Source: Vulcanimicrobiota bacterium (GTDB lineage Bacteria; Vulcanimicrobiota; Vulcanimicrobiia; Vulcanimicrobiales; Vulcanimicrobiaceae). From it: a DNA stretch of 64,000 nt. Below the pieces are notes generated by a model. That model searched no databases and had not been told where the DNA came from. It worked only from the letters and a program-made list of their open reading frames with translations. Positions within the stretch are counted from its first letter, which is position 1. The number at the start of each line of letters is the position of its first letter. Positions 1 to 64,000 of this stretch are shown piece after piece. The DNA lies in the NCBI GenBank assembly GCA_963833095.1, contig CAWHWQ010000005.1:448001-512000 (forward strand). Reading direction: 5' to 3'. The position numbers and the translations under genes are program-made.

Positions 1-353
1 CCCCCGCCCAAGCCGCCTACACCGGCATCGAGCCCATCCGCGTGGCGTCGTGCTCACTTGAGCCCGCCGCAGCGAGTCTCACCCTGCCCTACGGGCTGTT
101 TAACACGCCCAGCGGGTCGTCGACGGTGATTTCGTTCGTAAACGAGGCTCCGGCCACTGTCGCTTCGGTGACATTCAACGTGACCGACGGCCGCACGAGC
201 AGCCAGATCGTCGATCAAGGCACCTTCTCGAACGGCGTCCCGATCGAAAATCACCGCTTCACCACGCCGGAATTCCAAAACGACGTCAACGACGTGACCT
301 GCACGGTCAAGTCGGTTGCCTTCGCGGACGGTAGCATCTGGCAAGCCCAATAG
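1..353 (+). CDS. Hypothetical, probably exported protein, 5'-truncated by the window
   Basis: Frame is open from the window start (PAQAAYTGIEPIRVASC...) and ends CTVKSVAFADGSIWQAQ*; beta-rich, two Cys. Confidence 0.65.
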   Translation, partial: PAQAAYTGIEPIRVASCSLEPAAASLTLPYGLFNTPSGSSTVISFVNEAPATVASVTFNVTDGRTSSQIVDQGTFSNGVPIENHRFTTPEFQNDVNDVTCTVKSVAFADGSIWQAQ

Positions 354-376
354 TGGTCCTTCCCGAAGAGTCGCCC

Positions 377-856
377 ATGGCATCACCTCCGGACGAGGGT
401 ACTGGGCGACTCTTCCTACATCTCAAAGCGGCTCAGGGAGCGGCGCGGAACGCGCTCGACGACGCCCTCCGGGATCTCGGTCTCACCTCGATGCAGCTTA
501 TCATCCTGCGCACAATCGAATATAATCCGGCGATTTCGGGCGCGCAACTTGCGCGGGATTGCTTTGTCACGCCGCAAGCTATGGCTGCAAACATCGCCAA
601 GCTCGAATCCGCCGGGCTGCTTGCGCGCAGCAAAGGCGAGGGCCGCGCGCTCGAGACGCACCTCACCGACAAGGGGCGCGCGATCTTCGATCGTGCCGGC
701 TCGCGCGTGCAATCCGCCGAGCGCTACATCGCCGAGGTTATCGGCGCCGGGACGGTGGCCGAGCTCGATCGTATCCTACGCGATCTCACCGACTGCTTGC
801 AAAAGAGCGTCGTCGTCACGACGTCGCGGACTTGGGATACTGATAACGAGGCTTAG
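377..856 (+). CDS. MarR-family transcriptional regulator
   Basis: LGLTSMQLIILRTI...ISGAQLARDCFVTPQAM...LESAGLL...LTDKGR winged-helix pattern. Confidence 0.85.
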   Translation: MASPPDEGTGRLFLHLKAAQGAARNALDDALRDLGLTSMQLIILRTIEYNPAISGAQLARDCFVTPQAMAANIAKLESAGLLARSKGEGRALETHLTDKGRAIFDRAGSRVQSAERYIAEVIGAGTVAELDRILRDLTDCLQKSVVVTTSRTWDTDNEA

Positions 857-1981
857 CTCGATCAGGTCCGCATCGCCGACACTCGGTTGTTGCGCGGCGA
901 GCCGGTCGAACGCGCGAGCGAACCGGCGGCGACCCTCGTCATCGAAGTGCAAGCCCAGCTCGCCGGCGCGCGCGAAGAGCGCATGGCGCCCTGAGTTTCG
1001 GCCTAGCGTGAGCGTCGTTGCGCGCCCTACCGAGCGGGGATCTACGATCTCGTAGGTCGAGCGCTCCTTGAGGACTCCGTCCTGATGAATGCCGGACTCG
1101 TGCGCGAACGCGTTCGCGCCGACGACGGCTTTGTTCTTTTGCACCGGCATCCGCGTACCGCGCGCGACGGTCTTTGAAATATGCTGCAAGTTCGCGGTGT
1201 TGAAGGCAGCGGTGGCACCGAAGAGATCGGCGCGCGTTTGAAGCGCCACCACAATCTCTTCGAGCGCGCAATTTCCCGCGCGTTCGCCGATCCCGTTGAT
1301 CGTACACTCTACCTGACGAGCTCCCGCGCGTACTGCAGCAAGCGCGTTGGCCGTCGCCATGCCTAGGTCATCGTGGGTATGCACGCTGATCCGCACCCGC
1401 TCGACGCCCGCGATATGCGCGCGCAGATATCCGATCAGCGCCTCCATCTCGGCCGGCGTGATGTAACCGACGGTATCCGGGACGTTGAGCGTCGTTGCGC
1501 CCGCGGCTGCAGCGGCCGAGAATATCTGCGCCAAGAACGCCGGGTCGGAGCGCGTCGCGTCTTCGGCTGAAAATTCGACGTCGTCGCAGTAGGCACGTGC
1601 CCGCCGCACTGCATCGCTCGCCATCTCAACGGCGCGCTCGGCACTAATTCCAAGCTTGTGGCGCAGATGCACCGGCGAGGTCGCGATAAAGACGTGAATC
1701 CGCGGGCGGCGCGCGCCTGCCACTGCCTTGGCCGCGGCCTCGATGTCCTCTTGCGTGCAGCGCGCGAGCGCTGCTACGCGCGCGTTGCGCGTTCGTTTCG
1801 CGATAGTTTTGACGCTTTCGAACGAGACCTCGTTCGAGATAGGAAAGCCGGCTTCGATCGTATCGACTCCCGCTTCGTCGAGCATTCGCGCAATCTTAAG
1901 TCGAGTGGAGGCCGTCATTGCCGCTCCCGGCGATTGCTCGCCGTCGCGTAGCGTGGTATCGAAAATCTCGACGGTCTCCAT
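776..1981 (-). CDS. leuA: 2-isopropylmalate synthase, short form lacking the C-terminal regulatory domain
   Basis: IFDTTLRDGEQSPG, EFSAEDATRS, HTHDDLGMATAN, GIGERAGN, AHESGIHQDG motifs; 401 aa; last gene of the ilv operon. Confidence 0.85.
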   Translation of the reverse strand: METVEIFDTTLRDGEQSPGAAMTASTRLKIARMLDEAGVDTIEAGFPISNEVSFESVKTIAKRTRNARVAALARCTQEDIEAAAKAVAGARRPRIHVFIATSPVHLRHKLGISAERAVEMASDAVRRARAYCDDVEFSAEDATRSDPAFLAQIFSAAAAAGATTLNVPDTVGYITPAEMEALIGYLRAHIAGVERVRISVHTHDDLGMATANALAAVRAGARQVECTINGIGERAGNCALEEIVVALQTRADLFGATAAFNTANLQHISKTVARGTRMPVQKNKAVVGANAFAHESGIHQDGVLKERSTYEIVDPRSVGRATTLTLGRNSGRHALFARAGELGLHFDDEGRRRFARAFDRLAAQQPSVGDADLIELSLVISIPSPRRRDDDALLQAVGEIA

Positions 1982-2005
1982 GGCGGCCTCCCTTAGCTTT
2001 ACGTG

Positions 2006-2926
2006 TTAGCGCGCGTACTCTACCCAGTCGGCGTGGCGCGGCTCGTCACCGCGTACCGCCCGCTGGTAGGCACGTTGCAGTTCTGTGGTTACCGGTCGTT
2101 GCGCCGGCAAGACGTGATCGTCGATCTGGAGGATCGGCATCACTTCGGCAGCCGTGCCGGTAAAAAAGACTTCGTCGGCGACGAACAATTCAGCCGGCGC
2201 GATTCGCCCGATCTCGACGTCGATGCCACGATCGCGAGCAAGCTGGACCACCGAGTCCTGCGTGATCCCTTCGAGCACGTCGGCCTTGGCATCGTTGGTG
2301 CGCATGCGGCCGCCCTTGACGATGAAGATGTTCTCGCCGGTGCCCTCCGCGACGTCACCACGATCGTTGAGCAAGATCGCCTCGTCGAAACCGCGCCGCT
2401 GCGCATCTTGCAGAGCAAGAATCGAGTTGGTGTAGTGACCGCAGGCCTTGACCGTCGACGGCATAGAGCGCGACGGCGTTTTTTGCCATGGCGACATCGT
2501 CACGCGCACGCCTTCAGCTTCGCCAAGGAGCGAACCGGAGAGCGGCTTGAGCGCGATCAGCATGTGCGTCGGACAGTGAAACGCGGGCGCGAGCGAGATG
2601 CCCTTTTCACCAAAGTACGCAAGCGGCCGGATGTAGCCCGAGGTGAACGCGTTGGCGCGGAGCGTTTCGAACACCGCTCGCGAGAGCGTTTCGAGGTCGT
2701 AGGGAATGGTGAGTCCGTAGACGCTCGCCGACACGAACAACCGCTTGAGGTGATCGTGTAGCCGGAAGACGCCGGTACCCCGCCGGGTTTCGTAGGCGCG
2801 GATGCCCTCGAAGACACCGGAGCCGTAGTGCAACGCATGCGTGAACGGCCGCACCACAATATCGTCGGCATCGACCAGTTCACCGTCGAACCACATGCGC
2901 TCGCGCACGGCAGCTCTAGCAATCAC
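2006..2926 (-). CDS. ilvE: Branched-chain amino acid aminotransferase
   Basis: HALHYGSGVFEGIRAY, YIRPL, KACGHY, EGTGENIF, LEGIT, FFTGTAAE; GTG start after GGAGG overlaps the ilvD stop. Confidence 0.93.
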   Translation of the reverse strand: MIARAAVRERMWFDGELVDADDIVVRPFTHALHYGSGVFEGIRAYETRRGTGVFRLHDHLKRLFVSASVYGLTIPYDLETLSRAVFETLRANAFTSGYIRPLAYFGEKGISLAPAFHCPTHMLIALKPLSGSLLGEAEGVRVTMSPWQKTPSRSMPSTVKACGHYTNSILALQDAQRRGFDEAILLNDRGDVAEGTGENIFIVKGGRMRTNDAKADVLEGITQDSVVQLARDRGIDVEIGRIAPAELFVADEVFFTGTAAEVMPILQIDDHVLPAQRPVTTELQRAYQRAVRGDEPRHADWVEYAR

Positions 2927-4593
2927 GAGCAAACCTCCGTAGTGGTAACCGCGCCATGCGCGGCCGAGCCGACCGTCGCGGCATATTTGGCAAAAACACC
3001 GCCCCGGTAAAGCGGCTCGGGTGCGCGCCAAGCGCGCAAACGCTCAGCGATCACCGATGTTGCAACAGCGAGATCGAGCGTACGTGCCTCGACGTCGATC
3101 ACGATCTCATCGCCGTCGCGTATCGCGGCGATTGGGCCGCCCACCGCGGCTTCGGGCGCGACGTGACCGATCATAAGCCCGCGCGTGCCGCCGCTAAAAC
3201 GGCCGTCGGTTACCATGGCTACGGTCTCGCCGAGGCCCGCGCCCACGATTGCGCTTGTGACGCTGAGCATCTCGCGCATGCCCGGGCCGCCTTTGGGCCC
3301 CTCGTACGCGATAACGACAACGTCACCGGGTGAAATGGTGTCGTCGAGAATCGCTTGCATCGCGGCTTCCTCTGAGTTGAACACGCGCGCGGGACCACGG
3401 TGATAGGGCCGCTCCGACCCCGCGATCTTGACGACTGCCCCCGACGGCGCGAGATTGCCTTTGAGAATGACGAGGCCTCCGTGCGGTTTGAACGGATGCT
3501 CCGCGGTTGCGATCACGACTTGGCCCGGCGTCTCCACCGCGCTCTCGACCTCAACTGCAAAGCTGCGTCCGGTTGCGGTCATAACGGTCGTGTCGACCAG
3601 ATGTCCCTCGGCGAGACGTTTGCCGATGAGCTGTGTTCCGCCGGCGGCATCAACATCGAGCGCGACGTATTTGCCGCCCGGGCGCAGGTCCGCAATGATC
3701 GGCGTCCGCCGGCTCACCGTATCAAAGTCCTCGATCGCTAGCGGCGTGCCGGCTTCGTGCGCGATCCCGAGCAGATGCAGCACACTATTGGTCGAGCCGC
3801 CGGTCGCCGCCGCGGCCGCGATCGCATTCAAAAACGAGGCCCGCGTGAGAAGGTCGCGCGGGCGGACGTTTTTCGCAAGCAATTCCATGACGATGACCCC
3901 CGCGTCGTGGGCCCATTGCTCGCGTCGCTTCGACGTTGCTCCCGGACTCGCGCTGCCGATTGGGGAGAGCCCGAGATACTCCATGACCATTGCCATCGTG
4001 TTCGCGGTATACTGCCCACCGCAGGCGCCCGGCCCGGGACAAGCATTATCCTCGATCGCCTTGAGTTGCCCGTCGTCGATCGTGCCACGCGCGTGCGCGC
4101 CGATCGCTTCGAAGACGTCGATGATCGTGAGGTCCTTGCCGTCGAGTTTTCCCGGTGCGATCGACCCGCCGTAGATGATGACCGAAGGCAGATTCAAACG
4201 CGCAAAAGCCATTGCGGTCCCGGGAATGGTCTTGTCGCAGCCGACCAGGCCGACCATCGCATCGAAGTAATGCGAACGCCCGATCAGTTCGATCGAATCG
4301 GCGATCACCTCGCGGCTGATGAGCGAGCCTTTCATGCCCTGCGTACCCATCGTGATGCCGTCGCTGATTGCGATCGTGTTGAACTCCATCGGCGTGCCGC
4401 CCGCGGCGCGCACGCCCTCCTTGACACGTTCGGCTAATTCGCGCAGGTGATAGCCGCACGGCATAGTCTCGACCCACGTGTTGGCGATACCAACAAGCGG
4501 TTTACGCAGGTCGTCGTCGGTAAACCCATTGGCTTTGAACATCGCGCGCGCCGCCGCGCGAGTGGCGCCCTGCGTGAGCGTGTGACTCAACAT
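2923..4593 (-). CDS. ilvD: Dihydroxy-acid dehydratase
   Basis: [58 protein letters not shown]. Confidence 0.95.
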
Positions 4594-5636
4594 ACGCGGA
4601 ATTTCATATCCTCATCTTTGGCCGCAGGGGCCGACGCCACGGTTTGCTTCTCGCGCATCCACGGCATGAGTGAGCGCAACGTCGCACCAATACGCTCGAT
4701 CGGGTGCGCGTCGGATTTGCGCTTGTAATCGTTGAAGCGCGGTTTGCCTGCGGCGTGTTCAGCAACCCATTCCTGTGCGAACGCCCCGCTTTGGATCTCT
4801 TTGAGAATCGCGCGCATCGCCGCCTTGGACTCCTCGCCGATGACACGCGGCCCACGCGTGTAGTCGCCGAATTGCGCGGTATTGCTGATACCGTCGCGCA
4901 TGCCCTCGATACCGCGCGCGTAGAGCAAGTCCACGATCAGTTTCATCTCGTGCATGCACTCGAAGTACGCCATCTCCGGCGCGTAGCCGGCTTCGGTAAG
5001 CGTTTCGAAGCCTGCGGTAATGAGCGAGGTAAGGCCACCGCACAGCACCGCCTGCTCGCCGAAGAGATCGGTCTCGGTCTCCTCGCGGAACGTGGTCTCG
5101 AGAATGCCGGCACGGCCCGCGCCAATGCCTGCCGCATACGCGAGGGCAACGGCCCGCGTGTCCTTGCTCGGATCTTGGTGCACCGCAATGAGTGCGGGCA
5201 CACCGCGTCCGCCTTCGTATTCAGTGCGCACCAGAGAGCCCGGGCCCTTGGGTGCGACCATAAAAACGTTGACGGTCTTTGGCGGAACGACGGTGCCGAA
5301 GTGAATCGAGAATCCGTGCGCAAACGCAAGGTAGGCGCCCGGAGTGAGATGCTCGTGAATCGCACGCATATAGAGCGCACCATGCTCTTCGTCGGGAGCA
5401 AGCACCATCACCACGTCGGCGATCGATACCGCGTGCTCGACAGTTTGCGCATCGAGCCGGTCGCGCCGCGCCTGCTCGAACGATTCCGAGCCCTCGCGCA
5501 ATCCTACGACGACTCGGTGTCCCGATTCGTGCAGATTGAGCGCGTGGGCGCGGCCTTGGCTTCCGTAACCGATGACCGCGATCGTCTTGCCGTGCAGTGC
5601 GCTCGCATCGGTATCCTGGTCGTAGAGGGCTTTCAT
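4587..5636 (-). CDS. ilvC: Ketol-acid reductoisomerase
   Basis: [45 protein letters not shown]. Confidence 0.96.
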
Positions 5637-5845
5637 TCCATGGTCTCCCTGTCATCATCGAGGAGTTTGGTGATTTGGGCGTCGAGGCGGCGCAACGCAT
5701 CGCCGGGACCAGCGAAGGCGAATTCCATGCGATACTGAGCGCCGGTGTGTTCGGAGGCTACGCTTGTATACGAGCAGCCGAACCGGTGAGCGAGGTGTAT
5801 TATGCGGGCGAGGATGCGCCCATCGTTAGCGGTGACGGTTCTCAC
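5633..5845 (-). CDS. ilvN: Acetolactate synthase small (ACT) subunit, minimal 70-aa form
   Basis: Translationally coupled between ilvB and ilvC; ACT-like [15 protein letters not shown]...[11 protein letters not shown]. Confidence 0.7.
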
Positions 5846-7530
5846 GCCGGAAGCGCTTCCATCAAATCGTCGACGCCTTTACCGGACGGGATGATCGGCC
5901 AGACGTTCTCGTGCGGGAAACACGCACAGTGCAGCAGCATCGGTCCAGGTGACTCGAGCATCCGCGCGATTGCAGCGCCGATCGCATTGACGTTATCGAC
6001 CAAACGCGATTCGATGCCGTAGGCACGCGCGATCGTCGTGAATTCCGGATTATCGGGCAGCGCGGTCGCCGAGTAGCGTCCGCTGTAGAAGAGTTCTTGC
6101 CACTGCCGCACCATGCCGAGGTTGCGGTTATCGAGCAGAATGATCTTCACCGGAAGTTCGTGGCGGCGTAGGGTCGCAAGCTCGGCCATCGACATCTGGA
6201 ATCCGCCGTCGCCCACGATCGCGACCACCATGCGACCCGGGTGCGCCATCTGGGCGCCGATCGCCGCCGGTAGACCGAAGCCCATCGAACCGAGGCCGCC
6301 GGAGGTGAGGAAATGTTGCGGATGGCTGGCGCGCACGCGCTGCGCTGCCCACATTTGATGTTGACCGACGTCCGTTGCCACGATCGCATCCTCGGGCAGC
6401 GCGGCAAACAGCGCATCGAGGAAATCGGTCGCGGAGAGATGGTCGTGGCGCGCGTCGTCGCGCGGCAGCTGTTCTTGCGGTGCGCACGCGGCGCTACGCC
6501 ACTCTTCAAAAGAGGGCAAGGTCACACGCGCAAGGCGATGATCGAGCGCAGCCAGGGTTTCACGCAGGTCGCCATGCAGCGTGATCTGCGCGCGCACGAC
6601 CTTATTGAACTCGGCTTTGTCGATATCGGCGTGAACGATCGTGTGCGCGTTCGGTGCGAACTTGGCGGGATCGCCGGTCACCCGGTCGTCAAAACGCATG
6701 CCTAGCGCGAAGATCACATCGGCCTTGGACACCGCAAGGTTCGCGCGCTTCCATCCGTGCATTCCAAGCATGCCGACAAATGCCGGGTCGCCTGGGTCAG
6801 CGCATCCAAGGCCGTGCAGGGTCGACGCGATCGGCGCGCCGATGTGCGCCGCAAGGGCGCGAAAGATCTCCGTCGCGCCGGACCAGCGCGCGCCGCCACC
6901 CACAATGAGCACCGGCCGCTTCGCGCCCTCGAGCGCGGCAACCGCGGCATCGAGCGACCGGGCATCGGCGCGCGGCCGTTCGCGCACGGGCGTTTGCGGG
7001 ACTGCGGGTTTGCGCTGCTCTTCTTCGAACGCGCGCAACACGTCGGTCGGAAGATCGACGAGGACCGGCCCCGGGCGATCGCTCGTGGCCAGACGAAAGG
7101 CCGCGCGCAGCGCCGGCTCGATCTGCTCGATCGAGCGCACTACGATGTTGCGTTTGGTCACCTGGTGGGTGATAGCCGCTACGTCGACTTCCTGGAACGC
7201 GTCGGTTCCCATCACCGTGCTGCGCACCTGGCCGGTAAGGGCCACGAGCGGCACGTTATCCATCATTGCATCCACGATGCCGGTGATCAGATTCGTCGCG
7301 CCCGGACCGGAGGTCGCGATGCACACACCCGGACGGCCGGTCGAGCGCGCGAACCCGCTGGCAGCAAAAACAGCCGCGGCTTCGTGACGTACGAGCACGT
7401 GCGCAATACGATGATCGTAGAGTGCATCGTAGAGGGGCATGATCGCGCCGCCCGGATAGCCGAACACTGTTTCGACTCCCAAGCTCTCGAGTGTATCGAG
7501 AACGATCGCTGCGCCCGTGCGCGTGTGCAC
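5842..7530 (-). CDS. ilvB: Acetolactate synthase large subunit
   Basis: FGYPGGAIMP, RHE, TSGPGATN, GMLGMHG, DVGQHQMW, GDGGFQM (TPP motif), LGMVRQWQ. Confidence 0.95.
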   Translation of the reverse strand: MHTRTGAAIVLDTLESLGVETVFGYPGGAIMPLYDALYDHRIAHVLVRHEAAAVFAASGFARSTGRPGVCIATSGPGATNLITGIVDAMMDNVPLVALTGQVRSTVMGTDAFQEVDVAAITHQVTKRNIVVRSIEQIEPALRAAFRLATSDRPGPVLVDLPTDVLRAFEEEQRKPAVPQTPVRERPRADARSLDAAVAALEGAKRPVLIVGGGARWSGATEIFRALAAHIGAPIASTLHGLGCADPGDPAFVGMLGMHGWKRANLAVSKADVIFALGMRFDDRVTGDPAKFAPNAHTIVHADIDKAEFNKVVRAQITLHGDLRETLAALDHRLARVTLPSFEEWRSAACAPQEQLPRDDARHDHLSATDFLDALFAALPEDAIVATDVGQHQMWAAQRVRASHPQHFLTSGGLGSMGFGLPAAIGAQMAHPGRMVVAIVGDGGFQMSMAELATLRRHELPVKIILLDNRNLGMVRQWQELFYSGRYSATALPDNPEFTTIARAYGIESRLVDNVNAIGAAIARMLESPGPMLLHCACFPHENVWPIIPSGKGVDDLMEALPA

Positions 7531-7547
7531 GATGAACCTCCGGTTCT

Positions 7548-7587
7548 AAAAAAACAAGAGGCCCCGCCGAACCGGCGGGGCCTCTTG
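7548..7587 (-). terminator. Intrinsic terminator of the ilv attenuator
   Basis: Minus strand: CAAGAGGCCCCGCCG-GTT-CGGCGGGGCCTCTTG (15-bp perfect stem) followed by T7, 17 nt upstream of the ilvB start. Confidence 0.9.
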
Positions 7588-7609
7588 CTAGTGCGTTTCT
7601 CGCTAACCT

Positions 7610-7693
7610 CTACGCAGTAGTCAATCCCAACCGGTTCGGCGACGAACGGCTAATAAGGGCGAGGACTACGAGGAGGAGCGAGGCCAAAATCAT
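7610..7693 (-). CDS. ilv operon leader peptide MILASLLLVVLALISRSSPNRLGLTTA (27 aa)
   Basis: ATG to TAG read by hand; 10 of the first 14 codons are Leu/Val/Ile; contains an 11-nt segment complementary to the terminator. Confidence 0.85.
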   Translation of the reverse strand: MILASLLLVVLALISRSSPNRLGLTTA

Positions 7694-7701
7694 GTTGTTG
7701 C

Positions 7702-7731
7702 ACCCTACCATGGGCCAACTCCGACTGTCAA
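7702..7731 (-). promoter_or_regulatory. Sigma70-type promoter of the ilv leader
   Basis: TTGACA-18 nt-TAGGGT with extended TGn, 8 nt before the leader ATG. Confidence 0.65.
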
Positions 7732-8861
7732 GCGGCATAGCGCCGTCCCCGCCAGATAACCCCGCCGCGCGCATGCGCAACAACCGAAGTCACGAAAATC
7801 GCCACAACCAGCGTAATACCGATCGGTAGGTACCACGACGACCAGCGCCCCAAGCCGAGGCGTCGCATGCCCGACGATGCACCCACGATTGCGCAGAGCA
7901 TGGCAAGCGCGAGCGCTGCAGCCGCGGCTTCGGCCTTCACCACGAGCGCCACAACGACCGCGATCGGTGTAACCGGCGCCACGCACGCCAGCAAAATGAT
8001 CCCAAGCGCGGCAAAGGTCCCCTGATCGCGCGCGGCGACCCAGAAATTCTTTACGAAGCCCTGCCAGAGTTCGCCGAATGAGCGATACATGCGCACCCGG
8101 ATGAGCCCGTCGCCGTTGACGAGCGCGGTACGAAAGCGCCCGTCGCTCTTGAAGCGGCGCGCAAGCTCGAGATCCTCGGCGATCTCGCTGCGAACCGCCT
8201 CGTGACCGCCGATCGCCTCATATGCGCGGCGGACCGCGAGTATATATTGGCCGTTGAAGAGCGCGTTCTCACGAGCCGGGTCGTTGATCGCGCGCAGCGA
8301 CCCGATCGCAAACGCGATCGTCCAGAGAATGCTGGGAAGAAAGATCCGTTCGGCCGGCGTTATCATGATCTGCTCGGTCAACACACTAAGCACGTCGAGA
8401 TTGTGCGCTCGCGCATAAGTGAGGGAAGCGCTGGTGGCGCCGGGTTCGTGTTGCGTGTCGGCATCGGTGAAGAGCAGCCAATCCCCGCGCGCGTGCTGTG
8501 CGCCTTGGTGCAGAGCCCAAGGCTTTCCCACCCAACCGCTCGGTAGGATCTCTCCGGCAATCAATCGCACGCGCGGATCCTCGCCTGCAATGCGCGCGAC
8601 GATGGCGGCAGTGTCGTCCTCCGATCGATCGTCCACGACGATGATTTCGACATGCGGATAGTTTTGCGCGAGGAGTGACCGCACGCATTGCTCGATTTGC
8701 CGCGCCTCGTTGCGCGCCGGGACGATGATGCTGATCTCAGGCGCAACCTTTGGCGGAGGCACCGATTCGAGCGCAAAGCGCGAACGAAACGCGATGTGCT
8801 GACTGCGAAATGCGAACGCCAGATTGATGAGGACCAGCAGCGCAACGATCGTCACAAGCAT
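7728..8861 (-). CDS. Family 2 glycosyltransferase (CrtQ/HpnB-like, membrane-anchored)
   Basis: IIVPARNE, VDDRSEDDT, GWVGKPWAL, FTDAD, NGQY, AEDLELA, VRMY; N- and C-terminal TM segments; start taken at MLVTIV. Confidence 0.88.
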   Translation of the reverse strand: MLVTIVALLVLINLAFAFRSQHIAFRSRFALESVPPPKVAPEISIIVPARNEARQIEQCVRSLLAQNYPHVEIIVVDDRSEDDTAAIVARIAGEDPRVRLIAGEILPSGWVGKPWALHQGAQHARGDWLLFTDADTQHEPGATSASLTYARAHNLDVLSVLTEQIMITPAERIFLPSILWTIAFAIGSLRAINDPARENALFNGQYILAVRRAYEAIGGHEAVRSEIAEDLELARRFKSDGRFRTALVNGDGLIRVRMYRSFGELWQGFVKNFWVAARDQGTFAALGIILLACVAPVTPIAVVVALVVKAEAAAAALALAMLCAIVGASSGMRRLGLGRWSSWYLPIGITLVVAIFVTSVVAHARGGVIWRGRRYAA

Positions 8862-8921
8862 TGAGGCACGAGTTCCGTCAGCACTTGTCGTCAACCCGCC
8901 AAAGCGGGATAGAGAGGGGCT

Positions 8922-9079
8922 GGGGCGCTTCGATGGTGTCGACCGCCGATCTGATACACCGCGCGGCTCCGGGTTCGATTCCCGGGCGCTCCAGCCGCGA
9001 TGTCCCACCCGGCGTTGCGAAGTCGTCCGACGTGTGGTATCGTCGGCCATGTATCAGGTCGGCGGACACATCGAAGCGC
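8922..9079 (+). ncRNA. Structured ncRNA candidate (6S-like rod or Y-RNA-like tRNA mimic)
   Basis: 8925-8958 pairs with 9050-9079; interior holds a perfect T-arm CCGGG-TTCGATT-CCCGG and a hairpin CCGACG-TGTGGTAT-CGTCGG; followed by a terminator-like hairpin. Confidence 0.62.
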
Positions 9080-9115
9080 ACGAGGCGCCGCAGCAATGCG
9101 GCGCTTCGTCTTTCT
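9080..9115 (+). terminator. Terminator-like hairpin after the ncRNA
   Basis: ACGAGGCGCCGCA-GCAA-TGCGGCGCTTCGT followed by CTTTCT. Confidence 0.6.
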
Positions 9116-9166
9116 ATTGGTCATACCAATGACGACCGTTGCGGCAAGGCTCTGTTTGCCCGGCCA

Positions 9167-9865
9167 ATGAACACCCTGCGGATGAGTCGTGAGGTTCACG
9201 TCTATTCGCATGGTTCGACGCTTGCAAAGTGGCGGCAGATCATCGAAATTGCGGCGCTGGTCGCTGCCGGGGTCTGGGCCTTCTACGTCTTCGTCTATAA
9301 AGAGCGCATCAAGCCCGCGGGCGAAGCCCCGAATATCCAGATCCTGCGCTCCGCCACGCACGAGGCGCTTCCCCGCGGCAAAGAACTCGTGACCGTCATC
9401 ATCACGCTGAAGAACATCGGAACGGCTAACGTGGAGATGGGCGGTCTCATCGTCAACGCCTATGGGATCCGCTACGGCGATCGGATCGACAGCGCAGCGC
9501 CCGCTACGCGCACAACCGGCCTTATGACGGCAAATCACGGGCTCGTGGATTCCAAGCCCGTGCTTCTCTACACCTACTCCGCGATTTGGATTCCACTCGG
9601 CTCAGCGCGTCCGTTCAAGATCCTCTCGGGCGACACGTTCACGATTCCAATGTCGTTCGTGATCCAGAGCGGCTCCTATGACACACTGCGTCTGAACTTT
9701 GCACGGTGCGATCAGCGCGCCGACAATCTGCTCGTCACGCGCTACCTGCCGCGGATTTTGAAAGACGGATCCTTCGACGTGTCCTCAATGATCGCGCAAG
9801 ACGGTGCGCATTCGGGGCTCGAGTGCGGCGGAACATTATATACGGGCGGAGAGTTCGCCCTGTAG
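9167..9865 (+). CDS. Hypothetical single-TM membrane protein
   Basis: TM helix IIEIAALVAAGVWAFYVFVY then a beta-rich domain; start uncertain (9167 or 9182). Confidence 0.7.
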   Translation: MNTLRMSREVHVYSHGSTLAKWRQIIEIAALVAAGVWAFYVFVYKERIKPAGEAPNIQILRSATHEALPRGKELVTVIITLKNIGTANVEMGGLIVNAYGIRYGDRIDSAAPATRTTGLMTANHGLVDSKPVLLYTYSAIWIPLGSARPFKILSGDTFTIPMSFVIQSGSYDTLRLNFARCDQRADNLLVTRYLPRILKDGSFDVSSMIAQDGAHSGLECGGTLYTGGEFAL

Positions 9866-9866
9866 C

Positions 9867-9941
9867 TCCACGCCCCGTTGCGCAGCCGCCGCAGGCGTGT
9901 ATCGTGGGTTTTGTATCAGGCCTGCAGACACATCGAAGCGC
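9867..9941 (+). repeat. Degenerate direct repeat of the 3' half of the ncRNA (about 9004-9079)
   Basis: 9912-9941 matches 9050-9079 at 27/30 nt; weaker similarity (CCAC..CGTTGCG.AG.CG..GTATCGT.GG) extends to about 9867. Confidence 0.8.
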
Positions 9942-9942
9942 G

Positions 9943-11028
9943 CTAGGCGTCGGCTTTATGTGCTTTGGGTTGCGTTTCGGCGCGGAGTTGACCGCACGCA
10001 GCCGCGATGTCGCGTCCCATATTCTTGCGCACCGTTGTCGGCACGCCGGCCTTGTCGAGCACCGCCGCAAATTGCCAGATGCGAGCGTCCGTTGTTCCAG
10101 CGAACGGGCCGTCGGGCGTCGTGTTATACGGAATTAAATTGACGTGATAGAGGTTGCCGCGCATCAACTCGGCGAGTTCGCGCGCGCATTCCAAGGAATC
10201 GTTGACCCCTTCGAGCATCACGTACTCGAAGAACACTTTGCGGTTGGTCTTCGCTACGTAGCGCTCGCACGCCGCCATCAATTCTTCCAATGGAAACTTC
10301 CGGTTGACCGGCATGAACGCACTGCGCACCCGGCCGTTCGGCGCATGTAGTGAGATCGCGAGATTGACTTGCAGACCCTCGTCGGCGAAGCGATCGATTT
10401 TGTCGACCAGTCCCACGGTTGAAATCGTGATATGACGATGTCCCAAACCCAAACCGTGCGGATCGTGGAGCAGGGCGACCGCTCCCATCACCGCGTCGTA
10501 ATTGTGGAAGGGCTCACCCATGCCCATGAACACGACGTTGGTGATTCGTTTGTCGCGCGTTGCAAGCTCGCGCGCAAAGTAGCGCGCTTGATCGAAGATT
10601 TCGCGCGAGGTTAGGTTGCGCGTGAATCCGGCCTGCCCGGTCGAGCAGAAGGCGCAGGCAAACGCGCAACCGGCTTGCGAGGAGATGCACACCGTGGTGC
10701 GGTCGCCGCGATGCTCCATCAGCACCGCTTCGACTTCGTTGCCGTCGTGCAGGCGGAACAGCCCTTTGGTGGTCTGCGCGTCGTTCGAGCGCTGGACCAC
10801 TACTGGTGCGACCGACGTAAAGGAGAAGCCGCGTTGCTCGAGCGTTTCGCGCAGTTCTTTGGGCAGCGTCGTTACGTCGCCGATCGCACCGAGCAGCTCC
10901 TTATTTGCGGCACGGTAGATCTGCTTGAGGCGATAGTTTTTGAGGTCGAGTGCGCGCGAGAAGTCATCCGCATCGGCGAAGCCGATATCACGCGCCACCT
11001 CGTCGAACCAAATGGTTTGGGCGTCCAT
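9943..11028 (-). CDS. rlmN: Dual-specificity RNA methyltransferase RlmN
   Basis: CISSQAGCAFACAFCSTG, FMGMGEP, ISTVG, SLHA, NLIPYN, DIAAACGQL. Confidence 0.94.
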   Translation of the reverse strand: MDAQTIWFDEVARDIGFADADDFSRALDLKNYRLKQIYRAANKELLGAIGDVTTLPKELRETLEQRGFSFTSVAPVVVQRSNDAQTTKGLFRLHDGNEVEAVLMEHRGDRTTVCISSQAGCAFACAFCSTGQAGFTRNLTSREIFDQARYFARELATRDKRITNVVFMGMGEPFHNYDAVMGAVALLHDPHGLGLGHRHITISTVGLVDKIDRFADEGLQVNLAISLHAPNGRVRSAFMPVNRKFPLEELMAACERYVAKTNRKVFFEYVMLEGVNDSLECARELAELMRGNLYHVNLIPYNTTPDGPFAGTTDARIWQFAAVLDKAGVPTTVRKNMGRDIAAACGQLRAETQPKAHKADA

Positions 11029-11036
11029 AGCGCCCC

Positions 11037-11045
11037 ATTATATCA
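11037..11045 (-). promoter_or_regulatory. Extended -10 element directly before rlmN
   Basis: TG-A-TATAAT-GGGGCGCT-ATG with no SD sequence. Confidence 0.55.
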
Positions 11046-11699
11046 GAAGAGGCTCGCTTGCTCAGGCGGCTGTTCCGGCATCACCGGCGCCTCGTCGATC
11101 TTGGTTCGAACGGCCTTGAGGTCCGCCCAAACCATGCGCTTGACCGCCGTGAGCTCTCCGCCCGTTTGGCGGAGCACGTAGGCCGGATGGAAGGTGACCA
11201 TCAACGGAATGCCTGCCGGCCCGTCATACCAACGTCCGCGCATCTTCGTTATTTGAAAGTCGCGACCGAGAAACGATTTTGCCGCGGGGGCGCCCAGCGC
11301 CATGATCACGCGCGGTTGGATGATGTCGATTTGTTCGTCGAGGAACGGACGGCAATTCGCCATCTCGGTCAAATCCGGCGCGCGGTTTTTGGGTCCGCGC
11401 GGACCCGGCATCGTGGGCCGGCATTTGACCGTGTTGCAGATGTAGACTTCCTCGCGCGCAAAGCCGATTGCCGCGAGCATCTTATCGAGCAGTTGGCCCG
11501 CGCGGCCCACGAACGGCCGACCGAGCAGATCTTCGGTCTCGCCTGGGCCTTCGCCGATCACCATCAAACTCGCGCACGGATCGCCTTCCCCATACACATT
11601 GTTGCGACGCTGCGATCCGATCTCGCACTTGCGACACGCCGCGGCGACGCCGGCGCCATGCGCGAGCAATCGCTCGCGCCGTGCGCGCTCCTCAAGCAT
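11043..11699 (-). CDS. Family 4 uracil-DNA glycosylase
   Basis: CRKC, GEGPG, GRPFVGRAGQLL, NTVKCRP, TFHPAY. Confidence 0.92.
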   Translation of the reverse strand: MLEERARRERLLAHGAGVAAACRKCEIGSQRRNNVYGEGDPCASLMVIGEGPGETEDLLGRPFVGRAGQLLDKMLAAIGFAREEVYICNTVKCRPTMPGPRGPKNRAPDLTEMANCRPFLDEQIDIIQPRVIMALGAPAAKSFLGRDFQITKMRGRWYDGPAGIPLMVTFHPAYVLRQTGGELTAVKRMVWADLKAVRTKIDEAPVMPEQPPEQASLF

Positions 11700-12048
11700 C
11701 GCCGGGTCCGTTCGGCACGGCCAGCACGGCTTCGCCGAAGGCAACGATCTTGCACGATCCGTCCGGACTTTCGCTGACGTGAAAACTGAGACCGATCACC
11801 GCGTTTGCCCCGACCTGGTTCGCGCGCGCGTAGATGCCCTCGAGCGCCTCCCCACGGAGTTGCTCGGCATCGCTGATGAACTCGCCCGGGGCGACGCCGA
11901 TCAGCATTCCAAGGCTGCGAAACGTCGCGCGAAGCCGGTTTCGCGGTCGCGACGCGACACCGGAGACATACCCGTAGCGCTTGACGATCTGATACCCTTC
12001 GAGTTCATCGAAGGTCACGACCGCCTCGGGCGCAATCATTCCCGTCAT
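11692..12048 (-). CDS. YbjQ/UPF0145 family protein
   Basis: VVTFDELEGYQI...GANAVIGL...VAFGEAV pattern; start at 12048 or 12039. Confidence 0.8.
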   Translation of the reverse strand: MTGMIAPEAVVTFDELEGYQIVKRYGYVSGVASRPRNRLRATFRSLGMLIGVAPGEFISDAEQLRGEALEGIYARANQVGANAVIGLSFHVSESPDGSCKIVAFGEAVLAVPNGPGDA

Positions 12049-13021
12049 GCCGCAGACTTCACCGTCGGTGCTCGTGATCCGCCTCGATGCGATCGGCGAT
12101 GCACTCGCTCTTACACCGCTGCTTGCTGCATTGCACGAACGCGCGATACCGGTGGATCTGCTGCTGCGAGCCGTCAACGCAGAGATCTTCTCCTCGCGGT
12201 CAATCCGTACGGTTTACGTAGCGCCTTTCTCACTGCGTTCGTCGACGCCCGAAAACCGCCGATCGATTGCCGCGTTTGGTTCGCAACTGCGCGAGCAGGC
12301 CTACGCCGATGTTCTGGTCGCGACCGAAGATCCCGGCGGCTACCGCTTAGCGCGCGCAATTGGGGCGCCGGCGCGCGTCGGCTTCGTCAACGGCTGGGGC
12401 AAGCCGCTCAAGACGTTGTGGGCGCGTTCGATGCTTACGCGTACCATCGTGCGCAGCGCGGGACTCGATCCCAAAGCGCCGCACGAGTGCGAGGTCCTGT
12501 GGAAGCTCGGCGAACGACTCGTGGGCAATGGTCCGATCCCGCGCGATCCGAGTGTCTTGCGCCCCCTCATTCTCGATCGCGACGTTGCGCGCAGCGACTA
12601 CGTCGCCTTTCAGGTAAGCGATAAATGGGAACGGCTCGGCATCGGCTTCGAGCAGGTCGTCAACGCGCTGCAAAATGTAGCAACGATCGGACCGGTGCGC
12701 GCGATTGCCGCCGCGCGCGAAAGCGACTACGCGCAACGTGTTGCCGAGGCGAGCGGTGTGCCGGTTGAATGCTACGCCTCGCTTGCGCCGTGGAAAGAGG
12801 CGATCGCAGGCGCCGCGACGCTCCTTGCGCCGGACAGTGGCGCCGTGCACGTCGCGGGGATGGTGGGAACGCCGACGGTCGCAATCTATCCGCCGATTCG
12901 CAATGTCGGTCTGCAAATCGCGCGTTGGGCGCCGTGGGCTGCGCCCTATCGCGCGGTCGTCGCCGAACAGGGTTGGCCCGAGCGCGTCGCGTCCGACGTC
13001 GCGGATTTGCTGCGCCGGTAA
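12047..13021 (+). CDS. GT9 (ADP-heptose:LPS heptosyltransferase-like) glycosyltransferase
   Basis: LVIRLDAIGDAL, DSGAVHVAGMVGTPTVAIY. Confidence 0.82.
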   Translation: MPQTSPSVLVIRLDAIGDALALTPLLAALHERAIPVDLLLRAVNAEIFSSRSIRTVYVAPFSLRSSTPENRRSIAAFGSQLREQAYADVLVATEDPGGYRLARAIGAPARVGFVNGWGKPLKTLWARSMLTRTIVRSAGLDPKAPHECEVLWKLGERLVGNGPIPRDPSVLRPLILDRDVARSDYVAFQVSDKWERLGIGFEQVVNALQNVATIGPVRAIAAARESDYAQRVAEASGVPVECYASLAPWKEAIAGAATLLAPDSGAVHVAGMVGTPTVAIYPPIRNVGLQIARWAPWAAPYRAVVAEQGWPERVASDVADLLRR

Positions 13022-14332
13022 AGCTCGATCGAGCCGCTCTTTTGCACAAGCGCGTAGTCGTGCGCGGCTACAAGTGCTTGCAGTTCGTCGCCATACTCTT
13101 GCAGCCGCGGCGAGTTGGGGAAGTCGCGATCGATCAACACATAACACGCATCCACCCGCGTACTGGAATTCTCCGGAAGCAGCGTCGCATTTGGATCGTC
13201 GAGCGCCAGGTGCGTGTATGCCTCCTCTTGTGTCGCAATTGAGGCATCGCGAGGAAGCGACGAAAGCATGGCATCGAGCGCAACATCTCTTGGCTGCCGT
13301 GCTCGCAGATTGAGCCCCGGATGGAGCGGATCAGCAACGGCAAGCTCGAGCACGCAGAGTACAATGCATGCCCAGAGCCAGCGCGTCGCTCGCGGTTCGG
13401 GGAGCTTGCGAACCGCAAAAGCGAAGGCCACGAGGACGTAGCCGAGCCACGCACCCGCGTAGTGCGTGCCGAGCGTGAAGGTCGTCGGCATGCGCGAGAG
13501 CAGCACCTCGGCTAGCGGCGGTAGCGCAAGCCACATAAAGCGGGATCGCCACGGCAAAAAGCCCAGTGGCGCAAAAACCAAGAGTAAGAAGCCGATGCGC
13601 TCGAACAGCCCTTGCGGAAAAAGCGCGCGCAGGTCGTCCGCGGTCCAGTCATAGAAGCGCGTCGGGGCCCAATGCGCATTTGCAATGCTATGCGGTTGAA
13701 TCTTAAAAAAGAACGCAAAGACGGTCATGACAGCGACGATCGCAATCCCAAGCGCAATCCGACCGGGTTGCGTGCCGCGAAAGCGCCACGCCCCAACCGC
13801 TGCGGCCACGCTGACGAAGAGCGCCTGATCTTCTTTGACAGCGATCGCCAGGAGCGCAAACGCCACCGTTGCGATCGCGTAGCCCGAGTCAAAGGCCCAT
13901 ATCATCCACGCGACCGCCGCGGGAGCAAGGCCGTTCTCGTGAAAGTCTACGAAGGCCAAGCCCGCCAGCGCCGGATACAGCGCTACGACCAGCGCCGACT
14001 GGCGCGCGATCGTTTTCCCGGTACGCCCTACGACCAAGGCGTAGACAGGCGGAATCACCAGCGCGCACGCTAGCGATTGGGTGGCGATCAGCACGATCGG
14101 CGAACGCCACACGAAGAGCGCGAGCCCGACGAGATACAGGATCGGCGAGAAGTGGAAAGCCCAGTGGCTGCCTTCGATCGGATTGCAAAAGCAGCCAAAC
14201 GCGCTCGCCGCCGTCTGCGCAAAGATCCCGAAGTCGACTAAGCTATGATGCGCCTGGTAACGAATCGTCCCAAGGAGCGTGAAAGCCGCCGCATAGAGCA
14301 GCGCCAGGATACCACGGAAATTTATCGCGCAC
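12946..14332 (-). CDS. DUF2079-like multi-TM (GT-C type) protein; probable 1-nt indel near the start
   Basis: Frame extends upstream of the track ORF (DFGIFAQ...HWAFHFSPILY); DFHE, KED, HY motifs; GTG at 14332 is one base out of frame. Confidence 0.75.
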
Positions 14333-15423
14333 GACGCGATTGCAGGTACGGCCAGATGAAGGAATCGATGTCGCCGTCGAGCACGCCCTGCGCGTTGCCG
14401 GTCTCAACGTTGGTCCGATGATCCTTCACCATTTGATAGGGCTGCAACACGTAGGACCGAATCTGCGAACCCCACTCGTTGGCAGCGCGTTCGCCGCGGA
14501 GCGCCGAGAGTTTCGCGTCGCGCTCTTCGATCGTTCGCTGCACCAGTTTGGCGCGCAGAATGCTCATCGCAACGTCACGGTTCTGCGCTTGCGAGCGCTC
14601 TTGCTGCGAGGCTACGATGATCCCTGACGGCTCGTGAATGATGCGCACGGCGGATTCGGTCTTGTTGACGTATTGGCCGCCGGCACCGCCCGATTTGAAG
14701 GTCTCCAAGCGCAGATCTTCGGGTTTGATCTCAACGCCGGGAGCCTCGCCGGCTTCGATTTCAGGAATCACGTCGACCGCCGAAAACGACGTATGCCGGC
14801 GGTGCGCCGCATCGAACGGCGAGAGACGTACGAGGCGATGCACGCCGCGTTCGCTTTCCAGCATGCCGTACGCGTTACGCCCGCGAACGAAAAACGTCAC
14901 CGACTTCAGCCCAGCTTCTTCGGCCTCCGACTCGTCGACGATCTGCGTTGAAAAGCCGCTGCGATCGGCCCAGCGCAAATACATGCGCAGCAGCATCGCG
15001 GTCCAATCCGCCGCATCGACGCCGCCTGCCCCGGCATTGATGCTTACGATGGCGCCGTGCGAATCGTACTCGCCGTCGAAGTTCGCCGCCATCTCGAGTT
15101 CTTCGATGGCCGCTGCCGCGCGTTCCAGAGTCGCGTCGACCTCGCGATCGACGCTTGGGTCGCCGGCAAAGAGTTCGAGCAGTTCGCGCCCGTCGGAGAG
15201 GGCGCGCTCGACTCCATCCATCCGGCCAATCTCGTCGCGAAGATCGGCCAGCTCTTTCATCGTGCGTTGCGCCCGGTCGGGATCATTCCAGAATTCCTCA
15301 TCGCGCGAATCGAGATCAAGCTCGCTGATCCGTCGCTCTTTGCCTACGTGGTCAAAGACGCTCCTTGAGCGCCGTAAGGCGGGCGCTCAGGCGGGTGATG
15401 GTGGTCTGGTGCGAGTCGCTCAT
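14322..15423 (-). CDS. prfB: Peptide chain release factor 2 with programmed +1 frameshift
   Basis: ORF0 MSDSHQ...KERL*; AAGGAG-CGT-CTTTGAC slip site; SPF motif, GGQ, WGSQIRSYV. Confidence 0.96.
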
Positions 15424-15520
15424 TGCGCACCGGGCATTCTCGCCACACGGCGCCCACCCTTGCTGTTTCGCCTTCTGCGCGTGATGGAGAAGCGAGCAAC
15501 ACAACGGAGGTTCACCCCAA

Positions 15521-16400
15521 ATGAACGTGCAGGATCGCCAGATGGATCCGATCTCACCGTTCCCGTCCCCGTTCAGCGGGGAATTCGCCGACGTAAGCGG
15601 CGTCGGTTATCCGAACAACCCCGGCTCCTATTATGGTTCGGGCGCGAACGGAGGCGATAGCATCACGAGCCTCATGCAGCAGATCCAGCAGGCCGAGCAG
15701 AGCTCTCCCCTCGGCAGCCCCATGGGCATGTCCTGGCCGATGAACACGCTTGGGATGTTCGGGCAGTTGGGATCGATGTTCCAGCAAATGTTCGGCGGGG
15801 AAGCCCTAACTACGGCAGCGAGCAGTACTATTCGAACGCGTCCGGCGGTTCGGTCGGTGATCCGCATCTCTCGTTCAACGGCAACACCTGGAACGACATG
15901 TCGAGTGAGCCGGATCTGTTGCACTCCGATTCAATCCGCGGTGGCTACCAGCTCTCTACGCAAACGACCGCGCCCAATGCAAACGGCGTAACCTACAATC
16001 AATCGGCAACGGTGACGTCGCACAACGGCGGAACGCAAGTAACCCTCAATAACAACGGGAACGCGACGATCGAGGAAAACGGCGTATCCTCGAATCTTTC
16101 GCCGGGCCAGACCGTACAAATGGGCAACGAAACGGTCACCCGCAACCAAGACGGCTCGCTGCAAATCACGAACACCAATCAAAACGGCGGTCAGATCACA
16201 ACCACGATGCGCCAAAACGGCGACGGCGTCGACGTCAACGTCTGCGCCAGCAACGTCGACTTGGGAGGCGCCATGGCCAACGGCTCAAATTCGAGTGAGC
16301 CTAGCCCGCAGCCGCCGTCACAACCCTCTCCGCGGCACCTGCCAATCGGTATTCGACCGATCAATCAGCCGCTCGAGCCGTACGGGCCGGCCACCTTCGA

Positions 16401-16404
<4 letters not shown>
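15521..16404 (+). CDS. Hypothetical Gly/Asn/Gln/Thr-rich protein with GDPH motif; one frameshift near 15805
   Basis: GGAGG SD before the ATG; two overlapping ORFs join into ...GGSVGDPHLSFNG... Confidence 0.6.
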
Positions 16405-19061
<2,657 letters not shown>

Positions 19062-19103
19062 AGGGGTGCTACTGGTTCTCCATGGGTGTTGGTGGCCCCT
19101 CAG

Positions 19104-21740
19104 CTAGGGTTCGGGGGCGCGGCTAGGGGCAGGGAGACGATAAACGTGCTGCCCTTCATTTTCTCTAGAACGCACGGTCAGGGCTCCCCGATGCACCTCG
19201 ACGATCTTTCGGGCGACGTATAGGCCGATTCCGGAGCCCGCGACCCCCTTGCGGCGCGCGTTGCTTGCCCGGCCGAAACGGGTGAAGACGGAGCCGAGCT
19301 CGTCCACCGGGATGCCGATGCCCCGGTCGGTTACTTCGATGATCGCTCGCGAGCCCTCGGAGCCGCACCGAAACGCGCGCCTCGTCGTTGGAATACTTCA
19401 GCGCGTTCGAGATCAGGTTGTCGATCACGTGGCGGAAACGCTGCGGATCGAGCTCGACCGGAATCGGCTCCACCGGCACGTCGACGATCAACGCGCGGAT
19501 TGTTCGGCGCGGTCGCGTCGACGCACTCGGCCACGAAACTCCCGAGATCCAGCACGCTGCGCGCGAGCGAAAACCCCTCGGACTGCGTCTGCGCGAGAAC
19601 GAGCGCGTCGTCGGACAGGCGGACCAGCCGCTGGGTCTGCGCGTGGATCGTTTCGATCTCTTCGTGGTGCTCGCGATCGCTTTCGCCGAGCAGTTCGCAG
19701 TACCCCAGGATGACGGTGAGCGGTCCCTTGAAGTCGTGCGCGAGCATCGCCAGGAGATCGTCCTTGAACTCGCTCGATTCTTGAAGCGCGTCGTTCGCTC
19801 GCGACGTCGCCTCGTAGAGTTCGATGTTGCGAAGCGCCAGAGCCAGCAGCGCACCGAGCTCTTGGAGCAGGCGCAGCTCCTCGCGCGTGAACCGCTCGCC
19901 CTCGAACTTTCCGACCAGCAGGAACGCGTCGATCGATTCGCTGCCCTGATCGGCCGACGTGCGCGAGAGCGGGATGACCACGTATCCCGGTCCGTCGATC
20001 AGGCGCTGCACGCGCCGTTCTTCGCTTGCGATACTCGTGAGGCGTTCGACGCGCTGCTCGAGATCGAAACCGCTCTCGTTGATCAGACGATCGACCGAAT
20101 CGCCGTAGACGCCGACCATGCGATATTCGGTCGCGTCCCATCGAAGGACGCAGGCGTTCGCGGCGTGCACGAGATTGACGCCGAGCCGGCACATGACGTC
20201 GGCCAGCGAGCCGAGGACGGTGTGGCTGAGAATCGTGCGCGCGGCCTCCGCGAGCGTTTCGCGCTCTTGCGCGCGGCGCAGTTCGCGTTCGTAGGCGCGC
20301 GCGTTCGATAGCGCGATCTCGAGGTGCGATCCGAGCGTGCGGAAGAACGTGACGCGTTCTTCGGGCGGCCATTCCAGTTCCGTCTCGGCCGATCGCACGA
20401 CCGTCATGCCCCACAAATTGCCGTCGAGGCGCAGCGGTACGATCGACGCCGCCGCGCCCGTCAAAGAGCGCGTTGCGAACCGAGCGCGGGAGCAGCGCCG
20501 CATCCGACGGTTCGTCGACTGCGAGAAACGGCTCGAGCTCGCGTCGCGGGACGCGCTCGTCAAAGCCGGCTCGACCGCTGGTCGCGCGTGCGAACCGCGC
20601 GTGCGCACCAGAAAGTCGCCCTCGAGCGTATATGCGGCGCAATCGACCGGAAGCTCGTGCGAGACGGTCACGACGAACACGAGCAGCACTTCGTCGACGT
20701 ACTGCGTGTCGCGCAGGATGCGCACGACGCGCTCGAGCGATTCGGCCTGCGCGCGGCGCGCGCGCTCGCGCTCGTAGAGGCGCGCGTTGGAGAGCGCTAG
20801 TCCGACGTGGAACGCCAGCGAACGAACCGCGGCCAAATCGCCGTCGTCGAACGCATCCGGCCGGTCGAACGAAAGAACGAGCGCGTCCTCGACTCGGCCG
20901 TCGACGACGAAAGGAACGGCCATCGCACTGTGCGCGCCGGGCGCCGTATATCTCCGTTCCGCCGATGTCCTCGCGGCGAACCGTAAGACCGCCGAATACT
21001 TTGCGCAAGTCGGCGTCGAGCGGTACGGACCCGGGCGCGACCGACGTCACGCCGCCGCCGACGGCCGCTGCCGCGACCGAGACGCGCTCGCCGTCGGGCG
21101 ACACGCTGATACACGATACAGCGGTCGGCGCCGAACGCCGCGCGCACGCCTTCGACGATGCCGAAAAGCACGTCGCGCCGGTCGAGCGATTTGTGCAAGC
21201 GCTCGTTGACCATCGCGAGCAGTCGACTGTCGCGCGATTGGCGTCGCGCCGAAAGCAGCGCCCGACCCATCTCGACGATGCGCGTCGCGACGTCGCAAAA
21301 GCTTTCTAGCGCCTCCAGTTCGCCTCGCGCGGGACGCCCGTCGACCGCGAGCACGAGCATGCCGAGCGCTCGCGGCCCGGCGATGAGCGGAACGAAGACG
21401 AGATCGAGAACGCCGACCGCCGGTGCTGACGCCGGCTAAGACGCGTTGCGCGTCGCGTTCGACGAACAACGCGCCCCCTTCGCCGAAGCGGGAGAGCGCG
21501 TGCAGAAAGAGGCGGCGAAGTTCGATCGATCCGTCACGCAGCGCGAAACCTGCCGAGCCCTCCGGGACCGTGCGCTTACGTTGCCGTCGTCGGAGAAGAG
21601 CAGCGCCGTCGCAGACGCCGCTTCAAGCGTCCCACGCGCACCGACGGCGATGGCCTCGGCCTTCGCCGCAAGCGTCGATGCATCGGTAAGGCGCGCGAGC
21701 GAGAGAACGGCTTCCCTCGATACGACGAAGGTTGCGAGGA
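19104..21740 (-). CDS. Multi-GAF sensor histidine kinase (several indels, start approximate)
   Basis: H-box LAHDFKGPLTVI, N-box NLISNALKYS, G-box GSGIGL; repeated ALSNARLYE GAF linkers. Confidence 0.85.
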
Positions 21741-22922
21741 ACGAGGCCGATTCCGGTCACCGCTCCAGGCGACGTGTACGTCGATCGTCGGGGCGACGTT
21801 CTTGCGAACCGTTGCAGGCGCGCGCCGCTTTGACCGCGCCCGCGGCCGCGAAGACGTAGAGTACGCCGAGCCCGGCCTTGCGTCGAGTCCGCGACGTAGA
21901 TCTGCCCGGCCGTATCGATCTTCACGTCGGTCGGCGCGTTCAGGTTCGTTTTCGGCCCGCAGATGCGGCGAATCGGAGCTATGTTGATGACGCCGTGCGT
22001 CGTCGGGATGGAAGACCAGAATCGCCGGGCTGCTTTCCAAGTGCGACTGTTGCCTTGATCCGAGACGTAGATGTTGCAGCTCGAGTCGACCGCGATACCC
22101 GTCGGCGTACGAGCCGCTGTTCGGACCGGTAATGATGAAGTTCGGCTTGAGGTTGAGCGGCGTCGCGTCGGCGACGGCGGACGGAGATCGGCGGTCGTCG
22201 GTCGGCGTCGGTCGGGCGTCGGAGACGGCGACGGCGAGGCGGTCGGCGAGCCGTTCGGCGTCGGACCGGCGTCGGCAGATGAACTTCTCACGGAGCCGAC
22301 CGACGACGCCCTGCAGGTTCGTCACGTAGAGATGTGCATCGGTTTTGGGAGTCGAAGGCGACGCCGGAAGGCACGTTCAGTGCGTATTCGCCGGCCGGCG
22401 ATCTGATCGTACGACGAGCAAGACCGCCGATGAAGAGTTGGACGCTGTTGAATTCGGCCGACTGAGGGATCGACGATCGCAATGGCCAGCACGCCGGATG
22501 ACCATCAAGCGTCTCCGCAAAGGTGTATAGGATCGCGATGCCGCGCGGGCGGCGCCGTCAGCCCGAACGCCGGTAGCGGCATCACGTTGCCGGTTGCCAG
22601 GGCCTCGAACTCGACGATCGCGCCGCTTGCGACTGCTTGATCGAAGTTGGTGACCCAGAGATTATTCGTGCTATCGAAGGCGAGGTACTGCGGGCCGGCA
22701 TGCGTCTGCTAGCCGCCGATTTGATAGAGCCGGCCTGCCGGTCCCTTCTGGATTCGACCGGTGAAAATGCTGATGGCGTTCTGCGCTGTTGGTCGCGTAG
22801 AACGAGTCCGTGACGGGAAGTTCGGGCCGACGATCGACTGGGTAGCGTTCGGCGAGCTGCACGCCGCAATGGCGATGACCGTACTAACTCACGATAAAAC
22901 CTATAGACAGCCTAGGCAGCAT
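21740..22922 (-). CDS. Lipoprotein with NHL/beta-propeller-like repeats and a Pro/Ser/Thr linker (several indels)
   Basis: AGGAG SD, MLPRLSIGFIV...IAAC lipobox; PSGVAFDSQN, PTGIAVDSSCNIYV, PTDVKIDTAGQIYVAD repeats. Confidence 0.6.
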
Positions 22923-23125
22923 TCTCTCTCCTGAAGGGTGGAACCGGTCCCTGGTTCCCCTAGCGGGCCACGTTTCCTGGCCGTAACCCGGCCATGGGAG
23001 CGGAAGATCAGCCAGGACGCCGGCCACGAGCGCCACGAGAAGCACCACGATGACGACAAAAGTCGGACGCGCCGGCGTACGAAGGCCGGCCGGCTGGACT
23101 CGGTATCGATGATTTGTCGGGGCAT
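22901..23125 (-). CDS. Small hypothetical membrane protein (indels)
   Basis: MPRQIIDTESSRPAFVRRR followed by a TM stretch VVIVVLLVALVAGV in the adjacent frame. Confidence 0.45.
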   Translation of the reverse strand: MPRQIIDTESSRPAFVRRRVRLLSSSWCFSWRSWPASWLIFRSHGRVTARKRGPLGEPGTGSTLQERECCLGCL

Positions 23126-23131
23126 ACGACG

Positions 23132-23947
23132 TTACACTCGACCCGCTTGCGGATGGTTGAGCGCGTCCGGCGAGACATGCGCGAGCAACTGGCCGACGGT
23201 AACGAACGTATACCCGGCTCTTGCGAAAGCGCTCGACGATAGCGGGCAGCGCTTCGATCGTCGCCAACTTGCCGCTGTGCAAGCAAGACCAGGTCGGGCG
23301 CGGTCGCATGGCCGGATCATGTCGCTGCCGATCTCTCCCGGCGTCAGCGTGCGCCAGTCGCCGCCGTCGTCGGTCCACAGGACCGTCGAATAGCCGAGCG
23401 ACTGCACGACGCGTCAGCGTCTCTTCGTGTAACGGCCGTGCGGCGGACGCATCAGGGTGCGAACCGACGGATCGTGGGTCAGATCCCACAGCACGTCGCG
23501 GCCTTGGAGGACTTCGGCGCGCACTTCGGCGGGCGTCTCTTGGTCGAGATTCGGATGCGAGTACGTGTGATCGGCGATCTCGTGGCCGTCCGCTTCGATG
23601 CGGCGCGTGAGTTCCGGCCACTGCTCGGCGTCGCGACCGATCAAGAAAAACGTCGCCGGGACCTTCAGGTCGCGCAGTTCGTCGAGCAGCATCGGCGTGA
23701 AGATCGGATACGGTCCGTCGTCAAACGTCAAGCGCGATCAGCTTGGGGCGAGACGTCTTTGTCGCCGCAAGGGCGGATCGCAGCGGCACGATAAGCGCGC
23801 GCCATCAGATCGTCCGAAAACTCGATGTGCGCATTCATCTCCGGCGTGACGAATGCCGGCATAATTGCTCTCGCTGCGGATGAGCCAGCGACTTCCATCC
23901 GCCGAGGCGACGACGGCGGCCAGCAGCGATCGCGCGATCGTCTTCAT
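23132..23947 (-). CDS. Polysaccharide deacetylase (CE4/NodB; indels)
   Basis: TFDDGP, ATFFLIG, HTYSHPNL, RPPHG, W..D..DW. Confidence 0.88.
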
Positions 23948-25375
23948 TCCCTGCGCACCGTGCTTCGCGCCGGTGCGCGGCGCGGTTGCGACGTGGCCTC
24001 GCAAGATCGCTGCCGACGATGACCGTCACGTCGCTGGTGACTGCCGGCGGCGGCGAACCGGTCGGGGCTGGGTCTGGCCGACGACGGGGGGTTTCGTCGA
24101 ACGCCGGCAGCGCGGCGCGAACTTTCGCTCCGGCAAACGTGACCGTCGAGTGCTCGTGGATCTCGGTGGTTGGTGTAGTCGGACGAGCTCGCGTCGCCGA
24201 CCGTGCCGATCGTAAAGCCCGCGCGCTTCAGCATGCGCTGCCACGCGGTGCGCGGCGCCTGCGGAGCCGCTGCCGTTGACGATGTCGACGCGCAGCGTAC
24301 CGGGCGCGATCGCGGCCAGCGCCATCGCGTCGGGCGATGGTTCGGGCGCGGCGGCGCGACGAGCATCGTTTGCACCAGCCGGTCGCTTTGCTTCGACGTC
24401 CGGAACGAGCGAGTCGCCATAAACGGGCAAGTCTACGTCGCCGGTATAAGGCACTGGCAAGTTGAACGATCGCTCGATCCGGCATCCCCTGAGAAATACG
24501 ACGCCATCGACAGCAGCTCTTGATCCGTAAAGTCGGTCTGCACGTCCCGGCGAAACATGCCACAAGTTGCCCGCGTGCAGCAGCGTGTTGATTTGATCGC
24601 CTTTGAGTTTGGCGAGCATCGCGTGCAGTACTTGCTGCTGGCGCATGATCCGGCACGGATCGCTGCACCAGTCGTGGCGAAAGCGCATGTAGCGCGACCG
24701 CCTGCGGTCCGTCGAGGTGCTGCAGTCCCTGCTTGAAGTGAATGTGCAGGTGCCCCCAGCTATCGTCGTAGTCGATCGTCTCGCCGGTACAGCCGGTATG
24801 GTACTGAAGGCAATCGGAAGACTTGACGACGATATCTAAGCCGCCGATCGCGTTGATGATATCCTTCGTCGCATCGATGCGCAACACGACGTAGCGATCG
24901 AAATCCGGGATCCCGAGGAAACTCGCGACGACCTGTTTGGCTTCCTTGCGCCGCCGTCGGCTTGGGCTTGATTGATCTTGGCCTGCGAGCCGTTCGGCAT
25001 GGTGGCAATCCATGTCGCGCGGAATCGAGAGCTGGTAGATGCGCTTGTTGTCGAAGTCGATGTTCACCGCCCAGATCGCATCGCTGCGCGAGTTGGTCGA
25101 AAACTCCATATCGTTTCCGTGTAATCGTAGTCGAAGCCTTCGACGAGCACCAGAAGACTCGGTTTTCCGAAGACTTGCTTGCGGCGTGGGCACGAAGACT
25201 TGCGTGATCGCCAGGATCGGATTCTTGTGCTCGAAGATCGCGAAGCCGGCAGCGGTCGGACCAGCCCGAGCGCGAGCAGGCCGAAGACGAGGGCGATCGC
25301 CGCAGCCAAACCGGTAATACGAGCCTCGCGAGCTTCGTCCTCGGTGCGGTGACGGATCGAAGTGCTTACCCAACG
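23944..25375 (-). CDS. LCP (LytR-CpsA-Psr) protein with LytR C-terminal domain (indels)
   Basis: RSDAI, LSIPRD, INAIGG, YDDSWGHLHIH, RFRHD...RIMRQQQ, VDIVNGSG. Confidence 0.85.
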
Positions 25376-26747
25376 GCCGATTGACTCCCGCACGGCGGTG
25401 CGACCGAAGAAATCGAACGGACCGTGACCGCTCGAGCGTTACGGCAACGAAGTCGCCCGGTTGCGCCTCGCCGGTGAAATAGATGCCGCCGTCGACGCCG
25501 GGCGCTTCGCCCTGCGAACGGCCGAACCAGACGTGGTGCGCTCCGAGCGCGCTGCGAAATGGTCGCCTTGCGAAGGCGTGCGGCGCTCTTCGACCAGCAC
25601 GCTCACGCGTCGACCGATTCGTGCGCGCGCGCGCGCTCCGACGCGAGGCGTTGCGCTTCGCGCAGACGGATGAGCCGTTTACGCCGCTCGCGCGGCCGGG
25701 ACGGCTTCCCGAGCTCCGCCGCGGGCGTGCCTTCTTCGGAGCTGTATTCGAAGAAGCCGACGCGATCGAGTTCGGCGCGACCGATCCACTCTTCCAGGTA
25801 TGCGACGTGTTCCTCGGTCTCGCCTGGGAAACCGACGATGAAGGTCGAGCGCATCGTGATGCCGGGAACGCGCTGCGCGAAATCGCTCGATGATTTCGAG
25901 ATAGCGCTCGCCGTTCGACGGCCGCAGCATCGCGCGCAGCACTTCGGGGTGCGCGTGCTGCAGCGGCATGTCCATGTACTTGCAGACCTTTGGCAGAGCG
26001 CGCCATCGCGTCGATCAGCTCGCGGTCGACCGTCGCCGGATAAAGGTAGAGCAGGCGGATCCACTCGATGCCGTCGATCTCGTGCAAGCGTTCCAGCAAG
26101 TGCGCAAGGCCGCCGCGGCGGGCGCCGCGATCGCGGCCCCACATCGACGTGTCTTGCGCGATAAGATCAGTTCTTTGGTTCCAGCCTGCGGCGAGCGCGC
26201 GCGCTTCTTTGAGGATCGACTCTTCGCTTCGGCTGCGGAACGCGCCGCGCAGCTTCGGAATGATGCAGAACGTGCACGGATGATCGCAGCCCTCGGCGAT
26301 CTTCAGATACGCGGTCGCTCGCGGCGTCGTAATCAGCCGCGGAAGAAAATCGTGCTCGGGCTCGGCTTCGAAATCGAGACGCACGGGCCGCTTGCCGGCA
26401 GCCACGTCGTCGAGCAGTTCGACGATGCTGCGCATACGCGCCGGTACCGACGACGCCGTCGATCTCGGGGATCAGCGCTTGCAGCTGGTCGCCGTAGCGC
26501 TGCGCCAGGCATCCCGCAACCACCAGCTGCTGGCCGCGTCGCTTGTGCTGCGGCGTGCTCGAGAATGGTCTCGGTGGATTCGGCTTTGGCTGGATCGATG
26601 AACGCGCACGTGTTGATCACGACCGTATCCGCCTCGCGCGCGTCGGCCGACAAGCTCCATACCGGCCGCGCCGAGCTGCGCGATCATCACCTCGGTGTCG
26701 ACGAGATTCTTGGCGCAGCCAAGGCTGACGAAACTGACGCTCGGCAT
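25375..26747 (-). CDS. rimO: Ribosomal protein S12 methylthiotransferase (indels)
   Basis: [50 protein letters not shown]. Confidence 0.92.
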
Positions 26748-27243
26748 CAGCGGTAGTTCACAAACTGCAGCGGAAGCTCGAACTCCATCGCCTTCAGTTC
26801 GGCGATGACCTTCTGCAGATCGTCGCGGCTCTTGCCCGAGACGCGAATTTGTTCGTCCTGATATTGCGCGGTGACCTTGAGCTTGAGCGACTTTGATCTT
26901 CTCCATCAGCGCCTTGCTCTTGTCTTTCGGGATGCCGCTGCGCAGCGTGACGAGCTGCCGCACGGTTCTATTGGCGGCCGGTTCGAGCGTCACCGAAATC
27001 GAAGGCCTTGATGTCGATGCCGCGCTTGATCGCCTTGCTCTGCACGATGTCGATCGACATTGCGCATCTTCATCTCGTCGTCGGAAACAACCGTAATCTT
27101 TTTGCCGTCGGCTCTCGATCGATCGTCTTCGAATTCTTGAAGTCGAAGCGATTCTCGATTTCTTTGCGAGCTTGATTGAGCGCGTTGTCTAGCTCTTGCT
27201 GGTCGATGCGCGACACGACATCGAACGATGCTTCGCTCGGCAT
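26747..27243 (-). CDS. yajQ: YajQ-family nucleotide/c-di-GMP-binding protein (indels)
   Basis: [24 protein letters not shown]...RFDFK; C-terminal [11 protein letters not shown]...LQFVNYR. Confidence 0.9.
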
Positions 27244-27274
27244 GGGTAATTAGGGCTTCCTTTTATAAATGCAA

Positions 27275-28087
27275 TTACAGCGTGAAGATGCGCTCGACGA
27301 CGTCGCCTGCTGTGCCGAGCCTTCCCACGCTCTTTCCGTCGACAAAGACCTCGACGCCGCCGGCATTGCCGACCCGCAGCCTCGCGGTCTTTCCGTGGAA
27401 CTGGCGAACCGTCCCGGCCGGAAACGTACCCTCCATGCTAACATTCCCGTCAACGGTGACTCTAAGCCACGAAGGCGCTGAAAGTCGTACCTCCAGATTG
27501 GCCGATCCCGACGCGAGCGGGCTCGGGCTGGGGCCGGCGCTCGGGGGGCCGCTCGGAGTCTCGCTGGGGCTTTCACCGGGCCCTTCGCTAGCGGCGAGAC
27601 TTGGCGTCGCGTCGGCGGCCAGCGCAGCGCCGCCCGCCGAGGCGACAATCGTCGGACTATTAGAAGGAAGTGCATTGGCGCTTTGCCGCGCCCGAAAGGT
27701 AGCCTCGTTGTAGACGACGATCGCGATCAGCACAACCGCGACGAGCGACGCGGCCCAGATCAGCGGTGAAAGCGCCCGAGCAGGCGGCCCCTCGTCGGCG
27801 AGATAGCTGGTTCGCGGCGGCGCGCCGGGAGCGGTCGGCACCGGCGCGGGGGGCGCAGAGGCCTGGTTATTGAACTCGGCGACGACCTCTTCGGGCTCAA
27901 GCCCGAGGAAGCGCGCGTAGGTTCGTAGGAAGCCCCGGATGTAAACAGGCGCACCGATCGCGGTCCAATTTTCTTCTTCGATGGCAGCCAGATAGACCGA
28001 GCGTATGCGAATGTGCTCGGCCACATCCGAGAGTGTGAGGCCGCGAGCCTCGCGTGCGGCGCGAAACCGCTCACCCAGCGCTGGCAT
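27275..28087 (-). CDS. RodZ-like XRE-HTH membrane protein with DUF4115
   Basis: GERFRAAREARG, YIRGFLRTYARFLGL, TM helix, SWLRVTVDG, RVGNAGGV. Confidence 0.88.
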   Translation of the reverse strand: MPALGERFRAAREARGLTLSDVAEHIRIRSVYLAAIEEENWTAIGAPVYIRGFLRTYARFLGLEPEEVVAEFNNQASAPPAPVPTAPGAPPRTSYLADEGPPARALSPLIWAASLVAVVLIAIVVYNEATFRARQSANALPSNSPTIVASAGGAALAADATPSLAASEGPGESPSETPSGPPSAGPSPSPLASGSANLEVRLSAPSWLRVTVDGNVSMEGTFPAGTVRQFHGKTARLRVGNAGGVEVFVDGKSVGRLGTAGDVVERIFTL

Positions 28088-28134
28088 TGGGGCTTTAGTT
28101 AGTCCCTTTCTCCTGTTATCCTGTGCAACGGAAT

Positions 28135-29212
28135 ATGAGTAAACCTACGGGTCATCGCCGCAATGAGCGGCGGAGTCGATTCGGCAGTGGCCGCCGGCCT
28201 CTTAGCGGAGGCCGGCTACGACGTCATTGGCGTCACGATGAAGATGTATACACCGACGAAAGCGCCGCGCGCCAAAAGCTGTTGCGGTGTCGATGACTTC
28301 GACGACGCTCGACGCAGCGCGGCCGTCCTCGGGATCCCGCACTACGTGCTGAATTTCGAGCAAACGTTTCACCGCAACGTGGTCGATCGTTTCGTCGACG
28401 ACTACGCGCACGGCCGCACACCCAACCCCTGCGTTTCGTGCAATAACTTCGTCAAGTTGGGCACGCTCGCCGAGTACGCCGACCGCCTGGGCGCGCAGTA
28501 CGTCGCAACCGGACATTACGCGCGCCTCGAACGCGACGCCACGGGAACGCACCTCTACCGCACCCCCACGCCAAGGATCAATCGTACACGCTCGCCCAGC
28601 TCACGCGCGAGCAGCTCGCCACGCTGCTCTTGCCCGTTGGTACGACTGGAGAAACCAGTCACGCGCGAGCATGCCCGGCGCATGGGGTTACCGGTGCACG
28701 AAAAAGCAGAGTCGCAAGACATCTGTTTCGTGGAGGGCGGCGACTACCGCGACGTGCTGGAACGCCTTCAACCGCAGATCAATCGTGAAGGCCCGATTGT
28801 GGATGCCGCGGGTGCGGCTGTCGGCACGCACGCAGGCATTGCCAATTACACGATCGGTCAGCGCGCGGAACTTCCGGCTGGCAACGACGGCGCCCGCTAC
28901 GTCACGCGTATCGATCCAAGTAGCAACACGATCGTGATCGGGCGCGAGGACGAATTGCTCTCGACGACGCTGGTCGCCGATGAAGTGAATCTCCTGCAGC
29001 CGCAACGATTTTCGAACGGCCCTGTTCGCGTACGGGCGATGGTCCGGTATCGCTCGGCGCCTGCGGAGGCCACGGCAACGACACGCGCCGATGGGACTTT
29101 ATACCTATCATTCGACGCTCCGCTGCGCGCGATCACTCCCGGACAGCTAGTTGCGATCTTCGACGAGCACGATGAGGTACTCGGCGCGGGAACTATTTGC
29201 CACATCGGCTAA
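28135..29212 (+). CDS. mnmA: tRNA 2-thiouridylase (minor indels)
   Basis: [41 protein letters not shown]. Confidence 0.93.
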
Positions 29213-29233
29213 GTGTTGCAGCGGGAGTGCAGC

Positions 29234-31030
29234 ATGGCGACCCTTCCGCGCGACGACTATCTCGAGATCCACGATACGGCGGCTTGGCTCGCGCAGAACG
29301 GCTTGACCATTTTTTGCTGGGAACCATCCAAGCGCTACCCCCGTTACGAGTGGGCGAACGATGTCGTCGTCACCCGCTCGAAGATGGATCGCGCCGAATT
29401 GTTCGGCGACGATCCAACGTTCCTCTCCATCGGAGACAACGCGCGTATGACCGATATCGCGCGCGAACGCATCGACGCCGACGATGAGACGCCTTTTGAG
29501 GTCGAGTTAGCCGCCAAAGACGGTTCGACGTATTGGATCGAATGCGTCGTTCGCGCGCTCGAGCCCGCTTCGAACGGCGCGTTGCGCTTCGTTTGCGCAT
29601 CGCACGTAGTCGATCGCCGCAAGGCGTATCAGCGCCTCAGTAGACTTTTGAGCGCGATGGCCGACAATGCGCCGGCCGGAATATTCATCGTGCGGTTACG
29701 CGACGCGGACCTGCTCTCTCCTCCGGTCGTCTACACCAACCCGACCTTCTGGCGCATGACCGGTTACTCTCAGGATGAGCTCGACGCCGGCGTGTACCCG
29801 CGAATCCTTGGTGAAAGCACGAATCGGCGGCTGGTGGAAAGATATGCGCGAGCAGTCTTGCGCGGAGAGTCGGTCGTAACCGACCTCCACCTCCGACGCA
29901 AAGACGGAACACCCTTCTGGTGCGAGGTCCGTGCGCACCCGCTCGAAACGCCGACGGTTCACTGCGCGGTGATCCTGCTCGACACCACCGCAAGGCGCGA
30001 AGCGCAGGACGCAATGAGCCTGCTCACGGAAGGCGTTGCGCAAGCGAGTGACTTCATGATCGTTACCGACGACACAGAGTCGCCCGAAGACGGTCCGAAG
30101 ATCCTCCAAGTGAACCGATCGTTTCTCGAAGCGACCGGTTTTGAGGAAGCCGAGCTCGTCGGCAGGCCGTACACCGTCATGTATTCGCCGCACAACCCAC
30201 CCTCGGTGATGGGCGCGATCCGGCGCGAAATCGAAGCCGACCACACGAACTATCGCGAAGTCCTGGCCCAACGTAAGGACGGCTCGGAGTTCTGGATCGA
30301 ATTCGTCGACCGGCCCTTCATCACGCGCTATGGCCGACGGCTACGGCTAATGGTCGGACGCGACATTACGCTCCGGCGACGCTCGACCAACCAACTCTCG
30401 CTGCTCTTCGCGGCGACCGAACAAGCGGAAACCCCGATCATGATATACGACGCGAACGAGGCCGGCGAACTCGCGCTCTCTTACGAAAACGAGAGAGCAG
30501 CGCAGCGGCAATGCTATCACCTGCTCGAGTTGTGGAGCCGCAGCGATACGGAGAGCCGTTCGACACGGCGCCGGCTGGAAAGCGGTGAAGTCACCATCGT
30601 GACCTACACGCGCAGTGACGACAACGGCGCCCCCGAACTCGTTCAAATGGCTGCGCGGCCGGTTCGAAACGAAAGCCGCCTTGAGGCCGTGCTCACGCAG
30701 GAACGAATCCTTGCAACAAAAAGCGCGGCTAGCCGCGGTGCGCACTCAAGAGTCATCGAACTAGCGACGATGCTCCCGGAGCTCCAGCAAGCGAAGGAAC
30801 TGTCCGAACGCATCGAAGCGCTCGGCGTCCTCTTACATGGCACGTTTGGTGCGTCGATGGAACGACTGACCTATAGCGCAAACGGCTCGGTCCACATCGA
30901 TCAAGACCGCCGGATCGCCGTTTTCGCTCACAACGGTATTGCGGCGCGCGTCTCCTGGCCCGACGCGCTCGAACCGCTCGCGGTGACGGCCCTGCGGTTT
31001 GCAATCGAAGCGGCGTTGGACGGCGTTTAG
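29234..31030 (+). CDS. Multi-PAS protein with no recognisable output domain
   Basis: Three PAC motifs (KDGSTYW, RKDGTPFW, RKDGSEFW); N..F..MTGYS and N..F..ATGF. Confidence 0.8.
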   Translation: MATLPRDDYLEIHDTAAWLAQNGLTIFCWEPSKRYPRYEWANDVVVTRSKMDRAELFGDDPTFLSIGDNARMTDIARERIDADDETPFEVELAAKDGSTYWIECVVRALEPASNGALRFVCASHVVDRRKAYQRLSRLLSAMADNAPAGIFIVRLRDADLLSPPVVYTNPTFWRMTGYSQDELDAGVYPRILGESTNRRLVERYARAVLRGESVVTDLHLRRKDGTPFWCEVRAHPLETPTVHCAVILLDTTARREAQDAMSLLTEGVAQASDFMIVTDDTESPEDGPKILQVNRSFLEATGFEEAELVGRPYTVMYSPHNPPSVMGAIRREIEADHTNYREVLAQRKDGSEFWIEFVDRPFITRYGRRLRLMVGRDITLRRRSTNQLSLLFAATEQAETPIMIYDANEAGELALSYENERAAQRQCYHLLELWSRSDTESRSTRRRLESGEVTIVTYTRSDDNGAPELVQMAARPVRNESRLEAVLTQERILATKSAASRGAHSRVIELATMLPELQQAKELSERIEALGVLLHGTFGASMERLTYSANGSVHIDQDRRIAVFAHNGIAARVSWPDALEPLAVTALRFAIEAALDGV

Positions 31031-32128
31031 GGCGACGAGCTACACGCGAGCGCCATATCCGGCCGCGCGTTCCAGTACGTGTCGCGGATCACGGGGTTGA
31101 AGCCGGCGTTGATGACGACGTTTTCGAGATCGCGGCGCGTTGCTTCGTTGGTGCTGCCGGCGTCGTGCACGACTTGCTCTTCGATGATCGTTCCGCCCAT
31201 GTCGTCGCAGCCGTAGAACAGGGCCATCTGGCCCATCTTGAGGCCGGGCGTTAGCCACGAAGCCTGCAGATGCGGGAAGTTGTCCATGTAGAGCCGCGAG
31301 ACGGCGAGCACGCGCAGGTACTCCAGACGCCGTCGATTCCTTTCCGCGCAGCGGCGTTTTGAACGGGACGTAATACCACGGAATGAACGCGGTAAAGCCG
31401 CCGGTTTCGTCTTGCAGTTCGCGCAGGACGTGCATGTGCTCGATGCGTTCTTCGGCGGTCTCGATCGAGCCGAACATCATCGTCGCGGTCGTCGGCATTT
31501 CCAGCAGCTGCGCCTCGCGCATGACGCCGAGCCATTCGTCCGGCTTGACCTTGCGCGCGGAGATCCGCTTGCGAACGCGCTCGACTAGAATCTCGGCGCC
31601 GGCGCCGGGCAGCGATTTCATGCCGGCGGCTTTGAGGCGCACGAGCACTTCGCGGACGCGGCATGTTCTCGATCTTGGCGAGAGCCGACGACTTCGGAGA
31701 CCGAGAGCGAGTGGATGTCCACCTGCGGAAACTCGCGCGCGACGCGCGTTGGAAAGCGCTTCGAACCACTCGAGCGCCGAGCTCGGGGTTGACGCCGCCT
31801 TGGATCATGATTTGCGTCGCGCCCTGATCGGCTGCGTATTTCACGCGCTCGAGCACCTTGTCGTGCGACATGGTGTAGCCTTCTTTGTGATGCTCGGGCC
31901 GGAAGAACGCGCAGAACGTGCAGTGCACGTTGCAGACGTTGGTGTAGTTGATCGTCGTATCGATCACGTAGGTGACGACGTTGCGTCGGATAGAGCTGCA
32001 TCCGGCGCGCGTGCGCGGCGGCGCCGAGATCGTGCAAATCGGCCTCGTTGATAGATGCGCACGCCTTCTTCGAACGTGAGGCGTCCGCCGGTTGCGGCGC
32101 GATCGAGCAAACTAGCTAGCGAGGACAC
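31027..32128 (-). CDS. mqnC: Cyclic dehypoxanthine futalosine synthase (indels)
   Basis: INYTNVCNVHCTFCAF, QGGVNP, SLPGAGAEIL, TTATMMFG, HLQASW. Confidence 0.88.
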
Positions 32129-32973
32129 CGATGACCTCCGGGAGCGACGAGCGGAACCGCACGCGATGGCGCCGATGGCGTGCAGCTCGCGGCAGAACGC
32201 GGCGAGGCCGTTTTGCGCGGCCGAGTGGAACGTGAAGTTGAGTTTGCCGTAGTAGGCTTCGTAAAACCCGGGCGGACGCGCGATCAGACGCTGCGCTTCT
32301 TCGACGACACGTACGATTGGTGCGAGCGCGACCACGTGTAGGCATCGGTGAGCGCGTCCATGCAGGCGCGAACGCCTTCGGGATCGCGCTCGTAGGCGTC
32401 GCGGCGCGCGGCCCACACCGCGAAGACGGTTTGCTGGCCGGTCCACTCGTGCCACAAGCGTGCCGAGATCGTAGACCTGATCTCGCGCGGCAGCGACTGG
32501 ATCGCGTCGATCGCCGAGTCGCCGATCAGCAGCGCCGGCTTCGCCGGCGCGCGCGCGCATCGAGCGGATGCGCCTCTTCGACGTACTCGGCATGCACGCC
32601 GTAGCGGCGTTCCAGCAGGACCCGCAGCAGGTTCTCGCCCGACTGGCCGATTCGCCCGTAACGTAGATCGTCACGCCGTCGAGCTGCGCGGGCGGCGTCT
32701 GCGAGACGAGCACGACGGAAACGACTTCGTCGCGCGCGCCGATGCACAGATCCGGCAGCAGCACCAGCTCGTCGGCAGTTGGCGGCCCAGGCAAACGCCG
32801 CTGATCGGGCTCAAATCCAGTTCGCCGCCAAGCAGCATCGCGTTGAGGCGCGACGGAACGTCGGCATGCAGCGTCCCCGGATACGCGATAGCGCCCGCGT
32901 CGAACGCGGCATAGACCGGCAGATCGTTGGTGTACGACGATCCGCCGCAACGCAGCGCATATGCCGCACTCAC
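32112..32973 (-). CDS. mqnA: Chorismate dehydratase (indels)
   Basis: YTNDLPVY, PSRLNAML, CIGARDEVVSV, LLIGD, VFAVWA fragments; lies between mqnE and mqnC. Confidence 0.82.
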
Positions 32974-34122
32974 GCGGTCAACCAGGTCGCCGCTGCGGTC
33001 GGGCGGCGCCCAGTCGTACGGGAAACGTCTCGATACGTCGAGTTGCGCCGGACCGGCATGTAGCCGGCGCCTTCGATCAGGCGGCGGAACTCGCGGTCGT
33101 CGACGTATTGCCCCGACTGCGTGCCGGCCGAGTGATAGATCATCTCCTCGTCGGTCGAGCCGTGCGTGCCGTCCATGTCGTCGGCGCCGTACTGCAGCGC
33201 GACCTGGCAAACTTTGAGCCCCTGGATCATCCAGTAGGCCTTGATGTGATCGAAGTTGTCGAGCATCAGCCGCGCGACCGCGAACGTGCGCAGATCGTCG
33301 AGGCCGGTCGTCCAGCCGCAATCCGAAAGTTCGTTGCCGTCGGGGTGAAACGCCAGCGGAATGAACGCGTTGAAACCCGGGCAACGCGCTCTTGCGATTC
33401 GCGCAGGCGGATCATGTGATCGACGCGATCTTCGAGCGACTCGATATGGCCGTACAGCATCGTCGCGTTGCTCGCGACGCCTTGGCGATGCAGTTCTTCG
33501 TGAATCGCGATCCAGTTTGCGCTCGAGACTTTGTTCGGGCAAATCTTCGCGCGCGTCTCTTCGCCGAAAATCTCGGCCGCGCCGCCGTTGACGTTATCCA
33601 GGCCGGCATCTTTGAGCGCCGCGACGATATCGGGGAAACGACAGCCGATGGCGCTTGGCCATGTACTCGATTTCGGCGGCGGTGAAGAGCGAGAGCTGAA
33701 CGTGCGGCAGCGCTTCCTTGAAAGCGGCGCATCAGCGGCAGCCAGTAGTCGAGCGAGAGCTGGCGCGGATCGTGGCCGCCGACGATATGAAGTTGATTGA
33801 AGTTCGTGCCGGTCTCCATCGCCTTGGCGAAGACCTGGTCGGCCGTCATCCGGAAGACGCGATTCGGGTTCTTTGAACTCGTCGGCTGCGAACGAGCAGA
33901 ACTTACACGCGGCAAAGCAGACGTTGGTCGAGTTGATGTAGCGGTTGAGAACGTAGTACACGTTCTTGCCGCTCTTGCGCTCCTTTTGATTGCGCGCGAG
34001 GCGGCCGAGCGTGTGAATGTCGGGCGTGCGATAGAGCGCGAGCCCGTCGGCCATCGAAAGCGGCATCGCCCGCCTCGACTTTGCGCTCGATCTCGATCAG
34101 CGCGGGATCACTGGTATGCCAC
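32970..34122 (-). CDS. mqnE: Aminofutalosine synthase (indels)
   Basis: NRYINSTNVCFAACKFCSF, SNATMLYGHIE, FIPLAFHP, NFDHIKAYW. Confidence 0.88.
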
Positions 34123-34149
34123 GTGAACCTTCCTATTCTATCTTCGGCT

Positions 34150-34779
34150 CTAACTCTCGCGCCCCTGCAGGGCAAGACCTTTGTGGGCAAGAGCGGCCAG
34201 CGCCGCGGCGATGACGCCACGCCCCAGAGCACCCCGCCCACAAGGTCGGTCAGGTAATGGGCGCCAAGCGCCAGCCGCGACCAGAGGATCCCGAGCGCCA
34301 GCGGCAGCTAAGCCGCAGGCAAGCCGGCTCGTGCCGGGCGGCAGTCGCTGCGGCGCCACAAAGTCCGCCCAGCAACAGGTAGAAGCCGACGGCGATCGCC
34401 GCATGCGAGCTGGGGTACGAAAACGCCGTCTCGTGTTTCACGACCCAATCCAGACGCCGCGGCCGCGCAAAGAGATGTTGAAAGAGATCGGCGCCGCTGC
34501 CAGCAGATGCAGCAGCACGACGAATCCGAACGCGACGCGCGCCGCGCCACGCGGGGAAGCGAAAGGCGATCGCAATCAGCGCGATGGCAAGCGGCCCGAG
34601 CAAGTATGCGATAGCCGAACCAAGTAAACCACCAGGCGATCAGCGTCGAATGATTCACCCATGACGCTCGCTCGAGCGATCAGCGCACGCCGGTTCGCCG
34701 GTGCGTGATCGACGATCCTCCCGAGCGACAGAAATATCCCGAGAAGCCCGAATGCGATCGGCGGCAGCGATGCAGGCAT
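34150..34779 (-). CDS. PAP2-family membrane phosphatase (indels)
   Basis: FARPR, FSYPSSHA, hydrophobic segments. Confidence 0.75.
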
Positions 34780-34789
34780 GCGTAGCAGG

Positions 34790-37008
34790 AACGGCTGCAG
34801 AAGAGATCTTGTTGGCCGCCTTCGCCATCTTGCCAAGCCGCGGCGCCATCATTTCGAGCTCGGCGAAGCCGAGCAGAATTTTGCGCGGCTTGGTGCCTTC
34901 GTGCGGCCCGACGACTTTGAACTCTTCGAGCTGCTTCATCAAGCGCACCGCGCGCGGATGGCCGATCGAAAACTGCGACTGCAGCTGCGCGGTCGACGCG
35001 TAGTTGGTTTCGATGATGAACTTGGCGGCGTCGTAGCAGAGCGGGATCGGCGTCTCTTACCGTTCTTTTCTCGTCGTCGCCGACCGGAACGATCTCGACG
35101 TCGAGCAGATTATCCGGCCGCGCCTGCTTCGCCCAGAAGTCGACGAGCCGCGTTGACCTCGTTGCCGGTGATCAGCGCGCCCTGCGCGCGAATCGGCTTG
35201 GGCGCGTCGATCGGGAGATAGAGCATGTCGCCGCGGCCGAGCAGCCGTTCCGCGCCGTTCATATCGAGAATCGTGCGCGAGTCGACTTGCGAACTCACCG
35301 CAAAGGCGATGCGCGACGGAACGTTGGCTTTGATCAAGCCGGTGATGACGTCGACCGACGGGCGCTGCGTCGCAACGATCAGGTGGATGCCGGTCGCGCG
35401 CGCGAGCTGCGCGATCCGCATGATCGTCGTTTCGACTTTGGCCGGCGCGACCAGCATCAAATCGGCAAGCTCGTCGATGATGATCACGATGTACGGTAGC
35501 TTTTCGTCGGGAAACTTCGCGTTGTATTCTTCGATCTTGCGCACGCCCGCCTTGGCGAAGCGCTCGTAGCGCGAATCCATTTCCTTGGTCATCTCGAACA
35601 GCGCGCCGGCCGCCAGGCGCGCGTCGGTGATTACCTCTTTGATAAGATGCGGAATGCCGTTGTAGACGGTCAGTTCGACGCGCTTCGGATCGATCATCAG
35701 CAGCTGCACTTGATCCGGCGTTGCGATGACCAGCAGCGAAGCGATGATCGTATTCAGGCAGACGGATTTGCCCGAGCCGGTCGCGCCGGCGACGAGCAAA
35801 TGCGGCATCTTGCGCGAGGTCGCCGAAGACCGGGCGGCCGGTGATGTCTTTGCCGAGCGCCATCCAAAGCGGCGGAACCGTTCCGCGGTTCGGCATCGCT
35901 TCGAGAATCTCGCGGATCGCCACGATCGACACCGTTTGAGTTCGGGATCTCGATCCCGACTGCCGATTTGCCGGGAATCGGCGCTTCGATGCGCACGCTG
36001 GTCGCCGCCAGCGCGAGCGCGAGATCGTCGGCGAGCGAGGCGATCTTCGAAATCTTGATGCCGCGCTCGGGCTTGAGTTCGTAGCGCGTGATCGACGGGC
36101 CGCGCTCGATATGCATCACCTTCGCGCCGACACCGAAGCTCGCCAGCGTGTCTTCGAGCACGTGCGCGCGGTTCGAATCGTCGACGACTTGCGCTTGCGG
36201 CGGATCGAAGAGCGCAAGATCGGGCAGGCGGTACGTACGCGTCGAGGCGACGAGGTCGGCGGATTCGTACTCGCCCGGCAACCGCCGCCGGCACCGGCAT
36301 GGGCGATCGGCGCCGACGGCCGGTACAGGCGAAAGAACGATCGGAGCAGCGACGCGCGGCGGCGGCGGTTCCGTCCTCCACTTCGTCGCTCGGCGTCGCA
36401 GCGTTGACGGCTTCGGCTGCTTGCGGTCGCTGCTTTGGAAGCGCAGAACGCCTCGCGCACCGAGGCGTGCCCTTCCGGGACCGGCAAGCGACATCTTCGG
36501 AAATTTTGGCGAGCGAATCCGCCGAGAGGAACACGAGCACCCGGCCGATGAGCTGCTTGAGGCTGACGTTCGTCAGCCACAGCGTGAGCGACAGCGCGAC
36601 CGAGCACCAGCACGACCCAGGCGCCGGCCGTGCCGACAAGGCCGCTCAGCGCCCACCAGATGCTGCCGCCGACAAGCCCGCCGTTCCGCTGCGGCCGGCT
36701 GAGCCAAACATCGCATCGATGATCAGGAAATAGACGAGCGCCGACGTGCCCTGCGTGGCGATCAGCCCCGGAACGTTGACTTCAAGGAAGATGATCCCGC
36801 CGAAAAGCGCGACCAGCACCGGGAAAAGCGCGGCGGCTCCTCCAAAGAGTCCGTGCAGTCCGTCCGCGAGCGCGTGGCCGATGTTGCCGGCGTGCTGCGG
36901 CACCGCCAGGGAGATTCCGCAGAGGATCGCCATTCCGAACGCGGCGATTCCGACGATCTCGAGGTTCAGCCGCTTCCTCGCGCTCGTCTTCCGGCGTGCT
37001 CTTGCCAT
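34790..37008 (-). CDS. ftsK: DNA translocase FtsK/SpoIIIE (indels)
   Basis: N-terminal TMs, [39 protein letters not shown], gamma-domain fragment. Confidence 0.93.
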
Positions 37009-37045
37009 GGAAACTATCGTTTCTTCGTATCGATTAGGAGTTCAT

Positions 37046-38130
37046 TTGACGACCCCGACCATCGTCGTCCTCGAGGGCGACCAGACCGGACAAGAACTGC
37101 TCGTCGAAGCGCTGCGCGTGCTCGACCGATCGGTCATCGACATCGAGCTGCCTTCGAGCACTACGACCTCTCGCTCGAAAATCGGCGCGAGACGAAGAAC
37201 GCACGTCGTGCTACGATGCCGCCGACAGCGATGAAGAAACATCGTCTCGGCCTCAAAGCCGCGACGATCACGCCGGAACAAAAAGGCGACGTCGGTTCGC
37301 CCAACGCGATCCTGCGCAAAGCGGTCGACGGCAAAGTGATCGTCCGCACCGGCCGCAAACTGCCGCGCGTGCGCCCGGTCGCCGGCATTCACGCGCCGAT
37401 CTCGGTCGTGCGCATGGCCGTCGGCGACGCGTACGGCGCGAAGGAATGGCGCGAAGGCGAGGGGATGGACGAAGTCGCGTATCGGACCGAAGCGATTTCG
37501 CGCAGCGTCTGCCGGTCCGTCGCTGAATACGCGTTCGTTCACGCGCGCAAAATGGGCGCGAAGGTTTTCGGCGGCCCGAAGTACACGGTCAGCCCGGTCT
37601 ACGAAGGGATGCTCAAGGAAGAGATGGATGCCGCCGGCCGCGCGCCATCCCGACGTTCCGTACGAACCGCAGCTCATCGACGCGACCTACGCGCTGCTGC
37701 TTTCGAATGCCGGCGACTACCGCTGGTGATTCCGTCGCTCAATCGCGACGGCGACTGCCTCTCGGATTTGGTCATGCAGCTCTTCGGCTCGATCGCCGGC
37801 GCCGAATCGGTGCTGCTCGTCGTTCGACGACGAGCTCAAGCCAGATCGGTCGTCATGGCCGAAGCTCCGCACGGCACGGCGCCGCGGCTCTTCGGAAAGA
37901 ACGTCGCCAACCCGCTGGCGATGATCCTGGCGGCCGGCGCGGTGCTCTCCTACATCGAGGACCGGCGCGCCGAGCAACGCAGTCGCGTGCCATCTACGAG
38001 GCCGTCCTTCGAAGCCGTCCACGAGGGCATCGCCACCGCCGATCTCGGCGGCCACTCGACCACGACCGAGTTCACCGACGCCGTCATCGAAGGCGTGCGA
38101 CGCAAACTCGACGTCTGGTCGACGCTCTAG
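37046..38130 (+). CDS. Isocitrate/isopropylmalate dehydrogenase family protein (indels)
   Basis: AGGAG SD then TTG; LEGDQTGQE, KAATITP, SPNAILRK, NRDGDCLSD, EAPHGTAP, TADLGG. Confidence 0.88.
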
Positions 38131-38160
38131 CTCTGGGATGAGTGTAAAGTTTCATATAAA

Positions 38161-38193
38161 CCAGGACCACGGAACTATAGTTCCTTGGTCTGG
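38161..38193. promoter_or_regulatory. Intergenic inverted repeat centred on GGAAC-TATA-GTTCC
   Basis: CCAG-GACCACGGAACTA|TAGTTCCTTGGTC-TGG in an AT-richer gap upstream of the PilZ genes. Confidence 0.5.
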
Positions 38194-38234
38194 GGTTAAG
38201 CAGGCGCTTACGGGGGACCGATTTTATAAAAAGG

Positions 38235-39089
38235 ATGTTGGGGCTCTCACGACGCGCCGTTCAAGGTATTGAACGGGGCAATCAGCGACGTACCTACCGG
38301 CAGTCGATCGAGTTACCGATTGCGATCGAGGCTGGTCTGCCCGCGCCTGTATATGGAACCCTCGTCAATATTTCCGAGACCGGTTGCCGGATACGCTCGC
38401 TGATCCTGATCGATCGCGACCGCGACGTCCGCTTCGAACTCAAGCGCCCCGGTCACAAAGCCATCTCGCTCAAGGGACGCGTCGTCTCGCGCTCGACCCC
38501 TGCCACCGGCGGCGGATATGAGTACGGCGTCACCTTCGTCCTGAGCAATTCGGAGCGCGAGGTGCTCCTGCGGGAGATTCAAGAGATGCAGCGCCGCGAA
38601 GCTGCGGCTCGGGCGGATAATCGCCCGCAAGCCGCTGTGACGCCGGCGACCACCGGCAAGCAGCGCCGCGGCAGCGTCCGCACGATGGTCGGATTTCGGG
38701 TCCGCTACCGGACCCCCGGCAAACCTGCGATTGTGGCCGAGGCCAATGACGTCTCAATGGGCGGTCTGCGCCTCATCACGGTCGAGAAGATCGAGATCGG
38801 GACGATGGTCGAGTTGCGCTTCACGCTTCCCAACAGCGTGCTGTGGGTCTACCCGGCAGCCGAGCAACGCACCGAGATCACGCCCTTCGGCGAGCGCCGC
38901 ATCCGGATTCCCGACAACCGTCGCGCTTTCGACGAGATGCTCGTTCACGGCCGCGTCGTGTCGCGTTTCGCGCCGCAGCGTGAGCGCGAAGTCTACGGCG
39001 TGCAGTTCACCGATATCGATGGTTACCAACGCGAGGAGATCGCGCGCTTTACGCATGCGGTGCAACTCGCGAAACTTCGGTCGGATTAG
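38235..39089 (+). CDS. Tandem PilZ-domain protein
   Basis: QRRTYR plus NISETG; QRRGSVR plus DVSMGG. Confidence 0.88.
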   Translation: MLGLSRRAVQGIERGNQRRTYRQSIELPIAIEAGLPAPVYGTLVNISETGCRIRSLILIDRDRDVRFELKRPGHKAISLKGRVVSRSTPATGGGYEYGVTFVLSNSEREVLLREIQEMQRREAAARADNRPQAAVTPATTGKQRRGSVRTMVGFRVRYRTPGKPAIVAEANDVSMGGLRLITVEKIEIGTMVELRFTLPNSVLWVYPAAEQRTEITPFGERRIRIPDNRRAFDEMLVHGRVVSRFAPQREREVYGVQFTDIDGYQREEIARFTHAVQLAKLRSD

Positions 39090-39125
39090 ACCGCAGCGGA
39101 CATTCCAAGGAAAGGCTACCCTATC

Positions 39126-40016
39126 ATGAGCTGGATTCCCAAGAAGAGTACGACCGCAATGGGTTGGGGTGCACCCGCGCAGATTGCAACTCCTGTCGCG
39201 ACCCTGATGACTCCCCGTTCCGCGGTTTGCTCGCTGGAGATGCCGGTCGTGATGAGCGTGCGCCGTCTGCCGGCGCCGGTTTACGGCACGCTGATTGATA
39301 TCAACGCCCAAAGCGCTCGCGTTCGTTCGCTGGTCCTGATGGAGCGCGGCGCCGAGGTCGAGTTCGACTTAGCGCTCCTTGGAAACGAGCCGATCACGCT
39401 CAACGGCCGAGTTGACGCGCGTCGTAACGCCAACTCCGGTGCCCGGTTCGAGTATCACCTCTCATTCGCGTCAATGGCCGAGGCTCAAATCGATGCATTG
39501 GTCCGCATGGTTCGCGCTCTCGAACAGCGCAACGCGGCGTCGCGCTCGATTCAGAACTCGATTGCGCAGCTTCCCACGACCGACAAAGCAAAGCGCGGCA
39601 GCTACCGCGCGCTCTCCGCGTTTCCGGCCTATTTCCGTCGCGAGGGCGACGCGTGGGGCGAAGGCAAGGTTGGTGACATCTCCGCGACCGGAATCCGCAT
39701 GAGCTGCGCCGAGCTCGTTGCGATTGGCACGATGCTCGATATGCGGATCACGTTGCCCTCGAGTGTGTTGGACGTCTACCCGGAAGAGACGGCGGTGCTC
39801 GACCTGACGCAAAACGTGCCGCGCCGCATCGGCCGCGCCGACATGCGTCGCAAGTTCGAAGAGATGGTGCTGCGCGGACGCGTAGTCACGCGCTTCCAGC
39901 CGGTCCGTGATCGCGAAGTCTACGGCGTTGCGTTCATCGAGATCGACGGATACCAACGCGAAGAAATCGCGCGCTTCACGCACGCGGTGCAGCTCTCGAA
40001 GATCCGCAGCGCCTAG
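39126..40016 (+). CDS. PilZ-domain protein, paralog of the upstream gene
   Basis: KRGSYR plus DISATG; shared C-terminus IDGYQREEIARFTHAVQL. Confidence 0.85.
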   Translation: MSWIPKKSTTAMGWGAPAQIATPVATLMTPRSAVCSLEMPVVMSVRRLPAPVYGTLIDINAQSARVRSLVLMERGAEVEFDLALLGNEPITLNGRVDARRNANSGARFEYHLSFASMAEAQIDALVRMVRALEQRNAASRSIQNSIAQLPTTDKAKRGSYRALSAFPAYFRREGDAWGEGKVGDISATGIRMSCAELVAIGTMLDMRITLPSSVLDVYPEETAVLDLTQNVPRRIGRADMRRKFEEMVLRGRVVTRFQPVRDREVYGVAFIEIDGYQREEIARFTHAVQLSKIRSA

Positions 40017-40038
40017 ACGATTCGGCCGCGGCTAGCGG

Positions 40039-40885
40039 TTAACGTAGCGAGATCAACAAAACGCCGGCGAGCGCAAGTGCGACGCCGGCTTTTTGCGTGC
40101 GCGCGAGCCGCTCCTTGAGCACGACCCGAGCCAGGAACACGGTGCTCGCCGGATAGAGGCCGGTAAGCACCGCGGCGATCGCGAGACTGCCGTAGAACGT
40201 TGCGAGGACATACAGCACGTTCGCGATCATGTCGAGCAGACCGCACACGACGATCGGCGGCCAGTCTGAGCGAGGAGCGGCGAGGCTCGCACGCGTCGCA
40301 AGCGTGACGACTAGCAAGAGCGCGATTGACGCAAGACGCGCTGCGACGAGGTTATGCAAACCCGAGGCCGGATGCGTAATTCGACAGCAAGATAAGAAAC
40401 CGCCGAAGCCGAAGCCGGCGATGATCGCCTCCCTCACACCCTCCGTCGCAATCTCACGCTTGCCGTAGTCCTCAAACGAGAGCGAGATCATGACAATTGC
40501 GATAAGCGCGAGGACAAGGCCGATCATTTGAATGAGTGCGAGCCGGTCGCCGCGTATCGTTCCATAGATCAGCGGAATGGCGGCCGCTAAAACTGCGGTG
40601 ATCGGCGAAACGACGCCCATTTTCCCAATCGAAAGCGCGTGATACAGCATCGCCATGCCAATGCCGCCGCCAACGCCGCCGAGCAAACGCCCAACAAATA
40701 GTCGCTCGCAACCGGCTGGCCCCGGCGAGAACGGAAGCCGGCGACGGAGCAGGGCAAAACCGGCGGCTTGCGAGAGCGCGGCACGCTGAAGATCGTGGCG
40801 CGCCGCGCCGCTACCCCGCCTAAAAATCGGCCGCCCCGTAGAGCGCAGCCGAGAAGCAGGCTCAGCGCGACGCCGATCGCGCGCT
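40039..40885 (-). CDS. EamA/DMT-family transporter (indels near the start)
   Basis: LYHALSIGKMGVVSPI, LYPASTVFLARVVLKERL; many TMs. Confidence 0.85.
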
Positions 40886-42587
40886 AGACTTCCATCACCA
40901 CCGGAATCACCACCGGCCGGCGTTTCGTTCGCGCGTAGATCGACTTGGTGACGGTAGTGCGAATGTGTTCTTTGACGGCGTTGACGTCGCGCATCGCTTC
41001 GACCGAAACCTCGCCGATCGCCGTCACGCAGTTCGGTGCGCAGTTCGTCGAGCACGCCGTCCGACTCGGGCAAGATAGAAGACGCCCTTCGAGATGAGAT
41101 CCGGGCCCGCCGATCACGCGCGCTTCTTCGGAATCGATCGCGACGACGACCATCATGATGCCGTCGTTGGAGAGCGCCTTGCGGTCGCGCAATACCGCCT
41201 CGCCGACGTCGCCGACGCCCGAGCCGTCGACGAGCACGTTGCCGCCGTACGTCTTGCCGATCTTGTCGCCGTACTCTTGCGTGAACTCGAGCACGTCGCC
41301 GTTCTCGACGACGAAGACGTTGTCGGATTCGACGCCGGTCTGCACCGCCAGGCGTCCGTGCTGCACGAGCATGCGGTACTCGCCGTGCACCGGCACGAAG
41401 AACTCCGGCCGCACGAGGTTGAGCATCAGCAGCAGCTCTTCTTGCGAGGCGTGCCCGGAGACGTGCGACTTGCCGTCGGTGCCGTGAATCACGTGCGCGC
41501 CGAGCTTGTAGAGATTGTTGATCGTCTTATAGACGCTCTTCTCGTTGCCCGGGAATCGGCGTCGCGCTGATCACGATCGTATCGCCCGGGACGATGCGGA
41601 ACTTCTTATGATCGCGCACCGACATGCGCGCGAGGCCGCTCATCGGTTCGCCCTGCGAACCGGTCGTCATCACCACGACCTGTTCCGGCGGATAGCTGTC
41701 GACGTCTTCGATCTTGATCGTCGTCCCGGGCGGGATGCGCAGGTGCCCGAGCTCGCTCGAGAAATGCACGACGTTCTGCATCGAGCGCCCGAGGAACGCG
41801 ACCTTGCGCCCGAAGCGCTCGGCGTGGTCGACGGCCTGCTGGATGCGCGGCACGTTCGACGCAAACGACGCGATGACGATGCGCCCTTTGGCGCGCGCGA
41901 AGATCGCCGTAAAAGCCTCGCCGACGATGCGCTCGGAGAGCGTATGGCCGGGCCGTTCCGCGTTGGTGGAATCCGAGAGCATGCACAGCACGCCGCTCGT
42001 CGCCGACGCGCGCGATGCGCGCGAAGTCGGCGGGCTTGCCGTCGATCGGCGTTTGGTCGAACTTGAAGTCGCCGGTGTGGAAGATCGCGCCGACCGGCGT
42101 GCGGAGCGCCAGCGCGCAGGCGCCCGCCACCGAGTGATTGATGTGCACGAACTCGGCGTCGATCGAGCCGTAACGACACACGGTCGCCCGGCTTGACCTG
42201 CATGAAGTTCGATTTCGCCCATCTTGTGCTCGCGCGATTTGGCTTTGATCAGCGCGACCGTCATCGGCGTTCCGGCGACCGGCGTGTCCGGAAACTCGCG
42301 CAGAAAATACGGGATGCCGCCGATGTGATCTTCGTGCCCGTGCGTCACGAGCACGCCGCGCAGCTTGTGCGCGCGCTCGCGCACATAGGTGAAATCGTTG
42401 ATGACGACATCGACGCCGAACATCTCTTCGTCGGGGAACATCAGGCCGCAGTCGACCACGACCAGATCGTCGTTGGTCTCGATCACGGTCATGTTGCGGC
42501 CGATTTCGCCGCACCCGCCGAGAGGGACGACGCGAACGTAGGGCTCGTCCGGGCGGCGCGGGACGATCAGGGTATCGGGTTATTCAA
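40884..42587 (-). CDS. rnj: Ribonuclease J (indels)
   Basis: PLGGCGEIGRNM, THGHEDHIG, HTGDFKFD, TGSQGEPM, HVSGHA, PVHGEYRM. Confidence 0.93.
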
Positions 42588-43034
42588 AATGGCGCACTTT
42601 TCTTCGCGGACGGCGCGGGTGATGGAGGCTCAGGCTCAACGATACCTCGCAGGGGTTGCCCTGGTTGGCTACCGCAGCGGCCCTTACCCTGGCCTCACCG
42701 GCGCCCCAGGAGCTACCTTCGCCCAGGCCGCCGGCCGCGGCGAGTACTCCGGCCGTCCCGGGCGCGTTCTTCTCGAAAAGCGCCCTGCGCCGGGCCCGGC
42801 TCATCATCCAGATGCATATGCTGGAGCTGCGCGAAGAGCGACTCGAATGCGTCCGTGCCGCGATTTTGCGGCGCCTCCCGCCGGAACTGCGGCCGACCGC
42901 AACAGGCTCGAGTGCCAGTGGAGTGAAACAATCGAGCGCTCCGAGCGCTACAACACCCCGTAGCGCGATTTCGAAAAGCGAGGATAAACAAGTGCTGGTA
43001 GCCGACAACAAATGCTTCATCGAGAGAGGGCCTC

Positions 43035-43746
43035 ATGGCTATCGACTAACCGCGACCCGAAGGCGAACGGCCTAAAGACGCATTCGATACGTCATTTCCC
43101 CCAAGGAGGCATTCGAATCGCTTCGAGTCGTCGCCGACCTGGGGATGGGCGCATTTCTCATCACCTCGTGCGTCGCGATCTGCCCATACTTCGTGCCATG
43201 ATGCCCGCAAGCATTCGTGGCATCGCCGGCGACTTTGCGAAGAACCCGCAGATGCGCGGATGACCCCCGAGCAAGTCGCAAAAAGCGCTGGACATGGCCA
43301 AGAGGTCTGAGCTTTATCTGGCGGGGCCATTCTACGATCGTCGTGCTCTTCTTCGGCCTGATCGAAGCGCTCATCATGCTGGTCTTCAACGCCATGGGCC
43401 GCGGGTCGGGCACGTTGAAACGCTCTGGGCGAGCGCGGTGAACATCGGGATCATCTACGGAATCTCGCAGATCGTCGGAATGGCGGTCATCCTCTTGCGC
43501 GGCGCGGACGCTTCACAACGGCGGCGGTGAAGTCGGCGGTCCCTTCGCTCGCGCTGCTCGCACCGGCGGGTGCGGGCATAAAACTGGTGGCGTTCCTCGC
43601 CACGATCACGCCGTTTTCGATCTGGTCGATCGTGCTCGTGATGATGACGATGACGATCGTGGCACGCGTTCCAAAACTCCAAGCGTGGCTCGCCGCGATT
43701 CTTGTTGGGTTTTACCCGCACTTATGCCGTGGTGTTTGCCAAGTAA
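43035..43746 (+). CDS. Yip1-family (YknW-like) membrane protein (heavily frameshifted)
   Basis: Fragments SPKEAFESLR, PTWGW, PSLALLAP, ITPFSIWS; TM-rich; SD-like GAGAGGGG before the ATG. Confidence 0.6.
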
Positions 43747-43758
43747 GTAGGAAGATCG

Positions 43759-45270
43759 ATGCCCTGGAAGACTCTCGTGCTGCCGGTTATCGCGGCGGTG
43801 GCGCTCTCGACCGGCCCGATTCGGGCCGGTAAGCGGACCACGCTTACCCCGCGACAACGCACCGCGCATACGGCCCATACCGGGCCGCCTTCAACGGCGG
43901 CTCAGCTGCGCCCCGGCGGCGCTCGGCCGGCAGCCGATGTCACTGAGCGATGCGGTCACCTACGCGTTGACCACAGTTCGACGGTCTCCACAGCAGATCG
44001 CCAACGTCGCCGACGCCAGCACGCACTCGCATCACAACGGGCGACGCGTGGCCGCTGGTCAACGGGCAGCTTCAGAGCTACCTTCCAAAAGCGCCAACTT
44101 CGAGGGCGCGTTCGCCGCAATCGGCGCTTCGCAGCAAAATGAGTCAGCCAGAACACCGTGCAGATCGGCATCAAGTAACTGGAACCTGGACAGCGGCGGA
44201 TTTGCTTTCCTGGCAGCTGGCCGCGGCCCGCGCCTCAGGAAGCCCAGGCCCGCAACACGCTGGCCAATACGGAGGACCAGATCGCGACCAGCGTGACCAA
44301 CTCCTTTTACGCCAGTCGCCCAGCGGCAGGCCACGTGCTGGTCGATCTCGTCGCGCCTCAACTATCAAAACATCTTGCTCGACGCGTCAAAAACCAAAGA
44401 GAAAGCCGGCGTGGCTGCGGGCGTCGACGTCCTGCAGGCGCAGGCGCCAAGCCAAGAGCGAGTCGCAGCTCGTTGCCGATCGCGCCGGCGTCGACGACGC
44501 GAGCGAGCAGCTCGCCAACAGATCGGCGCACCGATCCAATCGAAGTTCCTGGTGCCACACGCCATCCCGCAGCCGCCGATTCCGCCAGGATCCGTCGACT
44601 CGCTCGTTGCGATTGCCGACGTCAATGCCGCCCCGACGTCTTCCGCCGCGCACGAGGCCGTCTGGCCGCGCAATTACACGCGCAAGGGCTGGAACGTCGA
44701 ACTCTGTTCCGTGAATCCATCTCGGCCAACATCGGCAACCAGTTTTCCCCGACGGGCGCGGTGGCCGAGCAGCAATCGATCGATCAGGAATGCACCGCCG
44801 GTCTCATCCCGCGCCGATGCCCGACCGTGCCGCGCGGCTCGTTCGGGTTCTGGTCGATTCGGCGCTGTCTCGACGTTCTCGCTGCCGATCGTCGACTACA
44901 ACGCGCGCCACAGCGAGCGCGTCAACGACGACGCGCAGCTCGCTTCGGCGAAGACGAACGCTGGACCAAACCCGCCACAAGGCAGATCGACGTTCGCCAA
45001 GCTATCGCGCCGCGAAGACCGCGGAAGCCCAGCTCTGCCTCGCGCAAGTCGAAGCCACGGCCGGCACGGAAGCCGCACGCATCGCCGAACTGCAGTACAA
45101 GCGCCGGCGTGAAGGGGATCTACGACGTCCTTCAGGCGCAGCAAGAATCGCCCAATCGGCGCAAAACGACTACGTGAACGCGCGCGATCAACTACGTCAA
45201 TGCGGTCGTCAAACTGCGAGTCTCGCTCGGAACCTACACTGCCCGAAGCGCCGTCCTGGATCTGAAATAG
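43759..45270 (+). CDS. TolC-family outer-membrane efflux protein (heavily frameshifted)
   Basis: Signal peptide, MSLSDAVTYAL, GVAAGVDVLQAQ, TFSLPIVDY, ARIAELQY, YDVLQAQ fragments. Confidence 0.72.
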
Positions 45271-45278
45271 GAAGCATC

Positions 45279-46603
45279 ATGAGCAAACGCACACGCAACC
45301 TCATCATCATCGCCGGCGCGCTCGTGCTGCTCGTGATCGTCGCGGTCGTCGCTGCTCGCCGCAAGCACGCCGATGTCGCCGAAGTCCGGCTGCAAAACTC
45401 AGCTACACGACATTTACCGTGAAGCTTCCCGAGAACGGCGTCGTGATGAATCCCACGACGCGGCGACGATTCCGGCGCTGGTCGGCTGGCAACCTCGGGC
45501 AGATCTTCGTTCAAGGCCGGCAGCGCGGTAAGCCAGGGCGAATTGCTCGCGACGATTTACAACCCGACGATCCAGTACAACGCGGCGGGCTCGCGAGGCC
45601 GACTGCGGCATCGGCCGGTTGCGAACATCTCCGCGGCGCGTGGTCTCGAGAAAGAGCGCGCAAGGTCGGCAATCAGGCGCAGGTCGATACGAACAAGTCG
45701 TGCGCTCGATCTAGCGCAAGCGCGTGTACGAGGAAGACGTGTCGCATGTTACGCCAACAAGGCGATCCGCGCAATCAAGCTCGACACCGACAAAGCCAAC
45801 GCTCGACCAGGCGCAAGTCGCCTACGATCAATCCGTGCAGCAGCTAAAGCTCGGCGCGGTCTCCGGCTACAACGGCGGCTCGCGTTCAAGCGGCGCAAGC
45901 GGCGGCCGAAAAGAGCGAGCATCATCAACGCTCAGAACCAGCAACAGACTCGCGTTCTACAGATCCGCGCGCCGTTCGAGCGGCGTCATCCAAAGCGTGA
46001 CGCTGCGCAGACCAACAACGCGCTGCGCCCGCTCCAGCCCGGCGATGCGGTCGACGGCGGGGCAAGCGATCTTCACAATCGCCGGCGGACACGATTACAT
46101 CGTGCGCGCGCAAGTCGACGAACAGGACATCATCAACGTGCGCCTCGGGCAAGCCGGCGAACGTGAGCGGAGAAGATTTTCCCGGCAAGACCATTCACGG
46201 GCACGTCGCGCGCATCGCACCGATCGCGACAAAATCGACCGATGCCTCGAGCACCGCGAAGCAAGTGCTCACGACGATCGCAGCTCGACCAGAACCCGCC
46301 GTTTCTCCGCGACGGAATGAGCGCCGACGTGGACATTCTCACGACCGACATTCCGCGCGTCGATCGCGATTCCGAACGACGCAATCGTCACAAGAGAACG
46401 GCAAATCCGCCTACGTCTACGTCGTGCAGCGGCGGCATCGCCAAGAAGCGCTCCGTACCTAGGTCGCCGGGAAACGGCGACACGCAAACGTTCGTGATGT
46501 CCGGATTTGCCCCGGCGACGCGATCGTCGCGCAGAAGGCCCTCGGCCTCACCGACGGTGCGAAGGTGAAAGCGATGCCGTCACCGCCGAGCTCGCTCCCC
46601 TAG
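45279..46603 (+). CDS. Membrane-fusion (MacA-like) periplasmic adaptor (indels)
   Basis: N-terminal TM, IRAPF, VRAQVDEQDIINVRLGQ, LRDGMSADVDI. Confidence 0.82.
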
Positions 46604-46608
46604 GCTAC

Positions 46609-47815
46609 ATGACCTATCTTCTCTCCTATCTCGAGGAAGCGATCGCGGCGCTGTGGCGCAATCGAGTGCGCTCGGTCTTGACGATGCTCGGCATGATCAT
46701 CGGAGCGCGTCGATCATTGCCGTCTTCGGCATCAGCCGGGCCGCGACGAGCGGGATTACCGGAACCTTCGCGTCGTTCGGCACCCGGTCCCCATCGGCGT
46801 CGAGACCATCGTCACAGAACTATCCGGCACGCGCGCAATGCGTTACCGACGACGCTGCCTCTGTTGGCCGCAGCCCTCGGCGATCGAGTCGAGCGACGTG
46901 CAAACCATCGTGGGAGCGCACCTAGAAAGTCGCTATACGGAGCGACGAACGAGCATTACTCGGTTGCGACACAGGATCGTTTCAAGACGATTCCTTGCGA
47001 TGACCGAGGGACGCAAGATCGACGCGAACGACGTAGCCTAGCGCGGCGCGCGTCGTTGCGCTTATCGCAGAGCTCGCCGACAAGTTTTTCACGGACGCGC
47101 CAGTCGATCGGACAAGAACTTACGATCAACGGTGCCCGCTATACAGTTGTCGGCGTCTATCGCCGACATCAAGGCTCGTCCTCTGCTCAACGTCAATTGC
47201 CGGCTCGATTATATCGTCATTCCCGACTCGACGTTTCACCGCGATCTCAACGAGCCTCCGCCGACAACATTGAAATCTACCCATTGAAGGGGTCGAATGC
47301 CGACGCGCTGCGCGACCAAATCGTGAGCGTGCTCCAGCACATCCATGGACCGCAGGCCCAATACGTCGTCACCGATAGCGCCGCCCACATCGGCAGTTTC
47401 GAAAACGTGCTCAACATCATCGCGCGTCGGCCTTCGGCGCCATCGGCGGCGTCGCGCTGGTCGTCGCCGGCATCGGCATCATGAACATCATGCTGGTGTC
47501 GGTGACCGAGCGCACGCGCGAGATCGGCATTCGCAAATCGATCGGCGCAAACCGCGGCAACATCATCTTGCAGTTCCTGATGGAGTCGTCGTGCTTTCGC
47601 TCATCGGCGGCGGCATCGGCATGGGGCTCGGCATCGCGCGTCACGCATCGGCGCGCGCACGTGCTCAGCCACACAGCTCGGCGCGCTGCTCATTCCGTAC
47701 TTGCTGATCGTCAGCATCGCGCTCGCGTTTTCGATCGCGATCGGGAATGGTCTTCGGCACGTATCCGGCGAATCGCGCGGCCAGCCTGGACCCGATCGAG
47801 GCGCTGCGCTCGTGA
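46609..47815 (+). CDS. MacB/FtsX-family ABC permease 1 (indels)
   Basis: [48 protein letters not shown]. Confidence 0.88.
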
Positions 47816-49022
47816 TGATTACATCGAAGAAGCGATGCCGTGCTGTTGGCCAACAAAATGCGTCGCTGCTGACGATCACTGGGTCTGATCATCGGCGTCG
47901 CGGCCGTGATTGCGATCCAAGTGCTCGGAGCGAGCATGGCGGGCGCGATCAACGGGCTGCTCGGCGGCATGTCGCCGACAACTCGCTTCATCATCTTCCC
48001 GAACTCGCCGCAAGCGCAACGTCGTCCAGGCAGCGATTAAAACTGAGCGACTTGCAGACGATCATGGCGCGAGGTCCCCGGCATCACCTCGACGCCGTTC
48101 CACTCGGCGGCGTCAGCCGACTCGTGCGCCACGGTCACAACACCGGAACGCTCATCGCTCTCGCCGGAAACCGCGATTCCGCTTACGACAACCTGCCGCG
48201 TCTACGGCCGGCATATCGAGTCAAGACGACATCGATGCCGCGCGCACAACGTAGCCGTCATCTACGACGAACGTACCGGCTCTTTCCTGAAGGCGGCGAT
48301 CCGACCGGGGAGAGCATCTATGCCGGGCCGAACCGCTACGTGATCGTCGGCGTGCTTGCAGAGCCGCGAGCAGGGTTGCTCAACGCAACGTTTGGCGGCG
48401 ATGTTGCGATCCCGTGGACGACGTACTTGCGTCAGTACATCCGCGGAGATCGCATCTTCGCCGCGCGCTTCATCGTGGAGGACGCAGATCGACCATGCCC
48501 GCAACCGAGGCCGCCGTGATCAACAAGATCCGCGCGCTGCGCAAAGTAGGCACCGACTTCGCAGTATCAAACCTTCGACAAGGCGCAATTCACCCAAGGC
48601 ATCAACGGCGTCTTCGGCGCGATGACGCTCATCGTCGCCCTGATCGGCGCGGTCTCGCTGCTCGTCGCCGGCATCGGCATCATGAACATCATGCTGGTTT
48701 CGGTCGCCGAGCGAACGCGCGAGATCGGCGTACGCAAAGGCGATCGGCGCGCGCCGTGGCAGATTCTCGCGCAGTTCTTCATCGAAGCGCTGCTGCTGTG
48801 CGCGCTCGGGCTGCGCGATCGGCTGGGCGATCGGGCTCTTGGCATCGGCGGCTCGTCAATGACGTCTTGCGATCGTCAAAGTCACCGGATACATCGCGCC
48901 GCTGCCGTGGCTCCAAGCGTTCCTGATTGCGGCCGTCTTCGCGTCGTCGTAACGCTCGCGTTCGGCACCTATCCCGCCTTCCGAGCGGCGGCGCTCGATC
49001 CGATCGAGGCGCTGCGCTATGA

Positions 49023-49026
<4 letters not shown>
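47812..49026 (+). CDS. MacB/FtsX-family ABC permease 2 (indels)
   Basis: [39 protein letters not shown]. Confidence 0.88.
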
Positions 49027-49732
<706 letters not shown>

Positions 49733-49759
49733 CCAAAGGCTAGCTTTATAGCCCCGTGA

Positions 49760-49785
49760 GGAACGCTCTGAAACCAACCATCGTT
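49760..49785 (+). promoter_or_regulatory. ECF-sigma-type promoter candidate upstream of htrA
   Basis: GGAAC-N17-CGTT. Confidence 0.5.
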
Positions 49786-49836
49786 TTGCGGGTAGAAATA
49801 GCCTCAAGAATAATCTTCCCCTCAGATTGGAGAATC

Positions 49837-51066
49837 GTGAAGAATCGCGTATTGCCCACAGTCATCGTCGGCCTCGTCGGGCGCCATCCTCGGCAGCTTC
49901 CTCATGATGCTCTACGCGAGCACGCACTTCGCCAATGTCGCGGGGCCGGACCATACGCCGCCGGCCGTCGCCGCCGCTCCGCTCAACGGCGTCAGCGATC
50001 AAGATCGCATCGTCAGCGCCGTCAAGCGCACGAAAGCGTCGGTCGTCGCGATCACCGAGACGATCAACGGCCAGCAAGTCGTTCCGCTCGACCCGTTCAT
50101 CCAGCAGTTTTTCGGCCAGCAGGGGCCGGGCATCGTCCAGCACTACAAGGGGCAAGCCTCCGGTTCGGGCTTCGTCTACGACGACCAAGGGCGACATCGT
50201 CACCAACGCGCACGTCGTAACCCGCCGCAGTGGCGCAAAGTCTCCAAGCTGACGGTCGTCTTTTCCAACGGCGATAAGGTGCCGGCGCACGTCGTCGCCG
50301 CGAACATCGGCGCCGACGTCGCGATCATCAAGAGTCGACGACTACGCGAAGCTCCCGCCGCCGCTTGACTTCGCCGACTCCGATCGGCTCGAGCAGGGCC
50401 AGTGGGCAATCGCCATCGGCGAGCCGCTCGAGCTGCAGCAGACCGTGACCGTCGGCGTCGTTTCGGCCTTCAACCGCGACGAACCGATCGCGACCGAGAA
50501 CGGCGGCGACGGCTATCGACTTCAAAGGCCTCCTCCAGACGTCGGCGCCGATCAATCCCGGCAACTCCGGCGGCCCGCTGATCGACATCGACGGCCGCGT
50601 GATCGGCATGAACCAGTCACCGATCGAATCGGCGTACGCCCAAGGCATCGGCTTCGCGATCCCGTCGAACACCGTCCGCACCGTGGTCGCCGCAGCTCCA
50701 AGCAACCCGGGCGTCCATCAGGGCACCGACGCCGGCTTCATCGGCTCTGCACGGGTCGATCTCACGGCCGGTTTCCGCAATCAAACCGGCTACAACGGCC
50801 AAGGCGGCATCGGCGTCGGCCAAGTCTTCCCGGGCTCGCCCGCCGACAAGCCGGCACTCGAACCCGGCGACGTGATCCTCCAGGCCGACGGCAAGCCCAT
50901 AACCACGGCGACGCGCTCGCAACTACATCGCCTCCAAGAAGCCCGGCGACACCATCCGCCTCGAAGTCTGGTCGCAAGGCGTCAAGAAATTGTCGCCATC
51001 AACCTCGAGGAACGCCCGGCCGACCAAGTCGGCGCCCCCCAACAGGGCAACGGCCAGGGTCCTTAG
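49837..51066 (+). CDS. HtrA/DegP-like serine protease with PDZ domain (indels)
   Basis: [44 protein letters not shown]. Confidence 0.9.
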
Positions 51067-51081
51067 ACAAAGACTAAAAAC

Positions 51082-51170
51082 CGAAGGACGCGACATCCGA
51101 GGCACCCTTCGAAGCAAGCATAAGCAAGAAAGCGAGCGGAGCAGGGTGCCTCGGGGCGTCGCGCCCTTCG
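51082..51170. repeat. Long intergenic inverted repeat (REP/MITE-like)
   Basis: CGAAGGACGCGACATCCGAGGCACCCT ... AGGGTGCCTCGGGGCGTCGCGCCCTTCG, about 27-bp arms around a purine-rich loop. Confidence 0.7.
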
Positions 51171-51428
51171 TGTAGGACCCACCTGCAACCGGCCTCTTCC
51201 GTTTGGTGTTGGAAACAACAGACCCGTCCTCGTGTATGATGGTGGGTACTACGACTGCGTGAGCCCGTAAGCGGCAAGGCAGACTTCGCCCTCGTTTCGC
51301 ATCCCCGAATCCATGTGACTGTTGCACTTACCTCGGTGCACACTCGCCTCGGCTAAGGTTGCGGCGAGTGCCCGCAGAGAAGCTGGTCCGGAGCCCCCGC
51401 AGACATATTTTCGAGAGGTAGTATTTAC

Positions 51429-53293
<1,865 letters not shown>

Positions 53294-53297
53294 CTCC

Positions 53298-53388
53298 TTG
53301 TCATCCCGAGCGTAGCGAAGCGTAGTCGAGGGACCGGCGTTAGCTGCCCTTCGACTACGGTGCTTCGCACCTACGCTCAGCGTGACAA
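53298..53388. repeat. Palindromic REP-like element between dnaK and grpE
   Basis: TTGTCA..GAGCGTAG..GCGAAGC..GTAGTCGAGGG paired with CCCTTCGACTAC..GCTTCGC..CTACGCTC..TGACAA. Confidence 0.72.
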
Positions 53389-53400
53389 AGACTCTTTGAT

Positions 53401-53929
53401 ATGATGAACGATAACGAATTATTGACTGAAGCCGGTGAAGCGACGCTCGATCCTCCCGCGGGATCGACCGGCGATCTGCGCACGCAGCTCGCCGCGGCAA
53501 ACGCCAAAGCCGACGAAAACTACAACAAGTTTCTGCTCGCGATGGCCGATTTCGAGAACTACAAGAAGCGGATGGAGCGCGACATCGACTCGATCGTCAC
53601 CTCGCATCGCCGGAAGCTGCTCGAACGCTTTCTTCCCGTGCTCGACAACCTCGAACGCGCACTCGCATTCGATCAAGGCGGCGGCGACGGACTGCGCGGC
53701 GGCATCGAACAGACGCTGCGCGGGTTCGAAGCCATGCTCGCGAGCGAAGGCGTAAAGCCGATCGACGTCAAGGGCAAACCGTTCGATCCGCGCATCGCCG
53801 AAGCGATCGGTACGCTGCCGGCTCCGAAGGCGTCGCCGACGACACCGTCCTCGAGGTCGCCCAGAAGGGCTACACGATCGGCGACGAGGTGCTGCGCCTG
53901 CACAAGTCATCGTCGCCAAAGACGACTGA
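53401..53929 (+). CDS. grpE: Nucleotide exchange factor GrpE (indels)
   Basis: [31 protein letters not shown]. Confidence 0.92.
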
Positions 53930-54956
53930 TGAACTACAAGGACTACTACGCGGTTCTCGGCGTCCCAAAGAGCGCGGCGGAAAAAGACATCAAGTCCGCG
54001 TACCGCAAGCTCGCGCGCAAGTGGCATCCCGACGCGAATCCGGACAACCCCAAAGCGGCCGAGGAGAAATTCAAAGAGATCTCCGAGGCCTACGAAGTGC
54101 TCGGGCGATCCCGAGAAGCGCAGGAAGTACGACGTTCTCGGATCGATTGGCAGCGCGCCGCGCAACAAGCCGAGCAGCAGCGCCGGTATCACCGCACCAC
54201 AGCGACAGCGACAACGATTTCGCGTTCGACTTCAGCGACGGCACGACGGGCGGCCGGCCAAGCGGATTCTCGGATTTCTTCGACATGTTCTTCTCGGGCA
54301 TCGGGCGGCGGCAAACGACGCAGACGCACCGACTTCGCGCAGCGCGGCCAAGATCTCGAAACGACGATCGAACTTGCGTTGCGCGACGTGTACGACGGCG
54401 GCAAGAAAGCCGTCGCGCTGCAGGTCGAAGACCTCTGCCCGCGCTGCCGCGGCACCGGCACCGATCAACGGCCGCCTCTGCCCGCAGTGCCACGGCACCG
54501 GCCGCGTCCTGGTCACCAAGAAGTTCGACGTTACGATTCCGAAAGGCATCCGCGACGGCCAGCGCATTCGCTTAGCGGGTCAAGGCGGCGTCGGCATCAA
54601 CGGCGGCCCGAACGGCGATCTGTACCTGATCGTCAAGCTGCTCGACGATTCGACGTACAAGCGCAAGGGCGACGATCTCTACGTCGATCTGCCGGTGAGC
54701 ATTTACGATCTCGTCCTCGGCGGCGAAGTCAAGGTGCCGACGATGGCCGGCCAAGTCGCGATGACGATTCCCGAAGGCACGCAGAACAACGCCTGCTGCG
54801 CCTGACCGGCAAAGGCATGCCCAAGGTCAAGGGCGGCGGGTGCGGGCGACCAATACGTTCGCCTCATCGGCCAGCTCCCGCAGAGCCTCACCGATAAAGA
54901 GAAGAAACTCTTCAAAGAGTTCGCGGGTCTGCGCAACGGCAAGAAGAGCCTCGTAG
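53929..54956 (+). CDS. DnaJ-class co-chaperone (CbpA-like, reduced zinc finger; indels)
   Basis: [22 protein letters not shown] and [25 protein letters not shown]. Confidence 0.88.
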
Positions 54957-54964
54957 GAGGCGCC

Positions 54965-55334
54965 ATGATCAAGGATATCGCTTTCACCGCGTACCCGTCG
55001 AACAACGTAAAGTCGACCCGTGAGTGGTACGAAAAGATGCTGGGCCTCAAGTTCAGCGGTGCATTCGAAGAGAACGGCGTCGAGAAATATAACGAGGCGC
55101 ATGTCGGCAATGCATACTTCAGCCTCATGACGTCCGAATGGGTCCAGCGCGAGCCCGGAACCGGTGTCGGCGTTGCATTTGAAGTCGACGACATCGAGGC
55201 GACGGTCGAAGTCTCTGCGTGATAGCGGTGTTGCCGTTGACGACATCTACAGCACCCCCGTATGCAAGGTTACGTCGTTCGACGATCCCGAAGGCAACAA
55301 GGTGACGCTGCATCAAATCACGGTGCCGCACTAG
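54965..55334 (+). CDS. VOC/glyoxalase-family protein (indels)
   Basis: WYEKMLGL, VAFEVDDIEA, DPEGNKVTLHQ. Confidence 0.82.
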
Positions 55335-55360
55335 ACGATGTTTGCCGGCCACGGGTTGAT

Positions 55361-57146
55361 GTGGTCGAACAGTACTCGCCCGATAAACCGAGAATTCGGC
55401 GCAAGGTCGACTGGCGGCGCATCGGCGCGCTGTTTCGCCCCTATTGGCGCGAGCAGTCCGTCGTTTTCGGCTGCATCGTCATCTCAGCGCTGCTCGGTTT
55501 GATTCCCGGCTTCATGACCGCGCGCATCATCGACGTCGCGATTCCGCAGAAGGACTTTCGCGAACTCACGATCGACGTCGGCGTCATCCTGGCAACGGCG
55601 CTCCTCTCGATGGGATTCGGCGTAGCTGCAGGGTTATCTGAACTCGCTGGTCGGCGAGGGCATCATGCGCGACATCCGCACGCGGCTCGTCTCGCATCTG
55701 CATCGCATGCCGCTCTCCTTCTTCACCGGCACCAAGACCGGCGAAATCATGAACCGCGTCTCCAACGATGTCGACAACATCGACAACGTGGTAACCGGAA
55801 CGCTGACCACGATCATCACCAACGTCGTGATGATCCTCACGACGCTCGTCGCGATGTTCGTGTGGAACTGGCGCCTCGCGCTGGTTTCGCTGGTCGTCGT
55901 TCCGTTCATGATCCTGCCGCTCGGACCGGTCGGCCGGCGCATGTACGAGATTCGCAAGAAGACGCGCGAACAGCGCGATACGATCGAGTCGATCACGCAA
56001 GAAACACTCTCGATCTCCGGGATCACGCTGATCAAATCGTTCGCGCGCGAAGCCTACGAGCGCGCGCGCTTCTACGACGTCGGCACGCGACTCATGACCC
56101 TCGAGATCCGTCTCGCGATGGTCGGCCGATGGTTCCTCGCTTCGGTCACCGCGATGGTCATCGTCGGGCCGGCGCTCGTCTGGCTCGGCGGCGGCTGGCT
56201 CGCGCTGCGCGGCGCGATCGACAGTCGGCGTGATCGTCGCGTTCATCGGCTACATCCAAGGCCGACTCTACGGGCCGGCCGCGGCGCTGGTCGGCGTCCA
56301 AGTGCAGATCGTCAGCGCGCTTGCGGTCTTCGAGCGCATCTTCGACTACCTCGACATGAAAACCGAGGACTACGATCCGCCCGGAGCCGTCGTGCTCAGC
56401 GATATTCGCGGCGAAGTGCGGTTCGATCGACGTCACATTCGGCTACGATTCGGACCGCGTGATCCTCCACGACGTTTCCTTCGACATCGAACCCGGACAG
56501 ATCGCGGCGTTCGTGGGTCCGTCGGGCGCCGGCAAAATCGACGATCACCCAGCTCGTTCCGCGCTTTTACGATCCGCAACACGGTCGCGTACTGGTCGAC
56601 GATCACGACGTCAAGACGTTAACGCTCGAATCACTGCGCGCTGGAATCGGCATCGTCACGCAAGAGACGTATCTGTTCCACGACACGATCGCAGCGAATC
56701 TACGCTACGCCAAACCCGACGCAAGCGACGACGAATTGATCGCGGCGTCGCGCAACGCGAACATACACGAGTTCATTACGACGCTGCCCGCTGGGCTATG
56801 AAACGATCGTCGGCGAGCGCGGCCACAAGCTCTCGGGCGGCGAGCGTCAGCGCCTAGCGATCGCGCGCGTGTTGCTCAAGAATCCGTGCATTCTGATTCT
56901 CGACGAAGCGACCAGCGCGCTCGACTCGCACAACGAGGCCGCGATCCAAGATGCGCTCGACGTCGTGATGCGCGGCCGGACCAGCCTCGTCATCGCGCAT
57001 CGCCTCTCGACCATCGTCAACGCCGACGTGATCTTCGTCATTGAGAACGGTCGGATCGTCGAGAGCGGCTCGCATGCCGTGTTGCTCGCTCGCAACGGCG
57101 CCCTACGCGCGCCTCTACCGCACCCAGTTCCGCGACACGGCGATAG
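55361..57146 (+). CDS. Fused permease/ATPase ABC exporter (indels)
   Basis: TM domain ([15 protein letters not shown]), [36 protein letters not shown]. Confidence 0.9.
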
Positions 57147-57176
57147 CGACGTGATCTGGTTCACGCGCCCACCGTC

Positions 57177-57258
57177 ATGAAAGGAAGTGCTGTGGATTGC
57201 GGGGATCGCGACCGCGGTCGTTCTTGTATTTGTGATTTCCGTATTCTTCCGGAAGTAG
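57177..57258 (+). CDS. Small single-TM peptide candidate
   Basis: GTG at 57187 gives [26 protein letters not shown] at 57177 gives MKEVLW... if one A is an error. Confidence 0.45.
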
Positions 57259-57261
57259 CGC

Positions 57262-58141
57262 CTAGGAGTAGATCGGTTCGATCGATCCCATCTTCCCCGA
57301 CTGAAAATCGGCGAAGGCTTGCTCGAGTTCATCCGGCGTGTTCATAACGAACGGTCCGTAACGCACCATCGGCTCCTCGATCGGCTTGCCGGTGAGCATC
57401 AGGAACTCGAGCGGCTCGGTGCCTGCGTTTTCGACGGGGATCGTATCACCGTTGCGATCGAACACGATCGCCGCGCGTGCTGGATGCACGCGCTCCCCAC
57501 TAAAGCGCGCGTCGCCCGACATCAGGTACACGATCGCAGTGTGTCCGTCTTGCACCCCGTGCTCGATGCGCGCGCCGGGCTCGAGACGATAGTGCACGAA
57601 ACCAATCGGAATGCGCGTTTGCGCGGCACCCTTGACGCCTTGCACCTCGCCCGCGATCACGCGCGCCGTCGCAAGCCCGTCCGCGCTGCGCCACACCGGG
57701 ATCTGCGACGCGCGCACGTCTTGATAACGCGGACGCACGAACTTATCGACCTTGGGAAGGTTGATCCAAATCTGGAAGCCGTGCTGACGCCCGCCTTCGC
57801 GCATCATGCGCTCCGAGGGCATCTCGGCATGCACCACGCCGGCGCCGGCGGTCATCCACTGCACGTCGCCGGCACCGAATCTCGCCGCGATGGCCGGCCG
57901 AATCGGCGTGCTGATTCTCGCCTTCGATCACATACGTCACGGTCTCAAAACCACGATGCGGATGGTCGGGCGCGCCAATCGCCTCGCCGGGCGCGTAGAC
58001 GACCGGCCCGAGTTCGTCGATCAGCAGAAACGGATCAACTTGCATGACGCCTTGCACCGGAAATGGCCGGTGCACCAAAAAGCCGCCGCCCTCATGGAAA
58101 TCCTGGGCCGGCAGCACGAGAGAAACCTTGCGTTCTGACAT
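57262..58141 (-). CDS. Pirin-family protein (one indel near 57880)
   Basis: DPFLLID, HPHRGFETVTY, QWMTAGAGVVHAE, QIWINLP, YGPFVMNT. Confidence 0.92.
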
Positions 58142-58179
58142 AGCAGTCTTCATAACCCGCGCGCGGTTGCGGCGGGTTC

Positions 58180-58851
58180 CTACGCAACTCCCGCCGGGAT
58201 CTTCATCTCTTTGGGCGGATGCGGGACGTGCAGCTTGGCACCCGTCGCGGCCTGGACATCATCGACGGTTACGCCGGGGGCAACCTCGAGCAACACCAGC
58301 CCCCGCGACTCGACGTCGATCACGGCCAGGTCGGTGACGATCTTGTTGACCACGCCCTTGCCGGTCAGCGGCAGGCCGCAGTACTCGAGGATCTTGTGGG
58401 CGTTGCCTTTGGCAACGTGTTCCATCATGACGATGACGCGCTTGGCGCCATGGACGAGATCCATCGCGCCGCCCATGCCCTTGACCAACTTGCCCGGGAT
58501 CATCCAGTTCGCGAGGTCACCGTTTTGCGAAACTTGCATCGCGCCGAGCACGGCGAGATCGATGTGACCGCCGCGAATCATGCCGAACGAAAGTGCGGAG
58601 TCGAAGAACGACGCGCCGGGCAGTACCGTCACCGTCTCTTTACCGGCGTTGATCAGATCCGGGTCTTCCTCGCCTTCGTACGGATAGGGCCCCATGCCCA
58701 GAATGCCGTTTTCGCTTTGCAGCGTCACGGTGATGCCGGCGGGCACGTAGTTTGGAATCAGCGTCGGCAATCCGATGCCGAGGTTGACGTATTGTCCGTC
58801 CTGGAGTTCCAGCGCAACACGCGCGGCTAGCTGAGTACGTGTGAGCGGCAT
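58180..58851 (-). CDS. scoB: 3-oxoacid CoA-transferase subunit B
   Basis: [23 protein letters not shown]. Confidence 0.9.
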
Positions 58852-59600
58852 TAGCGTTTCCTCGTTGTCACGCGTTCGATGCGTTTTCCTTGCGAACCGA
58901 CTTTGACGATGCGTTGCACGAAGATCCCGGGCAAGTGCACGCTTTCGGGATCGATCTCACCGGGTTCCACCAGCTCCTCGGTCTCGACGATCGTGATCTT
59001 GCCGGCCATTGCGCACAGCGGATTGAAGTTGCGCGTCGCCTTATGGAAGACCACGTTGCCAGCGGTGTCGGTAACCGACGCGCGCACGAGCGCGTAATCG
59101 CACACGATGCCGAGTTCCATCACGTAATCGCGCCCATTGAACTCGCGCGTATCTTTTTTCGGTGAGGCAATCGCGACCGACCCGTCGGTGTTGTACTTCC
59201 ACGGTAGACCGCCGTCCGCAACCAGCGTTCCGACGCCGGCCGGCGTGAAAAACGCTGGGATACCACAGCCGCCCGCGCGCAGCCGTTCGGCAAGCGTCCC
59301 CTGGGGGACCAATTCAACTTCGAGCTCGCCGCCGAGGTACTGGCGCTCGAATTCCTTGTTCTCCCCGACGTAGGAACCGGTCGTGCGGCGGATGCGCTTG
59401 TGGTCCAGCAGCACGCCAAGGCCCCAGCTGTCGACGCCGCAGTTATTTGACACGGTCACGAGGTCGCTTGCGCCCTGCTCGAAGAGCGCCTGGATGAGAT
59501 TTTCGGGAATGCCGTTGAGGCCAAAGCCGCCCACTGCGAGCGACGCGCCGCTGCGGATATCGGCGACCGCCTCCGCGCACGTCTGGAACACTTTGTTCAT
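58851..59600 (-). CDS. scoA: 3-oxoacid CoA-transferase subunit A
   Basis: [34 protein letters not shown]. Confidence 0.9.
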
Positions 59601-59657
59601 GTCGGGCTATTGCGCCGATTGACGGAACGGCTCCCTCCCCCGTGGAAGCCTGGTGCC

Positions 59658-60824
59658 ATGAGCATTGCACCCCCTCGCACCGTCGATAGCGACGAAGAGG
59701 CCATGATCATCAATGTGGTGCGCGAACTGGTTGCGGAAAAAGTCGCACCGCGCGCCGCCGAGATCGATGAGACCGCCGAATTCCCGACCGACATCAAAGA
59801 GCTGTTCGCGCAGAACGACTTGATGGGTATCCCAATTCCCACCGAGTACGGCGGCCTAGGCGGCTCGTTCGTCACCTACGTCAAAGTGGTCGAAGAGATC
59901 GCAAAGGCCTGTGCGTCGAGTTCGTTGATCGTCGCGGTGCAAGAGCTTGGCATGCTGCCGATTCTGATCGGCGGCAGCGAGGAACAAAAGAAACGCTTCC
60001 TTCCCGACATTGCATCGGGCAAGAAGATCGCGGCATACGCCTTGACCGAAGCCTCGAGCGGTTCCGATGCGCTGGGTTCGATGCGCACGCGCGCCGAGCG
60101 TCAGGGCGACAAGTACGTGCTCAACGGCCAGAAGATTTGGATCACCAACGGCAGCGTCGCCGATGTCGTGTGCGTCTTTGCAGTCACTGATCCCGATGCG
60201 GGTTCGCGCGGCGTTTCGGCGTTTGTCGTCGAGAAGGGCACCAAGGGATTCAGCGTCGGCAAGAAAGAGAAAAAGATGGGCATCCGCGGTTCACCCACCG
60301 TGGAGCTCGTCTTTGACGACTGCGACGTGCCGGCCGCGAATCGCTTGGGCGAAGAAGGCGAAGGTTTCAAGATCGCGATGAAGGTGCTGGATAAATCGCG
60401 GCCCGGCATCGCCGCGCAAGCGCTCGGCATTGCCGCCGGCGCGCTCGAGTATGCAGTAAACTACGCCAAAGAGCGCGTCGCGTTCGGTAAGCCGATCGGC
60501 CAACATCAGGGCCTGGGATTCATGCTCGCCGATATGAAGACCGAGGTCGAGTCAGCTCGGCTACTGCTTTACGAAGCGGCGCGCAAATGCGACGAGGGTA
60601 CACCCGATGTCTCGCTCTGGGCCTCGATGGCAAAACTCAAGTGCGGTGATGTGGCGATGTCGGTGACGACCGATGCGGTGCAAGTGCTTGGTGGATTTGG
60701 GTACTCGTCGGAATACCCGGTCGAGCGGATGATGCGCGACGCAAAAATCACGCAAATTTACGAGGGAACCCAGCAAATTCAGCGCTTGGTGATCTCTCGT
60801 GCCCTCGTCGGCAAGGGAAAATAG
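59658..60824 (+). CDS. Acyl-CoA dehydrogenase
   Basis: ALTEASSGSD, GQKIWITNG, KMGIRGS, QVLGGFGY, IYEGTQQIQR. Confidence 0.93.
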   Translation: MSIAPPRTVDSDEEAMIINVVRELVAEKVAPRAAEIDETAEFPTDIKELFAQNDLMGIPIPTEYGGLGGSFVTYVKVVEEIAKACASSSLIVAVQELGMLPILIGGSEEQKKRFLPDIASGKKIAAYALTEASSGSDALGSMRTRAERQGDKYVLNGQKIWITNGSVADVVCVFAVTDPDAGSRGVSAFVVEKGTKGFSVGKKEKKMGIRGSPTVELVFDDCDVPAANRLGEEGEGFKIAMKVLDKSRPGIAAQALGIAAGALEYAVNYAKERVAFGKPIGQHQGLGFMLADMKTEVESARLLLYEAARKCDEGTPDVSLWASMAKLKCGDVAMSVTTDAVQVLGGFGYSSEYPVERMMRDAKITQIYEGTQQIQRLVISRALVGKGK

Positions 60825-60981
60825 AGGCCGAACATAGCGCGAGCGAAGCCTGGAGGGTAGGGCTCGCTTGCTGCGAACTTCCTGAACCGTTGTTGCGTTT
60901 TTAGGACGTAACGGAGCACACGATGCGGCCTTCTCACGCCGCAAGACGTTCCCGTATTTTGCTATGGAAGGAGGTACTACC

Positions 60982-61320
60982 ATGACCAAGACCCTCGCAT
61001 CGCTCCTCGCAGCGGCGTTCCTGATGACCGCCCCCGCGATGGCTGCAAGCCCCGCCCCCAAGGCATCAGCCAAAGCCGCTTCGTCGATGAAGTCGACCAA
61101 GCCGGCCGCTAAACCGGCTGCAAAACCGGCTGCAAAACCGGCTGCAAAACCGGCCGCAAAGCCGGCGCCGAAGGCGACCAAGAAGCCGCGTCTCCAGAAG
61201 ACGGCGGCTACCGCGAAGCCCATGGCGACCAAAGCTCCGGCCAAGTCGTCGATGAAGTCGACCAAACCGGCCGCGAAACCGGCCGCAAAGCCGGCGCCGA
61301 AGGCGACCAAGAAACCGTAA
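60982..61320 (+). CDS. Secreted Lys/Ala/Pro-rich (PAAK-repeat) protein
   Basis: AAGGAGGT SD; signal peptide MTKTLASLLAAAFLMTAPAMA; 12-bp tandem repeats AAACCGGCYGCA. Confidence 0.8.
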   Translation: MTKTLASLLAAAFLMTAPAMAASPAPKASAKAASSMKSTKPAAKPAAKPAAKPAAKPAAKPAPKATKKPRLQKTAATAKPMATKAPAKSSMKSTKPAAKPAAKPAPKATKKP

Positions 61321-61340
61321 CCCTCGTTCTTATCCATCCT

Positions 61341-61377
61341 ATGACGGCGCAGTCGTACGACTGCGCCGTCATTTTTT
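61341..61377 (+). terminator. Intrinsic terminator
   Basis: Perfect 32-nt palindrome ATGACGGCGCAGTCGT|ACGACTGCGCCGTCAT followed by a T-run. Confidence 0.85.
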
Positions 61378-61392
61378 GGTAGCCTAAAAACA

Positions 61393-61920
61393 ATGGCCGA
61401 CCGCGCAGATCCAATGAAACCCGAGTTCACTGCCCAAAACCCGATCGTCGAAGCCGCAACGCGCCTTCGCGCGCGGCGCGACATCGGCCGCGCGATCGAC
61501 GGCCCCGGCGATGCGCAACGTGAAGAGGTTCCGCAGGACGCGGAAGCTTCGCTGCAGCTCTTCCATCGCCGGCTGCTCGACGGCGCGAAACGCCTTGAAT
61601 CGATCCTCGGAAAAGGAGCGTTGAAAATCGTCCGGCTGGAGAAGCCGCTGCGCGTACGCGTGCGTTTCGGCGAGCAACGCGTCAGCCTCGATCTCGATGA
61701 CGTGCATCAACTGGTGCGCATCACCGGCGCGGGGCTCGACGGCGAATATCAGTTTGATATGGCAGCGTCAACCCCGGCACTCATCAATATCTCCAAGATC
61801 TCGACCGAGGCAGGCTACGGCGAGGCGCTTACCGCTTCTTCTTTGTTGAAACTGATCGCGCAGGACGCCGAGTTGCCGCGGCCTTCGCACTTGGACGGAT
61901 CCGGCCCGCTGCCGTTGTAG
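61393..61920 (+). CDS. Hypothetical protein
   Basis: 175-aa ORF with protein-like composition and host-like codons. Confidence 0.65.
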   Translation: MADRADPMKPEFTAQNPIVEAATRLRARRDIGRAIDGPGDAQREEVPQDAEASLQLFHRRLLDGAKRLESILGKGALKIVRLEKPLRVRVRFGEQRVSLDLDDVHQLVRITGAGLDGEYQFDMAASTPALINISKISTEAGYGEALTASSLLKLIAQDAELPRPSHLDGSGPLPL

Positions 61921-62590
61921 CGTTCATCTTCGCGATGATCGGCGGCGTCGGGCAGACGCCGTTCACCGGGCACTGACCGCACAACGGCGTCGGAGCCTTA
62001 CAAATTTCCCGGCCGTGTAAGATGAGCCAGTGGTGCGCAAAGCGCCACTTCTCGCGCGGCACGAGCGCCGTCACGTCTTCTTCCACGCCCAGCGGCGTCG
62101 TCGCCGTGGTCAGACCGAGCCGATGCGAAACGCGAAACACGTGCGTATCGACCGCGAACGCCGCATCCTCAAAAGCAACCGACATCACGACCGAGGCGGT
62201 CTTGCGCCCGACGCCGGCGAGCGATTGCAACGCGTCACGGTCGTTGGGAATTTCGCCGCCGAACTTATCGACCAAATCCTTCGCCGCGCTGATGATGTTT
62301 TTGGCCTTCATCCGGAAGAAGCCGGTCGATCTGACGAGCTGCTCAACATCGGCGACCTTCGCTTTGGCTAGCGCATGCGGCGTCGGATACTTTGTAAAGA
62401 GTTGCGGCGTGGTTTGATTAACGCGCGCGTCGGTGGTCTGGGCAGAGAGTATTACCGACACCAAGAGCTCGAATGGATTGCGATAGTGCAGGGCGGTCAC
62501 CGCGTGCGGATAGGTGCGCTCGAGAATCGCGAGCTCTTGCTCGGCGATTTCGAGCGAAATCACCTTTTTTGGGAACGGTATCTTCGGCAT
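61829..62590 (-). CDS. nth: Endonuclease III
   Basis: LSAQTTDARVN, LAGVGRKTA, VDTHVFR, CKAPTPLCGQCPVNGVC. Confidence 0.94.
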   Translation of the reverse strand: MPKIPFPKKVISLEIAEQELAILERTYPHAVTALHYRNPFELLVSVILSAQTTDARVNQTTPQLFTKYPTPHALAKAKVADVEQLVRSTGFFRMKAKNIISAAKDLVDKFGGEIPNDRDALQSLAGVGRKTASVVMSVAFEDAAFAVDTHVFRVSHRLGLTTATTPLGVEEDVTALVPREKWRFAHHWLILHGREICKAPTPLCGQCPVNGVCPTPPIIAKMNATTAAGRIRPSAKAAATRRPARSVSTKKKR

Positions 62591-62632
62591 CTTAGAAGCG
62601 GTTTTTCCGCACGACGTTAGAACCCATTCCGA

Positions 62633-63913
62633 ATGACGTTTTCCGGACCGTCGCAGGCCAACGAGCGAGCGGTCGAGCTGCGTGCCGCGGGACGGTTGCC
62701 CGAGGCGATCGCCGCGCTTCGCGACGGTGTCGCCCTCTTCCCGAACGTGATCGAGCTGCATCAGAATCTCGCCCACATGCTCTACGAGTTCGGCGAGCTT
62801 CCCGGCGCGATTGCCGAGCACCGCGCGGTGCTCGGCATCGAAGAGAATAACGTGGCCTCTCGCTTGGGCCTCTATGAGCTGCTGCAAATCGCCGGCGAGC
62901 GCGATGAAGCACTCGTCCATCAGCGCGTCGCGCTGCGCATTCGGCGACTGTTTTCACAAATTGCTCCGCACGAGCAGCGCAGCATATTATGCTTGTGCGG
63001 CCCGGGTGATTGGCAAGCGAACATTCCGGTCGATTTTCTCTTCAACCACGATACGACTACCGTGCACAAACTCTATCTTGTCGATGACAAAGACATGGAC
63101 GCCCAGGTCCCGCTGCGATACGACGTGGTGTGGAACACAATCGCCGAGTCACCCGAGGCGCTCCCCTATCTCGCGCTCGCTAACCGGTTCATGCACGCGC
63201 ACAGCAAACCCACGCTCAACTCGCCTGCGCGCGTTATCACGACCGGTCGATCGCTCCTGGACTCAACGCTTTCCGGAACGAACGCTCGGGTCGCGCCTGT
63301 AGTCATCGTCGAGCAGGAACGTCTGCGCAATGCTGCGTTGCCCCTTGCCTTTCCGCTCATCGCGCGTCCGCTCGGCTCGCACGCGGGTCAAGGCCTCGAA
63401 CGTCTAGCCGATCAGGATGCGTGCGGACCATATGTCGAGCGCAATCCGTCGCAACGGTATTTCGTGAGTTCATTTATCGACTACGCGAGCGCCGACGGCT
63501 ATTTTCGCAAGTACCGCGTGGTCTTTGTGGATGGAATACCCTACCCAGTTCATCTCGCGATCTCGCCCAATTGGATGATTCACTATTACAACGCGCCGAT
63601 GCGCGAGCATGAGTGGATGCGCAAGGAAGAGGCTGCTTTTCTCGCGGATCCGCGCCTGGCATTTGACGGCCCCCGCTTCGAGACATTGGTAAAGATCGGC
63701 GCTGCCGTGGGCCTCGAGTACTTCGGCATCGACTGCGGAATCGACCGCGAGGGGAACGTGCTCGTCTTCGAGGCCGACGCTGCGATGCTCGTGCATACCA
63801 GCGACCCAATCGATCTTTATCCCTACAAACACGAGTTCGTTCCCAGAATCTACCGCGCAGTGGAGCAAATGATCGACCGGCGCAAAGCCGGCGCCTCGCC
63901 TGCCGATACCTAA
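62633..63913 (+). CDS. TPR-repeat protein with C-terminal ATP-grasp-like domain
   Basis: N-terminal TPR-like helices; FPLIARPLGSHAGQG, FIDY, RKYRV, YFGIDC, VFEAD. Confidence 0.75.
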   Translation: MTFSGPSQANERAVELRAAGRLPEAIAALRDGVALFPNVIELHQNLAHMLYEFGELPGAIAEHRAVLGIEENNVASRLGLYELLQIAGERDEALVHQRVALRIRRLFSQIAPHEQRSILCLCGPGDWQANIPVDFLFNHDTTTVHKLYLVDDKDMDAQVPLRYDVVWNTIAESPEALPYLALANRFMHAHSKPTLNSPARVITTGRSLLDSTLSGTNARVAPVVIVEQERLRNAALPLAFPLIARPLGSHAGQGLERLADQDACGPYVERNPSQRYFVSSFIDYASADGYFRKYRVVFVDGIPYPVHLAISPNWMIHYYNAPMREHEWMRKEEAAFLADPRLAFDGPRFETLVKIGAAVGLEYFGIDCGIDREGNVLVFEADAAMLVHTSDPIDLYPYKHEFVPRIYRAVEQMIDRRKAGASPADT

Positions 63914-63919
63914 AGGGTC

Positions 63920-64000
63920 ATGACCGCGTCTAGGCCGTATGAGCTTGCCGTCGTTGGCGGTGGCCTCTCGGCCACCGCGCTTGCTTGCGCGCTCAGCGCA
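63920..64000 (+). CDS. FAD/NAD(P)-binding protein, 3'-truncated by the window
   Basis: MTASRPYELAVVGGGLSA Rossmann-type start. Confidence 0.6.
   Translation, partial: MTASRPYELAVVGGGLSATALACALSA

What the first reader, a model, noticed from the sequence alone, without database searches (positions are those of the whole stretch)
8922..8993. Same RNA has a competing 72-nt tRNA-Ala/tmRNA-like fold with a G3-U70 pair
Seen: GGGGCGC (8922-8928) can pair with GCGCTCC (8986-8992) right after the T-arm, giving a 7-bp acceptor stem with G3:U70 and discriminator A. The 5' end GGGGCGC-TTCGAT-GG-TG-TCGAC resembles the tmRNA 5' pattern GGGG...GG..TCGAC. There is no anticodon arm, no encoded CCA and no tag ORF. 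Known: G3:U70 plus A73 is the AlaRS identity element. Inference: this fold would form first during transcription and is mutually exclusive with the long stem, so it could be a switch or a processed alanylatable mini-domain. Chance pairing in GC-rich DNA is possible.
Basis: partly seen in the sequence, partly recalled or inferred. Interest (0 to 1): 0.7.

Follow-up and report, generated by a model that had tools for sequence, protein, structure and literature searches.

The report
tRNA-Ala-like RNA with built-in antisense
This is a previously undescribed, multi-copy small RNA gene of Eremiobacterota soil bacteria (also carried by one of their phages) whose first 72 bases fold like an alanine tRNA or the tRNA end of tmRNA, and which is followed by its own promoter-driven antisense partner that can unfold it, so it is probably a switchable tRNA mimic.

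Summary
Window 8922-8993 is a 72-nt cloverleaf: a 7-bp acceptor stem with G3:U70 and A73, a short D-arm, a 6-7-bp arm with a 9-nt loop, and a canonical T-arm. In 80 distinct homologs the fold is 97.6% paired, G3:U70 is kept in 80/80, A73 in 79/80, and compensatory changes occur in the acceptor, T and middle arms.

It is the 5' domain of a ~195-nt gene unit. The unit runs: non-canonical promoter, tRNA-like domain (TLD), hairpin, internal sigma70-type promoter (76/80 loci, 0.7 expected), "anti-TLD" strand complementary to TLD nt 4-37, terminator. The long stem also covaries, so both folds are under selection.

The family is absent from Rfam. It is multi-copy and tandem, and confined to one class of Eremiobacterota. 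One copy lies on a phage contig. Promoter-bearing orphan anti-TLD genes exist.

The genome has a normal ssrA elsewhere, and relatives have normal tRNA-Ala genes. The closest known things are TLD-only tmRNAs (mycobacteriophage DS6A, jakobid mitochondria); the antisense partner is new.

Best reading: an antisense-gated alanine-identity tRNA/tmRNA mimic. Processing, CCA addition and alanylation remain untested.

The parts
8885..8912 (+). Upstream promoter-like region P1. TTGTCG lies at 8885-8890, then a 17-nt spacer, then the conserved box GGGATAG at 8906-8912. It is not a canonical -10.
   Evidence: Position counts over 80 loci: cTTG at -38..-35; GNGAT(A/G)G at -16..-10; 0/80 have a TANNNT -10. 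The phage copy has the canonical TTGACC-17-TACGAT at the same distance. The promoter scan tool found none here.
8919..8921 (+). Three-nt leader GCU. G8919 is the predicted transcription start. The leader pairs with A8993-G8994-C8995 and extends the acceptor helix to 10 bp.
   Evidence: -1:73 is paired in 73/80, -2:74 in 76/80 (CG 59, GC 9, UA 6) and -3:75 in 79/80, but -4:76 in only 22/80. RNAalifold predicts the same extension.
8922..8993 (+). tRNA-like domain (TLD), 72 nt. Acceptor 8922-8928/8986-8992 (G3:U70); D-arm 8930-8942; middle (H2/anticodon-position) arm 8944-8965; T-arm 8969-8985; discriminator A8993.
   Evidence: Covariation counts. Own covariance model R1 scores it 95.6 bits, the only strong match in the window. 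ARAGORN finds 0 genes and Rfam at gathering thresholds finds 0.
8996..9019 (+). Hairpin directly after the TLD. Its 3' strand overlaps the -35 of the internal promoter.
   Evidence: RNAalifold pairs columns 81-91 with 99-107, with compensatory changes in 5 pairs.
9015..9043 (+). Internal sigma70-type promoter P2. TTGCGA at 9015-9020, 17-nt spacer, extended TG at 9035-9036, TATCGT at 9038-9043. The predicted start is near 9050.
   Evidence: TTGNNN-N16-18-TANNNT ends 0-14 nt before the anti-arm in 76/80 loci, against 0.7 expected from shuffles; 74 have the TG extension. The invariant columns of alignment A1 are exactly TTG, TG, TA and T. Class-level variants have TTGCAT-17-TATAAT and TTGAAA-17-TACATT. 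The simple scan tool did not call it, at 8 of 12 matches.
9050..9079 (+). Anti-TLD strand, complementary to TLD nt 4-37 (8925-8958) with two conserved bulges.
   Evidence: 29 pairs, 93.4% paired, 11 with double changes. A downstream complement exists in all 80 loci, and in 78/80 it is better than the best of 30 shuffles. The cognate is the best partner in 55/80 and in the top 3 in 72/80. Predicted binding in trans is -29.9 kcal/mol.
9080..9116 (+). Intrinsic terminator: 13-bp stem, GCAA loop, then CTTTCTA.
   Evidence: Terminator scan; conserved and paired in 27/27 sequences.
9170..9865 (+). Gene for a 231-aa membrane-anchored protein with no Pfam family, lying between RNA units. It is an associated neighbour, not shown to be part of the mechanism.
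   Evidence: No Pfam family. It is 88% identical to the G009 homolog. Orthologs of 74% identity or more lie within about 1 kb of an RNA unit in 11 of 11 genomes that have one.
9868..9952 (+). Second unit that has lost its TLD (an orphan). It keeps a P2-like promoter (TTGCGC 9878-9883, TATCGT 9900-9905) and an anti-TLD (9913-9941), and abuts the end of the rlmN-like gene.
   Evidence: 81% identical over 54 nt to 9037-9090. BLAST match to query 91-176. No R1 match there.

Best explanation
The 72 nt are the 5' domain of a stand-alone RNA gene family that is not in Rfam. The domain is an alanine-identity tRNA/tmRNA mimic (TLD), coupled to a co-encoded antisense partner.

Shown:
- The cloverleaf with invariant G3:U70 and A73.
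- The complementary anti-TLD strand.
- A conserved sigma70-type promoter signature immediately upstream of that strand.
- A terminator.
- Co-evolution of each TLD's variable middle arm with its own anti-arm.
- Multi-copy tandem arrays, orphan anti-TLD genes, and a phage-borne copy.

Inferred mechanism. The TLD folds first. It can be recognised like tRNA-Ala or the tRNA-like domain of tmRNA: 5' and 3' processing, CCA addition, AlaRS, possibly SmpB and EF-Tu. It would then act as a mini-tmRNA-like competitor or modulator of ribosome rescue or of alanyl-tRNA users, as was reported for a TLD-only molecule similar to that of phage DS6A.

The anti-TLD would act in cis on read-through transcripts, or in trans as a ~65-nt sRNA from the internal promoter. 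It would nucleate on the 9-nt loop of the middle arm and zip into a 17-30-bp duplex. In this window's subfamily that duplex also strips the D-arm and the 5' acceptor strand, switching the mimic off and probably marking it for RNase III.

The variable, cognate arm/anti-arm pairs, the orphans, the copy-number flux and the phage copy suggest a conflict or addiction-type module rather than a housekeeping RNA.
For: Structure:
- tRNA-like fold: 97.6% paired in 80 homologs; 12 of 22 pairs show double changes; G3:U70 80/80; A73 79/80.
- The D-stem covaries in class-level variants: UCGA/UCGA becomes UGGA/UCCA or CUCC/GGAG.
- RNAalifold on 27 full-length units chooses the cloverleaf.
- The long stem covaries and is the single-sequence minimum-energy fold: -101.3 kcal/mol, z = -4.44.
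- G3 and U70 are not paired in the long-stem fold, so their invariance is not explained by it.

Internal promoter and stand-alone antisense genes:
- P2 signature in 76/80 loci against 0.7 expected.
- Orphan units with promoter and terminator.

Specificity and energetics:
- The cognate partner is best in 55/80.
- Predicted binding in trans is -29.9 kcal/mol, with an unstructured 5' seed in the sRNA.

The family is real and widespread:
- BLAST finds it in 39/61 relatives and 17/17 genomes of the genus, with up to 7 copies per genome.
- Model R1 matches of at least 45 bits occur only in families f1 and f3 of the phylum sample.
- Matches of 30-39 bits elsewhere are ordinary tRNAs.

Phage copy:
- It has canonical promoters, scores 93.2 bits, and lies about 5 kb from a terminase large-subunit gene.

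It is additional to the normal machinery:
- Real ssrA; one smpB; tRNA-Ala CGC/UGC/GGC in relatives.
- Lack of an encoded CCA is not a bar: 18 of 41 tRNA genes of this genome also lack it at ARAGORN's 3' end.

Precedent:
- G3:U70 plus A73 is the AlaRS identity set for tRNA-Ala and tmRNA (PMC3968760, passages).
Against: - No direct evidence shows that a 72-75-nt species exists, carries CCA or is charged. RNA-run contigs contain family members, but contigs cannot show ends, and one runs 242 nt past the terminator.
- The discriminator A73 is base-paired to U-1 in a conserved, covarying 3-bp extension of the acceptor helix that starts at the predicted transcription start. This could mean the RNA is not matured like a tRNA.
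- The D-stem covaries, whereas the tmRNA TLD has a stemless D-loop (PMC3968760).
- Rfam's tmRNA model does not reach E <= 10 on this TLD, and did not list it in the genome search at E <= 0.001. It gives 34.7 bits on the DS6A TLD.
- My model's 33.8 bits on DS6A lies within the range of ordinary tRNAs, so specific kinship with DS6A is not shown.
- The internal promoter fails the scan tool's threshold in this copy.
- The family is missing from many genomes of the same bacterial family (41/71 with a match, under strict filters). It is therefore dispensable, and no conserved protein partner was found next to it.
Confidence: 0.55

Rival explanations
1. The functional product is the antisense sRNA or the long hairpin. 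The tRNA-like domain is only a processing, stability or sponge module, and is never aminoacylated. For example, RNase P/Z-type cleavage would define ends, as for mascRNA, or the TLD arm would act as a decoy that buffers the sRNA.
For: - The sRNA part has its own conserved promoter and terminator and exists without a TLD.
- The 10-bp terminal helix buries A73.
- Rfam's best weak match is mascRNA, at 21.2 bits.
- The long stem is by far the most stable fold.
Against: A processing handle or a sponge needs neither an invariant G3:U70 wobble (80/80) with A73 (79/80), nor a canonical GG/T-loop pair of motifs, kept across class-level divergence while the neighbouring pairs vary. No other target of the sRNA was sought.
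Confidence: 0.2
2. It is a cis-regulatory leader (an attenuator, T-box-like in logic) for the downstream gene. The promoter, anti-arm and terminator would control read-through into the 231-aa membrane protein gene, with the TLD RNA as the effector.
For: In this window (9043-9170) and in G002, G006 and G009 the protein gene lies just downstream of a unit's P2 / anti-arm / terminator. In G001 it follows a partial copy that keeps the anti-arm and terminator.
Against: Most units are followed by another unit or by the convergent rlmN-like gene, not by a co-oriented ORF. Subfamily-2 loci have unrelated neighbours. In G011, G014 and G005 the only mapped unit lies after the protein gene, and whether another precedes it was not examined. 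The protein is found in only 17/61 relatives, while the RNA is found in 39/61.
Confidence: 0.07
3. It is a decoding tRNA that is charged with alanine but reads non-alanine codons. The middle-arm loop often reads CUGAUAC, so GAU (Ile) would be the anticodon. That would make it a natural mistranslating tRNA.
For: G3:U70 and A73 are present. ARAGORN calls one paralog (1 of 12 loci) tRNA-Ile(gat). The loop contains a U-turn-like YUGA motif in many members.
Against: The middle arm has 6-7 bp and a 9-nt loop. The D-loop has only 5 nt. The 'anticodon' triplet is not conserved (GAU, GAC, GUC, CGA and others) and instead co-varies with the anti-arm. ARAGORN rejects 11 of 12 loci and the window copy.
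Confidence: 0.05
4. It is a chance pairing in GC-rich DNA, a decayed tRNA/tmRNA gene, or the duplicated 3' end of ssrA left by an integrated island.
For: The 72-mer alone is not significantly stable (z = -1.04). Partial copies that start at the T-arm or acceptor 3' strand exist.
Against: There is covariation in every helix. Both halves of the acceptor are present. The sequence differs from this genome's ssrA: GGGGCTG..., with T-loop GGCAGTA. The 'partial' copies are units with a deleted or degenerate TLD, not att duplications.
Confidence: 0.02
5. It is a bacterial Y RNA (YrlA-type): a tRNA-like module plus a long stem that binds a Ro60/Rsr protein.
For: The architecture is a long terminal stem plus a tRNA-like T-arm. 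There is a weak Rfam hit to the Deinococcus Y RNA on the T-arm only (15.5 bits, E 6.4).
Against: No TROVE/Ro gene was found in this genome or in 0 of 18 genomes of the genus, 11 of which are at least 90% complete. The control genomes gave a match. In Y RNAs the stem is formed by the two RNA ends. Here the tRNA-like domain is at the 5' end and the stem uses its interior.
Confidence: 0.02

Closest known systems
TLD-only ('CDS-less') tmRNA of mycobacteriophage DS6A, and the synthetic TLD molecule that inhibits tmRNA (Mao et al. 2009, as cited in PMC4131195 and PMC11915505; the Mao paper itself was not seen)
   Same: - An acceptor stem with G3:U70, A73 and no encoded CCA.
- A GG-containing short D region followed by UCGAC.
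- A closing hairpin where helix 2 would start.
- A canonical T-arm.
- About 72-80 nt, with no tag ORF.
- Carried by a phage.
The DS6A sequence was read at JN698994:28478-28557.
   Different: - The family here is chromosomal, multi-copy and tandem, as well as phage-borne.
- It has a covarying 4-bp D-stem.
- It has a 3-bp leader/trailer extension of the acceptor helix.
- Above all, it has a co-encoded antisense partner with its own promoter and terminator.
- In DS6A the downstream complement is only marginal: -53.8 against shuffles at -45.2, sd 3.2, best -53.1.
- Sequence kinship is not demonstrated: R1 gives 33.8 bits, the range of ordinary tRNAs.
Jakobid mitochondrial tmRNA lacking the mRNA-like region, and the ~65-bp plastid forms (PMC3590771 and PMC11915505, passages read)
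   Same: It is reduced to the tRNA-Ala-like domain, with G3:U70 and A73. CCA is added post-transcriptionally. It is thought to act without tagging.
   Different: Those are the organelle's only tmRNA, mostly two-piece and permuted. Here a full-length ssrA coexists, the gene is not permuted, and an antisense partner exists.
Standard tmRNA (Rfam RF00023), such as this genome's ssrA at G000:C5:256756-257109
   Same: A 5' GGGG...GG..UCGAC motif, G3:U70, A73, and a T-arm followed by a ...CUCCA 3' end.
   Different: It has no pseudoknots, no tag ORF and no helix 2 that joins the 5' and 3' parts. A D-stem is present. RF00023 does not match it.
tRNA-Ala
   Same: A 7/5 acceptor/T architecture, G3:U70, A73, U8, GG in the D-loop, a UUCGAUU T-loop, and a length of 72 nt.
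   Different: The D-loop has 5 nt. The middle arm has 6-7 bp plus a 9-nt loop and no Ala anticodon. ARAGORN does not call it. Relatives have normal tRNA-Ala CGC/UGC/GGC genes with different sequences.
Antisense-RNA-controlled modules (type I toxin-antitoxin pairs such as hok/sok; plasmid CopA/CopT; type VIII RNA-RNA pairs). Recalled, not tested here.
   Same: A structured target RNA whose loop is met by the single-stranded 5' end of a small, strongly promoted RNA, giving a long duplex. There are also cognate specificity, orphan antidotes and multi-copy accessory distribution.
   Different: The two RNAs are encoded in tandem on the same strand through an inverted repeat, not on opposite strands. 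The 'target' encodes no peptide and is a tRNA mimic. Toxicity is not shown.
mascRNA / MEN-beta tRNA-like elements (Rfam RF01684)
   Same: A tRNA-like cloverleaf without a conserved anticodon, embedded in a longer transcript. This is Rfam's best, sub-threshold match: 21.2 bits against a gathering score of 42.5.
   Different: Those are eukaryotic, lie at the 3' end of a lncRNA, and have no G3:U70 identity set and no antisense partner.

Membership tests
tmRNA (RF00023) | A score at or above Rfam's gathering threshold (47 bits) for the tmRNA covariance model | tested here: not met
   There was no RF00023 match at E <= 10 on 8700-9300. The best match in the tRNA clan was tRNA-Sec at 21.2 bits. The genome-wide search lists the real ssrA (120.9 bits) but not this locus.
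tmRNA (RF00023) | A tRNA-like domain with G3:U70, discriminator A and a T-arm | tested here: met
   G3:U70 in 80/80, A73 in 79/80, T-arm 99.5% paired.
tmRNA (RF00023) | An mRNA-like domain with a resume codon, a tag ORF and pseudoknots | tested here: not met
   The T-arm follows the middle arm after 3 nt. ARAGORN found no tag peptide, and none is visible in the sequence.
tmRNA (RF00023) | A reduced D-loop without a stem | tested here: not met
   UCGA/UCGA is invariant in 80/80 sequences. It changes compensatorily to UGGA/UCCA and CUCC/GGAG in two class-level variants.
TLD-only tmRNA (DS6A type) | Little more than an acceptor, a D-region with GG..UCGAC, a closing hairpin and a T-arm; Ala identity; no CDS | tested here: met
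   The anatomy was compared side by side with JN698994:28478-28557.
TLD-only tmRNA (DS6A type) | Demonstrable homology to tmRNA rather than to tRNA | tested here: inconclusive
   RF00023 gives DS6A 34.7 bits but gives this TLD nothing. R1 gives DS6A 33.8 bits, no better than tRNA-Lys or tRNA-Asp at 30-39 bits.
TLD-only tmRNA (DS6A type) | Inhibits or competes with tmRNA-SmpB | not testable with these tools
   This needs SmpB binding and trans-translation assays.
tRNA-Ala | Recognised by a tRNA finder, with a 7-nt anticodon loop and an NGC anticodon | tested here: not met
   ARAGORN found 0 genes in the window. One of 12 paralog loci was called, as tRNA-Ile. The loop has 9 nt and is variable.
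tRNA-Ala | Charged by AlaRS | not testable with these tools
   The identity elements are present. No assay was possible.
Bacterial Y RNA (YrlA) | Co-occurs with a Ro60/Rsr (TROVE) protein | tested here: not met
   PF05731 was found in 0/1 (own genome) and 0/18 genomes of the genus. The controls gave a match.
Antisense-controlled RNA module (type I-like) | A separately transcribed small RNA complementary to the target | tested here: inconclusive
   The promoter signature (76/80 loci), the terminator, the orphans and favourable pairing all support it. No transcript start data were available.
Antisense-controlled RNA module (type I-like) | The target is toxic or growth-inhibiting when unopposed | not testable with these tools
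   This needs expression experiments.

The most novel reading that the evidence does not exclude
The unit is an RNA-only toxin/antidote or phage-host conflict module that gates ribosome rescue. The alanine-identity TLD would act as a mini-tmRNA that titrates SmpB (or AlaRS/EF-Tu) and so blocks or diverts trans-translation. Each TLD would be held in check by a cognate antisense sRNA whose specificity is written in the variable middle arm. Orphan anti-TLD genes would then act as immunity against incoming (phage) TLDs.
Probability: 0.25. Interest if true: 0.9.

Novelty: new variant of a known kind. Interest (0 to 1): 0.78.

Why it matters
TLD-only relatives of tmRNA are so far known as isolated curiosities: one mycobacteriophage, jakobid mitochondria, and two plastids. 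Their role is unclear. Here there is a whole family. It coexists with a normal tmRNA, is amplified in tandem, is shared between bacteria and a phage, and is paired with a dedicated antisense RNA.

If the TLD is charged and binds SmpB, this would be the first natural, regulated inhibitor or modulator of trans-translation encoded by bacteria themselves. It would also be an example of an RNA-RNA cognate pair built on a tRNA scaffold.

Even if it is not charged, it is a well-supported bistable RNA. Both of its conformations covary. That is rare, and useful as a model for RNA switches and for antisense recognition through an anticodon-like loop.

It also gives annotators a covariance model for a widespread unannotated RNA of an almost uncultured phylum.

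Tried and rejected
- **Rfam.** At gathering thresholds over the whole window: nothing. In E-value mode there were only sub-threshold tRNA-like hits.
- **ARAGORN.** Nothing in the window. It also misses this genome's real ssrA.
- **Derivative of the genome's own ssrA, or an att duplication.** Rejected, because the sequences differ.
- **The ~80-nt BLAST matches to query 7-86 at other loci as real tRNA-Ala genes.** Rejected. They are a second subfamily of the same RNA.
- **The degenerate 'TLD' I first saw in 9813-9872.** Rejected. It is the 3' end of the conserved protein gene, and the unit behind it simply lacks its TLD.
- **Conserved protein partner.** None was found beyond synteny with a GT2 glycosyltransferase and an rlmN-like radical-SAM gene at the primary locus. 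Subfamily-2 loci have unrelated neighbours.
- **R1 matches of 30-39 bits outside families f1 and f3.** These are ordinary tRNAs, not distant members.
- **GenBank phages by BLAST.** No relevant match.
- **Reads.** Only Logan contigs were served. RNA-run contigs of three studies (X6, X19, X20) contain family members. Contig ends at 8998/8999 also occur in the DNA run X1 and reflect repeat-induced assembly breaks. Nothing can therefore be said about transcript ends, and parts without cover mean nothing.
- **Mao et al. 2009.** The paper is not held.
- **Literature.** Searches for this RNA in Eremiobacterota, or for natural bacterial TLD-only RNAs with antisense partners, found nothing.
Full report
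**What is at the coordinates**

GCC follows rather than CCA.

ARAGORN finds no tRNA or tmRNA in the window. No Rfam family reaches its gathering score. In E-value mode the region gives only weak tRNA-like matches:
- mascRNA, 21.2 bits
- tRNA-Sec, 21.2 bits
- Deinococcus Y RNA, 15.5 bits, on the T-arm only
- tmRNA_permuted, 12.9 bits

On its own the 72-mer is not significantly stable: -32.4 kcal/mol, z = -1.04. The 181-nt stretch 8915-9095 folds into a long imperfect hairpin of -101.3 kcal/mol, z = -4.44. That hairpin pairs 8925-8958 with 9050-9079.

**It is a conserved, multi-copy gene**

BLAST of 8915-9110 against 61 related genomes found matches in 39, including 17/17 genomes of the genus. 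Full-length copies are 76-89% identical. There are up to 7 copies per genome, often in tandem.

A pattern scan of species-representative genomes returned named records. The true members come from Eremiobacterota/Vulcanimicrobiota MAGs titled Baltobacteraceae, Cybelea, Elarobacter or Aquilonibacter. The other hits are chance matches inside genes of unrelated phyla.

A second subfamily (GGGGAGU.../ACUCUCCA) sits at other loci in the same genomes. A covariance model of the 72-nt domain (R1) scores the window copy at 95.6 bits.

In a 151-genome sample of the phylum, 69 genomes had a match at E <= 0.001. One of these is the unpublished G048, with a weak hit. Matches of at least 45 bits occur only in families f1 (41/71 genomes) and f3. 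The 30-39-bit matches elsewhere are ordinary tRNA-Lys and tRNA-Asp genes. Two f3 members were inspected. They share almost no primary sequence outside the universal tRNA motifs, yet they have the whole architecture.

**Both folds are under selection**

On 80 distinct TLDs the cloverleaf is 97.6% paired, and 12 of 22 pairs show changes on both sides. Details:
- The acceptor is 99.8% paired.
- G1:C72, G2:C71 and G3:U70 are invariant.
- 5:68 switches from CG to AU.
- 7:66 switches from CG to UA or GC.
- The T-stem switches CG/GC and GC/AU.
- All 6 pairs of the middle arm covary.
- Slid and shuffled controls are far lower.

The 80 were selected by a 5' pattern, at least 6/7 acceptor pairs and a T-loop motif. 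Two false positives were dropped.

The D-stem (UCGA/UCGA, with a 5-nt UGGUG loop) is invariant in those 80. It changes compensatorily in the f3 members.

On 27 full-length units of the window's subfamily, the long stem is 93.4% paired and 11 pairs have double changes. RNAalifold on the same alignment nevertheless chooses the cloverleaf, a hairpin just after it, and the terminator.

In subfamily 2 (11 sequences) the long stem is 17 bp, 100% paired, and has 6 double changes. It touches only TLD nt 20-37. Acceptor, D and T regions could therefore coexist with it, either as a pseudoknot or in trans. The phage copy is similar. So 'mutually exclusive' holds for this window's subfamily, where the duplex also covers nt 4-19, but it does not hold universally.

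**The rest of the unit**

- **Internal promoter.** Between the TLD and the complementary strand lies TTGCGA (9015-9020), a 17-nt spacer, and TGn-TATCGT (9035-9043). TTGNNN-N16-18-TANNNT ends 0-14 nt before the anti-arm in 76/80 loci, against 0.7 expected from shuffles, and 74 have the TG extension. The invariant columns of the alignment are precisely TTG, TG, TA and T. The f3 members have TTGCAT-17-TATAAT and TTGAAA-17-TACATT. The simple scan tool did not call this copy, at 8/12 matches. The predicted start (~9050) is the first base of the anti-TLD.
- **Terminator.** A 13-bp terminator follows at 9080-9109, then CTTTCTA.
- **The predicted sRNA.** It would be ~65 nt, with an unstructured 5' region of ~22 nt. 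It is predicted to bind the folded TLD in trans with a ddG of -29.9 kcal/mol.
- **Universality of the complement.** Every one of the 80 TLDs has a downstream complement. In 78/80 it is better than the best of 30 shuffles.
- **Cognate specificity.** The variable middle arm pairs best with its own anti-arm in 55/80 and within the top three in 72/80. The means are -30.8 and -18.0 kcal/mol.
- **Upstream region.** Chromosomal copies have no canonical -10 (0/80). They share cTTG at -38..-35, GNGAT(A/G)G at -16..-10, G at -3 (79/80) and U at -1 (73/80). The phage copy has TTGACC-17-TACGAT at the same distance, which places the start at -3.
- **Leader/trailer helix.** Positions -1, -2 and -3 pair with 73, 74 and 75 in 73, 76 and 79 of 80 loci. 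At -2:74 the pair types CG, GC and UA all occur. Pairing stops sharply there: -4:76 is paired in only 22/80. The primary transcript therefore begins with a 10-bp helix that buries A73.

**Copies, orphans, neighbours**

The primary locus is syntenic. A divergent GT2 glycosyltransferase lies on one side, then 1-5 RNA units, then a convergent rlmN-like radical-SAM gene. The latter is shared by 20 of 30 loci, a tally that includes L033 of the unpublished G036.

In this window a conserved 231-aa membrane-anchored protein gene (9170-9865, no Pfam family) follows the unit. After it comes a second unit that has lost its TLD but keeps a promoter and an anti-TLD, at 9868-9952. Orthologs of that protein lie beside RNA units in 11 of 11 genomes that have one.

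A further orphan anti-TLD, with a good promoter and a terminator, lies at G000:C2:62063-62122. Other genomes have similar orphans.

One IMG/VR contig (64.5 kb, CheckV 57% complete) carries a complete unit with canonical promoters. It scores 93.2 bits and lies about 5 kb from a terminase large-subunit gene, among small unknown ORFs. It folds like the window copy, z = -4.54.

**What it is not**

- **Not the genome's tmRNA.** That is at C5:256756-257109(-), 120.9 bits, with tag ANNEYALAA and CCA encoded.
- **Not a substitute for tRNA-Ala.** Relatives have CGC, UGC and GGC isoacceptors. The own assembly, which is 80.7% complete, simply lacks them.
- **Not a Y RNA.** TROVE was found in 0/18 genomes of the genus.
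- **Not an att remnant.**

The missing CCA is not a bar. By ARAGORN's ends, 18 of 41 tRNA genes here also lack it.

**Comparison with what is known**

CDS-less tmRNAs are on record in three places:
- Jakobid mitochondria (PMC3590771; passages read).
- Two ~65-bp plastid genes, and mycobacteriophage DS6A (PMC11915505; passages read).
[quoted passage not shown] The primary paper, Mao 2009, was not available.

I located the DS6A element at JN698994:28478-28557. It shares G3:U70, A73, AUGGUG-UCGAC, a closing hairpin, the T-arm and the absence of CCA.

Homology is not demonstrated, however. R1 gives it 33.8 bits, no better than ordinary tRNAs. Rfam's tmRNA model gives DS6A 34.7 bits but gives nothing on the window TLD. 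The covarying D-stem also departs from the stemless D-loop of the tmRNA TLD (PMC3968760; passages read).

I found no description of this family, or of an antisense-paired TLD, in six literature searches.

**How it most likely works**

The anatomy, the two covarying pairings, the promoter signature, the cognate arm/anti-arm co-evolution, the orphans and the phage copy are shown.

The following is inferred. The cloverleaf forms first. It presents the AlaRS identity set and a tRNA-like elbow. After 5' and 3' maturation and CCA addition, it would act as a tRNA-Ala/tmRNA mimic, with titration of SmpB or diversion of ribosome rescue as the precedent-based guess.

The anti-TLD, either on the same transcript or as the separate sRNA, would nucleate on the 9-nt loop and convert the domain into a long duplex. 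In this window's subfamily that destroys the D-arm and opens the acceptor.

I put about 0.9 on 'real RNA family with both pairings functional'. I put about 0.55 on the antisense-gated tRNA-mimic reading as a whole, and about 0.25 on the specific conflict or ribosome-rescue role.

The strongest counter-evidence is the conserved 3-bp helix that buries A73, and the lack of any end-mapping data.

Noticed in passing
G000:C5:256756-257109 (-), outside the window (locus L001): The genome's real tmRNA (120.9 bits, tag ANNEYALAA, CCA encoded) has an unusual T-loop (GGCAGUA). ARAGORN misses it, both in the locus and in the whole-genome run.
   Followed up: partly
window 9170-9865 (+): A conserved 231-aa protein with an N-terminal membrane anchor and no Pfam family. 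In 11 of 11 genomes with an ortholog of at least 74% identity, it lies within about 1 kb of units of the RNA family. In this window it lies about 55 nt after the unit's internal promoter, anti-arm and terminator. More distant paralogs (25-43% identity) occur elsewhere.
   Followed up: partly
window 9868-9952 (+) and G000:C2:62063-62122: Orphan anti-TLD genes: a promoter plus the antisense strand, without a tRNA-like domain. The C2 copy also has a terminator. In this genome there are three antisense strands for one TLD.
   Followed up: partly
window 8884-8921 (+): The promoter region of the chromosomal TLDs is conserved but non-canonical: cTTG ... GNGAT(A/G)G, with no TANNNT in 0/80. The phage copy uses a textbook sigma70 promoter at the same spacing. 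This may point to an alternative sigma factor or an activator.
   Followed up: no
loci L009, L010, L013, L016, L025, L026 (50-75 nt upstream of the TLD): A further conserved module, GGCCGCAAGUA...ACGAGUCGAAC, precedes several tandem copies. It is not explained.
   Followed up: no
G000 whole assembly: ARAGORN finds 41 tRNA genes but no tRNA-Ala. tRNA-Ile(gat) sits 367 nt from the end of contig C3, so the rRNA-operon tRNA-Ala is probably unassembled. The assembly is 80.7% complete.
   Followed up: partly
window 5842-7530 (-), 7728-8861 (-), 9943-11028 (-), 11043-11744 (-): The neighbouring genes are ordinary. They are a TPP enzyme read as acetolactate synthase large subunit (named from the Pfam domains of its positional counterpart in G006), a GT2 glycosyltransferase, an rlmN-like radical-SAM enzyme and a family-4 uracil-DNA glycosylase (named from the UDG match of its positional counterpart in G123). 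The order is conserved across genera.
   Followed up: partly
window 4101-4164 (+): A weak match to the TLD model R1 (17.5 bits, E 0.08), probably noise inside a coding region.
   Followed up: no

Follow-up and report, generated by a model that had tools for sequence, protein, structure and literature searches.

The DNA that we analysed, called the window here, is a stretch of 64,000 nt from a Vulcanimicrobiota bacterium. Its locus at 8922-9115 appears, with little room for doubt, to consist of two small RNA units, a tRNA-like gene (unit A) and an antisense gene (unit B). The two probably make up a protein-free RNA-RNA toxin-antitoxin pair in which the toxin would be a missense tRNA. Comparison of the copies at the level of sequence revealed the two-unit anatomy, a cloverleaf with alanine identity elements, co-evolution of the anticodon with the antisense, an antisense gene that is separate, and a decay that is one-sided.

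The locus and its neighbours

The locus lies between a GT2 glycosyltransferase gene and rlmN, with ilvB one gene away. Inspection of the sequence found all the elements on which a preliminary description of the locus had been built: a long closing stem of 8925-8958 with 9050-9079, which would form in the read-through transcript, a canonical T-arm at 8969-8985, inner hairpins at about 8996-9019 and 9027-9046, and a GCAA-capped terminator-like hairpin at 9080-9109. We could also confirm that the locus is hidden by false N-terminal ORF extensions. The long ORFs that run over it (7728-9050, minus strand; 8861-9865, plus strand) are over-extended at their N-termini, and the Pfam GT2 domain begins well downstream. 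The region 8915-9120 folded at -115.6 kcal/mol (z -5.2), and none of 200 shuffles was equally low. ARAGORN made no tRNA or tmRNA call at the locus and Rfam returned no gathering-level match anywhere in the window. At the locus, the sub-threshold Rfam alignments were to mascRNA and tRNA-Sec, 21 bits each, and nothing more. These weak alignments led to an acceptor stem, 8922-8928 with 8986-8992, with a G-U pair at 3:70. The preliminary description had overlooked this stem. The two stems share bases and are therefore mutually exclusive alternatives.

A passenger ORF of 232 aa with an N-terminal hydrophobic stretch follows at 9167-9865 (plus strand). It belongs to no family, falls in unnamed clusters only and had no Pfam or PADLOC match. 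It was present in 7 of the 14 loci of the GT2/rlmN region (L034-L047) and accompanied no copy elsewhere; it is variable cargo of the GT2-rlmN hot spot and lies outside the module. Next to it, at 9866-9952 (plus strand), stands a second antisense unit, an orphan without a tRNA, comprising a remnant trailer hairpin, a P2 promoter (9878-9905, 16-nt spacer), an antisense segment of another allele (9913-9941) and a terminator truncated by the 3' end of rlmN. The duplex of this orphan allele with the window's tRNA had an energy of -28.2 kcal/mol, against -42.1 kcal/mol for the cognate segment. The genome as a whole holds one complete module and two orphan antisense units.

A tRNA-like gene with alanine identity elements

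Unit A is a cloverleaf of 72 nt (8922-8993, plus strand), recognised by its sequence, fold, covariation and invariants. The acceptor stem has 7 bp (8922-8928/8986-8992), with G3 (8924) opposite U70 (8990). After a 1-nt linker comes a D-stem of 4 bp (8930-8933/8939-8942) with a 5-nt GG loop, and then a bulged anticodon arm of 24 nt and eight layers (8943-8966) with a 7-nt loop (8951-8957). A 2-nt variable linker leads to the T-arm and the discriminator A73 (8993), and CCA is not encoded in the gene. The anticodon at 8953-8955 is GAT (Ile), which would read AUC and AUU.

For comparison, a structural parser gave 106 matches, six of which were dropped by eye (one ordinary tRNA-Lys and five chance matches in coding DNA) to leave 100 copies. 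Of these, 93 had the standard length and 78 of the 93 were distinct at <97% identity, so that the copies are kin and partly near-duplicates. The search pattern fixed the D-arm and the T-loop in the copies of the first scan, and U70-A73 and a GWY anticodon in those of the metagenome scan.

Over the 78 distinct copies, 97.9% of the cells of the cloverleaf were paired and two-sided changes were seen at 13 of the 23 pairs. The D-stem was invariant in this set, partly because the search pattern had fixed it; a further set of 30 copies that diverge more showed covariation at every one of the four D-stem pairs, with G3:U70 kept in 29. All four stems of the tRNA-like gene covary. The covariance model R1 scored the window's gene at 95.5 bits, a value that is high by construction. 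Divergent copies had weak tRNA or tmRNA scores in Rfam.

G3:U70 occurred in 99 of the 100 copies and A73 in 98, neither being fixed by the first pattern scan. G3:U70 is the major identity element for AlaRS (PMC7609411). Among the 93 standard-length copies, the anticodon loop has Y33 in all 93 and A37 in 87; C33 (23 copies) and a non-purine at 37 (5 copies) are uncommon for decoding tRNAs. The anticodons in these copies were GAT (62), GAC (18), GTC (9), CAG (2), GAA (1) and a mis-parsed CGA (1), Ile and Val together accounting for 80; the CCG read for L128 is a parse artefact of CGA. The divergent copies add CAC, GAG, CGA and GCC; a single degenerate copy carries GGC, an anticodon for alanine. 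All nine types of non-alanine anticodon begin with G or C, and their codons rank 2-17 in the codon use of the host. The acceptor identity, which points to alanine by G3:U70 and A73, disagrees with the non-alanine anticodons.

CCA is encoded directly after A73 in 9 of 14 low-GC relatives, which were chosen by eye among 24 listed, and only 23 of the 41 tRNA calls of the host end in an encoded CCA. The host lineage carries its own tmRNA, SmpB and AlaRS, and the host also has ordinary Ile, Val and Asp tRNAs.

The D pairs and the 5' strand of the anticodon stem summed to 12 in 42 of 51 parsed copies, with a parser that favoured 12 by one point. A compensation rule of 12 layers between the elbow and the loop of tRNA has reportedly been formulated by Steinberg and Cedergren. 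Four D pairs and eight anticodon-arm layers would give the twelve layers of a normal tRNA, and the geometry suggests an L-shape. A subclass of copies has a 9-bp anticodon stem and 13 layers. Only 36 of 100 copies reached P>0.5 for the isolated anticodon stem, and by itself the 72-nt unit did not fold better than shuffles (z -1.0). tRNAs with long anticodon stems are said to suppress in E. coli, which we do not use as evidence.

A putative promoter, P1 (8884-8913, plus strand), precedes the gene, with a -35-like TTGTCG (8885-8890), 17 nt and GATAGA (8908-8913). This box (general form GATRGA) is non-standard and is not a TAnnnT -10. It was found 7-9 nt ahead of the tRNA in 88 of 100 copies, its presence being required by the search rule in the copies counted, and 51 of the 88 have TTG at the -35 position. 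The P1 motif also precedes some host ORFs, one of which we take from its N-terminus to be RecA. P1-like sites across the genome numbered 44 against 36, which is no enrichment at the threshold tried. Between P1 and the gene lies a 5' leader of 3 nt (8919-8921, plus strand), which in the precursor pairs with A73 and the following two trailer bases. In the 100 copies the -1:73 pair is U-A in 90, the -2:74 pair covaries (CG 72, GC 11, UA 7) and the -3:75 pair is GC in 90 and GU in 7.

An antisense gene with its own promoter and terminator

Downstream of unit A is a trailer hairpin (8996-9019, plus strand) that folds at -4 kcal/mol or below in 77 of 100 copies. Its 3' arm holds the -35 box of a sigma70-type promoter, P2 (9015-9043, plus strand), which is made up of TTGCGA (9015-9020), a 17-nt spacer ending in TGn, and TATCGT (9038-9043). 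The pattern TTGnnn-16..18(TGn)-TAnnnT was present in 93 of 100 copies, compared with 16 of 20,000 shuffles. A generic promoter scan with a threshold of 9 did not list the window's P2, which has 8 of 12 consensus matches. We also considered a conserved stem at the -10 box of P2; it did no better than controls. The hairpin at 9027-9046, which had been read as D-loop-like, is kept in only 9 of 100 copies, and the stretch is the spacer of P2 with its extended -10 box.

The antisense sRNA would start about 7 nt past the -10 box. Its 5' part (9050-9079, plus strand) is complementary to 8925-8958 and covers the acceptor 5' strand, the D-arm and the anticodon arm and loop of the tRNA. An intrinsic terminator follows (9080-9118, plus strand), with a 13-bp hairpin at 9080-9109, a GCAA loop and a T-rich tail. 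It closes both the sRNA and any read-through from P1, and a 3' hairpin of -13.7 kcal/mol or stronger was present in 100 of 100 copies.

In the 14 low-GC relatives picked by eye out of 24, the antisense was on the same strand downstream in 8, on the opposite strand downstream in 2, and divergent from an upstream position in 2; the other 2 showed none. L584 and L589 have it downstream on the opposite strand with a shared terminator, L596 has it upstream and divergent with its own -35/-10 and terminator, and in L447 it is again upstream and divergent. The opposite-strand antisense in these four relatives demonstrates that it is a separate gene and not the closing stem of one transcript. The single RNA of about 155 nt that the preliminary description had proposed does not agree with this arrangement, nor with a 3' arm that has its own promoter and terminator and survives alone in 25 of 58 cases.

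There is no terminator between unit A and unit B, and the read-through transcript has its lowest energy when folded as the long rod. Of 100 precursors ending before the antisense, 84 had the acceptor stem at P>0.5, compared with 1 of 100 that include it. The near-complete loss of the acceptor stem in the full transcripts suggests that the rod is likely their off-state. Relatives of the locus are covered by contigs of three metatranscriptome sets, but such contigs may hold DNA and give no information on transcript ends, strand or level.

Co-evolution of the antisense with the anticodon

We then asked how closely each antisense segment fits its own tRNA. The mean duplex energy was -37.6 kcal/mol for cognate pairs, -24.1 kcal/mol for non-cognate pairs and -20.5 kcal/mol for shuffled sequences, and the cognate partner ranked first of 100 in 45 cases and among the top three in 81. 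With the segments aligned without the triplet, the antisense triplet matched the anticodon in 88 of 93 copies; L585 has an antisense mismatched to its tRNA. The match held across about 12 GAT/GAC switches, at least 5 of which are forced by well-supported branches of a tree that was built without the loop and the antisense and whose bootstrap had not fully settled. G-U outnumbered A-C both in the antisense-tRNA duplex (49 vs 18) and in the stems of the tRNA-like gene (50 vs 15), which is what pairing of RNA from this strand should give.

The tRNA is lost and the antisense stays

A tally of 72 loci, taken from similarity matches and so not a random sample (73 were given and one duplicate was skipped), showed that 44 of 44 intact tRNA units keep the antisense unit, 43 by profile and L062 by eye. 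Twenty-five of the 58 antisense units were without an intact tRNA, 3 of the 25 having a damaged full-length copy. Decay in these loci is one-sided, the tRNA being lost and the antisense staying. Where the antisense is deleted in L302, the tRNA is changed at two positions that are invariant in 78 of 78 copies, and in L358, L359 and L029, from which the antisense is absent, the tRNAs are broken too. Counter-examples are L585, whose antisense is mismatched, and L515, L594 and L592, which have intact-looking tRNAs without an adjacent antisense; L515 and L594 are near-identical and have a flank of only 300-500 nt, and the trailer of L592 runs into unrelated sequence.

Copies and range

A DNA search gave matches in 32 of 61 related genomes and in 17 of 17 within the genus, often several per genome. 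One unpublished genome, G036, is counted in the 32-of-61 tally and nowhere else. The copies are patchy (0-5 per genome) and sit at unrelated intergenic sites. Arrays of one to four copies lie between GT2 and rlmN with changing cargo, single copies were found at dnaN-recF, dnaX-recR, ftsZ-pilT, sucC and a tricorn-peptidase site, and some partial copies start at the T-arm. With the covariance model, 47 of 151 genomes of the phylum scored, and several closed genomes were without a match. Inspection of 21 weak matches in the phylum gave 14 members and 7 ordinary tRNAs, the latter including all five from other classes.

The carriers among named genomes are in Vulcanimicrobiota (Eremiobacterota), and 51 of the 121 pattern loci returned held a parsed unit. 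The same design occurred among the listed metagenome and viral pattern matches, on contigs of 28-71% GC, and the gene adjoining L571 exactly matches a protein that bears the label Patescibacteria. At least three viral contigs carry the module (L075, L443 and L447). Viral pattern scans gave one member among 2 matches, the same one among 60, and L443, L447 and possibly L460 among 120 listed; the remaining viral matches were ordinary tRNAs or tmRNA ends. The unit is also carried by contigs labelled Babeliales and Gammaproteobacteria, which we did not count as other phyla because their flanks are 73-80% identical to this genome. None of 301 genomes in the phylum of a Limnocylindria record matched. 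In the class of a Gaiellaceae record, 32 of 141 genomes scored, at 41 bits or less, and the 25 inspected were ordinary tRNA-Phe or tRNA-Ala. A plasmid collection gave no match and a phage collection one chance match of 25 nt.

A Pfam scan of the neighbours of the copies (68 of 93 cluster representatives) revealed neither an integrase or transposase nor a TROVE, synthetase or defence protein, and PADLOC recognised none of 21 neighbour proteins.

Comparison with known RNAs

The preliminary description correctly saw a structured non-coding locus here that lacks annotation and is in part tRNA-like; its two suggestions for the identity, 6S RNA and Y RNA, did not survive. Both resemble the read-through fold in having a long closing stem and, in YrlA, a T-arm. 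Rfam gave no match to 6S (RF00013) at the locus with E up to 10, and no Yrl match. In 3 of 5 closed relatives, full-length 6S matches below threshold lie at a different locus, and their homolog in this genome (G000) is a separate, syntenic 6S-like gene at C8:113826-114014. 6S RNA is single-copy, whereas the present locus is patchy and multicopy. A 6S rod as one transcript disagrees with the inner hairpin (9 of 100 copies), the internal promoter (93 of 100) and the opposite-strand arm in four relatives. A permuted Y RNA layout had been proposed, and we found the tRNA arms in the normal order with a free acceptor end. TROVE/Ro60 was absent from the genome itself (81% complete), from 5 of 5 carriers that are 92-96% complete and from the 68 neighbours.

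The tRNA-like domain of tmRNA is like unit A in its G3:U70 acceptor, its T-arm, A73, a similar 5' end and weak Rfam scores. Unit A differs from it in having no tag frame or pseudoknots, no fixed GAC linker, a 24-nt arm that closes on a 7-nt loop, and a real D-stem that covaries; the true tmRNA is elsewhere. Nor is unit A the sole tRNA-Ala of the lineage, 5 of 5 closed relatives having an ordinary one; in the assembly itself neither a tRNA-Ala nor a 16S motif was found. A MITE or integrative element was rejected as well, the repeat being internal and sometimes direct, with no recombinase among the 68 of 93 neighbour representatives.

Allo-tRNAs are mobile, soil-associated and reported near toxin-antitoxin genes (PMC5389517; PMC7609411). 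In the parts of these papers that were available they are like unit A in carrying the identity elements of one amino acid, in some cases G3:U70, on unrelated anticodons, and in missense decoding; identity elements that disagree with the anticodon are found here too. Unlike unit A, they have a long variable arm and an acceptor branch of 8/4 or 9/3. The branch of unit A is 7/5, its variable linker of 0-2 nt leaves almost no variable arm, its D-arm is short and its anticodon arm is long, and we do not assign unit A to them. The words 'antisense' and 'complementary' occur 0 times in the main text of PMC5389517 and 'antisense' 0 times in its supplement, a distinction drawn from the text and not from figures S5-S6.

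tRNA-Pyl and mt-tRNA-Ser(UCN), as the available part of PMC7609411 presents them, share with unit A an acceptor-D linker of 0-1 nt, a D-loop of 4-5 nt, a short variable region and a lengthened anticodon stem, and they are still L-shaped, as is predicted for unit A. The anticodon stem of M. alvus tRNA-Pyl is bulged (PMC7609411). The stem has 6 bp in these two tRNAs and 7-9 in unit A, and, unlike unit A, they are cognate tRNAs without an antisense partner.

Proposed mechanism and alternatives

The transcription, processing, alanylation, decoding and toxicity of the module, and its biological trigger, we infer from these comparisons as follows. Gene A would be transcribed from P1 as a pre-tRNA, trimmed at both ends and given CCA. 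AlaRS would charge RNA A with alanine via G3:U70 and A73, and the long anticodon arm would offset the short D-arm and linkers so that the L-shape is kept. RNA A could then read abundant non-alanine codons (AUC and AUU here) and insert Ala for Ile; other copies would insert Ala for Val, Asp, Leu, Phe, Ser or Gly, and the proteome would be poisoned. Gene B would give an sRNA of about 65 nt, made in excess from the standard promoter P2. Its single-stranded 5' end would enter at the anticodon loop, pair over about 30 nt, mask the anticodon and unfold the tRNA. Because no terminator lies between A and B, we propose that read-through transcripts self-fold into the rod and are inactive. Upon loss of the locus or a stop of transcription, the sRNA would decay and the stable tRNA would be freed, leading to addiction, growth arrest or abortive infection.

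In E. coli, missense allo-tRNAs caused arrest and death (PMC5389517), and those with G3:U70 inserted Ala (PMC5389517; PMC7609411), which shows that a toxin of the proposed type can work. Some allo-tRNAs were charged yet unused in translation (PMC5389517). Competition by IleRS or ValRS for GAU and GAC RNAs that end in A73 could also speak against alanylation.

It is unlikely that the same two genes form a regulated and useful mistranslation switch, in which the Ala-tRNA would pass hungry codons under stress or Ile/Val shortage and the sRNA would otherwise keep it off. Such a switch would suit the non-standard P1, which also stands before host genes, one of them presumably recA, as well as the 80 of 93 copies with Ile and Val anticodons and the hot spot one gene from ilvB in this genus. 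However, P1-like sites are not enriched (44 vs 36), anticodons for Asp, Ser, Gly, Phe and Leu also occur, dnaN-recF, dnaX-recR and ftsZ-pilT are among the loci with copies, several closed genomes are without a match, and orphan antisense units accumulate.

Less likely still is a toxin-antitoxin pair whose RNA does not decode and acts as a decoy, draining AlaRS, EF-Tu or SmpB or jamming the A site, with a loop that is a toehold for the sRNA only. A toehold would need no Y33, A37, G/C34 or bias to abundant codons, and the 12-layer sum in 42 of 51 copies, with the parser favouring it by one point, also argues against a decoy. Such a decoy might descend from the tRNA-like domain of tmRNA. In its favour are the sub-threshold Rfam tmRNA scores of two copies (35.1 and 27.5 bits), the likeness of the tRNA-like 5' end to that of the host tmRNA, the odd geometry and C33 in 23 of 93, but the covarying D-stem and the 0-2-nt variable linkers contrast with the stemless D-loop and GAC linker of tmRNA.

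We consider it very improbable that unit A is a supplementary tRNA charged with its cognate amino acid (Ile, Val or Asp) and held by the sRNA as a reserve, for example against anticodon nucleases. A73 suits IleRS and ValRS, and copies on viral contigs would fit a reserve of this kind. Yet G3:U70 stays constant while the anticodon changes, the GUC copies have A73 where AspRS requires G73, and Ile, Val and Asp tRNAs of the ordinary kind are present in the host.

A non-autonomous mobile DNA or recombination site, with an inverted repeat acting as DNA and a tRNA shape left over from an integration target, has a similarly slight chance. The tandem arrays, the changing cargo between GT2 and rlmN and the partial copies that begin at the T-arm, like attachment scars, are what one would expect of it, but G-U exceeds A-C, the repeat is direct and not inverted in L584, L589, L596 and L447, the promoters and the terminator are conserved outside the repeat, and no integrase or transposase is among the 68 neighbour ORFs (of 93 cluster representatives). 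One RNA of 155-190 nt, 6S-like rod or Y-like, is scarcely credible: read-through transcripts do fold with lowest energy as the rod, but a separate 6S-like gene, the absence of TROVE from the genomes searched, the internal promoter, opposite-strand and orphan antisense units and an unconserved inner hairpin all stand against it.

Place among toxin-antitoxin systems and significance

The missense toxin-antitoxin pair that we favour has two non-coding RNA genes without a protein partner, their transcripts being deduced from promoters and terminators, which is the outline of type VIII. The complementarity and the one-sided decay are indirect signs that one RNA may be toxic and the other may neutralise it. 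TADB 3.0, in the part available, names two validated RNA-RNA kinds, CreTA and SdsR-RyeA. As described in the accessible parts of PMC10767807 and PMC12737573, these are like the module in that toxin and antitoxin are both RNA and translation is a target. By contrast, the mini-mRNA CreT sequesters a rare tRNA and CreA acts via Cascade on a promoter; SdsR and RyeA overlap on opposite strands, whereas the module's genes do not overlap. In the module, unlike both, the proposed toxin would itself be a tRNA and the antitoxin would pair with its anticodon arm. By type, the module would be a new mechanism within type VIII. The literature searched, which left subscription journals largely uncovered, held no natural small RNA gene dedicated to silencing a tRNA and no toxin-antitoxin system with a tRNA as the toxin; no counterpart of either gene or of their pairing is described there.

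We lean towards the wider view that the modules are a widespread protein-free toxin-antitoxin class. Its toxin would be a mistranslating Ala-tRNA of a new short-D/long-anticodon-arm fold, reprogrammable by its anticodon, and its antitoxin an anti-anticodon sRNA, the two forming a unit for addiction or abortive infection that ARAGORN and Rfam do not see and that would act at least in Vulcanimicrobiota, in Patescibacteria and in the viruses of both. The whole unit is about 235 bp, and host enzymes would suffice for a toxin-antitoxin pair of this kind. If this is true, it would be a third RNA-RNA toxin-antitoxin mechanism, and sabotage of the genetic code would be a switchable poison in bacteria. 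With its 7/5 branch, 4-bp D-stem and anticodon arm of eight layers, the fold would provide a natural example, from the cytoplasm, of the compensation found in mitochondrial tRNAs and tRNA-Pyl. The module may also offer an answer to the persistence of missense tRNAs in soil genomes, which the work on allo-tRNAs left open.

Variant copies of the module and other tRNA-like sequences

In the loci L305, L307 and L308, and also in L511, L513 and L615, the trailers, that is, the stretches 3' of the tRNA-like gene, contain another stretch with complementarity to the anticodon arm, in addition to the antisense segment. This second segment lies within the loop of a trailer hairpin and may possibly serve as an extra safety catch in cis. 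The copy at L050:5445-5500 differs from that of L048 solely in having lost 16 nt, and with them the anticodon loop; its antisense unit is still intact.

Three further loci (L520, L562 and L607) hold tRNA-like sequences in which the D-arm is short, the loop reads GAT and A73 is present. Instead of G3:U70, however, they have A3:U70 or a pair like it, and their surroundings showed no antisense. They possibly form a separate, odd class of tRNA-Ile.

Contigs titled Babeliales and Gammaproteobacteria, represented by L088 and L099 (L323, L324, L327, L328), share 73-80% identity with the window's own genome (G000), and are therefore probably mislabelled or misbinned.

The GT2-rlmN hot spot and the ilvB leader

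A recurring passenger at the GT2-rlmN hot spot is a 232-aa protein without known family (window 9167-9865, + strand), and similar unnamed clusters were found across several phyla. In L035, L036 and L043-L046, the module terminator and the rlmN stop codon meet head-on, an arrangement in which the terminator may act in both directions. Alignments from the Rfam search placed a strong terminator hairpin in the leader 5' of ilvB (window 7538-7649, - strand), where it may attenuate the ilv operon.

Related features elsewhere in the host genome

The CTTG-N19-GTGAT/GGGAT-type motif of P1, the putative promoter of the tRNA-like gene, also occurs 8-32 nt upstream of several host ORFs, one of which resembles recA: at window ~15459 (+), G000 C1:181307 (-) and G000 C3:261216 (+). 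This motif could represent a lineage-specific promoter class.

The host tmRNA (G000 C5:256756-257109, - strand; L031) has a T-loop of the GGCAGUA type rather than UUCRA, and the same replacement is found in alphaproteobacterial tmRNA. The alaS gene (G000 C8:86269-87910, - strand) is split into several frame-shifted pieces, which are probably assembly errors.

Just 3' of a 6S-like gene at G000 C8:113826-114014 lies a P1-type motif (C8:114044). The Rfam search of G000 itself did not pick up this gene. It shows 95% identity to, and synteny with, a full-length sub-threshold 6S match in a relative, and is likely to be the 6S RNA of this lineage.
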